Origin: Oceanispirochaeta sp.
GTDB taxonomy: Bacteria > Spirochaetota > Spirochaetia > DSM-2461
Direction of reading: 5' to 3'
DNA length: 64,000 nucleotides
NCBI GenBank assembly: GCA_963666275.2
Contig: CAXXOA010000002.1
Span: 224,001 to 288,000 of the forward strand
Positions within the stretch are counted from its first letter, which is position 1, and every line of letters begins with the position of its first letter. A program made the translations under genes and the position numbers. Below are positions 1-64,000 of the stretch, piece by piece. Below the pieces are notes generated by a model, which was not told where the DNA came from, ran no database searches, and saw nothing but the letters and a program-made list of their open reading frames with translations.

Positions 1-3000
1 AGACCGCGTTGGTTACTGTTCCACCGCCGTTCAGGGATACATTCACTCCCGTGGCGGCTGTAGTCAGGGAAGACGCTGTTAAGGCTCCGGCCACGGTCAC
101 GGTTCCGCCTGTCTCCCCGGTCAGATCAAGGGTCCCAACTCCCAGCGCGGCTGAAGCCACACTGGCACCGCCACTGCCCTGAAGGATCAGATTGGAAGCT
201 CCCGTTACTGCTCCCAGGGTAATCAGTCCTGTCCCGCTGCTGAATGTGGTGTTTCCTGTAAGGCTGACTCCGGTTGTTCCGAAGTTGATCGCAGAATTCG
301 TTGAAGAGATGGTTCCATTCACGATCTTGCTGCTCGGTGATGTGGCTGTCACTCCGCCAGTAAAGGTAAAACCCGAACCAATCGTCAGGGTTCCTGTATT
401 CGTGAAACTGGATGTGGTGGTGATCGTCCCTCCCCCATTCAGGGCGACATTCATTCCTGTAGCTCCGGTGGACAGGCTGGTTCCGTTCAAAGCTCCAGAA
501 AAAGTGACCGATGTTGAATCACTCAGGGTCACTGCCCCTGCTGTCACTCCGGCAAAAGATGCTGTATCACTATCAGTAATGGTCAGATCATTACCGCCCG
601 TTGTGGCTCCGCTTACAGAGATAACTCCTGATGCACCCGCATCAAAGGTGACTCCTCCAGCACCAATTGTCAGATCATCAAGAGTAATGTCCTGACCCGC
701 TCCTCCTCCGGTTGCTATCGTTCCGGCAAGACTGTTGGTTCCCGCGGCGACAGAACTGACTCCTCCTGTAAAGGTAAAGCCTGCCCCTACCGTCACGTTT
801 CCAGTATTCAGGAAAGAGACCGCGTTGGTTACTGTTCCACCGCCGTTCAGGGATACATTCACTCCCGTGGCGGCTGTAGTCAGGGAAGACGCTGTTAAGG
901 CTCCGGCCACGGTCACGGTTCCGCCTGTCTCCCCGGTCAGATCAAGGGTCCCAACTCCCAGCGCGGCTGAAGCCACACTGGCACCGCCACTGCCCTGAAG
1001 GATCAGATTGGAAGCTCCCGCTACTGCTCCCAGGGTAATCAGTCCTGTCCCGCTGCTGAATGTGGTGTTTCCTGTAAGGCTGACTCCGGTTGTTCCGAAG
1101 TTGATCGCAGAATTCGTTGAAGAGATGGTTCCATTCACGATCTTGCTGCTCGGGGAAGTGGCTGTCACTCCGCCAGTAAAGGTAAAACCCGAACCAATCG
1201 TCAAAGTACCTGTATTTGAAAAGGTCACAGGATTGGTAACTGTCCCGCCCCCATTGAGAGCAATATTAACTCCTGTGCCGGCTGTCGTCAGGGAAGACGC
1301 TGTTAAAGCTCCAGCCACTGTCACGGTTCCGCCTGTCTCTCCAGCCAAATTGAACGTTCCCGCCCCAAGAGCGGCTGAAGCTATATTGGCACCGCCACTG
1401 CCCTGAAGGATCAGATTGGAAGCTCCCGTTACTGCTCCCAGGGTAATCAGTCCTGTCCCGCTGCTGAATGTGGTGTTTCCTGTAAGGCTGACTCCGGTTG
1501 TTCCGAAGTTGATCGCAGAATTCGTTGAAGAGATGGTTCCATTCACGATCTTGCTGCTCGGTGATGTGGCTGTCACTCCTCCGGTAAAGGTAAATCCCGA
1601 ACCAATCGTCAAAGTACCTGTATTTGAAAAGGTCACAGGATTTGTAACTGTCCCGCCCCCATTGAGAGAAATATTAACTCCCGTGGCGGCTGTAGTCAGG
1701 GAAGACGCTGTTAAGGCTCCGGCCACGGTCACGGTTCCGCCTGTCTCCCCGGTCAGATCAAGGGTCCCAACTCCCAGCGCGGCTGAAGCCACACTGGCAC
1801 CGCCACTGCCCTGAAGGATCAGATTGGAAGCTCCCGTTACTGCTCCCAGGGTAATCAGTCCTGTCCCGCTGCTGAATGTGGTGTTTCCTGTAAGGCTGAC
1901 TCCGGTTGTTCCGAAGTTGATCGCAGAATTCGTTGAAGAGATGGTTCCATTCACGATCTTGCTGCTCGGGGAAGTGGCTGTCACTCCGCCAGTAAAGGTA
2001 AAACCCGAACCAATCGTCAAAGTACCTGTATTTGAAAAGGTCACAGGATTGGTAACTGTCCCGCCCCCATTGAGAGCAATATTAACTCCTGTGCCGGCTG
2101 TCGTCAGGGAAGACGCTGTTAAAGCTCCGGCTACGGTCACGGTTCCGCCTGTCTCTCCAGCCAAATTGAACGTTCCCGCCCCAAGAGCGGCTGAAGCTAT
2201 ATTGGCACCGCCACTGCCCTGAAGGATCAGATTGGAAGCTCCCGTTACTGCTCCCAGGGTAATCAGTCCTGTCCCGCTGCTGAATGTGGTGTTTCCTGTA
2301 AGGCTGACTCCGGTTGTTCCGAAGTTGATCGCAGAATTCGTTGAAGAGATGGTTCCATTCACGATCTTGCTGCTCGGTGATGTGGCTGTCACTCCGCCAG
2401 TAAAGGTAAAACCCGAACCAATCGTCAGGGTTCCTGTATTCGTGAAACTGGATGTGGTGGTGATCGTCCCTCCCCCATTCAGGGCGACATTCATTCCTAT
2501 AGCTCCGGTGGACAGGCTGGTTCCGTTCAAAGCTCCAGAAAAAGTGACCGATGTTGAATCACTCAGGGTCACTGCCCCTGCTGTCACTCCGGCAAAAGAT
2601 GCTGTATCACTATCAGTAATGGTCAGATCATTACCGCCCGTTGTGGCTCCGCTTACAGAGATAACTCCTGATGCACCCGCATCAAAGGTGACTCCTCCAG
2701 CACCAATTGTCAGATCATCAAGAGTAATGTCCTGACCCGCTCCTCCTCCGGTTGCTATCGTTCCGGCAAGACTGTTGGTTCCCGCGGCGACAGAACTGAC
2801 TCCTCCTGTAAAGGTAAAGCCTGCCCCTACCGTCACGTTTCCAGTATTCAGGAAAGAGACCGCGTTGGTTACTGTTCCACCGCCGTTCAGGGATACATTC
2901 ACTCCCGTGGCGGCTGTAGTCAGGGAAGACGCTGTTAAGGCTCCGGCCACGGTCACGGTTCCGCCTGTCTCCCCGGTCAGATCAAGGGTCCCAACTCCCA

Positions 3001-6000
3001 GCGCGGCTGAAGCCACACTGGCACCGCCACTGCCCTGAAGGATCAGATTGGAAGCTCCCGTTACTGCTCCCAGGGTAATCAGTCCTGTCCCGCTGCTGAA
3101 TGTGGTGTTTCCTGTAAGGCTGACTCCGGTTGTTCCGAAGTTGATCGCAGAATTCGTTGAAGAGATGGTTCCATTCACGATCTTGCTGCTCGGTGATGTG
3201 GCTGTCACTCCGCCAGTAAAGGTAAAACCCGAACCAATCGTCAAAGTACCTGTATTTGAAAAGGTCACAGGATTGGTAACTGTCCCGCCCCCATTGAGAG
3301 CAATATTAACTCCTGTGCCGGCTGTCGTCAGGGAAGACGCTGTTAAAGCTCCGGCTACGGTCACGGTTCCGCCAGTCTCCCCGATCAGATCAAGGGTCCC
3401 AACTCCCAGCGCGGCTGAAGCCACACTGGCACCGCCACTGCCCTGAAGGATCAGATTGGAAGCTCCCGTTACTGCTCCCAGGGTAATCAGTCCTGTCCCG
3501 CTGCTGAATGTGGTGTTTCCTGTAAGGCTGACTCCGGTTGTTCCGAAGTTGATCGCAGAATTCGTTGAAGAGATGGTTCCATTCACGATCTTGCTGCTCG
3601 GGGATGTGGCTGTCACTCCGCCGGTAAAGGTAAAACCCGAACCAATCGTCAGGGTTCCTGTATTCGTGAAACTGGATGTGGTGGTGATCGTCCCTCCCCC
3701 ATTCAGGGCGACATTCATTCCTGTAGCTCCGGTGGACAGGCTGGTTCCGTTCAAAGCTCCAGAAAAAGTGACCGATGTTGAATCACTCAGGGTCACTGCC
3801 CCTGCTGTCACTCCGGCAAAAGAGGCTGTATCACTATCAGTAATGGTCAAATCATTACCGCCCGTTGTGGCTCCGCTTACAGAGATAACTCCTGATGCAC
3901 CCGCATCAAAGGTGACTCCTCCAGCACCAATTGTCAGATCATCAAGAGTAATGTCCTGACCCGCTCCTCCTCCGGTTGCTATCGTTCCGGCAAGACTGTT
4001 GGTTCCCGCGGCGACAGAAGTAACTCCTCCTGTAAAGGTAAAGCCTGCCCCTACCGTTACATTTCCTGTATTCAGGAAAGAGACCGCGTTGGTTACTGTT
4101 CCACCGCCGTTCAGGGATACATTCACTCCCGTGGCGGCTGTAGTCAGGGAAGACGCTGTTAAGGCTCCGGCCACGGTCACGGTTCCGCCTGTCTCCCCGG
4201 TCAGATCAAGGGTCCCAACTCCCAGCGCGGCTGAAGCCACACTGGCACCGCCACTGCCCTGAAGGATCAGATTGGAAGCTCCCGTTACTGCTCCCAGGGT
4301 AATCAGTCCTGTCCCGCTGCTGAATGTGGTGTTTCCTGTAAGGCTGACTCCGGTTGTTCCGAAGTTGATCGCAGAATTCGTTGAAGAGATGGTTCCATTC
4401 ACGATCTTGCTGCTCGGTGATGTGGCTGTCACTCCGCCAGTAAAGGTAAAACCCGAACCAATCGTCAGGGTTCCTGTATTCGTGAAACTGGATGTGGTGG
4501 TGATCGTCCCTCCCCCATTCAGGGCGACATTCATTCCTGTAGCTCCGGTGGACAGGCTGGTTCCGTTCAAAGCTCCAGAAAAAGTGACCGATGTTGAATC
4601 ACTCAGGGTCACTGCCCCTGCTGTCACTCCGGCAAAAGAGGCTGTATCACTATCAGTAATGGTCAGATCATTACCGCCCGTTGTGGCTCCGCTTACAGAG
4701 ATAACTCCTGATGCACCCGCATCAAAGGTGACTCCTCCAGCACCAATTGTCAGATCATCAAGAGTAATGTCCTGACCCGCTCCTCCTCCGGTTGCTATCG
4801 TTCCGGCAAGACTGTTGGTTCCCGCGGCGACAGAACTGACTCCTCCTGTAAAGGTAAAGCCTGCCCCTACCGTCACGTTTCCAGTATTCAGGAAAGAGAC
4901 CGCGTTGGTTACTGTTCCACCGCCGTTCAGGGATACATTCACTCCCGTGGCGGCTGTAGTCAGGGAAGACGCTGTTAAGGCTCCGGCCACGGTCACGGTT
5001 CCGCCTGTCTCCCCGGTCAGATCAAGGGTCCCAACTCCCAGCGCGGCTGAAGCCACACTGGCACCGCCACTGCCCTGAAGGATCAGATTGGAAGCTCCCG
5101 TTACTGCTCCCAGGGTAATCAGTCCTGTCCCGCTGCTGAATGTGGTGTTTCCTGTAAGGCTGACTCCGGTTGTTCCGAAGTTGATCGCAGAATTCGTTGA
5201 AGAGATGGTTCCATTCACGATCTTGCTGCTCGGGGAAGTGGCTGTCACTCCGCCAGTAAAGGTAAAACCCGAACCAATCGTCAAAGTACCTGTATTTGAA
5301 AAGGTCACAGGATTGGTAACTGTCCCGCCCCCATTGAGAGCAATATTAACTCCTGTGCCGGCTGTCGTCAGGGAAGACGCTGTTAAAGCTCCGGCTACGG
5401 TCACGGTTCCGCCTGTCTCTCCAGCCAAATTGAACGTTCCCGCCCCAAGAGCGGCTGAAGCTATATTGGCACCGCCACTGCCCTGAAGGATCAGATTGGA
5501 AGCTCCCGTTACTGCTCCCAGGGTAATCAGTCCTGTCCCGCTGCTGAATGTGGTGTTTCCTGTAAGGCTGACTCCGGTTGTTCCGAAGTTGATCGCAGAA
5601 TTCGTTGAAGAGATGGTTCCATTCACGATCTTGCTGCTCGGTGATGTGGCTGTCACTCCGCCAGTAAAGGTAAAACCCGAACCAATCGTCAGGGTTCCTG
5701 TATTCGTGAAACTGGATGTGGTGGTGATCGTCCCTCCCCCATTCAGGGCGACATTCATTCCTATAGCTCCGGTGGACAGGCTGGTTCCGTTCAAAGCTCC
5801 AGAAAAAGTGACCGATGTTGAATCACTCAGGGTCACTGCCCCTGCTGTCACTCCGGCAAAAGATGCTGTATCACTATCAGTAATGGTCAGATCATTACCG
5901 CCCGTTGTGGCTCCGCTTACAGAGATAACTCCTGATGCACCCGCATCAAAGGTGACTCCTCCAGCACCAATTGTCAGATCATCAAGAGTAATGTCCTGAC

Positions 6001-6530
6001 CCGCTCCTCCTCCGGTTGCTATCGTTCCGGCAAGACTGTTGGTTCCCGCGGCGACAGAACTGACTCCTCCTGTAAAGGTAAAGCCTGCCCCTACCGTCAC
6101 GTTTCCAGTATTCAGGAAAGAGACCGCGTTGGTTACTGTTCCACCGCCGTTCAGGGATACATTCACTCCCGTGGCGGCTGTAGTCAGGGAAGACGCTGTT
6201 AAGGCTCCGGCCACGGTCACGGTTCCGCCTGTCTCCCCGGTCAGATCAAGGGTCCCAACTCCCAGCGCGGCTGAAGCCACACTGGCACCGCCACTGCCCT
6301 GAAGGATCAGATTGGAAGCTCCCGTTACTGCTCCCAGGGTAATCAGTCCTGTCCCGCTGCTGAATGTGGTGTTTCCTGTAAGGCTGACTCCGGTTGTTCC
6401 GAAGTTGATCGCAGAATTCGTTGAAGAGATGGTTCCATTCACGATCTTGCTGCTCGGTGATGTGGCTGTCACTCCGCCAGTAAAGGTAAAACCCGAACCA
6501 ATCGTCAGGGTTCCTGTATTTGAAAAGGTC
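1..6530. repeat. Tandem intragenic array of 408-bp (136-aa) modules and 816-bp double modules
   Basis: Anchor GAAGGATCAGATTGGAAGCTCC recurs at 181, 997, 1405, 1813, 2221, 3037, 3445, 4261, 5077, 5485, 6301 (spacings 816/408). Confidence 0.97.
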
Positions 6531-6898
6531 ACAAGATTGGTGACGCTGCCACCGCTGTTCAGGGAGATATTATTTCCAGCAGAAACTGTCAGCGATGTTG
6601 TTGTTAACGAGCTATTAAAAGTAATATCTGCAGCAGCATTATTAATTTGAATATCTGAAAAAGTAACAGCAGGGATTGCAGTTAATGTAATGGTATATGC
6701 ACCGAATACAGCGATGTCACCTGCAACTGGAGAACCTGCATCTGAAACCCAGTTTAATGGATCAGTCCAGGAAGTATTATCCCCGTCAGCATCTGAGTTA
6801 CCATCCCAAATATAGGTAGCACCCCACCCCTGCAAAACAACCGAGAACAAAATAAATACTATTAAAAATCTCTTCTTCACACTCAAAATAAATCCCAT
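1..6898 (-). CDS. Giant secreted repeat protein (beta-helix/haemagglutinin-like adhesin or surface protein), 3'-truncated by window edge, >2299 aa
   Basis: Manual translation from ATG 6898 (alternative GTG 6880): MGFILSVKKRFLIVFILFSVVLQGWGATYIWDGNSDADGDNTSWTDPLNW..., a signal peptide followed by G/T/S/A/V-rich repeats (LNGGGTVTN, GFTFTGGV). No stop in the unique part or in the repeat types translated; all repeat spacings are multiples of 3. Absent from the ORF track because it has no stop in the window. Confidence 0.9.
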   Translation of the reverse strand, partial: MGFILSVKKRFLIVFILFSVVLQGWGATYIWDGNSDADGDNTSWTDPLNWVSDAGSPVAGDIAVFGAYTITLTAIPAVTFSDIQINNAAADITFNSSLTTTSLTVSAGNNISLNSGGSVTNLVTFSNTGTLTIGSGFTFTGGVTATSPSSKIVNGTISSTNSAINFGTTGVSLTGNTTFSSGTGLITLGAVTGASNLILQGSGGASVASAALGVGTLDLTGETGGTVTVAGALTASSLTTAATGVNVSLNGGGTVTNAVSFLNTGNVTVGAGFTFTGGVSSVAAGTNSLAGTIATGGGAGQDITLDDLTIGAGGVTFDAGASGVISVSGATTGGNDLTITDSDTASFAGVTAGAVTLSDSTSVTFSGALNGTSLSTGAIGMNVALNGGGTITTTSSFTNTGTLTIGSGFTFTGGVTATSPSSKIVNGTISSTNSAINFGTTGVSLTGNTTFSSGTGLITLGAVTGASNLILQGSGGANIASAALGAGTFNLAGETGGTVTVAGALTASSLTTAGTGVNIALNGGGTVTNPVTFSNTGTLTIGSGFTFTGGVTATSPSSKIVNGTISSTNSAINFGTTGVSLTGNTTFSSGTGLITLGAVTGASNLILQGSGGASVASAALGVGTLDLTGETGGTVTVAGALTASSLTTAATGVNVSLNGGGTVTNAVSFLNTGNVTVGAGFTFTGGVSSVAAGTNSLAGTIATGGGAGQDITLDDLTIGAGGVTFDAGASGVISVSGATTGGNDLTITDSDTASFAGVTAGAVTLSDSTSVTFSGALNGTSLSTGATGMNVALNGGGTITTTSSFTNTGTLTIGSGFTFTGGVTATSPSSKIVNGTISSTNSAINFGTTGVSLTGNTTFSSGTGLITLGAVTGASNLILQGSGGASVASAALGVGTLDLTGETGGTVTVAGALTASSLTTAATGVNVSLNGGGTVTNAVSFLNTGNVTVGAGFTFTGGVTSVAAGTNSLAGTIATGGGAGQDITLDDLTIGAGGVTFDAGASGVISVSGATTGGNDLTITDSDTASFAGVTAGAVTLSDSTSVTFSGALNGTSLSTGATGMNVALNGGGTITTTSSFTNTGTLTIGSGFTFTGGVTATSPSSKIVNGTISSTNSAINFGTTGVSLTGNTTFSSGTGLITLGAVTGASNLILQGSGGASVASAALGVGTLDLIGETGGTVTVAGALTASSLTTAGTGVNIALNGGGTVTNPVTFSNTGTLTIGSGFTFTGGVTATSPSSKIVNGTISSTNSAINFGTTGVSLTGNTTFSSGTGLITLGAVTGASNLILQGSGGASVASAALGVGTLDLTGETGGTVTVAGALTASSLTTAATGVNVSLNGGGTVTNAVSFLNTGNVTVGAGFTFTGGVSSVAAGTNSLAGTIATGGGAGQDITLDDLTIGAGGVTFDAGASGVISVSGATTGGNDLTITDSDTASFAGVTAGAVTLSDSTSVTFSGALNGTSLSTGAIGMNVALNGGGTITTTSSFTNTGTLTIGSGFTFTGGVTATSPSSKIVNGTISSTNSAINFGTTGVSLTGNTTFSSGTGLITLGAVTGASNLILQGSGGANIASAALGAGTFNLAGETGGTVTVAGALTASSLTTAGTGVNIALNGGGTVTNPVTFSNTGTLTIGSGFTFTGGVTATSPSSKIVNGTISSTNSAINFGTTGVSLTGNTTFSSGTGLITLGAVTGASNLILQGSGGASVASAALGVGTLDLTGETGGTVTVAGALTASSLTTAATGVNISLNGGGTVTNPVTFSNTGTLTIGSGFTFTGGVTATSPSSKIVNGTISSTNSAINFGTTGVSLTGNTTFSSGTGLITLGAVTGASNLILQGSGGANIASAALGAGTFNLAGETGGTVTVAGALTASSLTTAGTGVNIALNGGGTVTNPVTFSNTGTLTIGSGFTFTGGVTATSPSSKIVNGTISSTNSAINFGTTGVSLTGNTTFSSGTGLITLGAVAGASNLILQGSGGASVASAALGVGTLDLTGETGGTVTVAGALTASSLTTAATGVNVSLNGGGTVTNAVSFLNTGNVTVGAGFTFTGGVSSVAAGTNSLAGTIATGGGAGQDITLDDLTIGAGGVTFDAGASGVISVSGATTGGNDLTITDSDTASFAGVTAGAVTLSDSTSVTFSGALNGTSLSTGATGMNVALNGGGTITTTSSFTNTGTLTIGSGFTFTGGVTATSPSSKIVNGTISSTNSAINFGTTGVSLTGNTTFSSGTGLITLGAVTGASNLILQGSGGASVASAALGVGTLDLTGETGGTVTVAGALTASSLTTAATGVNVSLNGGGTVTNAV

Positions 6899-7165
6899 AC
6901 CGACGGAATAGTGATCTCCCAGTTTTAAAAGATAGACACTACTTAATATATCACGTAAGCAATAAGCTTTCATTTATCTTTCAGTAAATGAATTGAAAAA
7001 ATTTGTATGAACGTTTTTTATCCCGGAGATAAATGAGATTGAGTCCTCCCTTACCCCGGTACAATGTTTTTTTCCGGATAGGAATCTTCATTAAACATAA
7101 AGGCGTAACCAAACGATAATAATACTATTCAGATAAAAAAGTGTTATTAATAAAAGAGGCTCATA

Positions 7166-8860
7166 GTGCAGCTTTTCAAAAAGCGGAAACTCCTGAATAT
7201 AACAGCCCGGGAGATCCAGTTTCTGGACAATCTCTCTCTGTCTATTCTGGGTTTTGATAAAAAGAACCGTTTGATTTACGTAAGCCGTTACCTGAAAGAT
7301 CAGATTGGCCACGATACGATTCAGACAGGCATCACAAACCTGGAACTGCTGGATTTTCTGATTTCCATTGTGAATCCGGAAGATATCCGCTTTCTCAAAG
7401 AGAATCTTAAATCCGACCCCTCATGGGATCCCACGGGGACCCGTTTCCGCTACAGGATCAATGGAAAGCTCTACTCCTCAAAAATCATACTGGATACTCT
7501 CATATTGAAGGATTCCGGTCAGGAAGTATCCCTCTTTTTTCTCAAAGAGCAGAGAGAAACTCCGGAAACTGAACATTTGTCTCACATAAAAAGGAGCCTC
7601 ACTGGAAATTTCTATCTTCAGGAACATCTGAAAAACATCTTTGACCATCAGTATACCGAGGATAGACAGACCGCCCTCTTCCTTCTTTCAATAGATCAGT
7701 ACGAACAGATACAGAACAACCTGACTGAAGAAGAACTGAAGAGTATGAATCTGATCGTTCAGGAGCGTCTGAAAAGAAAAAATCCTACCATGGATCTGAT
7801 CAGTCACCGATGGGAGGAGGGACGATATGCGGGGATTCTTCCCCGGGTGGAATCCATTACTGAGCTGGCAAAACGAATGAATGCGATCCTCACGGCCTTT
7901 GAACATCCGATCCTCCTTTACACCAGTTCCCGGAAACTTCAGGTCAGTATGGGGCTAACCCTTTATCCCAGCCGCTGCAGCAGCATACAGAATATGATAA
8001 ATCAGGCGGAAATGGCACTTACCATTGCAGCCAGGCAGGGGGGGAACAGATATATTATCTACTCCCAGGAGCTGAAGGAGGGACAGCACCGTCCACACCT
8101 CATACATAACAGCCTGCCCCTGGCCCTGGAAAGGGAGGAAATGTTCCTCCGCTATCAGCCCCGTGTAGACAGCAGGGGCAATATCATCAGTGTGGAAACC
8201 CTGCTACGCTGGTATCATCCCGTGCTGGGCATGGTAAGTCCCGGAGAGTTCATCCCTCTGGCGGAGGACTCGGGCCAGATTATTCATGTGGGAGAGTGGG
8301 TACTGAAACAGGCCTGTCTGCAGGCGAAAAAGTGGATGCTGAACGGAATAGACCTTGTGGTCTCCGTGAATATATCACCGATTCAGATCCACCAGTTCAA
8401 CTCTTACAGGGTCATAGAGCAGATCCTCAAAGAAACCGGATTGCCTCCCGAAAGGCTGGAGCTTGAAGTGACAGAGATGACCCTGATGAACCATCTCGAG
8501 AAAACAGTGAATGCCCTCCGGAAAATCCACAACCTGGGGGTTAGGATTTCTCTGGACGACTTTGGCACCGGATTCTCTTCTCTGAGTTATCTTGGGACAT
8601 TTCCCGTGGATATTCTTAAAATTGACCAGTCCTTTGTAAAAGATATAATCCGGAACAATAACCATAAAAGCGTCGTTCAGGCGATTTACGATCTTGCAAG
8701 GAGCTTCCGATACCGGATCATTGCAGAGGGTGTCGAGACAGCTGAACAGGTTGAAATTCTGAAACAGATAGGCTGTGATGAGTTTCAGGGATTTTACTAC
8801 CATAAACCGATGACATCCGAAGAAGTGGAAGACCTGTACATTATGAGGGTCGTCTCATAG
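7166..8860 (+). CDS. c-di-GMP phosphodiesterase (PAS-like + degenerate GGDEF + EAL)
   Basis: EAL motifs ETLLRW, VSVNIS, ELEVTE, DDFGTGFSSL, KIDQSF, EGVE, QG intact; the GGDEF position reads RWEEGRY. Confidence 0.88.
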   Translation: MQLFKKRKLLNITAREIQFLDNLSLSILGFDKKNRLIYVSRYLKDQIGHDTIQTGITNLELLDFLISIVNPEDIRFLKENLKSDPSWDPTGTRFRYRINGKLYSSKIILDTLILKDSGQEVSLFFLKEQRETPETEHLSHIKRSLTGNFYLQEHLKNIFDHQYTEDRQTALFLLSIDQYEQIQNNLTEEELKSMNLIVQERLKRKNPTMDLISHRWEEGRYAGILPRVESITELAKRMNAILTAFEHPILLYTSSRKLQVSMGLTLYPSRCSSIQNMINQAEMALTIAARQGGNRYIIYSQELKEGQHRPHLIHNSLPLALEREEMFLRYQPRVDSRGNIISVETLLRWYHPVLGMVSPGEFIPLAEDSGQIIHVGEWVLKQACLQAKKWMLNGIDLVVSVNISPIQIHQFNSYRVIEQILKETGLPPERLELEVTEMTLMNHLEKTVNALRKIHNLGVRISLDDFGTGFSSLSYLGTFPVDILKIDQSFVKDIIRNNNHKSVVQAIYDLARSFRYRIIAEGVETAEQVEILKQIGCDEFQGFYYHKPMTSEEVEDLYIMRVVS

Positions 8861-8917
8861 ACGGGCATTGGATCCTCCCGATCCTGTAAAAACCCGGCAT
8901 CTCCCGGGGATTCAGAA

Positions 8918-8945
8918 TTGACTAAGACGGACATAAAGCTACAAT
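8918..8945 (+). promoter_or_regulatory. sigma70-like promoter, probably leaderless
   Basis: TTGACT-N16-TACAAT, 7 nt before ATG 8953, no Shine-Dalgarno. Confidence 0.55.
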
Positions 8946-8952
8946 TGACTCT

Positions 8953-9807
8953 ATGAAATTTGAAATAGACCAGTCTGTTTGTACCGGATGCGGGCTCTGC
9001 ATCAAAGAATGCCCCCCCGGAACAGTCAAAAAAGATGAGAAAACATCCAGAGTATCCATAGTGCAGGAAAACTGCATCGAGTGCAGTCACTGCGGCATGA
9101 TCTGTCCTGTGGGAGCAGTGAAGGCCGACGGACAGGACCTTCCCGGAATTCCGAAAAGTCTGAACCTCACAGAATATGAAAGGGCAGACCGCCTTATCAG
9201 GACAAAAAGATCCATCCGCCACTACAGGTCGGCTCCTCTTGTCCGGGAAGATCTTCAGGATATCCTTTACACCGGTTCGATTACCGCCACAGCCAGTAAC
9301 TCCCGGCATGTGAGCCCCGTTGTTCTGCAGGGAGGAGAGGTAGCCGCAGCGGCAGCACTGATTGCCAGAGAACTGCTGAAGGTTGTCGGTTTACTGAACA
9401 ATCCTCTGGTCCGGGCCCTGACAAGGAAAACGCCCATGGCCCGGTATACGGGCAAAGAGATGATGGACAGAAATATCAGAGCCCTGAAAAAAACTCTCAA
9501 AGGCAAGGGTGATCCCCTCTTTTTCCATGCGCCGGCGGTGATTATTCTGACCTACCCCAAAAAGGGAAAACGCTTCGGCCGCACCGACTGCTCCCTGGCG
9601 GGAGCCCATATGATGCTGTCCGCCCATGCAAGAGGAATCGGATCCTGTATGATCGGGTTTGCCGAAGCGGCACTCTGGAGAAAAGCCGCCAGAAAGCAGC
9701 TTGGAATTCCTGAGGACAGGAAAATCGGACTGATTTTCACACTGGGGTATACGGATAAAAAATACTACCGTTATCCTGTCAGAAACTCATGGGAGCCGGC
9801 GGAGTAA
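8953..9807 (+). CDS. Nitroreductase family protein with N-terminal 2x[4Fe-4S] ferredoxin domain
   Basis: CTGCGLCIKECP and CIECSHCGMICP; KRSIRHY; GIGSCMIG. Confidence 0.9.
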   Translation: MKFEIDQSVCTGCGLCIKECPPGTVKKDEKTSRVSIVQENCIECSHCGMICPVGAVKADGQDLPGIPKSLNLTEYERADRLIRTKRSIRHYRSAPLVREDLQDILYTGSITATASNSRHVSPVVLQGGEVAAAAALIARELLKVVGLLNNPLVRALTRKTPMARYTGKEMMDRNIRALKKTLKGKGDPLFFHAPAVIILTYPKKGKRFGRTDCSLAGAHMMLSAHARGIGSCMIGFAEAALWRKAARKQLGIPEDRKIGLIFTLGYTDKKYYRYPVRNSWEPAE

Positions 9808-9817
9808 ATAACGCGTC

Positions 9818-10258
9818 TCAGGTGTTATAGCCTTTCTCTTCGAGCCAGGCCAGTAGTCCCGGCATGATACCGGGGAAGCGGGTGTTTTCAACGGGAAAGG
9901 TTTTAACAAAAGCTACCTCTTCGATCTCATACTCCTCGGGGAGAGGATCAAACTCCTGAATTTCCGAATGGTAGATGGCTCCCCAGCTCATGCTGTCTCC
10001 GTTATCCACACTGAAGTCACCTATCCGGGAAAGGGAGTACTTTGTGGCACCGGTTTCTTCGTACAATTCTCTGTGAGTCGCCTCATCAATAGTTTCACCC
10101 TCTTCGCGGTGTCCTCCGGGAAATCCCCAGTCAGTTTTCCCTTTAAGACGGACAATAACCCATTTGCCTTTATGCCTGGCGGCGATGACCATATATTCCA
10201 GCAGAGCGTCCTCGGCGGTGCCTTCGGGGGCGATACTGTGGAGATCTCGTTTTATCAT
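9818..10258 (-). CDS. NUDIX hydrolase
   Basis: Nudix box GGHREEGETIDEATHRELYEETG. Confidence 0.92.
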   Translation of the reverse strand: MIKRDLHSIAPEGTAEDALLEYMVIAARHKGKWVIVRLKGKTDWGFPGGHREEGETIDEATHRELYEETGATKYSLSRIGDFSVDNGDSMSWGAIYHSEIQEFDPLPEEYEIEEVAFVKTFPVENTRFPGIMPGLLAWLEEKGYNT

Positions 10259-10304
10259 GAATCTATTCTATCAGGATCGGGGTGCCCCTTCCAGCCGGGA
10301 AGAC

Positions 10305-11339
10305 TTATTTTGCCCGTACATACTGCTTCGGCCAGTAATCCAGATCGATGCCCCTCTCCTGGGCGGTCTGCAGAGGAAAGTAGGGATTCCGGAGGAGTTC
10401 CCGCCCCAGAAAAACCATATCACTGCTCTGAGAAGACAAAACCTCTTCCACCTGATCGGGATCTGTGATCAAACCGCCGCCGACCACAGGCAGGCCGGTG
10501 AGCTCTTTAATTGTTTTTGCCGCAGGAATCTGATAGGCCGGTCCCAGAGGGATCCTGGCATGGGGGATGACACCTCCGGTGCTGACATGGACGATATCGA
10601 CCCCTTCCTGTTTCACAAGATTCACAGCTTCCGCCAGGTCTCCCGCCTGATTTCCCCCTTCTCCGTAATCGAGAGCAGAGACTCTCAGCATCAGGGGATT
10701 CCGTGCTTTCCAGACAGAACGGACCGCTTTGATAATCTCAAGAAGAAGAGCCGTACGACCGGGCATCCCACCTCCGTAGGCATCGCTCCTGAGGTTTGTC
10801 AGGGGAGACAGAAACTCGCTGATAAGATAACCATGGGCTCCATGGATTTCCAGAATCTGATACCCCGCTTCCATGGCTCGCTCCGCTGCGGCCTTAAAGG
10901 AGTTAACCACATGGGCGATATCCTCTTCACCCATCTCACGGGGGGTAACATAAGAGCTGTCTTCCGGATCGAAATTGATGGGAGAGGGAGCTATAATATC
11001 TTCTCCGGGAACCGTACATTTCCGTCCCGCGTGAGCCAGCTGAATCCCGGCGACAGCCCCTTCCGCTTTGATGGCAGAAGCAATTTCAGAAAGTCCGGAG
11101 ATATGGTCATCATCCCAGATTCCCAGATCATGTGAAGAGATTCGCCCTCTGGCTTCTACAGCTGTGGCTTCCTGTATAATCAGGCCGCATCCGCCCTGGG
11201 CTCTTGTCCTGTAGTGAAAAGTATGCCAGGGAGTGGAATGCCCGCTTTCGGGGGCACTGTACATACACATGGGGGGCATGACAATCCTGTTTCTCAATTC
11301 AATATTCTTTATCTTTAAGGGAGAAAAAAAATGATCCAA
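10305..11339 (-). CDS. namA: NADPH dehydrogenase / old yellow enzyme (NamA/YqjM-like)
   Basis: NRIVMPPMCMYS, QLAHAGRK, EIHGAHGYL, GRELLRNPYF; TTG start with GGAGG SD. Confidence 0.85.
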   Translation of the reverse strand: MDHFFSPLKIKNIELRNRIVMPPMCMYSAPESGHSTPWHTFHYRTRAQGGCGLIIQEATAVEARGRISSHDLGIWDDDHISGLSEIASAIKAEGAVAGIQLAHAGRKCTVPGEDIIAPSPINFDPEDSSYVTPREMGEEDIAHVVNSFKAAAERAMEAGYQILEIHGAHGYLISEFLSPLTNLRSDAYGGGMPGRTALLLEIIKAVRSVWKARNPLMLRVSALDYGEGGNQAGDLAEAVNLVKQEGVDIVHVSTGGVIPHARIPLGPAYQIPAAKTIKELTGLPVVGGGLITDPDQVEEVLSSQSSDMVFLGRELLRNPYFPLQTAQERGIDLDYWPKQYVRAK

Positions 11340-11407
11340 AATATCCTCCAGAAAGGCAGTTTTTTAAAAGGTAATTATTTCTTACGGATTAGCCAATCCA
11401 AATCGTC

Positions 11408-11635
11408 CTAGAAACCGACCAGATTCCTTTTAATCAGATTCCGCCCCAGATTGAGCCCCTCTTTGGCCGCCTCTTCTTTCAGTATGTAATGGATATTGTC
11501 ATTGGCATGGAAAAGCTGAGAGCTCTGAGAACCTTCCATCTCTTTCCGGATCTCTATCGAGACAGACCACTTCCCCGAGGGCTCCAGGGTCGGTTCGGAA
11601 AGGATCTGATAATTCTGGAAAATTTCTTTAATCAT
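11408..11635 (-). CDS. Small protein, resembles HlyU-family (PF10115-like) fold
   Basis: 75 aa; the pattern YQILSEP..GKWSVSIEIRKE..LFHA..EEAAKEGL resembles that family from memory. Confidence 0.45.
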   Translation of the reverse strand: MIKEIFQNYQILSEPTLEPSGKWSVSIEIRKEMEGSQSSQLFHANDNIHYILKEEAAKEGLNLGRNLIKRNLVGF

Positions 11636-11657
11636 ACAGGAATGTCAGAAAGAGTTA

Positions 11658-11855
11658 TCATGCGTTAAGAGCCGGAGGCAGATTCCCGTCCAGGACCCGC
11701 TGAAAAAGGCCTATGATATAATCTTCCTTTTTCATAAGGAGCCAATACTGGGTGATGTCCCCGAAAAGGACATAAAAGCCTCTCTTCTCGTAATAATCCC
11801 GGGTTTTAATGATATCTGTAACATTCAGAGTCATGGAAAATAGCGGTAATTTCAT
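11658..11855 (-). pseudogene. Truncated VOC/glyoxalase family protein
   Basis: FSMTLNVTD..YYEK.GF..LFGDITQYWLLMK...IGLFQ resembles the N-terminal half of ~120-aa VOC proteins but stops at 65 aa. Confidence 0.55.
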
Positions 11856-12009
11856 ATATCCTCTCCTACCTGACTTACCTCGGGATCGATTCCCTACTTA
11901 AAGTATGATCAAAACAGAAAGAATATGAAACGTTTGCATAAGTGGAAATCAGGCCCGTTTATTATTCTGCAGACTGATCCTGCCAATAGGCAAGAGAGTC
12001 CCGGAAGCG

Positions 12010-13216
12010 CTAGGAGGAAACAACAACCCGGTTCCTTCCGCTCTTTTTTGCCTCATACAGAGCTTTATCCACCTCTTTATAGGCCTTGTCAAAACTTGTA
12101 TTCACTCCAGGTGAAATCGCTGCCATTCCGATACTGACCGTGATGGAGATAGTGATATCACCTGCCGAAAGTGGCGTTTCCGCAAAAAGACGCCTCAGCC
12201 TCTCAGCAGAGAGAAAACTATCTCCTCCGGGCTGGGCGGGAAAGAAAAGAATGAACTCCTCCCCTCCCCAACGGGCCGAGAGATCCTCTTCTCTTATCTC
12301 TCTGTTCAGCAAATCCGCGATTCCCTGAAGAACCTGGTCTCCCGTATCATGGCCGTATGTATCATTGATCCTTTTGAAATGGTCCACATCAAGAAGCAGC
12401 AGAGTTCCCTCTCTTTTATACCTCTCAATAAGAACAAGTTCTTTCTCAATGATCTCTTCAAAATACCGTCGATTTCCCATACCGGTCAGAGGATCATGAG
12501 TGGCCAGGTGGGCGAACTTTTTATTTGCCTCTTTCAGGAGCAGATTTTTCAGCCTGTGAAGATAGTAGTCTCTGTACATAAAGGAGGAGATGAAGAGACT
12601 GGCCACAAATATAACGAAGCTGTTCACTGCAGCTGAGATTTTTACAGACAGTTCTACATCCAGCTTGAAAACACCCGCAAAAAAAAATGATAAAGGGGAC
12701 TCCGAAAACAGGAAGATTACCGGGAAACCGGATCAGGCAGAGAAGTCCTGCAATCAGCATACTGCTTGTATAGACGACAAGCTGCCCCGTCCCCTGTAAA
12801 TCCAGAAGGGCAATGAGAGAAAGCAGAGACAGAATGAGCACCAGAAAAAATGGAGGGAGAAACTTGAGCCTCAGGGAGCACTGGCCTCCCCGCCTGTTAT
12901 GGAAGATTGCCAGGAATATCAGGATAAAAACAATGGTAACAATTCCGAGAAGACCGTGCAGCAGAAGATATTGACCGAAGACTCCGGCTTCCTCCGGGTC
13001 TGCTTCCTTTAAACGGGGCAGGTCAAGCAAAAGGATAAGAAGGATTTCCATCACAAAAATGGCACCACAGTATATACCGCCCCTGCGGCAGTTTGCATTG
13101 GCAATCCTGCTTTTAATCTGCTGATCCTGTGCAGGGGTAGGCACCAGGTCTGAACCAAGAGAGAGATACTGTAAAAAAAAATTCAGTAACGGGGAAAAGC
13201 GGTTTCTATTTTTCAT
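12010..13216 (-). pseudogene. Membrane-bound diguanylate cyclase split by a +1 frameshift in a T9 run (12679-12687)
   Basis: The hydrophobic ORF 13216-12521 and the GGEEF ORF 12627-12010 (DPLTGMGNRR, DVDHFKRINDTYGH, RWGGEEF) join as ...PFIIFFAGVFKLDVELSVKISAAVNSFVIFV... if T9 becomes T8. Confidence 0.85.
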
Positions 13217-13374
13217 AACAGCTCTTTAGTTCATGAACACGGGATTTGGAACAGTTCTCATTATAGGAGGAGCCACTGGCCGGTTCAACTCTTATTTTTA
13301 TAAAAACAGACTCCTGCGGCCGGAAAAACAGCAGGACAGCAATTGTTCTGATGCCCTGTAGAAGGAACCGGGGT

Positions 13375-13403
13375 TAGACAGAAATGACGGGTTTTGGTAT
13401 GAT
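13375..13403 (+). promoter_or_regulatory. leuS promoter, near-leaderless
   Basis: TAGACA-N17-TATGAT with extended TG, 8 nt before ATG 13412; no SD. Confidence 0.6.
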
Positions 13404-13411
13404 CGATCATT

Positions 13412-15919
13412 ATGAGCAAATACCCGTACAAAGAGATAGAAGCCCGTTGGCAAAAATACTGGGAAGAGAATAAAACCTTTAAGGTCTCTGAGGATCCGGC
13501 CTTCCCCCGGGAGAAGAGAGCCTATGTTCTGGATATGTTTCCTTATCCGTCCGGAGCCGGTCTCCATGTAGGTCATCCCGAAGGCTATACGGCCACAGAT
13601 ATTTACTGCCGCTACCTGAGGATGAACGGTTATAATGTGCTGCATCCCATGGGATTCGACTCCTTTGGACTCCCTGCGGAAAACTATGCCATTAAAACAG
13701 GAACCCATCCCAAAATTACCACAGAAGCGAATATCGAAAACTTCCTGAAACAGATAAAAGCTCTGGGATTCAGTTATGATTGGGACCGGGAGATTTCCAC
13801 CCATACCTCTGAATACTACCACTGGACCCAGTGGATATTCCTTCAGCTGTATAAAAAGGGCCTGGCCTATGAATCGGATATGCCCATCAACTGGTGCCCC
13901 GACTGTAAAACCGGACTGGCCAATGAGGAAGTTCTGGACGGACGCTGTGACCGCTGCGGTCACCAGGTGGAAAGAAAGAACCTGAGACAGTGGGTATTTA
14001 AAATTACCGAATACGCAGACAAGCTCCTGGAAGATCTGGATACTCTGGACTGGCCCGATTCAGTCAAAGCCATGCAGAGGAACTGGATCGGCCGCTCCGA
14101 AGGGGCAAATGTCACTTTTAAAATTGAAAAAACCGAAGACCCGATCCATGTTTACACAACCCGTCCGGATACCCTGTTCGGTGCGACCTATATGGTTCTG
14201 GCTCCCGAGCACGATCTTGTGGGAAAAATCACCACGCCTGAACAGAAAGAGGCTGTAGAAGCCTATGTCCGTCAGGCCAATCTGAAGAGCGACCTGGAAC
14301 GGACCGAACTGGCCAAAGATAAAACCGGTGTATTTACCGGATCCTATGCGATCAATCCCATGAACGGAAAGAAAATCCCTGTATGGGTTGCCGACTACGT
14401 TCTTATATCCTACGGCCACGGAGCCATTATGGCTGTACCCGCCCACGATGAAAGGGACTGGGAATTTGCCAAAAAATTTGACCTCCCCATAATTGAAGTT
14501 CTGGAGGGAGGAAACGTCGAGGATGAAGCCTTCACCGGCGACGGCCCCCATGTGAACTCGGACTTTCTGAATGGAATGGGCAAAGAGGAAGCCATTTCCA
14601 CAGTCATCAAATGGCTGGAGGAAGAAGGCATCGGAACCGGAGCAGTCAATTACAAACTGAGAGACTGGATCTTCAGCCGCCAGAGATACTGGGGAGAGCC
14701 GATTCCCCTTGTGCACTGCGAGAAGTGCGGAATCGTCCCGGTTCCCGAGGACCAGCTTCCCCTGGAACTGCCTCCCACAGATGACTTTCATCCCTCCAAT
14801 ACGGGAGAATCACCCCTGGCCAATATCGAAGAGTGGGTGAACTGTGAATGTCCTGTCTGCGGCGGCCCGGGAAGACGGGAAACCAATACCATGCCCCAGT
14901 GGGCGGGAAGCTGCTGGTACTATCTGCGCTATGTGGATCCCAAAAATCCTTCCGCCTTTGTCGGAAAAGAAGCAGAAGACTACTGGATGCCTGTGGACCT
15001 TTATGTGGGAGGAGCGGAACATGCGGTTCTTCACCTTCTGTACAGCCGGTTCTGGCACAAGGTCCTTTTTGATCTGGGACTGGTAAAGGACAAAGAGCCC
15101 TTCCAGAGACTGATCAACCAGGGAATGATAACCTCCTTTGCCTATCAGCGCTCTGACAAGTCCCTTGTCCCCACCGATATGGTGGAGGAAAAAGACGGCA
15201 AGTACATTGAAAGCGCCACAGGCGAAGAGGTAACTCAGGTTATTGCCAAAATGTCCAAGTCCCTGAAGAACGTCATCAATCCGGACGATATTATCCGGGA
15301 TTACGGCGCCGACTCCATGAGGATGTACGAAATGTTCATGGGCCCCCTGCAGGTATCCAAACCCTGGCAGACAAAAGGCCTTGTGGGCGTGAACAGATTC
15401 CTGAACAGAGTCTGGGATATTGCGGAGCGGGAAATCACCGATGAGGACCCCTCCAAAGAGATGCTCAAGGTTCTGCATAAAACGATCAAGAAAGTCACTG
15501 ACGATACCCGGGAGCTGGAGTTCAACACAGGCATCGCCCAGATGATGATCTTCATCAACGAGGCTTTTAAGCTGGAGAAGTGTTTCCGCAAACTCTGGGA
15601 ACCCTTTGTCCTCCTCATTGCCCCCTATGCTCCTCATCTGGCAGAAGAGATGTGGAAGCGCCTAGGCAAAGAAGGGACCCTGGCCTACGAATCCTGGCCT
15701 GTGTACATGGAAGAGCTTACAAAAGACGACGAGAAGGAAGTGGTTGTTCAGATCAACGGTAAAGTCCGCTGCAAGATGATGCTTCCAGCGGGAACCAGTC
15801 CCGATGAAATGAAAAAAGCCGCTCATGCCCAGGAAAGGGTACAGGAGTACACAGAAGGAAAGACGATTATCAAAGAGATCGCCATTCCCGATAAGCTTGT
15901 GAATATTGTTGTAAAGTAA
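13412..15919 (+). CDS. leuS: Leucyl-tRNA synthetase
   Basis: [14 protein letters not shown] (HIGH), editing domain [31 protein letters not shown]. Confidence 0.99.
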
Positions 15920-15977
15920 TCGGATTTAGAAAGTAGAATCAGCCCCGGGAGCCAGAGCTTACCGGGGCTTTTTATTC
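15891..15977. repeat. Direct repeat copy 1: leuS 3' end plus terminator
   Basis: ATAAGCTTGTGAATATTGTTGTAAAGTAATCGGATTT...AATCAGCCCCGGGAGCCAGAGCTTACCGGGGCTTTTTATTC, matches 16569-16652. Confidence 0.9.
15941..15973 (+). terminator. Intrinsic terminator after leuS
   Basis: AGCCCCGG...CCGGGGCT stem followed by a T run. Confidence 0.8.
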
Positions 15978-16277
15978 TTTCAATTGGAGCATATATTTTC
16001 TCAGCTCCCTTTCGGCTCTCATAATATGCAGTATAAAAACTCTCTCTTCAGTATATCTGTAAAAAAGCCTAACAGGATTGATAACCAGTTCTCTATAAAG
16101 CCTGCTGTCAGTTTCAGGAGGAGTCCGGCCTGATTCGGGAAACTCTTTCAGGTGCCCCACTCTCTCCAGAACCCGGGCTACCAGTTTTTCTGCAGCATTC
16201 ATATTTACCAGAGCAATATAATCTGCAATGCCTTCCAAATCTCTCAAAGCAGATTCGGTCCAGATTATTTCAGCCAT
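15972..16277 (-). CDS. Type II toxin, RelE/ParE family
   Basis: MAEIIWTESALRDLEGIADYIA...FPESGR..PE...YREL...RLFYR; overlaps the antitoxin stop. Confidence 0.9.
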   Translation of the reverse strand: MAEIIWTESALRDLEGIADYIALVNMNAAEKLVARVLERVGHLKEFPESGRTPPETDSRLYRELVINPVRLFYRYTEERVFILHIMRAERELRKYMLQLKE

Positions 16278-16522
16278 TTATTCAATCTTTTTTGAACAGC
16301 CTCTTCACCGAAAGTGTTACCTTCCAGGATATCCTTTTCCCCTTTAGCGATACCTTCCAGGATCCGGATCCTTTTTTCCTGCATCTCATAGGCTTCAGCA
16401 TCGATCAGATAGGCCGACGGTTTGCCATGTTCTGTTATCAGAACCGGTTCTTTTGATTCATGCAGTTCAGCAAGGATTTTCGTAGCTTGACGTTTCAATG
16501 TTGTCACGAGCTCTGTTTTCAT
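16265..16522 (-). CDS. Type II antitoxin, Phd/YefM family
   Basis: VTTLKRQATKILAEL..SKEPVLITEHGKPSAYL. Confidence 0.9.
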   Translation of the reverse strand: MKTELVTTLKRQATKILAELHESKEPVLITEHGKPSAYLIDAEAYEMQEKRIRILEGIAKGEKDILEGNTFGEEAVQKRLNKWLK

Positions 16523-16526
16523 AAAT

Positions 16527-16559
16527 GTAATACTAAAGTATCACTTCCTTAGCTGTCAA
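16527..16559 (-). promoter_or_regulatory. TA promoter with overlapping palindromic operator
   Basis: Minus strand TTGACA-N18-TAGTAT, 7 nt to ATG; inverted repeat GTAATACT-AA-AGTATCAC at 16527-16544. Confidence 0.65.
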
Positions 16560-16568
16560 GTTTTCCAA

Positions 16569-16652
16569 ATAAGCTGTGAATATTGCTGGAAAGGAATCGG
16601 ATTTGAAAAAAATCAGCCCCGGGAGCGAAAGCTTTCCGGGGCTTTTTTATTC
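16569..16652. repeat. Direct repeat copy 2: degenerate leuS 3' end plus terminator
   Basis: ATAAGCTGTGAATATTGCTGGAAAGGAATCGGATTT...AATCAGCCCCGGGAGCGAAAGCTTTCCGGGGCTTTTTTATTC. Confidence 0.9.
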
Positions 16653-16668
16653 GAAACCAGTGTACATT

Positions 16669-17421
16669 CTATTTTGTGAAGGTCTGAATATCATCTCCCG
16701 AACTGGTGAATGTCAAAGCTTTTGCACTTGCGATCATAGTGCTGAAATCCGTATCATCAAAAGAAATTGGATCATAATTTCCATCAAGGGTCACTTTTAT
16801 GACCTTGAAATCGGCATACTTTGTAGGACTTGCGCTCTGATTCGCCAAATCTTCCAGATCATAATTCGTTAAATAATACTCCACGTCCTCCGGTTGATAG
16901 GAAAAGGTCAGGGTCTGTCCGTCCGAACTAAGCTTACCTTTGGTATAGAACAGGTAGAAGGTTTCAGCATCAGAAGGTGCTCCGATATAGTCAGCCATAT
17001 TTTCATTATGGGAAGGAATCATTACCCACTCATCGACTCCTGTTAACTTCTCGGGACAGTAAATGGTTCCGTTATTATACTCACCATATTCACCGTCAAA
17101 ATAGGTAAAAGAACTGTCTGTTAAAGTTAATGTATCAGTATAGGAAGAAGCGCTGCCGTATGAATAGGAGAATTTCCACTGGCCTTCAAACCCGAAGTCA
17201 ATACTGCTATCGGAACAAACACTGCTGGTTTCTTCCACTTCTTCATCAACTTCACTCAGTTCAGAATTGTATGTGGCAGATAATGAATCATTTTCATAGA
17301 TGGAGATAACGAGATTTGCTTCTGTTATCGCACCATTTACGATCATACCGGAAAGAGAAAACACTATCCTGAATGTGCCTATAGACCCTGTTGCGCTTAC
17401 TCCGTTTATTTTTATCAACAA
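16669..17421 (-). CDS. Hypothetical acidic, Ser/Thr/Tyr-rich protein, possibly an N-terminally truncated exported protein
   Basis: 250-codon ORF, AT-richer than flanks, weak TTG start, in-frame TAG just upstream. Confidence 0.55.
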   Translation of the reverse strand: MLIKINGVSATGSIGTFRIVFSLSGMIVNGAITEANLVISIYENDSLSATYNSELSEVDEEVEETSSVCSDSSIDFGFEGQWKFSYSYGSASSYTDTLTLTDSSFTYFDGEYGEYNNGTIYCPEKLTGVDEWVMIPSHNENMADYIGAPSDAETFYLFYTKGKLSSDGQTLTFSYQPEDVEYYLTNYDLEDLANQSASPTKYADFKVIKVTLDGNYDPISFDDTDFSTMIASAKALTFTSSGDDIQTFTK

Positions 17422-17499
17422 GATTGGATCCGGCTTCTATATTTTTTATATAACCAGAAAAATACGGAGAGGTATATTAGTAAGAATTCAGAAAAGAAA

Positions 17500-17901
17500 T
17501 CAGAGATCCAGAAGCAGCTCTTTCAGCAGTTTGACCTTTTCCAGGCCTATCCTGGCGGCAACCTCTGCTTCCAGTTCAGCTTTCATTGCCAGATTATCCC
17601 GGCAGAATTCTTTACCCTTTCCAGTCAGTTTCAGGATTTTCTCCCTTTTGCTGGAGCCCTCTTTCTGAAGCAGAAACCCTTTTTCAATCAAATCGGACGA
17701 ACATTTGTGCACAGCCTGTCGGGACATGTTCATAAACCGGGCAACAGCGGAGATAGACAGTTCCTGATGATAGAGACGGTTCAGCAGATGCCCTTCGGCC
17801 CGGGTTATATCACTACCGTGTTCACTGACCCAGCGGGCATCCAGTTCCTTCCGGAGCTCCAGGTGTCTGTCACTGATCAGGTCTATAAGATTAGATTGCA
17901 T
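17500..17901 (-). CDS. MarR family regulator
   Basis: ITRAEGHLL..L..QELSISAVARFMNMSRQAVHK...LIEKGFL...LKLTGKGK; ATG 17901 preferred. Confidence 0.85.
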   Translation of the reverse strand: MQSNLIDLISDRHLELRKELDARWVSEHGSDITRAEGHLLNRLYHQELSISAVARFMNMSRQAVHKCSSDLIEKGFLLQKEGSSKREKILKLTGKGKEFCRDNLAMKAELEAEVAARIGLEKVKLLKELLLDL

Positions 17902-17917
17902 TTTTACCCTTTCCAAT

Positions 17918-17934
17918 TGTCAACTTGATTGACA
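17918..17934. promoter_or_regulatory. Palindromic operator / back-to-back -35 boxes
   Basis: TGTCAA-CTTGA-TTGACA perfect inverted repeat between divergent marR and membrane gene. Confidence 0.6.
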
Positions 17935-17991
17935 TTTCTTCGTATAAAATCAATAATAACCGACAATTAAAAGAATGAAAAGGAATTATTT

Positions 17992-18465
17992 ATGGGAGAA
18001 GGTAAACTTCAGAAATTTGTATTCACACTGTTAATGTGTTTTTTTATGGTCCTTGGAATGACCATGTATAACATTATCCTCCATGCGGGATGGTCCAATC
18101 AGGTCTTTCTTATTCTGGTCAAAGAGTTCTGGCTTGTATTCATCATAGCTCTGTTTCTGGACACTCTGATAATCGGACCGCTGGGTAAAAAACTGGCTTT
18201 CACAATCATCCCTCCGGGGCAGGAGAAGCACATCATTTTCCGGATTCTGTCCATTGCTCTGCCCATGGTAACAGGAATGGTACTGTGCATGTCTATTTTC
18301 GGAGCGGTCACACAGCACGGTTTCACACATCATGCGGTGCGGGCCTATCCCGGTGTTGTGGGAAGAAACTTTATCATGGCTCTGCCCCTGAATCTTCTGA
18401 TTGTCGCCCCCCTGGCAAGAGCTCTGTTTCCTCTTATTTTTCCTCAGAGGAAGGCGATGGCATAG
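17992..18465 (+). CDS. Four-TM membrane protein (DUF2798-like)
   Basis: Duplicated hydrophobic halves (FTLLMCFFMVLGMT / MVTGMVLCMS; GPL / APL); AAGGA SD. Confidence 0.7.
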   Translation: MGEGKLQKFVFTLLMCFFMVLGMTMYNIILHAGWSNQVFLILVKEFWLVFIIALFLDTLIIGPLGKKLAFTIIPPGQEKHIIFRILSIALPMVTGMVLCMSIFGAVTQHGFTHHAVRAYPGVVGRNFIMALPLNLLIVAPLARALFPLIFPQRKAMA

Positions 18466-18491
18466 CCGTCTGATTCCTGGAGTGAATTGTC

Positions 18492-18518
18492 TGGACACAT
18501 CCCGACAGGGTGTGTCCA
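18492..18518. terminator. Hairpin between convergent genes
   Basis: TGGACACATCC-CGACA-GGGTGTGTCCA. Confidence 0.45.
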
Positions 18519-18560
18519 TTATTCCAGATCACGTTCACTTTCTCTGTATACAGTGAGAGC

Positions 18561-18779
18561 TCAGACCTTTGCCAGTATTGCAGTAGCTTTCGCGGCTTCA
18601 TTGGGATAAAGATCTCCCGGGACAGCAGATTTTCCCATACTGATAAAAATTCTATGGCGGGCACAGGAGTCAAAATCCCCCTGACAGTACTGCTTTTTGT
18701 AGATTTTCGCCATGGTCGGCATTTTATCCATTTTGTCATTGAAAAAAGGGCATCCCTCCAGACATTCACAATTAGCCAT
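18561..18779 (-). CDS. Small Cys-rich hypothetical protein
   Basis: CECLEGCPFF...YCQGDFDSCAR...VPGDLYPN; GAGG SD. Confidence 0.75.
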   Translation of the reverse strand: MANCECLEGCPFFNDKMDKMPTMAKIYKKQYCQGDFDSCARHRIFISMGKSAVPGDLYPNEAAKATAILAKV

Positions 18780-18947
18780 TCCTCGTCCTCCTGAAGTTAT
18801 ATTCTACAGAACCGAAAACAGTAGTTCTTCAAAAAAGTGTAAAACCTTTAATGGGAATATGCCAATTAATCCTGTTTTTTTTCCTTTTCCTCCTCCTTTT
18901 GCAGAGAGTCAGGTTTATGATATGGTACCCACAACAAGGATAATCAT

Positions 18948-19643
18948 ATGAACCGTGACATAAAACTGGAAAAGAGCTGGCTCCTGACGATGGGAGACGA
19001 GTTTGATAAACCCTATATGGCGGACCTGCGCCAGTTCCTTCTGACAGAAAAGCAGCAGGGGAAAACCATCTATCCGCCGGGCAGTCAGATTTTCTATGCC
19101 CTGGACAGAACGCCCTTCGAAAAAGTTAAAGTTGTCATCCTCGGCCAGGACCCCTACCACGGCCCGGGGCAGGCTCACGGTTTGTGTTTCTCCGTCCAGC
19201 CCGGTGTAGCGCCTCCCCCGTCTCTGATCAATATCTACAAAGAGATGGAAAGTGATCTTGCCCTGACTCCTCCCGGTCACGGCTGCCTGTCCAGCTGGGC
19301 TGATCAGGGCGTTTTGCTGCTGAACTCTGTTCTGACTGTAGAAGCTCATATGGCGGCCTCCCATCAGAGCCGGGGCTGGGAGCAGTTTACCGACAGAATC
19401 ATCCGGGAGCTGGAATCCCGGAGAGAGCACCTTGTTTTTATACTCTGGGGCGGGTATGCCAGAAAGAAAGGAAGCTTCATTGACAGAACCAGGCACCTGG
19501 TCATTGAATCGGCCCATCCGTCTCCCCTGTCCGCCTACAGAGGCTTTCTGGGCAGCCGTCCCTTCAGCCGGGCCAATGAGTACCTGAAAGAAACCGGTCA
19601 GACTCCGGTTCAGTGGGAGCTGCCGGCAGAGGCCGTGCTTTAG
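18948..19643 (+). CDS. ung: Uracil-DNA glycosylase family 1
   Basis: GQDPYH, PPSLINI, GVLLLN, HPSPLS. Confidence 0.98.
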
Positions 19644-20380
19644 TCTTCATAAAAGATCTGAAAAAACTCTCCCCTGTCATCCACAGCAACTGCAAACCCC
19701 AGATTCTGCAGGGGATCAAAAAAGTGATGGTCCCCTTCTGTCAGGGAGAAAGCCGCCCTGCCGGAAGAACTCTGTTCCAGTGGCTCCAGAAACAGGGACC
19801 GGCTGAACCAGAGCCCCTGAGGAAGGGGAATCTCCAGATCAAAACGGTGCTTTTCTCTCAGATACCAGCTTTTCATCTCATTTCCGGCGAGCCGCCGTTC
19901 AAGAAGCGCCCAATCCATCTGCCAGGGATCTCTCACCTCCTTCTCCTTTATCTCGCTGAGGAAACGGCGGGAATTGAATGAGGACAGGTCCATCCCTCCC
20001 TGTAAAGCCCGTATAAGGAATTCCGCTCCCGCCCCGTCCTTCCAGGAGAGCTCTATCACAGGATCCTCTCCCGGCACGAACAGCCCCCCGGCCGGATAGG
20101 GGCTGAAGTGTTCAGAAATTCCCGAGGGGATCAGCAGACAGACCACCGGAGTCTCTTTATATACCTCGATCTCACAGGAGGCAGACTCTCCGAAGTGAAC
20201 AGCCCGGCTCTCCGGGGTAGCGCCGGACTCACACCACTGCAGCGTCCAGTCCCGCTGTTCCGGCGAAAGAGGAAAATCTGTGACTGAGGGGGGAAATTCG
20301 ACTGTCAAAGACTCTGTTTCGCCGAAGCGGCAGGAGAGAATGAGCAGGATAACGGCAGTTAAGAGGAAAGGGAGCTTCAT
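19640..20380 (-). CDS. Hypothetical lipoprotein
   Basis: [17 protein letters not shown] lipobox; 246 aa. Confidence 0.7.
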
Positions 20381-20412
20381 ACTCCTTCAACAGAAGAAAA
20401 AACTGAAATGCT

Positions 20413-20949
20413 TCAGCTTTCTGAAGATTTCCGCTGCTTTTTATAGATGTCGCGAATCTGAATCAGGATATCCCGGTTTTCTCTGCTTCTGAAATCCGGA
20501 TAGGTCCACTCAAGAGGCAGAAAATCCCTGTTTTTAAACTGCAGAGTCAGCTCACCGTAAATGCCCCTGTTCATGGGGATCCTATGGGCATTGTTTTTTG
20601 TGGTTGCCAGGATGAATTTACTCAGGGAGAGGATTCCCGGATCGAGATTGACCTTTCTCAGCCCGGCCTCATCAGCAAATTCTTTTTCAATTGCGTTGGT
20701 TTGAAGTTTCACCTCAGTCAGATCCTCAGGGTGAATCAGACGGGAAAAAGAGTAGAAACAGCGGTAAATGGGCGTACCCATCTCAGAGTTGTAGTAATCG
20801 GTATAATCAAAGAGAGCCGGCTCTGTCTCAAGATCCATTTCACCCCAGCGGCTGACCAGAATCTTTTTCAGCCTATCCAGTGATTCCGGAATCGAAACAA
20901 GGACCCCCATAACCAGCTTTTCCTGCTCAAAATTCTCCGCAATTCCCAT
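20413..20949 (-). CDS. DUF4416-like protein
   Basis: FDYTDYYNSEMG, RKVNLDPG, LATTKNNAHRI, WTYPDF. Confidence 0.75.
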   Translation of the reverse strand: MGIAENFEQEKLVMGVLVSIPESLDRLKKILVSRWGEMDLETEPALFDYTDYYNSEMGTPIYRCFYSFSRLIHPEDLTEVKLQTNAIEKEFADEAGLRKVNLDPGILSLSKFILATTKNNAHRIPMNRGIYGELTLQFKNRDFLPLEWTYPDFRSRENRDILIQIRDIYKKQRKSSES

Positions 20950-21022
20950 ATATCAGCCTTTTACCAACAATTCATTTTTTCTGTGCTTGTTACTTTACCT
21001 TTATTCTATAATAATAACCAGT

Positions 21023-22444
21023 ATGAGTCAGAATGAAATGTTTCAGGCACGGCTGGACGAAGCCTTAACAAAAAGAGCAATGGTTATGGCCAGGCAGGAC
21101 ATCCCCCAGCTGAAAGACGCATGTAGAACCTACCAGGCGGCTTTTGATGGAATTTTTAAAGTACTTCTGGAAAAGGGGATCCTTCAGGAGGATCAGTACA
21201 ACTATGAACAGAAAATCTCAGACCTGACTCCGCCGCCATCCGACTCATTCTCCGAGTCTGATATGTTCAATCAGATGAACAGCAGGCTCAGCGCCTATCT
21301 GGCACAGCTGGATTTTCTGAACAATTTTTTCTTTATGAGTCCCGATACTCTGGACCTGAGAGCCATAAAGAATGTGCTGGGCCTGATAGACTATATCCAC
21401 TGGGCCGATCTGTCTGTCACTGCGGGACACCTTATGACAAGAAGTACAGCCCTCTATCTGGAGAAACTGAAAAAGAGCGCCGACAGCATGGCCATGAATA
21501 TTATGATGAACTCCGTAAAAGTTCTCCAGGAGCAGAATAAGGCAATCAAGAAAATCCTGAAAGGGATCTCCACCTATGCCAAGGAAAACTACAAACTCAC
21601 TGTAAGAGTCAATATACTCTCCCATATGACCCTGGACCCCAAGAGGATCCATACGGACAGGAGCGGAACCCTTCAGGCTATAAAATTTGAATTCCCGGTC
21701 AGATGGGAGGGATCCCCTTTCTTCAAACAGCTGATAGACGAAATCCTTGAAGAAGATTACAGCAGCCAGGGAGAAAATCTTCAGGCACAGATTCTGAAAA
21801 ATCTGGAAGTTTCTGAAAAGATCGTTAAAAAGAAGAAGAAAAATCTCATGGAGGATCTCAAAAAAGATCTGATGGAGGTCATACAGGAGATGGCAAAGGC
21901 CTATATGCCTCTGGAAACGATCATAACCAGAATGGATGCCAACAGCCGTCTGCTGGATGAAAATCCTTCCTCTTTCTCAGAGAAATTTTCCCGCTGGTTC
22001 AAGCGGGTCATGCTCAGAAAGCTTGAAGTCTACTATGACATCAAAGACTCCAAGGCAGAGAAAGGCAATAAAAAGGAACACCTCAATTTCACAAGCTATA
22101 TAAACTGGCTGAGAATGAAGGCGTCCTTCTACAAATCTCTCAACAACCCCAAAAGCCAGAGCTATACAAGAGCAAAGGAATCCTCCTGTGATGATCTGGA
22201 GGAATTCCTCGCCAAGAATCAGCAGGAGCTGAAAAGAATCCATTCCAAGTTAACTGTTCTGGAAATGTATTTTAAAGAAAGTGCGGAAGGACCTGTAAAA
22301 AATCAGATTAAAGGCTTTAAAGCGGAACTGACTCAGCTGAAGGGAATAGTAGGAAAAGTCATTACAGGCCTGAAAGAGTATCAGGCCCGTAAAGAAGAGA
22401 TGGATCAGCTCAGAAACCTGGGCATTGACCCGGACTCCAACTAG
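21023..22444 (+). CDS. Helical hypothetical protein
   Basis: Long ORF; ATG 21023 downstream of TATAAT (21007-21012) preferred over the TTG start. Confidence 0.75.
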   Translation: MSQNEMFQARLDEALTKRAMVMARQDIPQLKDACRTYQAAFDGIFKVLLEKGILQEDQYNYEQKISDLTPPPSDSFSESDMFNQMNSRLSAYLAQLDFLNNFFFMSPDTLDLRAIKNVLGLIDYIHWADLSVTAGHLMTRSTALYLEKLKKSADSMAMNIMMNSVKVLQEQNKAIKKILKGISTYAKENYKLTVRVNILSHMTLDPKRIHTDRSGTLQAIKFEFPVRWEGSPFFKQLIDEILEEDYSSQGENLQAQILKNLEVSEKIVKKKKKNLMEDLKKDLMEVIQEMAKAYMPLETIITRMDANSRLLDENPSSFSEKFSRWFKRVMLRKLEVYYDIKDSKAEKGNKKEHLNFTSYINWLRMKASFYKSLNNPKSQSYTRAKESSCDDLEEFLAKNQQELKRIHSKLTVLEMYFKESAEGPVKNQIKGFKAELTQLKGIVGKVITGLKEYQARKEEMDQLRNLGIDPDSN

Positions 22445-22445
22445 T

Positions 22446-24350
22446 TCAGTCTGCCCTGTACATCCCCATAATCCGGAAATCCTCAGTCAGCTTATGTATC
22501 TCCTGAACAGCTTTTTCAAAGCGGCTCTTATCTTCAGGCATATCAAGGTCCACATAAAACATATAGGACCAGGGTTTGCCGTGAATGGGCCGGGATTCCA
22601 GTTTTGTCATATTCAGCCTGTTGCTGGCAAAAACAGAGAGACAGCGGGAGAGAGCCCCGGCTTCATCTGAAGTGGAGAACACCAGGGAGACTTTATCACA
22701 CTCTTCCGGAGAGGGAGCCATCTCCTCCCGGGCAATGATGGCAAAGCGGGTGTAGTTATGCGGATTGGTTTCCAGCCCCTGAGCCAGAATTTCCAGGCCG
22801 TAAGTCCTGGCGGCATCGACACCGGCAATGGCTGCGATCTCCGGATCATTACTATCAGCCACGTAGCTGGCTGCACCGGCGGTGTCATAATAGCTGACAG
22901 GTTCATAACCGTTTTTATTCAGATATTCCGCACACTGAGAGAGTGCCTGAGGATGAGAATACACTTTTTTTACGCTGTCCAGAGTGGAACCTTTCTTTCC
23001 CAGCAGATTATGCCTGACACGGATTTTTACCTCTCCGATGATCCTGAGATCCGGATAGAGATAGAGAAGATCGTAGTTTTCCAGGATGGAACCGGCGACA
23101 GAGTTTTCCAGAGGAACAACTCCCCAGTCCGCTTTTCCTGTCAGTACATTCTTAAAGATATCCTGAAACTTGGGAACCGGAACCGCTTCGACTTCCGATC
23201 CCTGAAAGTAGGTTCTTGCAGCCAGCTCACTGTAGGCTCCGGGAAGCCCCTGGAAAGCGGCAAAGGAGCGGCCCTCTTTCCGGGAAGTCTTACTGTCCGT
23301 CCGCGAGGCGATCGTCAGATGCCGGGGATCGGGAATATGGGTCATCTCCTTGCCCACCACCGGAGACAGAGCTTCGATATCGCACATCAGTTTCTCAAAC
23401 TGCTCCGGGTAGAGAGACTGAGGACCGTCGGAAGAAGCTTTTTCAGGATTGGGGTGTACTTCAATGATAAGACCGTTTGCCCCGGCAGCCACTCCGGCCA
23501 GAGCCATGGGAAGAACCTTGTCTCTCAGACCGGTTCCATGGGAGGGATCCACAATAACAGGAAGATGACTGAGCTTCTGGACAACCGGGATAGCCGAAAG
23601 ATCCAGAGTATTCCTTGTCATATTTTCAAAAGTCCTGATTCCTCTTTCACAGAGAATGACTTTATCTGTTCCCGATGAAAGCAGGTATTCCGCAGCCATC
23701 AGCCATTCCTGGATAGTGGCGGATAATCCCCTTTTCAGAATAACAGGCATATCAAGGGAACCGACCTTTTTCAGAAGCTCGAAATTCTGCATATTCCGTG
23801 CGCCTATCTGGAAGACATCAATATAGTCTTTCATCATATCCGCATCAGATGGGGAGACAATCTCCGTGACAATAGGAAGACCGGTTTTCTCTCCCGCTTC
23901 CTTCATATACCGGAGACCTTCTTCTCCCAGGCCCTGAAAGGCATAGGGTGAGGTTCGCGGCTTGAACGCCCCGCCGCGAAGCATGACCGCACCGGCTTTC
24001 TGCACGGCGATGGCCGATTCCATAATCTGTTCTCTTGATTCAATCGCACAGGGGCCGGCAATAACGCAGAGCCGGGGCCCTCCGATTTTTACAGGACCCA
24101 CATTAAATACGGTGTCATCTTTTTTTAGTTCCCGGGAAGCCAGTTTATATGGCTGGGAAATCGGGATAACCTGAGCAACCCCCGGAAGAAGCTCCACCTG
24201 CCGCATGTCCAGCGGGATGCTGCCGACAGCACCCAGGACAGTCTCTTTTTCACCCACAATCTCCCGGATCGTCATCCCTTTGGATTGGAGATACTCTACA
24301 ATGTGCTCCTTCTCGGAGTCTTTGACCGTATTATGAAGTACAATTATCAT
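22446..24350 (-). CDS. aroF-pheA: Fused DAHP synthase (type I-beta) / prephenate dehydratase
   Basis: [35 protein letters not shown], then [34 protein letters not shown]-like ACT domain. Confidence 0.93.
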
Positions 24351-24359
24351 GGAGAAATC

Positions 24360-25049
24360 TTAATTGATTTCTCCTGATTGTTCCATAAGCAGGGTTACAT
24401 TCTTCCTGCTTTTCATTGCGGGGAATTTTACATCTGCCGGTACAATCTCTTCGGGGATCTCTCCCGAGGCGAACCGCTCCCTATAGGTGAGCACTTTATC
24501 GATATACTGAAGAGTCATCATAGGGGTCCGGCTGGATTTCACCCTGTTGGGACCGGCATTGTACATGGCTAAAGCGGTAACCTCATTGACCCCCGTATCC
24601 AGGCAGTATCTCAGGTAGGAGACGCCCAGAGGAACATTCAATTCCGGATCAAAAAAATCCTCTTCCGATAAATCGGGAAACGAGCGGGAGTTCAGCTGAA
24701 AGACACCCCTGTCAGTAGAACTTCTGTTTTCATTCACTGCGTTCGGATCAAAACGGCTTTCCGTGAAGGCCAGTGCAAAAGCCAGGGCGGGATCAATCCC
24801 GTTTCGTTCAGATTCCTGTATAATCAGTGCGGCGAGATCTCTGTCGCCTGTAATAACTGTGTAGTAATTCAGAAGATTCCCTTCCGAACCGGAAGGACCT
24901 CTGTATACAATCTCCTGCAGAAGAGATTCATAGGTATCCCGTTCTTCCAGTTCCATAGCTGCCCCCGGTATAGAAGGCTGAGCCAGGCATCCTGAAAAAA
25001 GGATACCGATACAGCTTAAAGCTGTAATGCGTAAAGTTTTCATTTCCAT
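24360..25049 (-). CDS. Lytic transglycosylase (SLT domain) lipoprotein
   Basis: ESRFDPNAVN, GVFQL, AMYNAG; ILFSGC lipobox. Confidence 0.88.
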   Translation of the reverse strand: MEMKTLRITALSCIGILFSGCLAQPSIPGAAMELEERDTYESLLQEIVYRGPSGSEGNLLNYYTVITGDRDLAALIIQESERNGIDPALAFALAFTESRFDPNAVNENRSSTDRGVFQLNSRSFPDLSEEDFFDPELNVPLGVSYLRYCLDTGVNEVTALAMYNAGPNRVKSSRTPMMTLQYIDKVLTYRERFASGEIPEEIVPADVKFPAMKSRKNVTLLMEQSGEIN

Positions 25050-25186
25050 CCCAACAAATATTTTTATATCCCGCAGATTCTTTCTGAAATAGCTGCTGTT
25101 GCTCAAGAGAGAAAAATGCCGATTCGGGAATTTTTTTGTTAAAAACGCTGTATATCCTTTCTATAGAGTGCTATTAATGGAGAGGG

Positions 25187-26140
25187 ATGTCTGAATTAAA
25201 CCGCGGGATATTGAATCCGACACAGGAAATGTCCTCTTTCGGCTTTGGAGGATGGGCTCTGGGGGGAGACTATTGGGGTCCTCAGGAACACAGGGACTCG
25301 GTCAGGGCCATCCATAAAGCGCTGGCTCTGGGTATAAACCATTTTGATACTGCCCCGGTCTACGGAAAAGGCAGGTCCGAGCAGCTCATAGGGCAGCAGC
25401 TCAAAAAAATCCGCAGCCGCTGTCTGATAGCCACCAAAGCCTTTTACACCACTCCGGAAGAAATGATCAAAAGCTTTCACACTAGCCTGAAAAGGCTCCT
25501 TACCGATTATATTGATATTTTCTATATTCACTGGCCCAGGAGCGGCACGGATATGCGCCCCGGCATGGAGGAACTGGAAAATCTCCGCCGTCAGGGCAGA
25601 ATCCGTTCTATCGGTGTGAGCAACTTCTCTCTGGAGCAGATCAGGGAGGTAGAGCAGGCGGGAAAGATAGATTATTTCCAGGGAGGCTACAGCATTCTCT
25701 GGCCTTTCATGAAAGAGACCATTCTGCCATACTGCCGATCCCGGGGGATACGCTTTGTTCCCTACGGCGTCCTGGCCCAGGGAATACTGACCGATCAGGG
25801 AGTGGAAAAGCTCCTTATCAGCCATCCCGGTTTCCGGCATAAAATGCTTCTCTATTCAGAGGGGATCAGAGAAAGGATTGCACCGGAACTGGAAAAACTG
25901 ACAGGAAAGTGCAGAGAAGAGGGCTGGTCAGTGGAAAATGCCGTTTCTTGCTATACATTGAAAGAAACAGAAGCAGCCAGTATCCTCCTGGGATGCAGAA
26001 ACAGAGATCAGGCAGAAAGGAACTTTTCCCTTCCTCCGAAGGAACTTCCCAATTCCATAGTGGAAGAGATCGAGACTCTTAAAATTAGGATTGTCCCCTT
26101 TCTGCCGAAAGCTGACAATATGTTCGGGCATGAAAGTTGA
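25187..26140 (+). CDS. Aldo/keto reductase
   Basis: GFGGWALGG, FDTAPVYG.G.SE, YIHWP, IGVSNF. Confidence 0.92.
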   Translation: MSELNRGILNPTQEMSSFGFGGWALGGDYWGPQEHRDSVRAIHKALALGINHFDTAPVYGKGRSEQLIGQQLKKIRSRCLIATKAFYTTPEEMIKSFHTSLKRLLTDYIDIFYIHWPRSGTDMRPGMEELENLRRQGRIRSIGVSNFSLEQIREVEQAGKIDYFQGGYSILWPFMKETILPYCRSRGIRFVPYGVLAQGILTDQGVEKLLISHPGFRHKMLLYSEGIRERIAPELEKLTGKCREEGWSVENAVSCYTLKETEAASILLGCRNRDQAERNFSLPPKELPNSIVEEIETLKIRIVPFLPKADNMFGHES

Positions 26141-26215
26141 TGTTCCGGTGGGAACATGAAATAATAGAATAATCCTTTAGTAGAGGAATTGAATTGTTTA
26201 CAGCAGGGGTAAAGG

Positions 26216-26572
26216 ATGATTAAAACGGTACTGTACGCGGAAGACGAATTTACAAACAGAAAAATTGTTGAAATGGTGTGCCGTAAACTGAATATAAACT
26301 GTGTCCTTGCGGAAGACGGACTTCAGGCGCTGGAGATGTTCCGGAAAGAAAAGCCGGACCTGGTTATTCTGGATCAGTATATGCCCGGTTACAACGGCGA
26401 TATTGTAGCGGAAAGAATACGGAAAATGGACGGGACAATCCCTCTGATTGCCATAACAAGTGATGATGAAGCTGTAACCAGACTCGAAACTTCGGGTTTT
26501 AATCGTGTACTGGTTAAGCCGGTGAAGAACAGGGACTACGAATCCCTTCTCAATACTTACCTGGAGACATAA
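26216..26572 (+). CDS. Single-domain response regulator
   Basis: AEDE, LVILDQYMPGYNG, KP. Confidence 0.9.
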   Translation: MIKTVLYAEDEFTNRKIVEMVCRKLNINCVLAEDGLQALEMFRKEKPDLVILDQYMPGYNGDIVAERIRKMDGTIPLIAITSDDEAVTRLETSGFNRVLVKPVKNRDYESLLNTYLET

Positions 26573-28120
26573 ATGCACAAACTGACAAGAGCAGCCCTTC
26601 TGCTCATTTTTTTTTCTCTCTCAGCCCTGACAATTTCCGCTGAGGAGAACTCGGTCTTTACAGTCAATTTCTCCCCCTCCCGGATATCTCTCAACCCTCA
26701 TTACGGATTCACAACATCGGAAGCACAGATATACACCGCACTCTATGAAGGACTGGTGACCTACCATCCTGCCACGCTGGCTCCCCAGCCGGGGCTTGCC
26801 GAGAGCTGGGAGATCAGTGAAGACGGAAAAACCTATACTTTTCATCTCCGGGAAGACCTGAAATGGAGCAACGGGGATCCCCTCACGGCAGACCAGATAA
26901 AGCAGTCCTGGCTGAGGCTGCTCTCACCGGAAGTATCCGCCGACTATGCCTCTTTGCTGGATAATATCACCGGCGCCTCCGAATACCGCAAAGGAGAGGC
27001 ACCGGCCGACGGAGTCTCTCTCGAGACCCCTGACAGGGAAACATTCATTGTTCATCTGGACAAAAGCGTCCCCTACTTTCTCAAAATACTCTGTCACTAC
27101 AGCTTCACACCGGTTCACCCCTCGCTTTTAACAAAGCAGAACTGGTGGAATGAAAAAGAGATTCCCGTATCCGGCCCCTATGCCTTTACAGGTGAAACCG
27201 GACATAAAAGCATTATTCTGAAAAAAAATGATCTTTACTGGGACAGAGATTCCGTTCAGATTGATGAACTTCGTCTTCAGTTCAGCGATGATCCGGAAGA
27301 GCTTTTAGAGCAGTTCAGAATGTACGAAGTGGACTGGATTGTCTCCGGATGGAACGGCGCGGATGTGGATCCCCAGAAAATGGAAATCAATCCACTTTTT
27401 GCCACGTCCTACTTCTACTTTAACAACAAACAGGCTCCCTGGGATGATCCCCGGGTCAGAAAGGGACTGGCACTTCTCCTGCCCTGGGAAAAGGTCCGGG
27501 CCCAGGAATTCCTCTCCACATCCCGTCTGATCCCCTCCATACCGGGCTACCCCGAACTGGAAGGGATTCAGGAGTCTTCCATCGATGAAGGTCTCAAACT
27601 GCTGAAGGATGCGGGCTATCCCAATGGAAAAGGGCTGCCGGATATACGGATCAGGATCCCTTACGCCGATGGAGAATCCCTCAAACTGATGAAAAAAACC
27701 TGGGAGGACCTGCTGGAAACCAGCGTGATTCTGGAAGAGGTTCCTTTTCCGGGCTATTTTGAATCCCTCAAAGGAGATGACTACACTCTGGGACAGATTA
27801 CCTGGATAGGCGATTATGCCGACCCCATGACATTCCTTCAGATGTGGGAGGAACACAGCAGCCTGAACGATGCCGGCTTCTACAGCGAAGAGTATAACCG
27901 CCTTCTGAATGAGGCAGACAGTGAAAACCGTCTGGAGAATATGGCGGAAGCGGAACGGATTCTTCTTGAAACCGGACAGGTTCTGCCCATGGGCCACTCA
28001 CCGGCGATCAATCTGCTGGATCTGAGATTTATTGATGGATGGTATCACAATGTTCTGGATATCCATCCCTTCAAATACATCGGTTTTCTCAATGAGTTTG
28101 TGATTCCCGGGACAATCTGA
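26573..28120 (+). CDS. oppA: Peptide ABC transporter substrate-binding protein (OppA family)
   Basis: Signal peptide, LYEGL, PGLAESWEISEDGKTYTFHLR, WIGDYADP. Confidence 0.88.
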   Translation: MHKLTRAALLLIFFSLSALTISAEENSVFTVNFSPSRISLNPHYGFTTSEAQIYTALYEGLVTYHPATLAPQPGLAESWEISEDGKTYTFHLREDLKWSNGDPLTADQIKQSWLRLLSPEVSADYASLLDNITGASEYRKGEAPADGVSLETPDRETFIVHLDKSVPYFLKILCHYSFTPVHPSLLTKQNWWNEKEIPVSGPYAFTGETGHKSIILKKNDLYWDRDSVQIDELRLQFSDDPEELLEQFRMYEVDWIVSGWNGADVDPQKMEINPLFATSYFYFNNKQAPWDDPRVRKGLALLLPWEKVRAQEFLSTSRLIPSIPGYPELEGIQESSIDEGLKLLKDAGYPNGKGLPDIRIRIPYADGESLKLMKKTWEDLLETSVILEEVPFPGYFESLKGDDYTLGQITWIGDYADPMTFLQMWEEHSSLNDAGFYSEEYNRLLNEADSENRLENMAEAERILLETGQVLPMGHSPAINLLDLRFIDGWYHNVLDIHPFKYIGFLNEFVIPGTI

Positions 28121-28260
28121 CAGGAAGCGGATGCAGATCAGCATCCGTACATTGAAAACGCTGTCTCCTGACCAGTCTATGCAACAGCTCAGGCAGCGAT
28201 TTTTGGTCCGCAGGCAGCGCAGATTGAAGACGACGTATCCTGACCAAAGATCGCCGCCGG
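28121..28260. other. Tandem structured intergenic element (two ~70-nt related units)
   Basis: 24-nt direct repeat (20/24 identical) at 28151 and 28223; 17-bp stem 28192-28208/28242-28258. Confidence 0.55.
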
Positions 28261-28671
28261 TCAGTGGAATTCGAAAACCTGCACCTTCGTCAACGCCACA
28301 TTGACCACCCCCGGAGCATCTTTGAATTTTTCATATCTATGGAGATGGTAATTGACCAACGCCACAATCTCTTCTTTCAGAAGATCCTCATTGGCAGTGG
28401 AGAAATCGGCTGCTTTTTTTGAACTGAAAAGATTCCTCAGGGCATCTACAAGTACCTGATCGAGCTCGGCCAGACTGTATTGGGTCTTTTTATCACCCCA
28501 GTCGTAGGCAAGCTCCACTTTCAGGATAAAGAAGAGAGGTTTCTCATCACTGGTAGTACCGGATATCTCCGGAAGATTTTTATAATAGGAAACTTCTGCC
28601 AGCTCCTTGGAACAGGAGAAAAGGGAGAAGAGAACAAGCAGAACAGGGAATACTATTTTATATCGCAACAT
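28261..28671 (-). CDS. FliL-like protein with lipoprotein-type signal
   Basis: LKVELAY, DALRNLFSSKKA, LKEEI..VN pattern; LFSC lipobox. Confidence 0.6.
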   Translation of the reverse strand: MLRYKIVFPVLLVLFSLFSCSKELAEVSYYKNLPEISGTTSDEKPLFFILKVELAYDWGDKKTQYSLAELDQVLVDALRNLFSSKKAADFSTANEDLLKEEIVALVNYHLHRYEKFKDAPGVVNVALTKVQVFEFH

Positions 28672-28745
28672 ACCATAAATGTCGGCATAAAAAGCCGGCG
28701 ATTCAAGCTCTTGTCAAAAAGGGTAAATACGATTTAATCTAACAC

Positions 28746-29258
28746 ATGGAAAAAACCTATATTTCTTACAATCAGATACACAATACAATAATCGATCTGT
28801 CCAGACAGATCAAAGACTCGGGCTTTGACCCGGACCTGATGGTAGCCATCGGAACAGGAGGGTTCATCCCTGCCAGAATGGCAAAGACCTTTCTGAATAT
28901 TCCGATCCTGACAGTGGGCATAGCCTATTATGACCTGGATGATAATCCTACAGACAAACCCGCCATAACCCAGTGGCTGGATCAGCCGGAAAAACAGATC
29001 AAAGGGAAAAAAGTTCTACTCGTTGATGAAGTGGATGATACCCGTGCAACCATCGGATTCTGTCTGGATGAGCTTAAAAAGCATGAACCTGCAGAGATCG
29101 CACTTCTTGTTATCCATAACAAGGAAAAAGAGAAAAAACATGAAATTCCCTCCTGGATAAACCATTACTTTATCGGAGAGAATTTTCAGGATCAGTGGAT
29201 CTGCTATCCCTGGGATGCGGAAGACACTGAATTTCAGGAAAAAATGTCTAATTCATAA
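28746..29258 (+). CDS. Purine phosphoribosyltransferase family protein
   Basis: AIGTGGFIPAR, VLLVDEVDDTRAT, WICYPW. Confidence 0.88.
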   Translation: MEKTYISYNQIHNTIIDLSRQIKDSGFDPDLMVAIGTGGFIPARMAKTFLNIPILTVGIAYYDLDDNPTDKPAITQWLDQPEKQIKGKKVLLVDEVDDTRATIGFCLDELKKHEPAEIALLVIHNKEKEKKHEIPSWINHYFIGENFQDQWICYPWDAEDTEFQEKMSNS

Positions 29259-29329
29259 ACAATTTTTCAGGTATCTCCTGTTCTGAGTCCGGGACAGGAG
29301 TATACTTCGAAAAATATATTTCCCTGCGT

Positions 29330-29635
29330 TCAGATGTCGATTTTGCCATAGGACACAGAACGCTTTGTTCCGTTTGTAACCACCTGCACTTTATCAACAG
29401 TAATGGCCACGACTTCTCCGGTCAGGACTTCCTTTTTAAACTTATATTTGATCTTGTCATGGATCTTGATTTTATCCCGGATTTTCCTGGCATTTTCTTC
29501 AGACTCTTCCTTCGCCATAGCCCGTTCATCCGCTTTAATGGCATAATCCAGTTCTGTTTTCAGTACCAGCTTATCTTCGTAGGAAAGCGGTTCATAAATA
29601 TTCTTATAATAGTCTGTTTTTTTTGCTCTTGCCAT
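29330..29635 (-). CDS. Hypothetical basic protein with SH3/KOW-like C terminus
   Basis: ATG 29635 with AGGAG SD; LTGEVVAITVDKVQV. Confidence 0.7.
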   Translation of the reverse strand: MARAKKTDYYKNIYEPLSYEDKLVLKTELDYAIKADERAMAKEESEENARKIRDKIKIHDKIKYKFKKEVLTGEVVAITVDKVQVVTNGTKRSVSYGKIDI

Positions 29636-29784
29636 TTTAATAACTCCTGTTACCTGCAATGAAAAAAATCTAATTTTTTTAAATATAAGGGAGTTTTAAA
29701 AAATAGAAAAGAAAAAAAACTTTTTGCATAAAAACCGGAGAGTTCCGGAACGAAAAAAATGGCCTTCAATCTTCAAATGAAGAC

Positions 29785-29814
29785 AAAAAAAACTCCGGAT
29801 TGCTCCGGAGTTTT
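29785..29814 (-). terminator. Terminator downstream of uraA
   Basis: AAAAAAAACTCCGGA-TTGC-TCCGGAGTTTT. Confidence 0.75.
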
Positions 29815-29844
29815 CTGCAGAAAATTCTGTTTCAGATTGTATTT

Positions 29845-31179
29845 TCAGTTTCCGTTCTTATGGATTTCATCCAGAATCATCTCTTCTGCGGACTCTTCGG
29901 GAATATCATCCAGGGACCGGGGTAGGACAAGGTTCAGAATGATACCGACAAGAGCTGCCAGAGCAACACCGCCGAGTTCGAAGTCCAGTCCGCTTCCCAT
30001 GGGAAATTTGACAAGTCCTCCGCCAATACCCAGAACAAGGATAACTGAAGACACTGTGAGATGCCGTTTTTCACCGTAGTTTACACCGCTCTCCACAACA
30101 GTCCGGATACCGGCACTGGCAATGATACCGAAGAGCATCATGCTCACCCCGCCCATAACAGGAGTGGGAATGGTCTGAATCAGGGCCCCGAATTTCTGAA
30201 TAAAAGAGAGAATGACCGCAATCACAGCCGCTCCCCCCACAACCCAGACGCTGTAGATCTTTGTAATAGCCATGACACCGATATTCTCACCATAAGTGGT
30301 ATTGGGAGGTCCACCGAAAAGAGCCGCCAGAGATGTGGCGATACCATCTCCCGCCAGGGTTCTGTGGAGACCCGGATCCTTATAGAAATCCCTTCCGGCA
30401 ACCTTGCTCAGTACCAGAGTATCTCCCAGGTGTTCTGCAATGGTGGCAAACGAGACAATCAGAAATGTGACAATAGGAACCCAGTGGAATTTTGGCATAA
30501 CCGGTTTGGTAAAACCAAGCCAGGAAGCTTCTTTCACTACGGTAAAATCAATCAGGTGATAGGCGGGAAAAATGGATCCCATGATCAGGGTAAAAAAGTA
30601 CCCGCCCAATATGCCGATCAGAATGGGAATCACATTGAAAAAACCCTTAAGAACTATAGAGGAAACAACAGCGACAGCCAGGGTGAACAGAGCAATACTG
30701 AAGTATGCCAGGCTGTAGGTTCCTGTTCCTCCGGTCATGGCCATATCCATGGCTGTGGGTGCCAGTTTAAGACCGATAACAATGATGATGGAACCGATCA
30801 CGACGGGGGGAAGAATCCTGTCCATCCATTTGATTCCGAAGCGGCTGATAATCAGAGCGATTATACAGTAGAAAACACCCACCATAAAGGCACCGCCCAT
30901 TGCATAGGCCACACCGAAATCCGGCGAAGAGCTGATGGCAATCAGTGGGGCGATAAAGGCAAAGGACGAACCGAGATAGGCCGGTACTTTTCCCTTTGTA
31001 ATGGCAATATACAAAAGGGTTCCGGTTCCGGAAGTGAAAAGAGCCACCGTGGGGCTCAGGCCAATCAGAATCGGCACAAGAATAGTAGCACTGAACATGG
31101 CAAAAACATGCTGAATACTCAGGGGTATCCACTGTTTGAGTTCAGGTTTGACATGAACATCAATAAATTTATCAGACAT
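29845..31179 (-). CDS. uraA: Uracil permease (NAT/NCS2 family)
   Basis: QHVFAMF, YLGSSFAF, EHLGD, PPNTTYGENIG, LFG-type TM motif. Confidence 0.95.
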   Translation of the reverse strand: MSDKFIDVHVKPELKQWIPLSIQHVFAMFSATILVPILIGLSPTVALFTSGTGTLLYIAITKGKVPAYLGSSFAFIAPLIAISSSPDFGVAYAMGGAFMVGVFYCIIALIISRFGIKWMDRILPPVVIGSIIIVIGLKLAPTAMDMAMTGGTGTYSLAYFSIALFTLAVAVVSSIVLKGFFNVIPILIGILGGYFFTLIMGSIFPAYHLIDFTVVKEASWLGFTKPVMPKFHWVPIVTFLIVSFATIAEHLGDTLVLSKVAGRDFYKDPGLHRTLAGDGIATSLAALFGGPPNTTYGENIGVMAITKIYSVWVVGGAAVIAVILSFIQKFGALIQTIPTPVMGGVSMMLFGIIASAGIRTVVESGVNYGEKRHLTVSSVILVLGIGGGLVKFPMGSGLDFELGGVALAALVGIILNLVLPRSLDDIPEESAEEMILDEIHKNGN

Positions 31180-31202
31180 ACAACCTCCAATTTTATTTGG
31201 GC

Positions 31203-31233
31203 AAAAAAAAGCCCTGAATCAGAAATTCAGGGC
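31203..31233 (-). terminator. Attenuator-type intrinsic terminator in the uraA 5' leader
   Basis: Minus strand GCCCTGAAT-TTCTG-ATTCAGGGC-T8, ending 23 nt before the uraA ATG; the upstream gene is divergent. Confidence 0.85.
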
Positions 31234-31302
31234 CGGAATACCAAAGTTATAAATACAGAAGGGGGATAAAAAAATCTGCCGGTTTTTTCTCCATTTCTTC
31301 AT
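31219..31302 (-). CDS. Putative uraA leader peptide (27 aa, MKKWRKNRQIFLSPFCIYNFGIPALNF)
   Basis: ATG 31302 to TGA 31221-31219 inside the terminator; candidate promoter TTGACC-N18-(TG)TAAAAA 7 nt upstream. Confidence 0.55.
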   Translation of the reverse strand: MKKWRKNRQIFLSPFCIYNFGIPALNF

Positions 31303-31456
31303 AGTTCTTTTTTTATCATTTAACAAGCCCTACGGTCAAGGACATGTCTGACCAATTAATTAGACCGGCAGGCCACTTGCTCCCAGAAGGGCCTATCGGT
31401 ATGATTATCCCAGAGGATGGAAACAGGAAAGCCATCCTAACTTTCCGGAGGAATTT

Positions 31457-32083
31457 ATGAATTTAGTATGTCTGGACCTTGAAGGGGTCCTTGTACCCGA
31501 AATATGGATCAACTTTGCCTTGAAAACTGGAATCGAAGAACTGAAACTGACAACCCGGGATATCCCCGATTATGATGTTCTTATGAATAAGCGGCTGGGA
31601 ATCCTGGATGAACATGGTTTAAAACTGAGTGATATACAGGAAGTTATCAGTACAATGGATCCTCTCCCCGGAGGATACGATTTCCTTCAGCAGCTGAGAG
31701 AAAGAACCCAGGTGATTATCCTCTCCGATACATTCGATCAGTTTGCCTCTCCCCTTATGAAAAAACTGGACTGGCCCACCCTGTTCTGCAACACCCTGCT
31801 GATCGGGCCGGATGACAGGATAACCGGATACAGGCTGAGACAGAAAGACGGTAAAAAGAAAGCGATCGACGCCTTCCATTCCGCCGGATTCAGAGTCATG
31901 GCAGCAGGAGATTCCTATAACGATCTGACAATGATACAGCATGCGGACAAAGGGATGTTTTTCAGAGCTCCCGAGTCTATTTCACAGGAATACCCCGAGT
32001 ATCCCCTTGTCACTGAATACAGCGACCTTCTGGCCGGAGTGGATGAGTTTATTTCTCAAGGTATGGCAGCAGAGCCTGTTTAA
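31457..32083 (+). CDS. thrH: Phosphoserine phosphatase / homoserine phosphotransferase
   Basis: CLDLEGVLVPEIW, TTRDIPDYDVLM, ILSDTF, AAGDSYND. Confidence 0.95.
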   Translation: MNLVCLDLEGVLVPEIWINFALKTGIEELKLTTRDIPDYDVLMNKRLGILDEHGLKLSDIQEVISTMDPLPGGYDFLQQLRERTQVIILSDTFDQFASPLMKKLDWPTLFCNTLLIGPDDRITGYRLRQKDGKKKAIDAFHSAGFRVMAAGDSYNDLTMIQHADKGMFFRAPESISQEYPEYPLVTEYSDLLAGVDEFISQGMAAEPV

Positions 32084-34469
32084 CCCGTTCAAAAGCCTCC
32101 CGGACTTCCTGGTAGGCGGAACCGGCGTCTTCCGGCCTGTTGTCACGGCCGGAGAACTCCAGTTTTTCGGCGGCCTTTCCCAGCTCATCCATGGATAGAT
32201 TCCGGGAACTTCCCTTGATGGCATGACCGATACCACGAACCTCTTCCATCTGGGAAAAAACCCCGGGATCTTCAAGGCGGTTCAGATAGGTTTCCATCTG
32301 GGTAATAAATGGTTTCAGCAGAGAAACTAGCAGATCAAGGTCCCCCATAAAGGTATCGAGGGCCTGTTTCATATCAAAGATCGAATCTTCATCATCTGAA
32401 AGGTCTTCAGGAACACGATCCAGCTCCACGGGAATATCCGGCAACTCCTGTTCCACCTCTGTCAGCTCCTCCAGAGAGCCTGCTTCGTCAAGCTCTTCCA
32501 TAGCCAGCCAGCGATCCAGCAGAGGCTGGATATCCCTGTTTTTGAAAGGTTTGGGAAGGAAGTCTGACATCCCCGACTCCAGACACTTCTCTTTTTCCCC
32601 TTTCAGAGCATTGGCTGTGACAGCGACGATGGGAGTATGAATTCCGATTTCCCGGATCTTTCTTGTGGCTTCGTATCCGTTCATAACAGGCATCTGACAG
32701 TCCATAAAAATAAGATCGGGATTCTCACTTTCAGCCATTTCCACGGCATATTTGCCATTCTCCGCCAGAATAACCTGCAGGCCCTGCTTGGTAAGTATCG
32801 CTTCAAAAAGTTTTCTGTTTACAGGGTGATCCTCCGCGATCAGAACTTTTCCCTCCCATGTTTTCGGACGGGCCGGCTGATTATCATCTATGCCCCGCCT
32901 TCTATCACCTGACAGCTCCTCCAGCTCCTCCAGCTCACCGGCTTCCGATTTTTCAGGAAACATGGCAAGGATACACTTGTCCCAGAGATCCTTTTTCCGG
33001 ATAGGCTTGGTGATGTAGGCACTGAACCAGCCAAGAAGCTTCATCTTGGCTTCCTCGGTCCCCTTGGCTTTCAGGGACATGAGAATCAGAGCTGTTCTGG
33101 TCAGGGTATCATGCGCCCTGACCTGACTGGCCAGCTGCCACCCGTCAATATCGGGCATCAACTGATCGGTAATACAGATGTCGTAGGGCTGATCTTCCTG
33201 CCGGACCTTATCTTTCATTTTCTGGAAGGCTTCCCGGCCGCTGCCCGCTTCATCCACCCGGCATCCCCATAATGTGAGGTATTTGACCAGGATATTCCGT
33301 ATTTTCCAGTTGTCATCCACCAGAAGGATGGAAATGCCTTTCAGGTCATCCCCGTAGTGATACTCCTCTTCCGCCTCAGACAGGGCCCTGTCAAAAGTCA
33401 AAGTGAAGAAGAACTCCGAACCGATCCCCTCAGAACTCTCCACCTCAAGCTGACCGCCCATCTGGGCGACCAGATTACGGCAGATAGTGAGCCCCAGTCC
33501 GGTTCCCCCGTAGCGCCTTGTGGTGGAAGAGTCGGCCTGTGTGAATGCCTCGAACAGAGTATCTTTTTTACTGCCGGAAATACCGATTCCGCTGTCTTCA
33601 ACAGAAAACCGGATGGTCGTCCTGGTATCATTCTGCTCAACAAGACGAAGGTAGACCATCACCTGGCCGTCTTCTGTAAACTTGACAGCATTGTTTACAA
33701 GATTCATCACAATCTGCCTCAGCCTGGTGGGATCGCCCTTTACAGCAAGATCAGCGTCGGTATCGGCCAGAAATCCGACTTCGACACCTTTCTTATGAGC
33801 TTCCAGTGCGACAAGATCTACCGAATCCTCTATGAGATCCTGGAGATGGCAGACCGTATATTCCAGTTCGAGCTGACCGGCTTCTATTTTTGAAAAATCC
33901 AGTACATCATTGATAAGGGAAAGAAGGACATCCGCACTGAAACGGATCTGGGAACTGTACTCTTCCTGCTCCTGGTCCAGACGGGTCGTGTTCATCAGTT
34001 CGGACATTCCTATTATGGTATGTATGGGCGTCCGGATTTCATGACTCATATTCGCCAGAAAATCAGATTTGGTTTTTGTGGCCTTTTCAGCATCATAGCG
34101 GGCATTTTTCAGCATCCTTTCCCTATGATGCTGCTCTGTAATATCATCTTCGAAAACAAAAATATGAGAGTCCTGACTGGTACGCATCATGCGGATGGAA
34201 AACCAGTGGGTCCCTTTCTGCCGGATGGGAACGGCGATGGTCATCTGGTTCTGCCTTATATCAGACCCGAGAAAATTCTCCTGAAAATGCAGCCAGTCAT
34301 CGGACAGGGGGGCATAGCGGATTTTCAGAAGGTCGCCCTCATCATCAAAGAGACTCTTCAGTCTTGAATTGGAATACAGAGGCAATCCTTTGCTGTTCAG
34401 GATTCCCACACCTCTGGGAAGTTCATTGAACAATGCCGGCCAGTCAAGGTTCTCAGGTGTCTGAATCAT
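32049..34469 (-). CDS. Hybrid sensor histidine kinase (HisKA-HATPase-REC-REC-Hpt)
   Basis: FLANMSHEIRTP, NAVKFT, DSGIG, GGTGLGL, two REC domains, GHAIKGSS. Confidence 0.95.
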   Translation of the reverse strand: MIQTPENLDWPALFNELPRGVGILNSKGLPLYSNSRLKSLFDDEGDLLKIRYAPLSDDWLHFQENFLGSDIRQNQMTIAVPIRQKGTHWFSIRMMRTSQDSHIFVFEDDITEQHHRERMLKNARYDAEKATKTKSDFLANMSHEIRTPIHTIIGMSELMNTTRLDQEQEEYSSQIRFSADVLLSLINDVLDFSKIEAGQLELEYTVCHLQDLIEDSVDLVALEAHKKGVEVGFLADTDADLAVKGDPTRLRQIVMNLVNNAVKFTEDGQVMVYLRLVEQNDTRTTIRFSVEDSGIGISGSKKDTLFEAFTQADSSTTRRYGGTGLGLTICRNLVAQMGGQLEVESSEGIGSEFFFTLTFDRALSEAEEEYHYGDDLKGISILLVDDNWKIRNILVKYLTLWGCRVDEAGSGREAFQKMKDKVRQEDQPYDICITDQLMPDIDGWQLASQVRAHDTLTRTALILMSLKAKGTEEAKMKLLGWFSAYITKPIRKKDLWDKCILAMFPEKSEAGELEELEELSGDRRRGIDDNQPARPKTWEGKVLIAEDHPVNRKLFEAILTKQGLQVILAENGKYAVEMAESENPDLIFMDCQMPVMNGYEATRKIREIGIHTPIVAVTANALKGEKEKCLESGMSDFLPKPFKNRDIQPLLDRWLAMEELDEAGSLEELTEVEQELPDIPVELDRVPEDLSDDEDSIFDMKQALDTFMGDLDLLVSLLKPFITQMETYLNRLEDPGVFSQMEEVRGIGHAIKGSSRNLSMDELGKAAEKLEFSGRDNRPEDAGSAYQEVREAFERVKQALLPYLEK

Positions 34470-34472
34470 CTC

Positions 34473-35729
34473 CTACTCCGATAACTTTCGGACCATAACA
34501 TCGGCTATTTTTGAGACGATCCCGTCGGGTTTGGGGGGTTTGATTATATAGCTGTCGATTCCCAGTTCCTTGGCTTTCATGACACTCTCTTTTTTGGACA
34601 TGGCAGAGAGGATCAGCACAGGGAAGGTTTCCCCTCTCTGTTTGAGAATTTCAAGAACCTGAAATCCATCCATTCCCGGCATCATAAGATCCAGAAGGAG
34701 CAGTTCGGTTTTTTTCTGATCCAGCGAATCCACAAATGACTGTCCGTCGCTGTAGTAATCGGCGCTCCAGTTTGTCTGTTCCAGCGCCTTGGCCACAATG
34801 CTGTGAATAATAAAGTCGTCATCCACTATGGCAATGTTGATGCTCCGCTTGAGAAGCCCTGTTTTCATATTGGCGCTTTCATCCTGAAAATTCAGCTGAA
34901 AGGCCTCGTTGCTCCTCATCTCGCTATGGGAGGAGAGCAGAGAATCCTGCACATTGTTCTGCTCGGAGGTCATAGTCTCCAGACCTTTGATCCCCAGAAG
35001 ACCTGAAACAGCTTTATCCAGAGATTTAACAATCTCCACGAATTTAAAGACAGGATGGTACTTCAAATAGTTTTTGATATTGTCATCCAGTGTGAGAATC
35101 TTAACCTGCTTCAGATTTCCCACGAACTTTTCCACTTCCTCCAGAAGCTGTTCAAGCTTGGGTTCATCTTCCGTCCTGAAAGTGATGTCAGTCATCAGGA
35201 TCAGGATACGCGGATACTGGACTTTATACAGTTTAAGAAGCTCCGCCACCTTGTACTGGAGGAGGTTGATTTTCTCTTTATTGAAGCCCCTGGCAATCTC
35301 AATAAAAAGGATCTGATCATTCAGGTGGGCATCCAGAAGACAGGGGGTATCATCCAGTACGATCTCCACTCCCAGGAGCTCGGAAAGGGCTGCCAGAAGG
35401 GCGTCTATCTTAATGGGCTTATTCAGGAATTTTCTCACCCCGAAAGCCGCAACTTCCATGATTTTCTGACGGTCCACATTGGCAGAGGCCATGATGATGG
35501 GGATATCTTTGGCATTGGGGTCCTGCATCTTGTCCCGGAGGACATCCATACTGCTTTTCCGGGAAAGCATATAATCCATGATAATCACATCGGGAAGAAC
35601 ACTTCTGATTTTGGAAATGCCATCCAGACCGTTGATAGCCGGAGTAACTTCAAAACCATAGGTTGAGAGCTGTTTCTGCATAAAATCCCTGTACATGGGA
35701 GAATCATCAATGACGAGTACTTTTTTCAT
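34473..35729 (-). CDS. Response regulator with two receiver domains
   Basis: VIDDS..IIMDYML at the N terminus and IVDDD..LLDLMMPGMDG at the C terminus. Confidence 0.9.
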   Translation of the reverse strand: MKKVLVIDDSPMYRDFMQKQLSTYGFEVTPAINGLDGISKIRSVLPDVIIMDYMLSRKSSMDVLRDKMQDPNAKDIPIIMASANVDRQKIMEVAAFGVRKFLNKPIKIDALLAALSELLGVEIVLDDTPCLLDAHLNDQILFIEIARGFNKEKINLLQYKVAELLKLYKVQYPRILILMTDITFRTEDEPKLEQLLEEVEKFVGNLKQVKILTLDDNIKNYLKYHPVFKFVEIVKSLDKAVSGLLGIKGLETMTSEQNNVQDSLLSSHSEMRSNEAFQLNFQDESANMKTGLLKRSINIAIVDDDFIIHSIVAKALEQTNWSADYYSDGQSFVDSLDQKKTELLLLDLMMPGMDGFQVLEILKQRGETFPVLILSAMSKKESVMKAKELGIDSYIIKPPKPDGIVSKIADVMVRKLSE

Positions 35730-35828
35730 CAGGAGAACCTTTAAGACATATTATTTTATTTATACCACAATTCTGCTCTTATCTCTAGAAAGATTGCATC
35801 TTTTACCCATACCATCCATAATTCCCCC

Positions 35829-36998
35829 ATGGAAGAGTTCTTATATTCGGGGAATCCCCGCACCCTGACAATTGAGACTGTCCGTATGGATGCGGAAACC
35901 GATTCGGGAGAAGAACAGAGACTGCTTCTGGGAAGCGCCGTCTTTGACGAAGCCGGAAGGATGGTGAAGAAACGGGAACCCAGAAGAACGACAGCCTATG
36001 AGTACGACGAAAAGGGCAACTGCATTGGAGAATCTGTCTTTTCAGGCGACGGCAACCTGATAGACCGGACGGACCGGACCTTTATTCAGGATCAGCTGAC
36101 AGAAGAACTCCGGGGCAGGGAAAAAATTACCTTTCACTATAACAGCCGGGGCCTGAAAGATTATGTCACAACATTCCGGGACTCCCACCAGGAAAGCATC
36201 TCCTCCTTCGGCTATGACGAACAGAACAGGCTGATTCAGATAGATGTCAGAGATCCGGAAGGACACCTCCTCAGATCAACCCTGCTGGAAAGAAACGAGA
36301 AAGATATGATTGTCCGGGAGAAAATCATAAACCAGGACAACATGCTCCTGGAAAACAACCTCTATGAGTACCCGGTTTTCCATCAGGGAAACTGGCTGAA
36401 AAGGATCTGCTACTCCCTGAATGAAAGGGGAGAAAAAACGCCCGTGGAAGCCCTTTACAGAAGCGTTTCTTTTGATGCGGCAGACAATAGCAGCGTGTCA
36501 GCGGAAAGGGATATTTCCAGCCGGACGCCCCTTTCCGCGGAAGCCCCCGAAGAGAGAGGGGAAGAGACTCTTCCGGAGGACACTCCTTCTGAAGAAAGAG
36601 GAGAGGAAAACGGAACAGTCCGCTTCCGAAATGGGATCTACCGGGGCAACCTGGACAGCTCCGGAACCCCGGAAGGGACAGGAGTGTTCGAAGGGAGTGA
36701 CGGGACTCACTATTCTGGAGAATTCCGCAAAGGCAGACTCCACGGCAGGGGGGACCTGGTAACCCCCGACGGCAGGCACTACAGGGGAGATTTCATGGAG
36801 AACCAGCCCCACGGGGAGGGAGAATGCCTCTGGCCCGACGGCAGGAGATACAAGGGAAATTTCTCACAGGGCAAAATGCACGGGATCGGCGTATTCTACT
36901 GGCCCGACGGCAGCCGTTTTACAGGACTCTTCGACAATAACAGTCCTACGGAACAGGGCCTGCTGGAATCGGAAAACGACAGGGAGGAAAGGCTTTGA
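35829..36998 (+). CDS. YD/RHS-like repeat plus MORN repeat protein
   Basis: YEYDEKGN, FHYNSRG, GYDEQNRL; C-terminal YSGEFRKGRLHGRG, YRGDF..QPHGEG, YKGNF..GKMHGIG. Confidence 0.8.
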   Translation: MEEFLYSGNPRTLTIETVRMDAETDSGEEQRLLLGSAVFDEAGRMVKKREPRRTTAYEYDEKGNCIGESVFSGDGNLIDRTDRTFIQDQLTEELRGREKITFHYNSRGLKDYVTTFRDSHQESISSFGYDEQNRLIQIDVRDPEGHLLRSTLLERNEKDMIVREKIINQDNMLLENNLYEYPVFHQGNWLKRICYSLNERGEKTPVEALYRSVSFDAADNSSVSAERDISSRTPLSAEAPEERGEETLPEDTPSEERGEENGTVRFRNGIYRGNLDSSGTPEGTGVFEGSDGTHYSGEFRKGRLHGRGDLVTPDGRHYRGDFMENQPHGEGECLWPDGRRYKGNFSQGKMHGIGVFYWPDGSRFTGLFDNNSPTEQGLLESENDREERL

Positions 36999-37654
36999 GA
37001 TACCCCTGCCTGATCCTGGATCATGACGATACATCGGTGGAGAGTACTCCCCGGATTCACTATCCTGCCCACCTGGAAGTAATGAAACTTCTTCGGCCGG
37101 GAGTCGCTCCCGTGTCGCTGGAAACCTGGTTTCTGAAAAATTTCTCTCCGGGCATAATGGAGTATATGACGGGGGAACTGGGATTCTCCCCGGAAGAGAT
37201 CCGGAAGGAATATGAGATCTGGCGATCCTTTACTCAGGAGCGCATACCGGCTTTTTTTCCGGAGTTTCTGGAAACCCTCAGAGAGTACAAGTCCCGGGGC
37301 GGCATCATCACAGTGGTGTCCCACTCGGAGGAAGATCTTATCAGAAGAGATTACAGGGCTGCCGGCGCTGAAGATCTTCCCGAAATGGTATTCGGCTGGG
37401 ACTTTGATCCGGCAAAACGGAAACCCCACCCCTACCCGGTACAGCGGATCCTTGAGAATTACGGGCTCTCACCCGGTCAGGCGCTGATTCTGGACGACCT
37501 GAAACCTGCCGTCGAGATGAGCCGTACCAGCGGTGTCGCCATCGCCGCAGCCGGATGGGGACATCAGATACGGGAAATCAGAAGCTATATGGAGAAATCC
37601 TGCCAGAACTACTTCAGCTCTGTTGCGGAGTTCAGAGATTTCCTGCTTTCTTGA
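36995..37654 (+). CDS. HAD family hydrolase
   Basis: LDHDDT, KPHP, LDD; TTG start overlaps the upstream stop. Confidence 0.85.
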   Translation: MRYPCLILDHDDTSVESTPRIHYPAHLEVMKLLRPGVAPVSLETWFLKNFSPGIMEYMTGELGFSPEEIRKEYEIWRSFTQERIPAFFPEFLETLREYKSRGGIITVVSHSEEDLIRRDYRAAGAEDLPEMVFGWDFDPAKRKPHPYPVQRILENYGLSPGQALILDDLKPAVEMSRTSGVAIAAAGWGHQIREIRSYMEKSCQNYFSSVAEFRDFLLS

Positions 37655-37958
37655 GAAACTGGTCGATCTCTTCTCTTGTTTTCCGGGCAGTGCTGACAAA
37701 ACGTTCTGTTTCCTTTCCCTTCTGAAAAACAACAAAACTGGGTATTCCGAAAATATTCAGCTCCTGGCAGAGATCCAGAAAGGGATCCCGGTCAATAGAG
37801 ATGAAGTCGAAGTGATCGCCATATTCTTTTTCAAGTTCCGGCATCACAGGCTTGATGACCTGACAGTCGGGACACCAGTCAGCGGTAAAAAGAGCACAGA
37901 CCGGTTTTTCTGATTCAATTTTATTATTAAAATGGTTAATGTCTTTAATATTTTCCAT
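37632..37958 (-). CDS. Thioredoxin family protein
   Basis: FTADWCPDC, GIPSF. Confidence 0.9.
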   Translation of the reverse strand: MENIKDINHFNNKIESEKPVCALFTADWCPDCQVIKPVMPELEKEYGDHFDFISIDRDPFLDLCQELNIFGIPSFVVFQKGKETERFVSTARKTREEIDQFLKKAGNL

Positions 37959-38066
37959 ATTAGAATGTCTCCTGTCACATAAGCGTATCTTTTTCTCCAG
38001 GCAATCCTTGCATAGAGCAATAAGTAGACTATAGTATATATATTAGAAATATAATAGGAGATACCC

Positions 38067-38366
38067 ATGTTTGATTCCCTGAATTATGAAACTGTTGAAG
38101 GAAAAAATACGGAAAAAAAGCTGACTCTTTTTGCTCTGACAACCTGCAGCTTCTGCAAAAAAGCCAAAGCCTTTCTTGAGGAGAATGGATTTCAGTACCG
38201 CTATATCAATATGGATAAAATTGATCCAGATGAAAAACGGGAATTCAAAGAAGAATTTGCCGGGAAGTTCAACAAGCGTCTGACCTATCCGACCCTTCTC
38301 ATTGACGACGAAGAACTGCTGACAGGATTTATCCGTATTGCCTGGGAAAAGGAGCTGATGTCCTAG
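38067..38366 (+). CDS. Glutaredoxin-like protein
   Basis: CSFCKKAK, YPTL, GF. Confidence 0.88.
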   Translation: MFDSLNYETVEGKNTEKKLTLFALTTCSFCKKAKAFLEENGFQYRYINMDKIDPDEKREFKEEFAGKFNKRLTYPTLLIDDEELLTGFIRIAWEKELMS

Positions 38367-38705
38367 ATGAAAGAGAAGACCCTTTCCGACGTAACAGATT
38401 TTCTCAGGGCTGTGACCAGCAAACAGTCCCTGATACTCAATCCTGATACAGAACAGGTCAATACAGTAGCCCAGGGACTCATGGAAAACTACAACACTCT
38501 GGGTTATTTCTGCTGCCCCTGCCGGGAACCATGGAATGACAGAAAAAAAGACAGGGACATTACCTGCCCCTGCGATTACTGCCAACCTGACGTCGAAGAG
38601 TTCGGACAGTGTTTCTGTGGATTGTTTGTTTCAGAAGAGGCCGCATCTTCCGGCATGGAACTGAGTTCCATACCAGACAGAAGGGACGATGAACGATACC
38701 CCTGA
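38367..38705 (+). CDS. Ferredoxin:thioredoxin reductase catalytic subunit-like protein
   Basis: CPCR...CPC...CFCGLF. Confidence 0.88.
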   Translation: MKEKTLSDVTDFLRAVTSKQSLILNPDTEQVNTVAQGLMENYNTLGYFCCPCREPWNDRKKDRDITCPCDYCQPDVEEFGQCFCGLFVSEEAASSGMELSSIPDRRDDERYP

Positions 38706-38712
38706 ACCGGGG

Positions 38713-39042
38713 TCATTCAGCAGGGATTTCTCCCATGTCACGGAGCTCTTCAAGAGCTGCATCTTTCTCTTTGACTTTTGTCTTTTTAATTGCTTTACGC
38801 AGAATATTATTCCACTGCTTTTCGGGAATTTCCTCTTTCATCTCTTCCAGAATAAGGAGGATCTCGTCGCTGCTCTCAATGTTGTAAATTTTGTTCCCGT
38901 CATGAAAAAAGAGATCTGCCATCTCATTGATATAGTCTCCGACGCTTCTTTCTCTTTTTGCCACTTTCCTCGCCAGGACTTCTTCTTTTTTTCGCGCTTT
39001 TTTTAAATCCCGGTCTTTTCTGGCAATGTCTGTACTTTTCAT
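38713..39042 (-). CDS. Hypothetical charged protein
   Basis: 109 aa ORF with GAGG SD. Confidence 0.7.
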   Translation of the reverse strand: MKSTDIARKDRDLKKARKKEEVLARKVAKRERSVGDYINEMADLFFHDGNKIYNIESSDEILLILEEMKEEIPEKQWNNILRKAIKKTKVKEKDAALEELRDMGEIPAE

Positions 39043-39115
39043 ATGCTTACCTCACTGCAAAACCGGTTAGAATATAACGCTTCAGGAAAGAAATGGCAAC
39101 CGGAATAACCGGCAA

Positions 39116-39715
39116 TCAGGGGAATAGGAGATTCAGACCGTCATGAATACCCCACAACCACTGATCCCGGTCTCCCACAGCGGTTGCCATAAGAAGGGCC
39201 TCGGTATAGGTGATCGTGTCATTCCATGGTTCAAAGATATTCTCGGCAGAATGGATTCGTATAACATAGTTCTCTTTATAATGCTGAGTTACAGCTTCCA
39301 GCCAGTACTGCCGGGTTCCCGAATAATACTCTTCTATCACTTCATAAATGGCGGGACCCGGTTTTTCCAGAGAAAAGACAAACTCCAGTCCCTGCCTGCT
39401 GTAAAGGATCCTTCCTCTGTCATCCATCAAAGGAACCAGGCTGTTATAGACCTCCCCGGAAAGCACAACTGCCGTCAGAAAACTCTCCTCGTCCAGAGCG
39501 GGAGACAGGACCGGCAGTGTTTCGGACCGGGCAAAAGCGCTTAACTTTACACTTCGTAAAACACTCCGGTACTCGGACCGGCCGAAGCGGCCATCATCAA
39601 AGTCATCATACACAGTGACCATCTCTTCCGCTCCGGCGGAGAAGACGGAGATGATAGTGACAAGGAGTACGGGAAAGACGATGCTACAGAGAGAATGTGA
39701 CCTTTTCAACCTCAT
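39116..39715 (-). CDS. Hypothetical exported protein
   Basis: ATG 39715, signal peptide ending SAGA-EE; overlaps the upstream gene. Confidence 0.6.
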   Translation of the reverse strand: MRLKRSHSLCSIVFPVLLVTIISVFSAGAEEMVTVYDDFDDGRFGRSEYRSVLRSVKLSAFARSETLPVLSPALDEESFLTAVVLSGEVYNSLVPLMDDRGRILYSRQGLEFVFSLEKPGPAIYEVIEEYYSGTRQYWLEAVTQHYKENYVIRIHSAENIFEPWNDTITYTEALLMATAVGDRDQWLWGIHDGLNLLFP

Positions 39716-40436
39716 ATCCGGCTCCTTTGAACAGCTCCGACAAAAGAGAAGCCGCACTGGCTTCCGCCTCACGGAGAATTCCCTTGTCCACGGCCATTGT
39801 GACAATCTCCGGCATCAGGGTTTCTATGAGCCGGCTCCACTGCTGGGGCGTCATATCCACCTCCGGATACACCTGCCCGCCCTTTGGTCTGTCATAAATA
39901 ATTATATCAGTAATGCCGGCAGGGGGTAAGCGGAGATTCAACTTTTTATCCTCCTCCGTTTCAAGTGAAAACCGGGGAAGATCATTTTCCAGCAGCCGGA
40001 AACCCGCTTTGATCCCCGCTGAGACGACAAGGAAGGAATCCGGATCTCTGGCGGGATCAAGACCGTTTTCCCGGCACATTCTGTAGACAGAGGCATATTT
40101 CCACTGTTCGGGAATTTCCCTGTCGGGATAGAGTTCCGGATTGTCCTGAAGAAGGAACGCCGCAGGATCGCTGTTATAGAAACGCTGCATCTCCCTCCAG
40201 GGAACTGAATCCCTGTCCTGCGGGTCTATAAAATCGTAGGGAAAGATAACTTTCATTGTATATTCAGAAGAGTTCAGCAGAGAGTCCTCTGTAGACTCAA
40301 CCAGAGAGGAGTAGACCGAAACGGATCTCTGTTCCCTCCAGAGGGGAAGCGGAAAACCGGTAAAGGAAAAACCCGTCAGCACAAGCATGAGGAATGCAGC
40401 AGCCAGGGCGGCGAAGAGTATGGGGCGGATCTTCAT
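39684..40436 (-). CDS. DUF4230-like membrane-anchored protein
   Basis: IKAGF, LRLPPAGIT, AVDKGILREAE...LFKGAGYEV. Confidence 0.6.
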   Translation of the reverse strand: MKIRPILFAALAAAFLMLVLTGFSFTGFPLPLWREQRSVSVYSSLVESTEDSLLNSSEYTMKVIFPYDFIDPQDRDSVPWREMQRFYNSDPAAFLLQDNPELYPDREIPEQWKYASVYRMCRENGLDPARDPDSFLVVSAGIKAGFRLLENDLPRFSLETEEDKKLNLRLPPAGITDIIIYDRPKGGQVYPEVDMTPQQWSRLIETLMPEIVTMAVDKGILREAEASAASLLSELFKGAGYEVEKVTFSL

Positions 40437-41020
40437 AGGAGCTCTCTCCTGAATGTAACGATGACATGGTCATATCCTGTCATTTTCAGCATCCCCGAAA
40501 AGATCTGCTGAGCCCGGATCTCCGCTTCCTTCTCAATCCCCTTTTCCCGGGCCTGTTGACGTATATTGTCCTTTTCACCGGTCAGAAGCGGGAGGTAGTC
40601 TCCCGTGGTAATGGTTGAGAAGCGTTCTTTTGTAAAAACCTGCTCCAGAGAGGTGTCATCCGCATCCACCAGCAGAATTTCTCCTGCCGGAAGGGTCAGG
40701 TAGGCAGAGTTCCCCTGAATTTCAAGGGAAAACCCCTTAGACAGATCGATACCTGCGGTCACATGAAAATCCGCAGTAAAAAGGAGGGATCTCTCCTGCA
40801 GGAAGTTCTCCTTTACAGTCGTGTAAATGACACTCCGGTATACCTGGCGGTTCGTGACAAGCTCCCGGATCCGGGTCAGTTCCTCATAAACCTGCTGCTC
40901 CCTGATGATGCGGTTGTGCTTCTGCACCAGAAAAAAGATTCCGCCAGCACCGCAGCACAGAAAGATGAGGAGAAGAGAGAGGGAGAGAACTCTCCGGGAA
41001 GATCTGTTTTTCTCAGACAT
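40433..41020 (-). CDS. DUF4230-like membrane-anchored protein
   Basis: VTAGIDLS, LTLPAGEIL, AREKGIEKEAE...MTGYDHVIVTF; ATG 41020. Confidence 0.7.
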   Translation of the reverse strand: MSEKNRSSRRVLSLSLLLIFLCCGAGGIFFLVQKHNRIIREQQVYEELTRIRELVTNRQVYRSVIYTTVKENFLQERSLLFTADFHVTAGIDLSKGFSLEIQGNSAYLTLPAGEILLVDADDTSLEQVFTKERFSTITTGDYLPLLTGEKDNIRQQAREKGIEKEAEIRAQQIFSGMLKMTGYDHVIVTFRRELL

Positions 41021-41130
41021 AGACCTATTATGACCTGCCGGTAAAAGAGAAATCAATCATTTATTTCAGAATAGGAGAATTTATGTATATTATAGAGTCT
41101 CTCCCCGAAAGAGAGTTCAGCGGGGAGGGA

Positions 41131-41775
41131 TCAGTCCAGCAAAGGCTCCAGGAAGCGGACGGCCAGAGTAAACTGGGGCTTGTAGTCTCCACCGAAAGAG
41201 AGGGCAGTATCACCCGAATCCAGGCGTTTTCTGTATTCCCTTCCGATTTCCCGCAGACGTTCGACCAGGGACGGGCAGGCTTCGGGGTGTTCCTTCAGCC
41301 AGGCGGGGCATCCCCCGGATCCCAGAATCAGGATGGACTCTATCTGCTGAAAGAGACTGTTAAAACCGAATCCCTCCAGATTTGATGATGCGGCAAAGTG
41401 GAACCCCTTTACAAGAGCATCTTCCAGCCCCGGTATGGAACCGATCTGCTCGGGAAATTTCCGGGAGCAGTGGGTGAGAATCGCCAGAGCGATGAATGTG
41501 GGAAAGTAATGATAATCCATGGCATCCTCCTGAGATATTTCAGAAGGATCAGGAGAGACGCTCCAGGAGCCGTCTTCAAGCCCCTCCACTCCGGTCCTCT
41601 GGCCCTGCACCAGAGATTCACAGTAGGATCTGAGTTTGTCGGGACCGTACTCGTCATTGGGGACTTGGCCCGAAAGGATATTTTCCAGAAAGATTCTATG
41701 AGCTCCCACCCGGGAGGCCATCTCTTCATAATCGTTATCTTTATTTACAAAAAATTTTTTAAGTGTAAGAATCAT
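41131..41775 (-). CDS. Hypothetical protein
   Basis: ~214 aa ORF; promoter TTGCTT-N17-TATCAT 6 nt before ATG 41775. Confidence 0.7.
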   Translation of the reverse strand: MILTLKKFFVNKDNDYEEMASRVGAHRIFLENILSGQVPNDEYGPDKLRSYCESLVQGQRTGVEGLEDGSWSVSPDPSEISQEDAMDYHYFPTFIALAILTHCSRKFPEQIGSIPGLEDALVKGFHFAASSNLEGFGFNSLFQQIESILILGSGGCPAWLKEHPEACPSLVERLREIGREYRKRLDSGDTALSFGGDYKPQFTLAVRFLEPLLD

Positions 41776-41809
41776 GGGCATATGATAATAAAAAAGGTAG
41801 GTTCAAGCA

Positions 41810-42259
41810 ATGGAAAACAGCCTTTCAGGAACAATAAAAGACAGGGTGCACGCCCTGCCGGTAAGAGTCTATTACAGCGATACAGATGCGGGCGGAGTGG
41901 TTTATCACAGCCGGTATATTGATATGGCCGAACACGGCAGGAGCGAAATGCTCCGCAACCTGGGAGGCAATCAGGCCGAAACCATAGAAAAGGAGAAAAT
42001 CGCCTTCGTGGTCCGCTCCCTCTCCGTGGATTACAACAGTCCGGCTTTTCTGGATGACCTGCTCACCGTCGAGACAAGAGTGACCCGCTGCGAAGCCTTT
42101 ACGGTCCAGTTCGATCAGAGAATACTGCGGGGTGACTCCTGCCTGGCACAACTGAAAGTGAAAGCGGGGAGCATCTCTCTGGAAACCGGCCGCCCCCGGC
42201 CCATGCCGAAAGAGTGGAAAGCCTCCATAGATGCGCTTCTTCTGAAAGGAAATGACTAA
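41810..42259 (+). CDS. YbgC/FadM-family acyl-CoA thioesterase
   Basis: VRVYYSDTDAGGVVYHSRY, PAFLDDLL. Confidence 0.9.
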   Translation: MENSLSGTIKDRVHALPVRVYYSDTDAGGVVYHSRYIDMAEHGRSEMLRNLGGNQAETIEKEKIAFVVRSLSVDYNSPAFLDDLLTVETRVTRCEAFTVQFDQRILRGDSCLAQLKVKAGSISLETGRPRPMPKEWKASIDALLLKGND

Positions 42260-44136
42260 AGGGTAAAGCCGGAAATCACCGACTGAAGAGAGCTGCCCAG
42301 TTTCTTCCCCTCCTCCGAGAGGCCTTTCAGATCGGAAAGGGACTCGTAAACCGTGGAGTAGGAGGTCAGCTGTGTATTGGTCAGCTCCCGGATCCTTCGG
42401 CACTGTCCCATAAAATTCTCAATATTCTCTTTGATCAGGGAATTTTCCGACACCTGACGGTTAGTTTCCACCTGTATTCCGCTGGATGAAGTCACCACAT
42501 CACTGACAACCCGGATCAGATCATCGGTTCCGCTCTTCTGCTCAATCATGGCGGCGGCAATTTCCGAAGAGAGCATGGCCGATTCTTCTATCATTTTCAG
42601 CACGCTGTCCAGAATTGTACCGGCTTCCCGGGATGTCCGTACCCCCTGATCGACTTTCTCATTGAGAGTGTGGATGTTTCCGGCAATATAGCTTGTATTT
42701 TCCGCACTGTTCCCGGCGAGCTTTCTCACCTCATCCGCCACCACGGCGAATCCCAGTCCTTTGTCGCCCGCATGGGCCGCTTCTATGGCGGCATTCATGG
42801 CGAGCATATTGGTCTGAGCGGCCAGTTTGCCTATGAGATGCACCAGTCCGTTCATCTGCTCCGAGGTTTCCAGAATTCCCTCGATACAGGAAATGGAGGA
42901 TTTGACAGCCTGACTCCCCTGAACAATCGACTCATTGAGTTCTTCAGAGATACGGCTGGCGGCCTGGGAGTGATCGGAAACACTCACAATATTGGCGGTC
43001 ATCTCTTCGATCGTGGACGATGTGGAATCCACCGAAGAGCGGTGAACCTCCACCAGATCGGATATCCGCCCCACTCCCTGAAGCATTTCGCCCAGCTTTT
43101 CCCCGGTGGTAGCCACAACGGTCTCCTGATCTGCCAGAGAGGCATCCACATCCCGGGAGGAAGCCAGGATGGCACTGGAAGTCTCCCGGACGGCATCAAT
43201 GGATCTGTCGATTTCATCAGAGATCATCTGCATCTCTCCGGCAGCCTCGGCCACCTCTGAAAATGCCGAATGAAGCTTCTCCATCAGATGGTTGATCTCT
43301 TCTACAAGATCTCCGGTTTTATCGAAATTCAGAAGATAGAGCTTGCCCGTCAGATCCCCACCGGCCGCATTCAGCTCTTTGAGCTTCTCCGTCATAATCC
43401 GGATCTGAGCCCGGTCTTCCTGGCGGCTCAGCAGGATCAGGACAATCCCTGCTGTAAGGAATATGAAACTGAGCAGAATGACTGTACCAATATAGCTAAT
43501 GCCGTTGGGCTCCCCGGTGGAGGCATAATACCGCCCGGCATATGTTGTAAACAGGACAGCAGAGAGCACAACAACAACGGTAATGATCAGGTTTTTATTG
43601 AGGCTGAAAAGGTCCTCTTCTCCGGGATTCCTTTCTGTCATTTTCAGAAATCCCTTGACCGGAACAAAAATGATGTTCATGACGATCGAAGAGAACAGAG
43701 CTCCCAAAAGACCGGACAGCACCGAAAGGCTGAGGCTCCAGAAAAAGGGGACCCCTCCGGGAGTCACCCAGTGATAGGCCATATAGAACGCAAAATTCGA
43801 AAGGATCCACAAAAGGCTGTGAACACTCATGAGGACCCAGGGAATGGACAGGGTCGCCTTCCGGGCCGCTTCATACTGCTCTCCCTGCTTGAAAAAGCTT
43901 CTGAGAGGTTTGAGAATCCTACCTATGATGAGAAGTGCTGCCACGGCAGCGATAAGGAAAAGCATAAGAATCACCGGTTTGACAGAGACTGTCAGCCTGA
44001 AAACCATCCCGCCCTGGAGAGCAGGATTATAGATCTGAAGAAGACTCTGGGAGAGCTGTACGAAAAAAAGGGGAAAAAGGATATTGATAAGAACAACCTG
44101 GAAGGTCAGTTTTTTCCCGTTAAATGAGTTGGACAC
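42256..44136 (-). CDS. Methyl-accepting chemotaxis protein, multi-TM
   Basis: QTNMLAMNAAIEAAHAGDKGLGFAVVADEVRKLA. Confidence 0.95.
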   Translation of the reverse strand: MSNSFNGKKLTFQVVLINILFPLFFVQLSQSLLQIYNPALQGGMVFRLTVSVKPVILMLFLIAAVAALLIIGRILKPLRSFFKQGEQYEAARKATLSIPWVLMSVHSLLWILSNFAFYMAYHWVTPGGVPFFWSLSLSVLSGLLGALFSSIVMNIIFVPVKGFLKMTERNPGEEDLFSLNKNLIITVVVVLSAVLFTTYAGRYYASTGEPNGISYIGTVILLSFIFLTAGIVLILLSRQEDRAQIRIMTEKLKELNAAGGDLTGKLYLLNFDKTGDLVEEINHLMEKLHSAFSEVAEAAGEMQMISDEIDRSIDAVRETSSAILASSRDVDASLADQETVVATTGEKLGEMLQGVGRISDLVEVHRSSVDSTSSTIEEMTANIVSVSDHSQAASRISEELNESIVQGSQAVKSSISCIEGILETSEQMNGLVHLIGKLAAQTNMLAMNAAIEAAHAGDKGLGFAVVADEVRKLAGNSAENTSYIAGNIHTLNEKVDQGVRTSREAGTILDSVLKMIEESAMLSSEIAAAMIEQKSGTDDLIRVVSDVVTSSSGIQVETNRQVSENSLIKENIENFMGQCRRIRELTNTQLTSYSTVYESLSDLKGLSEEGKKLGSSLQSVISGFTL

Positions 44137-44266
44137 CTGAATTCACCTTTTGAAAGAATATGCACAAGCATATCATACTAAAAGGCGGGAGCCGATATTT
44201 TATTCATCCAATCCGGGGAAATTCTTTCTGATTCTTTTATGAAAGCTCCCCCGGAGGAATCCGGAC

Positions 44267-44803
44267 CTACCAGGAACCTATGTTGTTTCGGATCACGTCC
44301 TTCACCTGAGCCTGTATTTCCGATTTCTGCTGACTTGTCAGTTCAAATCTGTTGTTTTCCAGATTCTGAATAAAAGGACCGCTGCCGCCCTCCTGATAAC
44401 CGGCCTGAAGAAGAGGAACCAGGTCGGAATCCAGAAGCAGCAGAGTGGGGAACCCCTGAACACCGAAAAGAGCCGCCATGACCTGATTCTGCTTCTGGAT
44501 CTCCTGACTCTGGGTGATCCCGTTGGGAAAATCCAGAAAAACAAGGATAAGATTCTCCCGGGCATAATCTTTGAATTCCTGTGTATCAAAAACTTCGGCC
44601 CTCAGTTTTTTACACCAGATACACCAGTCAGATCCTGTATAGTTCAGCAGCAGATTCTTTCCCGTTTCTTCCGATTCGGCTATGGCTCCCAGAAGGTCCT
44701 GGGTCCAGCCCTCAGGAGGGTAGGCTTCCCCGTGAAGGGCCATGGCAGAGACCAGAAAGAGTAGAAACGGAAGGATCTGTTTTATTTTCATTGAAATCTC
44801 CAA
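44267..44803 (-). CDS. Exported thioredoxin-fold protein
   Basis: Signal peptide; TGSDWCIWC; GFPT. Confidence 0.85.
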   Translation of the reverse strand: MEISMKIKQILPFLLFLVSAMALHGEAYPPEGWTQDLLGAIAESEETGKNLLLNYTGSDWCIWCKKLRAEVFDTQEFKDYARENLILVFLDFPNGITQSQEIQKQNQVMAALFGVQGFPTLLLLDSDLVPLLQAGYQEGGSGPFIQNLENNRFELTSQQKSEIQAQVKDVIRNNIGSW

Positions 44804-44937
44804 TATTCGTTTTTTTGTATATTCAATATATTACAAAACCACCCGGGAATCCAGAAAAACCCGCAAACTTCTGAAAATCCGCATTGTAACTTCTACTCAG
44901 GAAAGGTATTTTCAACATGTAGGAGGCAGGGAATCCC

Positions 44938-45873
44938 ATGATCCGGGTAGAGAAGATTCAAAAAAACTTCGGCGAGATTCAGGCTGTCAGAGAGATAAGT
45001 CTGGAAGTCCGGAAAGGGGAAATCCTCGGCATCCTGGGGCCCAACGGCGCTGGAAAAACCACGACCCTCAGAATGATAGCCGGTTTCCTGAGACCTGCAT
45101 CCGGAACGGTCTCTATTGAAGGGCTGGATATGATGAGCAGCCCCGAAGAGGCCAAGATGAAGATCGGGTATCTGCCCGAATCAGCACCTCTGCCCTCAGA
45201 GATGCCTGTTTATGATTACCTTAAGTACATCGGGAAACTCAGAGGACTGAACAGCAGGAGTCTGGAGACCCAGATCGAAAGGCTCTCCTCCACCTGCCGG
45301 ATCCGGGAGGTGATGCATAAGAAAATGGAAACCCTATCGAAAGGGTACAGACAGAGAGTGGGGATCGCCTCCATCCTTCTGTCAGATCCACCAGTACTGA
45401 TCCTGGATGAACCGGCCTCCGGCCTTGACCCTTCGCAGATTCAGGATTTCCGGAATCTTATCAAAAGTATCAGCCCAGAAAAGGCCATAATCTTCTCCAC
45501 CCATATACTCAGCGAAGCGGAGGTCCTCTGCAGCCGCATCCTGGTTGTAAACCGGGGAAAAATCGCGGCGGAAGTGAAGCCACGGGAGGCCCGGTCGCAG
45601 GAGCAGCCCCCCCGGGTCCTGAGACTGGTCCTGGAAGGCAGTGAAAGCAGGCCCCTGGCAAAGGCTCTTGAATCTCTGGATGGGGTGGATCAGTGCGAAG
45701 AAATTAAAACCTCATCTGAAGAAACAGTTCTGAAAGTCCATAGCCGGAGAGATCTGCGGAGGAAAATTTTCAGGATGGTCAAAGACAGAGACCTCACCCT
45801 CCTTGAAATGTCTCCGCAAGAGAGATCCCTTGAAGATCTTTACAGAGAGATAACAGGGGAAGACCATGCATAG
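44938..45873 (+). CDS. ABC transporter ATPase (GldA-like)
   Basis: GPNGAGKTT, LSKGYRQRVG, LILDEP. Confidence 0.92.
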   Translation: MIRVEKIQKNFGEIQAVREISLEVRKGEILGILGPNGAGKTTTLRMIAGFLRPASGTVSIEGLDMMSSPEEAKMKIGYLPESAPLPSEMPVYDYLKYIGKLRGLNSRSLETQIERLSSTCRIREVMHKKMETLSKGYRQRVGIASILLSDPPVLILDEPASGLDPSQIQDFRNLIKSISPEKAIIFSTHILSEAEVLCSRILVVNRGKIAAEVKPREARSQEQPPRVLRLVLEGSESRPLAKALESLDGVDQCEEIKTSSEETVLKVHSRRDLRRKIFRMVKDRDLTLLEMSPQERSLEDLYREITGEDHA

Positions 45874-48442
45874 GATCGAAAAAATATACTACCTCATGAG
45901 AAAAGAGATCGCCGGCCTGCTCCTCTCCCCCCTGGGAATCATTGTCACACTCCTGTATCTGGGGCTGAACAGCTGGTTTTTTCTATCCCCTTTTTTCCTG
46001 GCAGGCAGGGCGGATATGCTGGACTTTTTTACTCTCCAGCCCCTGTACTTCGCTCTGATCCTGCCGGCTGTGACCATGGGTCTTCTGGCGGGAGAATCCC
46101 GTTCAGGCCATCTTGAGATTCTACAGACCCTTCCTGTCAGCCCCGGGCAGATTCTGATGGGAAAATACCTTTCCGCCCTGTGTACGGGGGGCCTGCTCCT
46201 GGTTCCCACACTGGCCTATCCTCTGAGCATCAGTCTTATGGGGAATCTCGACGGGGGTCCTGTATTCTCCGCTTACCTGGGGCTCCTTCTGCAGATCAGC
46301 CTATTTGCGGCGGCAGGGATCTTCTTCTCTTCCCTGACATCCCGTCAGCTCACCGCTTTTCTGGGAACTCTGGGAATCTGTCTTATCCTGCTCCTGGCGG
46401 ATGATATGGGAGCCTTCCTGTCCGGAGGGCTTTCTGAAGCTCTCAGCCGGCTGGGCAGTGATTCCCACTACCTCCCTTTCACAAGAGGCCTTATAACACT
46501 GCAGGACAGCCTCTACTTTATCCTGGCCTCCATGGTCCTGCTTATGGTTTCCAGAGAAATTCTGAACAAAACCGATCGCCCCCTTTTCCCGGCACTGAGG
46601 ATCGCGCTCTACGCGGCAGCTCTCCTCCTCCTTATTCTTGTGGTCAAACCCTACTCCCCCCAGTGGGATACCACCAGCCGGAAAACCCATACCCTTTCCG
46701 ATGAAACCAGGAGAGTCCTCTCGGATCTGGAAGAACCGATGACTGTTCAGATCTACCTCTCCCGGGATCTGCCGGGGGCCTACAGTGCCCTCAGGGGAAC
46801 AGTCACAACACTGATGGAACGTTACAGAACCCGGGGAAAGGGGAAGTTCCAGTACCAGGTGCACCTCCTTTCGGGAACAGAAGGAGAAGTTCAGGAGCAG
46901 GCAAGAGCCTACGGTATTACCCCCCTCTCCCTTCAGGGAATTGAAGAAGATGAAATGACCCTGATCTCGGCCTGGGCGGGAATGGTTCTTCTCCAGGGAG
47001 CCAGGCAGGCAGTACTGCCCGCGCTGGATCCCGAGGAGAACCTGGAGTATTCCATTACGGAGGCTATGGAAAAACTGACACGCCAATCGGGTCAGCTGAT
47101 CCGTCTCCCGGAGAATATCACCATTGACGTGGAAATTTCGGAAAGCCTTCTGGCATGGAATGAGACCCTGGAATACTATCCCCGGCTTATAAGACAAACC
47201 GTGGAAGAGCTCAATCCCGCCTTTCTGGACAGACTGGAGTTCAGCTCCCGGACTGTCCCTTCCGCATCCCTGATGGCAAGACTGACTGTGAAAGGCAACG
47301 GAAGATCCTATACAAGAGATCTGATCAGCCTGGAGGGAGAGGAGCTGAACCTCCTGTCTCCTCAAGAGATCTCCGATCTGATCCGGCAGATAATCTCCCT
47401 GCTGCTGGGCACGGAAAAGACCCTGGGATACCTGACAGACCATGGAACGCTCCCCCTTTTCGGGGACGGTGGGGTCAGCAATTTCAGCCGACTGGTCTCT
47501 CAGGGCTACGAAATACGGCCTGTAACACTGAATACACTCCCTGATACCCTGACAGCTCTGATCATCAATTCTCCGAGTCTGAGGTTTTCCGCCGCAGAAC
47601 AGGGCGTTCTCAATCAGTATGTGCGGCAGGGAGGTTCTCTGGCTATCTTTCTGAGCAGCCACTATGAGCACTATCCCACAGAGGAGGAACTGCAGGAGGG
47701 GAAACTGCCTGAATATACGAGAGAACAGACAGGACTGAAAGAGTTCCTGGCAGGGTACGGTATGGGCATACAGGAGGGCTATGTTCTGGATACGGACAGT
47801 TACACAGAAGTATTTCAGGAGGATGATGGAAACTATACAGAGATCCCTGTGTATTATGCCCCTCTGATATCAGGCAGCAACATCAACAGGGATGTTGAGG
47901 AGCTGGAACCGCTCAAGGAGTTCCTGGCTTTGCATATCTCTCCCCTCAGGCTTCTGAACTCAGACGACCCGTCCATAACGCCTCTCTTCTCCTCTTCCGC
48001 TTCCGCCTGGCTGATGGATGAAAACATAAACCTCTATGATCCCATGTCTATCATCCCTCCCTCCGGAGAGAGCAGACAGAGATTCCTTCTGGGAGCCCTT
48101 GCCAGGCCGGAGAATACGCAAGGGATGATCCTCCTTACCGGCTCAGGCCGATTTCTTGAGGACAGCCTGATCGATCCCCGGGGAAGAACCGACAACGCCG
48201 TTTTCATTCTGAACATGATGGATATGCTGGCGGGAGAGACGGGAAGGGCCCAGCTCCGTTCCAAAGGGATGGGCTATACCTCTCTGAACGAAACTTCCCC
48301 TTCGGCACGGCAGATCTTCAGGGTTTTCAATGTCTATCTTCTCCCTCTGATGACAATACTCCTGATCCTGGCCGGTATGAAGCAGAAAAAAAACAGGCTG
48401 AAAAAAATTGAAAGCTCCTTCAGGCAGGAAAAGCAACCTTGA
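45866..48442 (+). CDS. Fused ABC-2 permease (GldF-like) and GldG-like domain protein
   Basis: PAVTMGLLAGESRSG.LE.L.TLP; WDTT..K.HTLSDET; LGYLTDHG; C-terminal TM. Confidence 0.8.
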   Translation: MHRIEKIYYLMRKEIAGLLLSPLGIIVTLLYLGLNSWFFLSPFFLAGRADMLDFFTLQPLYFALILPAVTMGLLAGESRSGHLEILQTLPVSPGQILMGKYLSALCTGGLLLVPTLAYPLSISLMGNLDGGPVFSAYLGLLLQISLFAAAGIFFSSLTSRQLTAFLGTLGICLILLLADDMGAFLSGGLSEALSRLGSDSHYLPFTRGLITLQDSLYFILASMVLLMVSREILNKTDRPLFPALRIALYAAALLLLILVVKPYSPQWDTTSRKTHTLSDETRRVLSDLEEPMTVQIYLSRDLPGAYSALRGTVTTLMERYRTRGKGKFQYQVHLLSGTEGEVQEQARAYGITPLSLQGIEEDEMTLISAWAGMVLLQGARQAVLPALDPEENLEYSITEAMEKLTRQSGQLIRLPENITIDVEISESLLAWNETLEYYPRLIRQTVEELNPAFLDRLEFSSRTVPSASLMARLTVKGNGRSYTRDLISLEGEELNLLSPQEISDLIRQIISLLLGTEKTLGYLTDHGTLPLFGDGGVSNFSRLVSQGYEIRPVTLNTLPDTLTALIINSPSLRFSAAEQGVLNQYVRQGGSLAIFLSSHYEHYPTEEELQEGKLPEYTREQTGLKEFLAGYGMGIQEGYVLDTDSYTEVFQEDDGNYTEIPVYYAPLISGSNINRDVEELEPLKEFLALHISPLRLLNSDDPSITPLFSSSASAWLMDENINLYDPMSIIPPSGESRQRFLLGALARPENTQGMILLTGSGRFLEDSLIDPRGRTDNAVFILNMMDMLAGETGRAQLRSKGMGYTSLNETSPSARQIFRVFNVYLLPLMTILLILAGMKQKKNRLKKIESSFRQEKQP

Positions 48443-49323
48443 ATCAGAACCGCCGTCGGTACGAGTGGCTGATCCTTAGCGCCCTGATCCTGATGCTGGG
48501 GGGAATCCTGCTGATCCGTTCCGTCAGAAGCAGCAGCCCCCTTCCGGACTGGTCCAGCACTCTCCCGTTCCCGCCGGAGCAGCTCCTTATAGAATATCCG
48601 GATAGAACCCGGAGTCTGATCCTTGAAAGGAGAAAGGACCAGTGGTACCTGCCTCAAATCGAACGGCCCGGCGGAGTCGGAGAAGTGGAAAACTTTCTTC
48701 AGGATATCAGGGCCCTTCAGCCAGTGAATATCCTATCGCAGAAGGGGCCCTACTCCCCCTACGGGCTGGAAGAGGAGCAGGCTTTTAAACTGCGTATGAC
48801 AGGAGAAAACGGGGAAACTGTGTTCTATATGGGCAAGCGGAATGAAACCGGCTCCTATACCTATTTCAGAAAGGACGGAGACCCTGCGGTCTATTCAGTC
48901 CGGGGAAACTGGCACAGAACCCTGGGGATACAGCCCGAAGACCTGCGGAGCCGGCAGATATTTTCCCTGGATCCGGACAGGATACAGGCGCTGTCCTTTT
49001 ACACGCAGGATCAGTTAAGCATACTGGAAAGGAGAGAGAAGACCTGGTACAGATCCGGGGAAGTCCCGACAGACCAGAAAAGGATTGACACCTACGTGAA
49101 GAGACTGAGCCAGCTCAACTGTCAGAACTTCATACAGCAGGAAAAGACTAATCCGGTCAGTCCATTGCTGACTGTAAGCATAAGAACCGAGTCGGGATTA
49201 TACACTATGGAACTTCTGGAACAGCAGACAGGGGGGTATCTGGCACGATCGGAAGGAGTGTCGGATAATTTTATTCTGAACAGCTATGACGGCAATACCC
49301 TGAGAGAACTCTCGGGGTTCTAG
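48439..49323 (+). CDS. DUF4340-like periplasmic protein
   Basis: N-terminal TM, YGL, DLRSRQIF; typical third gene of Gld-like operons. Confidence 0.65.
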   Translation: MNQNRRRYEWLILSALILMLGGILLIRSVRSSSPLPDWSSTLPFPPEQLLIEYPDRTRSLILERRKDQWYLPQIERPGGVGEVENFLQDIRALQPVNILSQKGPYSPYGLEEEQAFKLRMTGENGETVFYMGKRNETGSYTYFRKDGDPAVYSVRGNWHRTLGIQPEDLRSRQIFSLDPDRIQALSFYTQDQLSILERREKTWYRSGEVPTDQKRIDTYVKRLSQLNCQNFIQQEKTNPVSPLLTVSIRTESGLYTMELLEQQTGGYLARSEGVSDNFILNSYDGNTLRELSGF

Positions 49324-49326
49324 GAT

Positions 49327-50805
49327 CTACAGCGGAGACTCTCCGCCTTCATTATTCCCTGAATCTGATTCGGGACCATCATTCTGAACGGCATGTTTGA
49401 GGATCATATCGATCCTTTCCATATACTCCTCATTGAAGATAAACAGGCCGCCCATGATATTTTCCAGATCTCTGATGATCTGATCCTCTTTAAAATAGGG
49501 TACGGTTTTCAACCGGGAAAGGGGTATCTGAAAACTGCGGCCGGGAACAATGGTCTGATACAAACGGGGATCATGCTCTCCCAGGTGAAAGCCCGACCGG
49601 ATATGCCCGTCACCGTCTATCTCCATCTCTTCCCTGCTGATCTCAAGCCAGTCCGCCGGATAGAGATCCGCCCCGCCCCTGTACCAGATCTTCACTCCCA
49701 GATTTCGGATCTTCCTGAGTAGTGCCAGGATTCCCGCGCCCCACTGCTCTCCCAGAGGAACAAGAAGCATATGCTCTCCCAGGTGGCTGAGCTCCAGAGC
49801 ATCGGCTCCCAGATCAGCCAGCCTTTTAGCTTCGGAAAACAGACGGTCCTGCCAGGCTTTGCTGTTGGGATCCATAATATAAAAGGGACGTTCAAAGTGG
49901 TACTCTATGACTGGTTTTCCGATGGGATCCTTGAGAATGGCGCTTTTCAGTTCAAAGTCATTATCCACCAGATTCTGATCCGCCATTCTGAGATTCAGAT
50001 AAAAACTGACCCGCTGTCCCTTTCTGTGGACTTTACGGATTGCAGCTTTCAAACCCTCTTCTCCTCCCAGAAAACTGGAAGGCTTATAATCAGGATAAAG
50101 GATATCATGCCCATGGGAGTAGCCGAACACATGCAGCCAGTTATTGGTTCCCAGATACTTCTTCATTACCTCGGCAATGTCCGCCAGAACGGAAAAACCC
50201 TTCTCTGTGGGAACCATACAGTCATAGTCAGGGCCGATTAACCCAACCTGAAGCAGATAGGATCCGGGAGGCTCGGCGATTTCCGGCAGAGGCCATTTCA
50301 CTTTTTCAAGGATTCTCTCAATCCAGTTTAAGGCATCTTCACAGTTTCCATTGTATTTGGTCAGGATCCAGTTGGACCGTCCCGTTTTCACTGTAAAAAA
50401 GAGACGGTTGGCAAAGGGGGATTTCAGATTGATCCGGGTTATCCTGCCTTTTTCATCAGGCATGGCACTGAGAATTATACCGCCCTTGCTGTCACCCACA
50501 ATAATAGTCCGGGTATAGGCTGTGATAGGATAGGTAAGGGAAACCCCTTTGGTCTGATTCTCTTTGTCTTCCAGTTTGGTAAAGACATCTGAGAGCTTTC
50601 CCCGCTCCCCTTCATGATTGGGCCACCAGAACCAGGTGTTTTCAGGATTCTCCAGGTCTACTTCCAGTTTCAGTGTTGCCAGTTCTTTTCCGGAGAGGAT
50701 TCGAAAGATATAGAGGGGACCCGAGTGAGTGGTTTCCATCGGACCGTCTATATGGAGACGGCAAATGAGTTCAGAAGTGTTATAGATTATCGATTCACTA
50801 CTCAA
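49327..50805 (-). CDS. Hypothetical glycoside-hydrolase-like TIM-barrel protein (DUF6259-like)
   Basis: GHDILYPDY, GGEEGLKAAI, SFYLN, MDPNSKAWQ, LGADA. Confidence 0.5.
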   Translation of the reverse strand: MSSESIIYNTSELICRLHIDGPMETTHSGPLYIFRILSGKELATLKLEVDLENPENTWFWWPNHEGERGKLSDVFTKLEDKENQTKGVSLTYPITAYTRTIIVGDSKGGIILSAMPDEKGRITRINLKSPFANRLFFTVKTGRSNWILTKYNGNCEDALNWIERILEKVKWPLPEIAEPPGSYLLQVGLIGPDYDCMVPTEKGFSVLADIAEVMKKYLGTNNWLHVFGYSHGHDILYPDYKPSSFLGGEEGLKAAIRKVHRKGQRVSFYLNLRMADQNLVDNDFELKSAILKDPIGKPVIEYHFERPFYIMDPNSKAWQDRLFSEAKRLADLGADALELSHLGEHMLLVPLGEQWGAGILALLRKIRNLGVKIWYRGGADLYPADWLEISREEMEIDGDGHIRSGFHLGEHDPRLYQTIVPGRSFQIPLSRLKTVPYFKEDQIIRDLENIMGGLFIFNEEYMERIDMILKHAVQNDGPESDSGNNEGGESPL

Positions 50806-50828
50806 TCCGTCCTCTCAGAACAGTTCTT

Positions 50829-51434
50829 TCAGCTGGGTTTGTTTTTCAGATATCCGATAATCATCTCTTCTGCCGCAGCTAAATAGGAATCCAGGTCAAT
50901 GGCTTCTTCATCAATAAGATGCTGAACTGAAGCACCCATCAGAAGTGAGACGGTCAGAGACGGAACAGCATCGACTTTTTCGGCACTGAACTCACCCGTT
51001 TTCACCCCTTCCTGAATTACCTCATATAGATTATATCGCCAGTTATTGTAGGAATTTTGAATTTTTTCCTTCAATTCCGGATCGGTTGTCCCCTGAACCC
51101 AGAAATCAAACTGTATATATTCCAGTTTTTTCTTGAGGATGGAACGTTTTTTCTCTACAAAAAAAGCATGGAATTTTCCCAGAGGCGAGCCGTCGGAATT
51201 CCTGAAATCAATATCCCGCTCTTTTCTGAACTGAATAAGAATATATTCAAGAAGCTTGGCTAAAAGCTCCTTTTTTGTATTAAAGTAGTAGTGCAGGATA
51301 CCCTGACTCATGCCCGCTTCTTCTGCAATGTGCCGCATTCTGGTTCCGCTTATTTTTTCCCGGGCAATGACATTTAACGCCGCCTGCATTATTTTATCAG
51401 AACTTTTTTCCTGATCTTTCTTTTTCTGGTCCAT
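50829..51434 (-). CDS. TetR family regulator
   Basis: IAEEAGMSQGILHYYFNTKKELL; ATG 51434. Confidence 0.92.
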   Translation of the reverse strand: MDQKKKDQEKSSDKIMQAALNVIAREKISGTRMRHIAEEAGMSQGILHYYFNTKKELLAKLLEYILIQFRKERDIDFRNSDGSPLGKFHAFFVEKKRSILKKKLEYIQFDFWVQGTTDPELKEKIQNSYNNWRYNLYEVIQEGVKTGEFSAEKVDAVPSLTVSLLMGASVQHLIDEEAIDLDSYLAAAEEMIIGYLKNKPS

Positions 51435-51513
51435 AACAAAAGATTTTAGCACAGAAGGAAAAAAGTTACATGTATTTACATTGATTGATTGAGCAGTTAT
51501 CCTTTTTCCCATT

Positions 51514-51912
51514 ATGAAGACATTGAAAAACATACCGGTATTTCATGGAATATTCCGGATCATAACGCTGACAGTCCTTACAGTCACACTGGCAGGCTGT
51601 ATGAATCAGGAGGACCAGGCGAGTCTCCTCTTTTTCTATCTCGAAAGCTGCCCCTCCTGTGACGACTATAAAAAGGCGGAGGAACTCTCGGAGCTTCTTG
51701 AAAAAATGGATAAGTCGAGACAGTGGAAAACCGGATCCTATAACCTGGCGATTCCCGAAAACATGCCGAAACTGAAAGCGACCCTGGAGGAGATGGCTCT
51801 CCCGGATATATCCCGGTCTCTGCCCCTGCTGATTCTGGATGATACCTACATCAATGGCTATGAAGAGATCGAAAAGACTCTGCTGGATCTGTCAGTGCAG
51901 GAAAAGAAATAA
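51514..51912 (+). CDS. Thioredoxin/glutaredoxin-fold lipoprotein
   Basis: LAGC lipobox, FFYLESCPSC, LPLL..NG. Confidence 0.75.
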   Translation: MKTLKNIPVFHGIFRIITLTVLTVTLAGCMNQEDQASLLFFYLESCPSCDDYKKAEELSELLEKMDKSRQWKTGSYNLAIPENMPKLKATLEEMALPDISRSLPLLILDDTYINGYEEIEKTLLDLSVQEKK

Positions 51913-53322
51913 AGCCAGAAGAGAGAAAAACAGGGCAGTTGCCAGTTTTACCTTTCCCAGGTGTTTCCTGAAAAAATCAGAGAAGGCCTGAGAATCAGTT
52001 CCTTTATAGAACAGAAAAAAGACCACTGTCAGTGGAAAGATAAATCCCGCATTATAGAGAAGAAGCGGAACAACTGTTCTGATTCCCGGACTGTTTTTTA
52101 CCATATAGACAACCATGGGCAGATATATCTGCCCCGTACAGCCAAGCTCATAAAGGGAGATCAGGAAGCCTGCTCCCAGGCTGCTGAGAATGAGCCAACG
52201 GGATCGGGTACTTTTCCGCACAATCCTGTGAATCTTCTTTTTTGTCTCCCCCCCCAGCTGAAGCAGAGATTCTTCGGCCCGTCCCAGGCGGACTTTGATA
52301 TAATCATACAAACTCAGAGCGCTTAAAAAGAGAAGCATCAGGATCATAACCCATCGGAGAACCCGGGAGATGGTATGAAAGGATTGAGCCATCTGGAGAG
52401 CCTGAAACATCCCCAGTCCGATAAGGAAGTAACTGAGAAATACGGAAAGGGTAAAACTGCCCCCGATCTTCAATATATCCCGTCCCTTTCTGCCCAGAAG
52501 CCTCAGATAGGAGATAAGAAAAATCAGAGTTGTAAAAGCACAGGGGTTTATGCCGTCCAGGAGTCCCGCCAGCAGCAGGGTCAGCCAGAAGAACCGGGAC
52601 GTCGGCCCGGAAACTCCGGAAATCCCAGGCCCCTCCTTAGCGGAATAGAGAGCGGGATCCTCCAGAAAACGGGGAAATTCTTCAAACAGAGCCGTCTTTC
52701 CTGTAAAAACACGATCCTCCCAGATCAGAAGAGGAAAGGCTCCGGCGGCAGCAGATCTCTCTTCCAGCAGCCTGTTCATCAGCTCATAATTGCCGCTCTC
52801 GTAAATATTCCGTTTTTCCGGAAAATCCTGAAGCAGTCCATCCTGTTCCAGCCGGGGCAGAAGGTCCGCATAGAATTCCTCGCAGACGGCACATCCCGGT
52901 GTATAGAAAAAGACTCTGTTCCCATCGGACTCTTCAGTGGCCCCAGGGCTCTCCGGAGCTCCTCCGGGTCTGTAAATGCTGTAGAAAGAGGGAAGATCCT
53001 CCCGGTTTGCCAGAAAGATCAGAGAAACAGGCTCTTCCCCGGGAACCGGCCCTGTGACAGTAAAGGTTCCGTCTTCTCCTGCAGAAAGGGAAAGCTCTCC
53101 GGGAGAAACCGTCCAATCGCTTCCTCCGGAAAGTACAGAAACCGAGAGGGGATCAGGATGATCGTTGACAATCCGTATTTCCACGGAAAACTGCCCGTCA
53201 CGGACTTGATCCTCCGAAAGTTCATACACAGGGGGATCAACAACCGCATCCGGGAAGATCCGGAAAAGGGAAAATCCTGTAAAGAACAGGATCCATACAA
53301 GTCTTGCCGTACTGTTACGCAT
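51892..53322 (-). CDS. Thioredoxin-like domain fused to CcdA/DsbD-like membrane domain
   Basis: FFYTPGCAVC; AGLLDGINPCAF; ELGCTGQIYLP. Confidence 0.8.
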   Translation of the reverse strand: MRNSTARLVWILFFTGFSLFRIFPDAVVDPPVYELSEDQVRDGQFSVEIRIVNDHPDPLSVSVLSGGSDWTVSPGELSLSAGEDGTFTVTGPVPGEEPVSLIFLANREDLPSFYSIYRPGGAPESPGATEESDGNRVFFYTPGCAVCEEFYADLLPRLEQDGLLQDFPEKRNIYESGNYELMNRLLEERSAAAGAFPLLIWEDRVFTGKTALFEEFPRFLEDPALYSAKEGPGISGVSGPTSRFFWLTLLLAGLLDGINPCAFTTLIFLISYLRLLGRKGRDILKIGGSFTLSVFLSYFLIGLGMFQALQMAQSFHTISRVLRWVMILMLLFLSALSLYDYIKVRLGRAEESLLQLGGETKKKIHRIVRKSTRSRWLILSSLGAGFLISLYELGCTGQIYLPMVVYMVKNSPGIRTVVPLLLYNAGFIFPLTVVFFLFYKGTDSQAFSDFFRKHLGKVKLATALFFSLLALFLFLH

Positions 53323-54698
53323 TACAGAACATTCTCCTTACTGCCTGGAAAGATCATCTCAAACCAGGCCCCACCACTGTCTCTGTTGCCGGCTTCAACA
53401 CTGCCGCCGGCGCTGTTCATGATGGATTTGACAATCGCAAGGCCCAGTCCGGTCCCCTCATTATCCACAGAGGAATCCCTGTAGAATCGTTCAAAAATCC
53501 GGGGCAGCGTCTCCGGAGGGATTCCCGGCCCCCTGTCGCGGAAAAGGATATGAGCTCCCCGGTTGCTCTGATGGAGACGGACCTCCAGGCGGCTCCCGGG
53601 AGGAGACCACTTGATGCAGTTATGAAGGATATTGGAAATGGCCATCTCAATTCGCCGGGGATCTCCCGACAGATCGCAGGAAGGTCCGGAAAGATCCAGA
53701 AAAAGCTGTTTGGCCTCTGCCTCTTTGCGCAATCCGTTCCAGGCCCGGCGGCAGAGATCCTTCAGAGACAGAGGTTCTGAAACTCTCTGCCTGCTTTCCG
53801 ATTCCACCCGAATAAGGCTCAGAAGATCCTTGATAATCCAGGAGAGTTTCTGAACCTGCTGGAGGCTGTCATCCAGAAGTTCCTGTCGCCGCTCCTCCAT
53901 GCCGGGCAGATCACTGCTCAGAAGCTCCAGGAACGAGTTCAATGCGGTTACAGGGGTTCTCAGCTGATGGGAAGCATCCTGGAGGAATCGCTTCATCACG
54001 TCCCGTTCCTCTTCCAGGTTATGAAAACTTTCAGAGAGTTCTTTCCTCATGGTATCCAGGCTCATAGCCAGAAGATCCAGCTCATGGGAGTTGGACTGGG
54101 GAAGAGGGGTTTCCCACTTCTGGTCCCTCAGATCCCTGGCAAATTCCGACAGCTCGATAATGGGACGGGCCACCCGCTTGCCGCTGAACCTCCCCATGAG
54201 GATGGCAGCAACCATGGCGGCCAGGATGGCGATCAGCATCCCCTCCACCAGAAGGGAGATGGGATGAAAGATATATTCATCATACCGGAGGACTTCCAGT
54301 TTATAGTTTTTTAAAGGAGACAGAGACAGATTCCTTTCCACAAGAGAAGAGAGAGGGTTCAGATCATCCGGAACGGCAAAACCCCAGCCCTCGGACGTGA
54401 GGGACCGGGACTGGGCCAGAAGCAGGCCGCCCGGAGTAAAAATCCTGAGGCCCACATTATTCTGGAATCCCATAAGGCTCAGAAAATCTTCCAGCCTCTC
54501 CCCCCGGGGATCTTCAGAATAAAAAATGGACAGGTCTGTTTCCACGGTTCTGGCAATTCTGTTCAGATAGTCTTTCTCTCTGTTGTTGAAGATTCTCAGA
54601 GAGATCCCCAGAGAGAGGATTCCCAGAAGGAGCAGAGCTCCCAGAGCCAGAAAGATATGAGAATAGACCAGTTTGGTTTTTATGGAAAAATTCCGCAT
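53322..54698 (-). CDS. HAMP sensor histidine kinase
   Basis: DASHQLRTP, DRGPGIP, GTGLGL; the TAA overlaps the next ATG. Confidence 0.9.
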   Translation of the reverse strand: MRNFSIKTKLVYSHIFLALGALLLLGILSLGISLRIFNNREKDYLNRIARTVETDLSIFYSEDPRGERLEDFLSLMGFQNNVGLRIFTPGGLLLAQSRSLTSEGWGFAVPDDLNPLSSLVERNLSLSPLKNYKLEVLRYDEYIFHPISLLVEGMLIAILAAMVAAILMGRFSGKRVARPIIELSEFARDLRDQKWETPLPQSNSHELDLLAMSLDTMRKELSESFHNLEEERDVMKRFLQDASHQLRTPVTALNSFLELLSSDLPGMEERRQELLDDSLQQVQKLSWIIKDLLSLIRVESESRQRVSEPLSLKDLCRRAWNGLRKEAEAKQLFLDLSGPSCDLSGDPRRIEMAISNILHNCIKWSPPGSRLEVRLHQSNRGAHILFRDRGPGIPPETLPRIFERFYRDSSVDNEGTGLGLAIVKSIMNSAGGSVEAGNRDSGGAWFEMIFPGSKENVL

Positions 54699-54731
54699 AG
54701 GGCTCCCGGGTAAAGAATGAATCAAGTTTAT

Positions 54732-54803
54732 AAAAAAAAGAGGACCTCCACAACGGGAAGTCCCCAGATAATCACTTAACTCCTGCGGCCCCTGAAGGGG
54801 CCG
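54732..54803 (-). terminator. Hairpins downstream of hydA
   Basis: CGGCCCC-TGAA-GGGGCCG, then an imperfect hairpin followed by a T run on the minus strand. Confidence 0.5.
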
Positions 54804-54817
54804 GAGGGAAGAAACCT

Positions 54818-56569
54818 CTATTTCTGATAAAGAGGTCTTTCCTGATAAGTGGTATGCAGCAGATGATGGGCCTTTTCACTGGTAGGTTCACCCAGGAAAT
54901 CCTTATAGATCTGAACAATCTCGGGATTCTCATGGGATCTTCTGACAACGGATTTTTCATCATCCTTGTAAATACCCGCAATTCTCTTATCCCGGATATC
55001 ATCTTCTGTACCATAGGGCTGACCGCCACCGGCAATACAACCGCCCCGGCAGGCCATAACCTCAATAAAGTGATAGGGAGGCTCTTCACCTTTATCCCGA
55101 GCAGCCTGAACTTCATCCATAATGGATTTAACATTGGCCATACCGTGTGCAACAGCGACTTTGATCTCTGTCCCGGCAAAGTCGACAGATCCGGCTTTCA
55201 CACCATCCATACCGCGGACTGCTGTGACATTCACATCATCCAGCTCTTTGTCGGTTACCAGTTTGTAGGCGGTTCTGACAGCCGCTTCCATAACACCGCC
55301 GGTAACACCAAAAATTGTTCCTGCTCCCGAGTAGGCTCCGATGGGGCTGTCGGCGGTTTCGTCTTCCAGGTTGATAAAGTCGATACCGGCAGTTTTGATC
55401 ATACGGGCCAGCTCTCTTGTGGTGAGAACCAGATCCACGTCATTCACTCCGGAAGACTGCATATTGTCATCCCTTCCGATTTCGTACTTCTTAGCGGTAC
55501 AGGGCATGATGGCTACGGAATAGATATCTTCTTTTTTCACCTTAACCTGGTCAGCATAGTAGGTTTTTGTAATCGCACCCTGCATCATCATGGGTGATTT
55601 TGCGGTAGAGAAATGGGGGATCATATCGGGATAGTATTTTTCCATATAATCTGTCCATGCGGGGCAGCAGGAAGTGATCTGGGGCAGAACTCCGGTGCCT
55701 TTTGTGATTCTCTTAACCAGCTCGGTTCCCTCTTCCATAATGGTAAGGTCAGCTGCGAAGTTGGTATCAAATACCGCGTCAGCACCGAGTTTTCTCAGTG
55801 CAGCATAAATTTTACCGGTAGAAATTGTACCTGGCTCCATTCCGAAAGCCTCACCAAGGGCGACTCTGACTGCAGGAGCGATCTGAACAGCCACATGCTT
55901 GGTTGTATCTTCTACAGCATGACACCATTCCTGGGTCTGATCCTTTTCATAAATGGCACCTACGGGACAGTGAGCGGAACACTGACCGCACTTGATACAG
56001 GGGCTCTCATTCAGAAGAACTCCGCCGGCCGGGGCGATTCTGGTTTCATGTCCTCTGTGAAGGAACTCCAGAGCCCAGACATCCTGGAGCTGCTGGCAGA
56101 CCTGAGCACAACGACCGCACTGGATACATTTAGTGGGGTCGAAAACCAGAGAGGCGGTGGATTCGTCTTTGGGGATCCTCTTCACATCATAGTGAAAGGG
56201 AACTTCCCTGATACCGAAGTCCGCTGCCACCTGCTGAAGTTCACAGGTCTGGTTTCTACCGCAGGTCAGACACTCCTTGGGGTGATTGGAAAGGGTCATT
56301 TCGATCACTGTCTTTCTGACCTTCTGCAGCTCCGGGTCATGGGTAATGTAGTTCTGACCGGGAACTATCGTGGTGGCGCAGGCTCTTACCATTCTGGGAG
56401 AACCTTCCACTTTTACAACACAGATACCACAGGCTGCCCAGGGCTCCAGATCGGAGTGAGTACAAAGTGTGGGGATTTTAATACCGGCTAATTTTGCCGC
56501 TTTAAGAATTGTATAATCCTTATCAACCGTGACAGGCTGACCATTGATCTTTATTTCTACAGTTTCCAC
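54818..56569 (-). CDS. hydA: [FeFe]-hydrogenase catalytic subunit (group A, multimeric)
   Basis: TSCCPAW, MPCTAKKYE, EVMACRGGCIAGGGQP; N-terminal 2Fe-2S and 4Fe-4S clusters. Confidence 0.97.
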   Translation of the reverse strand: METVEIKINGQPVTVDKDYTILKAAKLAGIKIPTLCTHSDLEPWAACGICVVKVEGSPRMVRACATTIVPGQNYITHDPELQKVRKTVIEMTLSNHPKECLTCGRNQTCELQQVAADFGIREVPFHYDVKRIPKDESTASLVFDPTKCIQCGRCAQVCQQLQDVWALEFLHRGHETRIAPAGGVLLNESPCIKCGQCSAHCPVGAIYEKDQTQEWCHAVEDTTKHVAVQIAPAVRVALGEAFGMEPGTISTGKIYAALRKLGADAVFDTNFAADLTIMEEGTELVKRITKGTGVLPQITSCCPAWTDYMEKYYPDMIPHFSTAKSPMMMQGAITKTYYADQVKVKKEDIYSVAIMPCTAKKYEIGRDDNMQSSGVNDVDLVLTTRELARMIKTAGIDFINLEDETADSPIGAYSGAGTIFGVTGGVMEAAVRTAYKLVTDKELDDVNVTAVRGMDGVKAGSVDFAGTEIKVAVAHGMANVKSIMDEVQAARDKGEEPPYHFIEVMACRGGCIAGGGQPYGTEDDIRDKRIAGIYKDDEKSVVRRSHENPEIVQIYKDFLGEPTSEKAHHLLHTTYQERPLYQK

Positions 56570-56592
56570 TGATTTTTCTCCTTGATTACTCG

Positions 56593-58386
56593 TTAAGATA
56601 CTGTAATAGCGTCGAACTTACAGCCTTCGTAACAGGCTCCGCATTTGATACATTTATCCTGATCGATCACATGGGGTTTCTTTCTCTCCCCTTCGATACA
56701 GTTGACAGGACATTTTCGTGCACAAACGGTACATCCGATACATTTATCTGCAACGATTTCATAGTGAACCAGATCTTTACATTTACCGGCTACGCATCTT
56801 CCCTCTTCAATATGTTCTCTGTACTCTTCCTCGAAGTTGGCAAGAGAAGAGAGGATGGGGTTGGGTGCAGTCTGTCCCAGTCCGCAGAGAGCAGCCTTTT
56901 TCATGGCTTCTCCGATATCCCGCATCTTCTGGATATCTTCCATCTCGCCTTTTCCTTTGGTGATCTTTTCCAGGTACTCATAGAGTTTCTTGGTTCCGAT
57001 CCGGCAGGGAGCACATTTACCGCAGGACTCTTCCACACAGAAATCCATATAGAACTTGTTGATATCCACGATACAGTCATCTTCATCCATAACGATCATA
57101 CCGCCGGATCCCATCATGGAACCGATGGCAACAAGGTTGTCGAAGTCAATGGGTGTATCCAGATACTCTTCGGTGATAACCCCTCCGGAAGGTCCACCTG
57201 TCTGAGCGGCTTTAAACTTTTTACCGCCCCGGATTCCGCCACCGATATCAAAAACGATCTCTCTCAGTGTGGTTCCCATGGGAACTTCCACCAGTCCGGA
57301 GTTTTTGATTTTACCTGTCAGAGCAAAAACTTTGGTCCCTTTGGACTTTTCCGTACCCAGAGTGGCAAACCAGTCTCCGCCCTTGTTGATGATAACGGGG
57401 ATATTGGCATAGGTTTCAACGTTGTTGATAACTGTGGGTTTCTGGAACATACCTTTGACAGCGGGGAACGGCGGTTTGGGAATGGGCATCCCCCTGTTTC
57501 CTTCAATAGACGCCAGCAGAGCAGTTTCCTCACCGCAGACGAAAGCTCCGGCTCCCAGTCTTACTTCCAGGTCGAAGTCTTTTCCTGAACCCAGAATGTC
57601 TTTTCCGAGCAGACCGTATTCTCTGGCCTGTTTCATGGCGGTTTCCAGTCTCTGAATCGCCAGGGGATACTCGGCTCTGATGTAGATGGCTCCCTTATCG
57701 GCTCCTACACAGACACCGGCAATGGCCATGGCTTCCAGGATGGAGTGGGGGTCGCCTTCCAGGGTGGAACGGTCCATATAGGCACCGGGGTCTCCCTCAT
57801 CGGCGTTACAGACAATGTACTTCTGATCGTTTTCGACCTGTTTGGTGAAGTTCCATTTCATCCATGTGGGGAATCCCGCACCGCCCCGTCCTCTTAAGCC
57901 CGATTTTTTCAGCTCTTCAATGATATCGTCACCGCTCATATCGAAAAGGGCCTTTTCCAGAGCGGCATAGCCGTCGCGGGCAATGTATTCGTCAATATTT
58001 TCAGGGTCGATTAGACCGCAGTTTCTCAGAACGATTCTGTACTGTTTCTGATAGAACTCAATATTATCAATGTCAAAGGCTTCCCCTTTGGCTCCCGCTT
58101 CAGCCTGATACTGAAGGCGGTCGATGATTCTACCTTTGATAATTGTTTCTGCGATGATTTCCTTCGCATCGGAAGGAACGACTTCCACATAAAAAGCCTG
58201 CTCGGGAAGCACTTTAACAATCGGTCCTTTTTCACAGAATCCGAAACAGCCTGTTTTTACAACCTGTACATCATCCTGAACACCCTGTGATTCAGCTTCC
58301 GCCAGAAGAGATTTGTAGATATCGTCACCCTTTGCGGATTCACAGGCGGTACCACCACAAACCAGTATATAATTCTTTACTGCCAT
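56593..58386 (-). CDS. hydB: NADH/FMN-binding hydrogenase subunit (NuoF-like)
   Basis: GLRGRGGAGF, CNADEGDPG, ESCGKCAPCR, C-terminal 2x[4Fe-4S]. Confidence 0.95.
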   Translation of the reverse strand: MAVKNYILVCGGTACESAKGDDIYKSLLAEAESQGVQDDVQVVKTGCFGFCEKGPIVKVLPEQAFYVEVVPSDAKEIIAETIIKGRIIDRLQYQAEAGAKGEAFDIDNIEFYQKQYRIVLRNCGLIDPENIDEYIARDGYAALEKALFDMSGDDIIEELKKSGLRGRGGAGFPTWMKWNFTKQVENDQKYIVCNADEGDPGAYMDRSTLEGDPHSILEAMAIAGVCVGADKGAIYIRAEYPLAIQRLETAMKQAREYGLLGKDILGSGKDFDLEVRLGAGAFVCGEETALLASIEGNRGMPIPKPPFPAVKGMFQKPTVINNVETYANIPVIINKGGDWFATLGTEKSKGTKVFALTGKIKNSGLVEVPMGTTLREIVFDIGGGIRGGKKFKAAQTGGPSGGVITEEYLDTPIDFDNLVAIGSMMGSGGMIVMDEDDCIVDINKFYMDFCVEESCGKCAPCRIGTKKLYEYLEKITKGKGEMEDIQKMRDIGEAMKKAALCGLGQTAPNPILSSLANFEEEYREHIEEGRCVAGKCKDLVHYEIVADKCIGCTVCARKCPVNCIEGERKKPHVIDQDKCIKCGACYEGCKFDAITVS

Positions 58387-58401
58387 GTTTTCCTCTCTTT
58401 C

Positions 58402-58794
58402 CTATTTTTTGATGATGTCTCCGGCGGGTTTATCAAAGATATGATTTTCCACCAGCTTCTTATTCATGACATGGGACTCAACAATCTGTTTGGCCACAGC
58501 AGCATCCACGTTTCCGTAAATGGTATCAGGCATACCGGGAACCTTAACTTCCACAGTAGGTTCTGCATAACACAGGCCCATACAGCCTGTCTGTTTTACA
58601 ACAACATCATCAAGACTATTTGCTTTGATGGTATCTAGGAAACTTCCCAGAGCATTTTTTGCTCCTGCTGCAATACCGCAGGTTCCCATTCCCACAACTA
58701 TATGTATTTCTTTTCCGTCCGTATCTCTGCGGTTCATCTCAGATTTCTGAGAGTCTCTCAGTTTCCGCAGTTCTTCGAGAGTCATTTTAGCCAT
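58402..58794 (-). CDS. hydD: Thioredoxin-like [2Fe-2S] ferredoxin subunit
   Basis: GMGTCGIAAGA, TGCMGLCYAEP. Confidence 0.85.
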   Translation of the reverse strand: MAKMTLEELRKLRDSQKSEMNRRDTDGKEIHIVVGMGTCGIAAGAKNALGSFLDTIKANSLDDVVVKQTGCMGLCYAEPTVEVKVPGMPDTIYGNVDAAVAKQIVESHVMNKKLVENHIFDKPAGDIIKK

Positions 58795-59371
58795 CTTCTC
58801 GTATCTCCTTCGATTGGTTTAACAAGTCTTCTTCCTGAGATATCAGATAATCCCTGAGCAGAATCATGGCACCGGCGTCGCTGAAATCACCCAGCACATC
58901 CTGTAATTCACTTCTGATAACACTGTACCCCGTACTGTTCCCGCCAGGTTCTGTGATTTTCCTGGTGATGACCATTTCGTAATCCCCTTCGAAACAGAAG
59001 GCCTGCATAAACAGTCCCGCCCAGTCTCCTTCGGGAGGTGTATCCACATTCCCCAGGTTAAACTGTATGTTCAAAGAGGTTCCCTTGTTCTTCTCAGAAT
59101 GTATTTCAAAACGACCGTCCGTCTGATCTACCGTCTGCTTCAGAAAGGGGATTCCAAGACCAACCCGTCTGTGCCGATGTTTTTCCCCGTCCGAATAAAA
59201 GGGGTCCATCGCTTTTTCCACTTCTCCTTCTGTCATCCCGCAGCCGTTATCTGTCAGGCGGACAGTCAGATTTTGTCCGGTTTGGATCAGGTCAAGGGTT
59301 ACTTTGCCGGCTTTCGCCTCTATGGAGTTCTGGACCAGGTCCATTACCATATCGCTCAGTGAATAGTGCAT
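58787..59371 (-). CDS. HATPase-domain protein of hyd operons
   Basis: DLVQNSIEA, DNGCGM, DPFY, VGLGIP; no HisKA domain. Confidence 0.85.
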   Translation of the reverse strand: MHYSLSDMVMDLVQNSIEAKAGKVTLDLIQTGQNLTVRLTDNGCGMTEGEVEKAMDPFYSDGEKHRHRRVGLGIPFLKQTVDQTDGRFEIHSEKNKGTSLNIQFNLGNVDTPPEGDWAGLFMQAFCFEGDYEMVITRKITEPGGNSTGYSVIRSELQDVLGDFSDAGAMILLRDYLISQEEDLLNQSKEIREDG

Positions 59372-59386
59372 TCTGCCCTGACCGGA

Positions 59387-59863
59387 TTATTTGAATTTGG
59401 AAATAATCTCAGGCAGCTCGTCTGTCTTCAGTTTTCCGAATACTTCCTGACCGACAGTCAGGACAGGTGCCAGACCGCAACATCCGATACAGCGTACAGC
59501 CTCCAGAGAGAACTGTCCGTCTTCGGTCGTTCCGCCGCATCCGACACCGAGAAGCTGTTCAAGCTCATCGATAAGATCCTGACCACCCTTGAGGTAGCAG
59601 GCCGTACCCATACAGACGGAGATTTTGTGCTTACCGGGTTTTTCAAGTTTAAAAAAGTGGTAGAAAGTCACTACACCGTAAATTTTTGCCAGAGGAACAT
59701 CCAGCATTTTTCCAAGCTCTACGGCAATATTTCTCGGAATATAGCCGTACTCTTCCTGTACCCGGTGCAGAATCATAATCAGGTTACCGGGTTTTTCTTT
59801 CCATTCATCGATAAAACTGAGCAAACCTTTGGTCATTTTCAGTTCTTCTGTTTCAACAGGCAT
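59387..59863 (-). CDS. hydC: [2Fe-2S] hydrogenase subunit (NuoE-like)
   Basis: VCMGTAC, RCIGCCGLAP. Confidence 0.93.
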   Translation of the reverse strand: MPVETEELKMTKGLLSFIDEWKEKPGNLIMILHRVQEEYGYIPRNIAVELGKMLDVPLAKIYGVVTFYHFFKLEKPGKHKISVCMGTACYLKGGQDLIDELEQLLGVGCGGTTEDGQFSLEAVRCIGCCGLAPVLTVGQEVFGKLKTDELPEIISKFK

Positions 59864-59986
59864 GGAACCTCCCTTAGGAATCTATATAAAATTATTGATT
59901 GTCCCAGTATAGAGGTCTTTCCATTTTTTTTCAATAAATTTTGCACTGTTTATGTGAAATTTGTAGCTTAGTCATACCTAACTTTA

Positions 59987-60016
59987 CATTTATTGTGAAT
60001 TGTGTTACAATAAATG
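59987..60016. promoter_or_regulatory. Rex operator overlapping rex promoter
   Basis: TTGTGAA-TTGT-GTTACAA (59993-60010) within perfect 10-bp arms CATTTATTGT/ACAATAAATG; overlaps TTTACA-N17-TACAAT. Confidence 0.75.
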
Positions 60017-60020
60017 CATT

Positions 60021-60662
60021 ATGAGGCAAAATAAAGAGTATACAGCAAGATTAATTAAATATAAGAGAATATTAATTCAGTTTAAATCTTTGGGGCTGGA
60101 AAAGGTTTTTTCTACAAATCTGGGAGATGCAGTCGGAGTTTCCTCCGCACTGGTCCGAAAAGACTTCTCCCGCATCAATATGAGCCAGGGAAACCGGAAG
60201 GGCGGCTACAATATCAACGACCTGATTGAGTCTCTGAACCAGATACTGGGAACCAGCGAGCTACAGGATGTGGTCGTAGTGGGATGTGGCAATCTGGGCA
60301 AAGCTCTGATCAAGCACGAAGCATTTTATAAGGAAGGGATCAATATCTCCGCCGGCTTTGATATAAATCCCAGAGAAGCTGAAATAAACGGCATCCCCAT
60401 CTATCCGATGGAGGTTCTGCACAACTATATTACCAGGCATGAAATCAGAGTGGCCGTCCTGTGTGTTCCCGCCGGAGCAGCCTCCCACACCAGAGACCTT
60501 CTGCAGGAGGGAAATGTCAAAGGAATTCTCAATTTTACCCCTGTAGAGCTGAAATCCACCGAAACATGCCGGATCCAGAATGTGAATATCTGCCTGGAAC
60601 TGGAAAACCTCTTTTTTCAGATAAGCGAGAAAGGAGAGGATATGGAGAACCAGTTCGATTGA
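60021..60662 (+). CDS. rex: Redox-sensing transcriptional repressor Rex
   Basis: RL..Y.R, VRKDFS, GY, VGCGNLG.AL, GILNFTP. Confidence 0.92.
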   Translation: MRQNKEYTARLIKYKRILIQFKSLGLEKVFSTNLGDAVGVSSALVRKDFSRINMSQGNRKGGYNINDLIESLNQILGTSELQDVVVVGCGNLGKALIKHEAFYKEGINISAGFDINPREAEINGIPIYPMEVLHNYITRHEIRVAVLCVPAGAASHTRDLLQEGNVKGILNFTPVELKSTETCRIQNVNICLELENLFFQISEKGEDMENQFD

Positions 60663-60663
60663 C

Positions 60664-61629
60664 TTGACCCAAAAAATCGTTAAACTCATTAGTATGCAGG
60701 CGATTCCACTAAATACGGAAAACTCCCCTTCAGTCATCCTTGAACTCATCTTCAAGCTGAAAATAAAAGACGTTATGACAAGAAATGTCAAAACAGCTCA
60801 CAAAGAAAGCACCATGCGGGACATCCAGAAAATCATGAAGGATGCCAGAATAACAGGAGTACCGATTGTTGAAAATTCCCGGCTCAAGGGGATTGTCAGC
60901 ATGGAGGACATCCTTTCCACCATGGATATGGGAAAGATCGAAGAGAAAGCAAGTCTGCATATGACAAGGAATGTCACCGTCCTGGAAGAGGATATGCCTC
61001 TTTCGTTCGCTATCAACTATATCGACAAATATCACTACGGCAGATTTCCTGTTCTGAACATGAACAAGGAACTGGTGGGAATCATTACAAGCCGGGATAT
61101 AGTCAACCATCTGCTTCTGGAAATGAACAGGGAGATGACCCGCCTGGAGGAACTCCTTCCCGAGAATGCCCAGGCCCCCGAAACCAGCGGCGCTGAAGAG
61201 CTCAACTTCATCTGCCACCGCTACGATTTTGAAAATGCGGGAAAAGCCTCGACAGAAATAAAAAAAGCCCTCAAACAGAGGCTGATAGACAGAAAGATCA
61301 TTCGCCGTGTCGCTGTAGCCTCCTACGAACTGGAAATAAACCAGGTTGTCCACTCCATGGGGGGTACCATGCAGTTTCTGATCGACGATGAAAAGGTCCT
61401 CATAACTGCCACGGACAATGGCCCGGGAATAGAAGATGTAGAGAAAGCGCTCACAGAAGGATTTTCCACAGCCAATGACTGGATCCGTTCCCTGGGGTTC
61501 GGAGCCGGCATGGGATTACCCAACATAATCCGGGTTTCCGACGAATTCGATATAAAATCCACAATGGATGTCGGAACAGTGGTCGTATCAACGATCTATA
61601 CAAAATCCCACGAAGAGAATAAAGAATAA
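60664..61629 (+). CDS. CBS-pair fused to anti-sigma-factor-like Ser/Thr kinase (RsbT/W-like HATPase)
   Basis: Tandem CBS (ITGVPIV, GRFPVL); AVASYELEIN, DNGPGI, GFSTA, GAGMGLPNI. Start may be ATG 60694. Confidence 0.85.
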   Translation: MTQKIVKLISMQAIPLNTENSPSVILELIFKLKIKDVMTRNVKTAHKESTMRDIQKIMKDARITGVPIVENSRLKGIVSMEDILSTMDMGKIEEKASLHMTRNVTVLEEDMPLSFAINYIDKYHYGRFPVLNMNKELVGIITSRDIVNHLLLEMNREMTRLEELLPENAQAPETSGAEELNFICHRYDFENAGKASTEIKKALKQRLIDRKIIRRVAVASYELEINQVVHSMGGTMQFLIDDEKVLITATDNGPGIEDVEKALTEGFSTANDWIRSLGFGAGMGLPNIIRVSDEFDIKSTMDVGTVVVSTIYTKSHEENKE

Positions 61630-61711
61630 CTGAGTAAATACGGAAGAGGAATTATCGCGTAACGACAGGAGCTCCCTCCGGGGAGGATCCGCAATATTAC
61701 AGGAGGGAAAA

Positions 61712-62038
61712 ATGATTGTGCAGGATCTGGCAGACAAACTGGAATACGACTGCCTCGTATCGGAAGGGAACCAGGAGGAAATTACCGCCGGTTATACTTC
61801 GGACCTTTTAAGCGATGTTATGGGAAATGCCCCGGAAGACTCGGTGCTCATAACAATCCAGGCTCATAAAAACACGGTGGCTGTTGCATCGCTGGCGGGG
61901 ATCAAAGCCCTTCTCATCTGCAACAACAGGCCTGCTCCGGAAGATATGCTCCAATCCGCAAAGGATGAGGAGATCTCCGTATTCCGGACAAAAGACAATC
62001 AATTTACTGCATCCTGGAAGGTGAACACTCTTCTCTGA
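61712..62038 (+). CDS. DRTGG-domain protein
   Basis: GYTSDLLSDVMG, VLITIQAHKNTVAVASL. Confidence 0.85.
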   Translation: MIVQDLADKLEYDCLVSEGNQEEITAGYTSDLLSDVMGNAPEDSVLITIQAHKNTVAVASLAGIKALLICNNRPAPEDMLQSAKDEEISVFRTKDNQFTASWKVNTLL

Positions 62039-62742
62039 TGCTCTGCCGGATAGATCTGCATAATCATTCATGCCTCAGCCCCTGCGGCAGCCTGGAAATG
62101 TCCCCGGCAAGACTGGTGGAAGAAGCCGGAAAAAAGGGCATACAGCTGCTGGCTTTAACCGATCATAACGCTGTGGACAATCTTCCGGCCTTTGATGTGT
62201 GCTGCCGGAAATCCGGAATAACACCTGTGTTCGGCCTGGAAGTGACAGGCCGGGAGGAAGCCCATCTGCTCTGTCTGTTCGGAGATCTGAAATCCGCCAT
62301 GGAATTCGGCTATTTCATCTACGAAGACCTTGCCGCGATCATGAATGATCCCGAAACCATGGGAGACCAGATCATTGTGGACGAAGAGGAGAACATCCTG
62401 GGGGAGCTGGATAAATTCCTGATCGGGGGAGCCGTTGAATACTCCATAGAAGAACTGATCCCCATGGTACATCAGAAAAATGGCCTGTTCATACCGGCCC
62501 ATATCGACCGTCCCGCCTTCAGTATGGCCAGCCAGCTGGGATTTCTCCCGGACAACGACTATGATGCGGTGGAAGTGATGCACCGCCCCTGTGAACTGAA
62601 CAGACAGGGCTATCCGGAAATCATAGGAACCGACGCCCACTATCCCGGGAACGTGGGGGAGCGGAGCTTTACCGCCGACCTGGATGAACCGACCTTTGAG
62701 GCCTTCAGGGAGTATCTCAAGAAAAGAAAAAAAGAATTTTAG
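62038..62742 (+). CDS. PHP-domain phosphoesterase
   Basis: DLHNHSCLSPC, TDHN, AHIDR, DAH. Confidence 0.9.
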   Translation: MLCRIDLHNHSCLSPCGSLEMSPARLVEEAGKKGIQLLALTDHNAVDNLPAFDVCCRKSGITPVFGLEVTGREEAHLLCLFGDLKSAMEFGYFIYEDLAAIMNDPETMGDQIIVDEEENILGELDKFLIGGAVEYSIEELIPMVHQKNGLFIPAHIDRPAFSMASQLGFLPDNDYDAVEVMHRPCELNRQGYPEIIGTDAHYPGNVGERSFTADLDEPTFEAFREYLKKRKKEF

Positions 62743-62964
62743 AATTTCTCGGGGAATTTTGGATATATTCTGCAAATAACAATATAATTATTAAATGACA
62801 TCTGTTTAATGACAGATACTTTTTCCCGGAAAGGAAGCATAATAAGCTCATCAGGGAAAAAGGGAAAATCCGGGATAAAAAATATTTCGGAAGAAAAAGA
62901 GCAGAAAGGCACTGCTGATCGGTTAAAAAGAGAAGCAGGTCGATAAACCAAGGAGTATGGAAAC

Positions 62965-63528
62965 ATGAAAAGAAGTCTTATTTTGATCGGAGCGATTCTG
63001 ATGATTGTGGGATTGATGGCAGGATGTGCCTCAGGTGATAAAGTAAAAGAAAGAAGAGATATGCCCGAATGGTATCTCAATCCGCCGGTAGCAGAAGATG
63101 TTATTTACGGACTGGGACAGGCAAAACTCTCTTCCGACAGCCTGTCCAGAGATACAGCCATTGCCAGGGCCAGAAAGGACATCGCTCTTCAGGTCAGCGC
63201 CAGAGTACAGACAATGATGACAGACTATGCCCAGGAAGCCGGTGCGGAAGGCAACAGCCAGTCAATTACTTTCATTGAGACAATCACCAAACAGGTTGCG
63301 GATGTGGAACTGAAGGGAACAACAACAGAAGAGGTTTATCCCGCTGTTGACGGCAACTGGTATGCCATGGTGTCCTACCCCAGAAATGCCATGACCGAAG
63401 AAGTATCTGACATTTTCACAAGAAACGAAGATGCTGCCTTTGCCGAGTTTAAAGCGGATCAGGCCCTTGAGAGACTGGAAGCCAGTCTGGAAAATGACCC
63501 CATGAAATCTTCTGCCGGAGGCAACTAG
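62965..63528 (+). CDS. LPP20-like lipoprotein
   Basis: MAGCAS lipobox, PEWY, AIARARKDIA. Confidence 0.8.
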   Translation: MKRSLILIGAILMIVGLMAGCASGDKVKERRDMPEWYLNPPVAEDVIYGLGQAKLSSDSLSRDTAIARARKDIALQVSARVQTMMTDYAQEAGAEGNSQSITFIETITKQVADVELKGTTTEEVYPAVDGNWYAMVSYPRNAMTEEVSDIFTRNEDAAFAEFKADQALERLEASLENDPMKSSAGGN

Positions 63529-63549
63529 GCAGAACTTAAGCTGCATTTC

Positions 63550-63582
63550 AGGACCACCTCAGCCGGGGTGGTCCTTTTTTTT
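63550..63582 (+). terminator. Intrinsic terminator
   Basis: AGGACCACCTC-AGCC-GGGGTGGTCCT followed by a T run. Confidence 0.85.
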
Positions 63583-63670
63583 ACAGGATTCGGGAGAGAG
63601 CTTTCATGTTTAAATTGATAATTCACATCATAGGTTATATATTAAAAGTGAACCCCTGAACGAGGTACCG

Positions 63671-64000
63671 ATGAAAAAAACTATTTATCAAATAGCCTTC
63701 TCAACTGTTTTAATTCTGGGAATAGCCGCTACTCCGGTTTTTTCACAGATAACTGCCGAAATAGTGGACCTCTATGGAGAGGTGACAATTTCCAGAAATG
63801 GCGAATTTCTGGATGAATACGATATTGATTACGGAACAGAAATCAAGGCTCATGACATGATCCAGACCGGCCCGGACGGCTATGTTGAGATTTCCGTTGA
63901 AACACCCGTATCTCCCGAAGTAACAGTAAAGGTTCTGGAAAATACAACCCTCTATATGGACCATGCAATCCGGCAGCAGTCTCCCCAGACGACCTTTAAC
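63671..64000 (+). CDS. Exported FecR-domain-like protein, partial
   Basis: GAGG SD; MKKTIYQIAFSTVLILGIAATPVFSQ..GEV...DMIQTGPDGYVEI...VLENT; open to the window end. Confidence 0.65.
   Translation, partial: MKKTIYQIAFSTVLILGIAATPVFSQITAEIVDLYGEVTISRNGEFLDEYDIDYGTEIKAHDMIQTGPDGYVEISVETPVSPEVTVKVLENTTLYMDHAIRQQSPQTTFN

Follow-up and report, generated by a model that had tools for sequence, protein, structure and literature searches.

A candidate ribosome-coupled, PyrR-independent attenuator upstream of the uracil permease gene uraA, conserved across a genus of spirochaetes

The window, by which we mean the whole stretch of 64,000 nucleotides analysed here, belongs to a genome of 5.27 Mb that is 97% complete (G000) and carries on its minus strand the gene uraA, preceded by a compact leader and, in the opposite orientation, by thrH (Table 1). 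The uraA product scores 456 bits against the uracil permease model NF007995, below the cut-off of 477, and matches the E. coli UraA structures (E ~1e-106), the alignment taking in the QH, AEH and TTYGEN motifs; this upholds the uracil transporter that an earlier note on this DNA had named as the target. That note was also right that thrH is divergent; the gene has its own predicted promoter, and in two relatives (L003 and L004) it is absent upstream of uraA, with other sequence in its place. Downstream of uraA lie a 109-aa ORF without an NCBIfam match (29330-29659, minus strand) and, convergent on uraA, a type I phosphoribosyltransferase gene (28746-29258, plus strand) whose product is weakly xanthine/hypoxanthine phosphoribosyltransferase-like, under all cut-offs; as a PyrR it was rejected (23.6 bits vs 218). 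Elsewhere G000 carries pyrB-pyrI and pyrF-pyrE fusions, and a UPRTase-like protein of 356 aa (L036; C1:965795-966865) with an N-terminal extension of ~90 residues that scores below cut-off.

Table 1. Features of the uraA leader and its surroundings, with GTCWGAC sites elsewhere. Positions are those of the window unless a G000 contig (C1, C2) is named.
Feature	Position	Strand	Remark
uraA, NCS2 uracil permease, 444 aa	29845..31179	-	ATG at 31179, 23 nt after the U8
Shine-Dalgarno GGAGG of uraA	31184..31188	-	found in 11/11 genus leaders
Intrinsic terminator	31203..31233	-	9-bp stem 31233-31225/31219-31211, 5-nt loop, U8 at 31210-31203
Predicted near-leaderless ORF, 27 codons, without Shine-Dalgarno	31219..31302	-	ATG at 31302
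TTTATAA, candidate UTP-sensitive pause tract (putative function)	31247..31253	-	identical in 11/11
Irregular 5' hairpin (A-rich arm, U/C-rich arm), U7 included	31258..31300	-	weak in the window, stronger in relatives
U7 run	31274-31268	-	read from the sequence
Predicted extended -10, TG + TAAAAA	31310..31318	-	TG, T and A columns invariant; spacer 17-18
-35 hexamer TTGACC	31334..31339	-	unchanged in 11/11 genus leaders
Palindromic GGTCAGACA box, putative operator	31345..31353	-	5-7 bp upstream of the -35
Predicted separate thrH promoter TTGCTC-17-TATGAT	31377..31405	+	by eye; similar hexamers likewise placed in several relatives
thrH, divergent neighbour	31457..32083	+	NF010109, 308 bits; outside the switch
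GTCWGAC sites in G000	C1:317330, C1:1906056, C1:2154160, C2:861305, C2:946853		
GTCWGAC loci	L316, L319, L321, L331, L335		

The hairpin with its U8, their distance from the uraA ATG and the 27-codon ORF stopping inside the hairpin were all read in the window as previously described. The TGA of this ORF lies across the hairpin loop and the 3' arm's first base, and no second promoter was seen in the window's 23 nt between hairpin and uraA. Three DNA contig sets from a single sample, possibly the source of the window, gave the sequence without differences. Taken from one genome alone the leader is weak: a simple scan counted 3 terminator-like sites where shuffles gave 1.6 +/- 1.6, the whole-leader fold had z = -1.47, and an open frame of such length occurred in ~28% of shuffles. 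It exceeds chance because it is conserved across the genus.

Within this genus, apparently Oceanispirochaeta, 11 genomes were searched and all 11 contain uraA (82-100% identity). Their leaders share GTC-GAC, TTGACC, TGnTA, ATG, TTTATAA and the terminator in the same order (11/11), the -10 varying to TAGATT or TAGAGT in five relatives, and from ATG to terminator they are 35-80% identical. The leader ATG, defined as the first ATG at least 5 nt past the -10 (L007 has another at gap 0), stands 7-10 nt past the -10 in every leader and 67-71 nt from the stem in ten of them, with 83 nt in the remaining one. TTTATAA precedes the terminator by 12-14 nt, or by 21 in one leader, and the terminator consensus has eight pairs, three of which show compensatory changes. 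A pattern combining motif and terminator had a single match, at uraA, in each of 10 of the 11 genomes, the eleventh escaping it by a longer spacer, and no match in the 27 other genomes of the family. A metagenome scan for TTTATAA plus terminator gave at least 119 loci, with no uraA neighbour among the matches listed; TTTATAA before a terminator is thus generic in AT-rich DNA, and no new members were gained. From these sequence comparisons we consider the conserved cis element upstream of uraA to be real.

The leader ORF ranges from 20 to 56 codons across the genus. Its stop falls in or past the hairpin in 10 of the 11 leaders and 9 nt short of it in the other, and three of the ORFs continue out of frame into uraA. 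Because the encoded peptides are unrelated and two frames are used (7/11 and 4/11), TTTATAA must be conserved at the nucleotide level. A single leader ORF has a chance of about 0.15-0.37 of being open; for all 11 frames the probability was about 0.0002-0.0065 in a neutral simulation on the leader tree (substitutions only, ATG and TTTATAA held fixed), and 0.003-0.04 with branches halved or 0.02-0.16 with branches quartered, the kin not being independent. An out-of-frame control, which took the upstream ATG for L007, found 0/11 and 3/11 frames open, one frame being trivially closed by the TGA in ATGA. The distance from ATG to TTTATAA is 48, 49, 52 or 55 nt, never the phase that would put its TAA in frame; since that TAA would sit 15-16 nt upstream of the stem, near the limit of ribosome reach in E. 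coli, this avoidance of one phase is weak evidence.

The case that the earlier note had set against its own proposal, a terminator kept with the ORF lost, is not what the genus displays: ATG position, open frame and terminator are kept together in 11/11. In the alignment of relatives that it called for, ORF position and terminator proved conserved, whereas peptide, frame and U7 run did not. These results bear on a simpler reading, in which the terminator is constitutive, making a small RNA or merely damping uraA, and the ORF is incidental. The chance of each ORF taken alone would suit it, as would the frequency of TTTATAA before terminators in AT-rich DNA, and we regard it as highly improbable given that ATG position and open frame are conserved together, that the layout recurs in another family (see below) and that, in the window, no further promoter is visible between hairpin and uraA.

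A terminator in E. coli is repressed when a stop codon lies a few bases upstream of it, and works fully when the stop is >27 nt away (available text of PMC4824070); the distance from stop to terminator has served as a proxy for transcription-translation coupling (available text of PMC7858274). In G000, 20 of 195 gene-end terminators (10%) lie within 12 nt of the stop, with a median of 25 nt. Because ordinary terminators thus avoid stops, this genomic proxy points to coupling of transcription and translation in G000 rather than runaway transcription. The leader ORF reaches its hairpin, an arrangement that ordinary G000 genes avoid, and the combination of promoter, near-leaderless ATG and ORF extending to the hairpin was met at just one of 156 gene-upstream terminator-like sites, namely uraA. 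Neither at these upstream sites nor at the 11 G000 sites with TTTATAA plus hairpin did another gene carry a similar attenuator, and the de novo genes pyrB and pyrFE are without one.

The suggestion in the earlier note that the leader ORF is possibly leaderless has gained ground, the start being a predicted one. Among 159 G000 genes preceded by a consensus promoter at no more than 45 nt (a set built from crude gene calls, its Shine-Dalgarno split arising partly by construction), the main peak comprises 52 with the ATG 6-9 nt past the -10, and G000 appears to use leaderless genes at the spacing of the leader ORF. About one-third of the consensus-promoter genes look leaderless, with tRNA synthetase-like and regulator-like products, judged by their N-termini, among them. 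At the pyrFE promoters, taken as a control, an ATG at gap 6-10 was seen by eye in 0/10 genus loci, one genome's fused gene not being among the ten. Leaderless transcripts are reported to be common in Leptospira (available text of PMC5243855). The window ORF lacks a Shine-Dalgarno, has a leaderless spacing common in its genome and has a constrained open frame; its transcription start is only predicted, because the -10 is without its final T in 6/11 leaders. We hold it highly likely that the terminator is under ribosome control.

No PyrR exceeded the NF003549 cut-off in the 38 family genomes (best 43 bits vs 138), of which 23 are at least 90% complete, the one model used being positive in 6/14 control genomes; PyrR was likewise not found in the six genomes of family f7. 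The check for pyrR proposed at the outset thus came out as the proposal would have it. Within the window no Rfam family reached its gathering score, and the PyrR site RF00515 was absent among 9 matches at E<=10 in 31100-31460, in agreement with the earlier reading of the leader as free of a PyrR-binding loop; elsewhere, the Rfam PyrR model was positive in the Bacillota loci L054 and L072. Folds of all 11 leaders gave no antiterminator pairing with the 5' arm of the terminator. A PyrR attenuator was accordingly rejected (no pyrR over cut-off, no RF00515 loop, no antiterminator), as were a riboswitch (no Rfam match, no consensus pairing upstream of the terminator) and an amino-acid attenuator of the trpL type (no conserved regulatory codons, no alternative antiterminator).

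Uridines are distributed unevenly along the leaders: the first 30 nt contain 2-9 of them and the 35 nt leading up to the stem 12-18, the latter compared with 10.1 +/- 3.2 for G000 terminators (n=343); the 16 of the window are reached by 23 of those 343. This passage from U-poor to U-rich, present in 11/11 and unusual among G000 terminators, bears out one half of what had been claimed, a U-poor start followed by a U tract. The other half, the U7 as the pause, fell away: the run is private to this genome, the longest U run being 3-5 in the other ten and only 3 in 6/11 leaders. Nor is a U-poor start a pyrL-like feature, since the first 30 nt of E. coli pyrL include 14 U. Instead of the U7, the U-rich tract surrounding the invariant TTTATAA is the candidate pause. 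The 5' hairpin has a negative fold z in 11/11 (-0.21 in the window, down to -4.11), and in 5/11 no more than 2% of shuffles are as stable; in the alignment of 11 there is no consensus pairing for it or anywhere upstream of the terminator, and this lack of a shared register argues against an aptamer or a fixed protein site. It may act kinetically, or its stability may simply follow from the A-rich/U-rich polarity of the leaders, a property lost on shuffling.

A generic U pause would not require TTTATAA to be as strictly invariant as it is. An RNA-binding protein, a nuclease or a NusG paralogue might recognise UUUAUAA and control termination, with the ORF secondary, and the motif's identity at the nucleotide level across two frames, its fixed distance from the stem and the presence of a second NusG-like gene would fit such a protein. 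We nevertheless think it very unlikely: no antiterminator pairing was found in the 11 folds and no PyrR, the fixed ATG and open frame would go unexplained, and the main NusG has K-I aligned where that of B. subtilis has N81-T82. The second NusG-like gene (L340; C1:2319261-2319758) is divergent and scores 59 bits, below cut-off; it possibly encodes a specialised antiterminator. Two other roles for the motif were rejected. For a B. subtilis-type NusG-dependent TTNTTT pause the hairpin/T-tract geometry looked promising by eye, but the residues of NusG do not match; for a -10 element, whether of an internal promoter or an antisense one, no -35 fits by eye and the last base varies.

Pyrimidines could also be sensed earlier, at initiation. 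The attenuator would then still be ribosome-coupled, with start-site switching or reiteration in response to UTP/CTP altering how many bases precede the AUG and hence how well the leaderless message is translated. E. coli is known to sense pyrimidines through start-site switching and stuttering, its pyrBI start AATTTG being a UTP sensor (available text of PMC6524683), and in 7/11 leaders (L004, L005, L006, L010, L012, L013, L015) the gap ahead of the ATG is rich in pyrimidines or includes AATTTG. In the window and three close relatives, however, the gap is purine-rich, so it cannot be the shared sensor, and TTTATAA and the U gradient are left unexplained; we find sensing at initiation quite improbable for this element.

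Upstream of the promoter, GTC-GAC adjoins the -35 of uraA and is invariant in the 11 leaders. In G000, GTCWGAC also precedes purL-purE, two BMP-type ABC operons (one beside adenine deaminase), agcS and an 8-oxoguanine deaminase/Mo-oxidoreductase operon, and among 30 loci inspected in relatives it stands before purL (G004, G005, G006) and BMP genes (G003, G010). It overlaps the pyrFE -35 in 2/10 genus loci (L289, L301). Its genome-wide counts are not above those of a reversed-pattern control, so that its recurrence before orthologues is what backs it as an operator. We treat the box, presumably of FadR/GntR-like shape, as the putative operator of a DNA-binding regulator, and its sites suggest an undescribed nucleobase regulon. 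A separate operator could instead carry the pyrimidine signal, ORF and terminator then giving a fixed or growth-rate-dependent read-through that gauges coupling. The place of GTCWGAC beside the -35 in 11/11, its recurrence before purine and nucleoside genes and the shortness of the U runs speak for such a division of labour; against it stand the U gradient, which ordinary G000 terminators seldom show, and the finding of the layout in G000 on the uracil transporter only, and we consider it unlikely.

The anatomy, its conservation and the constraint on the open frame, with neither PyrR nor an antiterminator found, lead us to favour, with moderate confidence, a pyrBI-type transcription attenuator, ribosome-coupled and PyrR-independent, on a leaderless message. 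The pyrBI-type logic put forward in the earlier note is supported by the ATG position, open frame and terminator in 11/11 and by the lack of PyrR over cut-off in 38 genomes. The start site, translation, pausing and UTP as the signal are parts of this reading that we infer, the last because of the target gene, the U gradient and the absence of PyrR. RNA polymerase would initiate at or a few bases from the AUG, pass ~30 U-poor bases and then enter the U-rich tract around UUUAUAA. At low UTP it would slow there, allowing a 70S ribosome to load on the 5' AUG, catch up and translate to or into the 5' arm of the terminator, so that the hairpin could not form and uraA would be transcribed. At high UTP the polymerase would run ahead, the terminator would fold and an RNA of ~100 nt would be released, with the AUG perhaps also concealed by the weak 5' hairpin. 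The leader peptide itself would be irrelevant. That UTP is sensed by pausing seems to us reasonably probable.

Among loci of the UraA clade more widely, 32 of 106 distinct upstream regions had a terminator-like call, and 24 chosen loci were inspected in detail. Family f7 has the same layout in unrelated sequence at 3/4 loci (L020, L253, L254): TTGAC-17-TAA, an ATG exactly 10 nt later and a near-leaderless ORF that ends 7 or 1 nt before the terminator or passes through it, without a clear U tract. In family f20, L021 and L275 (the latter by eye) have a Shine-Dalgarno-led ORF entering the terminator and L274 has none. A leader terminator with a short ORF ending at or in it was noticed at L021, L069/L275, L276, L047 and L059, some with a Shine-Dalgarno. 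Most Treponema- and Sphaerochaeta-type loci inspected have neither such a layout nor the AATTTT start described next; several of the Sphaerochaetaceae (L051, L052, L061, L098, L100-L116) carry a short inverted repeat GACT...AGTC near the predicted start, and in L051, L052 and L098 a tiny hairpin comes after it together with a long run of U. In the sister genus, 3/4 loci (L008, L011, L014) lack a terminator and have AATTTT at a predicted start ~42 nt before uraA; this start, behind a strong promoter, resembles the stuttering pyrBI start AATTTG (available text of PMC6524683) and is a candidate for UTP-dependent reiterative transcription. The pyrFE promoters of four of ten genus genomes (L039, L289, L299, L301) have (A/G)ATTT 6 nt past TATAAT and the remainder just TT or none, a weak hint of stuttering control.

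A wider reading, which we offer tentatively and think possible rather than probable, makes the loading of 70S ribosomes on a leaderless 5' AUG the timed step of a peptide-blind UTP sensor that evolved at least twice in spirochaetes, beside the AATTTT-start solution of the sister genus and the GTCWGAC nucleobase regulon. With an A-rich start, polymerase would get past the AUG whatever the UTP level; at low UTP it would be held in the U-rich half with UUUAUAA, and when it is fast the AUG would be hidden by the self-occluding 5' hairpin. If true, ribosomes loading on a leaderless message are quick enough to become coupled to polymerase within ~70 nt, and regulator-free pyrimidine control has been reinvented across phyla. 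The conserved Spirochaetota case offers a transporter target and a leaderless ORF in an element of ~100 nt, small enough for reporter or in vitro tests, with 11 natural variants marking the important positions.

Coupling as a means of sensing UTP is textbook knowledge for enterobacteria, where it has been shown for genes of biosynthesis. As in E. coli pyrBI/pyrL, a leader ORF here reaches an intrinsic terminator before a pyrimidine gene, the peptide is immaterial and no antiterminator is seen; the U content before the stem is also alike (13/35 in pyrBI vs 12-18 in the genus leaders). The E. coli pyrL, by contrast, has a 5' leader with a Shine-Dalgarno, begins U-rich and extends over 44 codons through the terminator, and pyrBI controls biosynthesis in a gammaproteobacterium, whereas the present target is a transporter in Spirochaetota behind an ORF predicted to be leaderless. 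That the element works like pyrBI is assumed, and its relation to pyrL is drawn as an analogy, homology not being claimed. The window (31180-31233) and pyrBI (L252) terminators both end GGGC, U8, GCCCA, 23 nt before the start codon, a likeness that is probably coincidence because the 23-nt spacing is not kept in relatives. In E. coli rph-pyrE, coupling is modulated by UTP and the upstream ORF ends just before the terminator; that ORF is a full gene, whereas here it is a dedicated mini-ORF. E. coli upp-uraA senses UTP without a regulator, by reiterative transcription. Such reiterative transcription, in upp-uraA and pyrBI, acts at initiation and uses no terminator, and resembles the sister-genus loci (L008, L011, L014), not the window element. 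PyrR-dependent attenuation in Bacillota shares the target class, a uracil permease, and the leader terminator, and by eye PyrR-type leaders precede the same UraA clade in L054, L055, L058 and L072.

In pyrBI, as here on the favoured reading, coupling blocks the hairpin (available text of PMC5021804 and PMC4824070): its formation is prevented by tight coupling across pyrL (available text of PMC5021804), and the terminator, which lies within the 135-bp leader gene, functions at normal UTP (available text of PMC4824070). A full-text literature search, outside which most subscription papers fall, turned up no attenuator with a leader ORF described for a uracil permease or for spirochaetes, and the leaderless spirochaete version looks new. 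The polycysteine sORF attenuators of mycobacteria (available text of bioRxiv 10.1101/834739) are, like the ORF here, leaderless short ORFs acting as cis regulators; they sense an amino acid through their codons and control the structure of a ribosome-binding site, whereas in the uraA leader the codons are unconserved and the target is a terminator.
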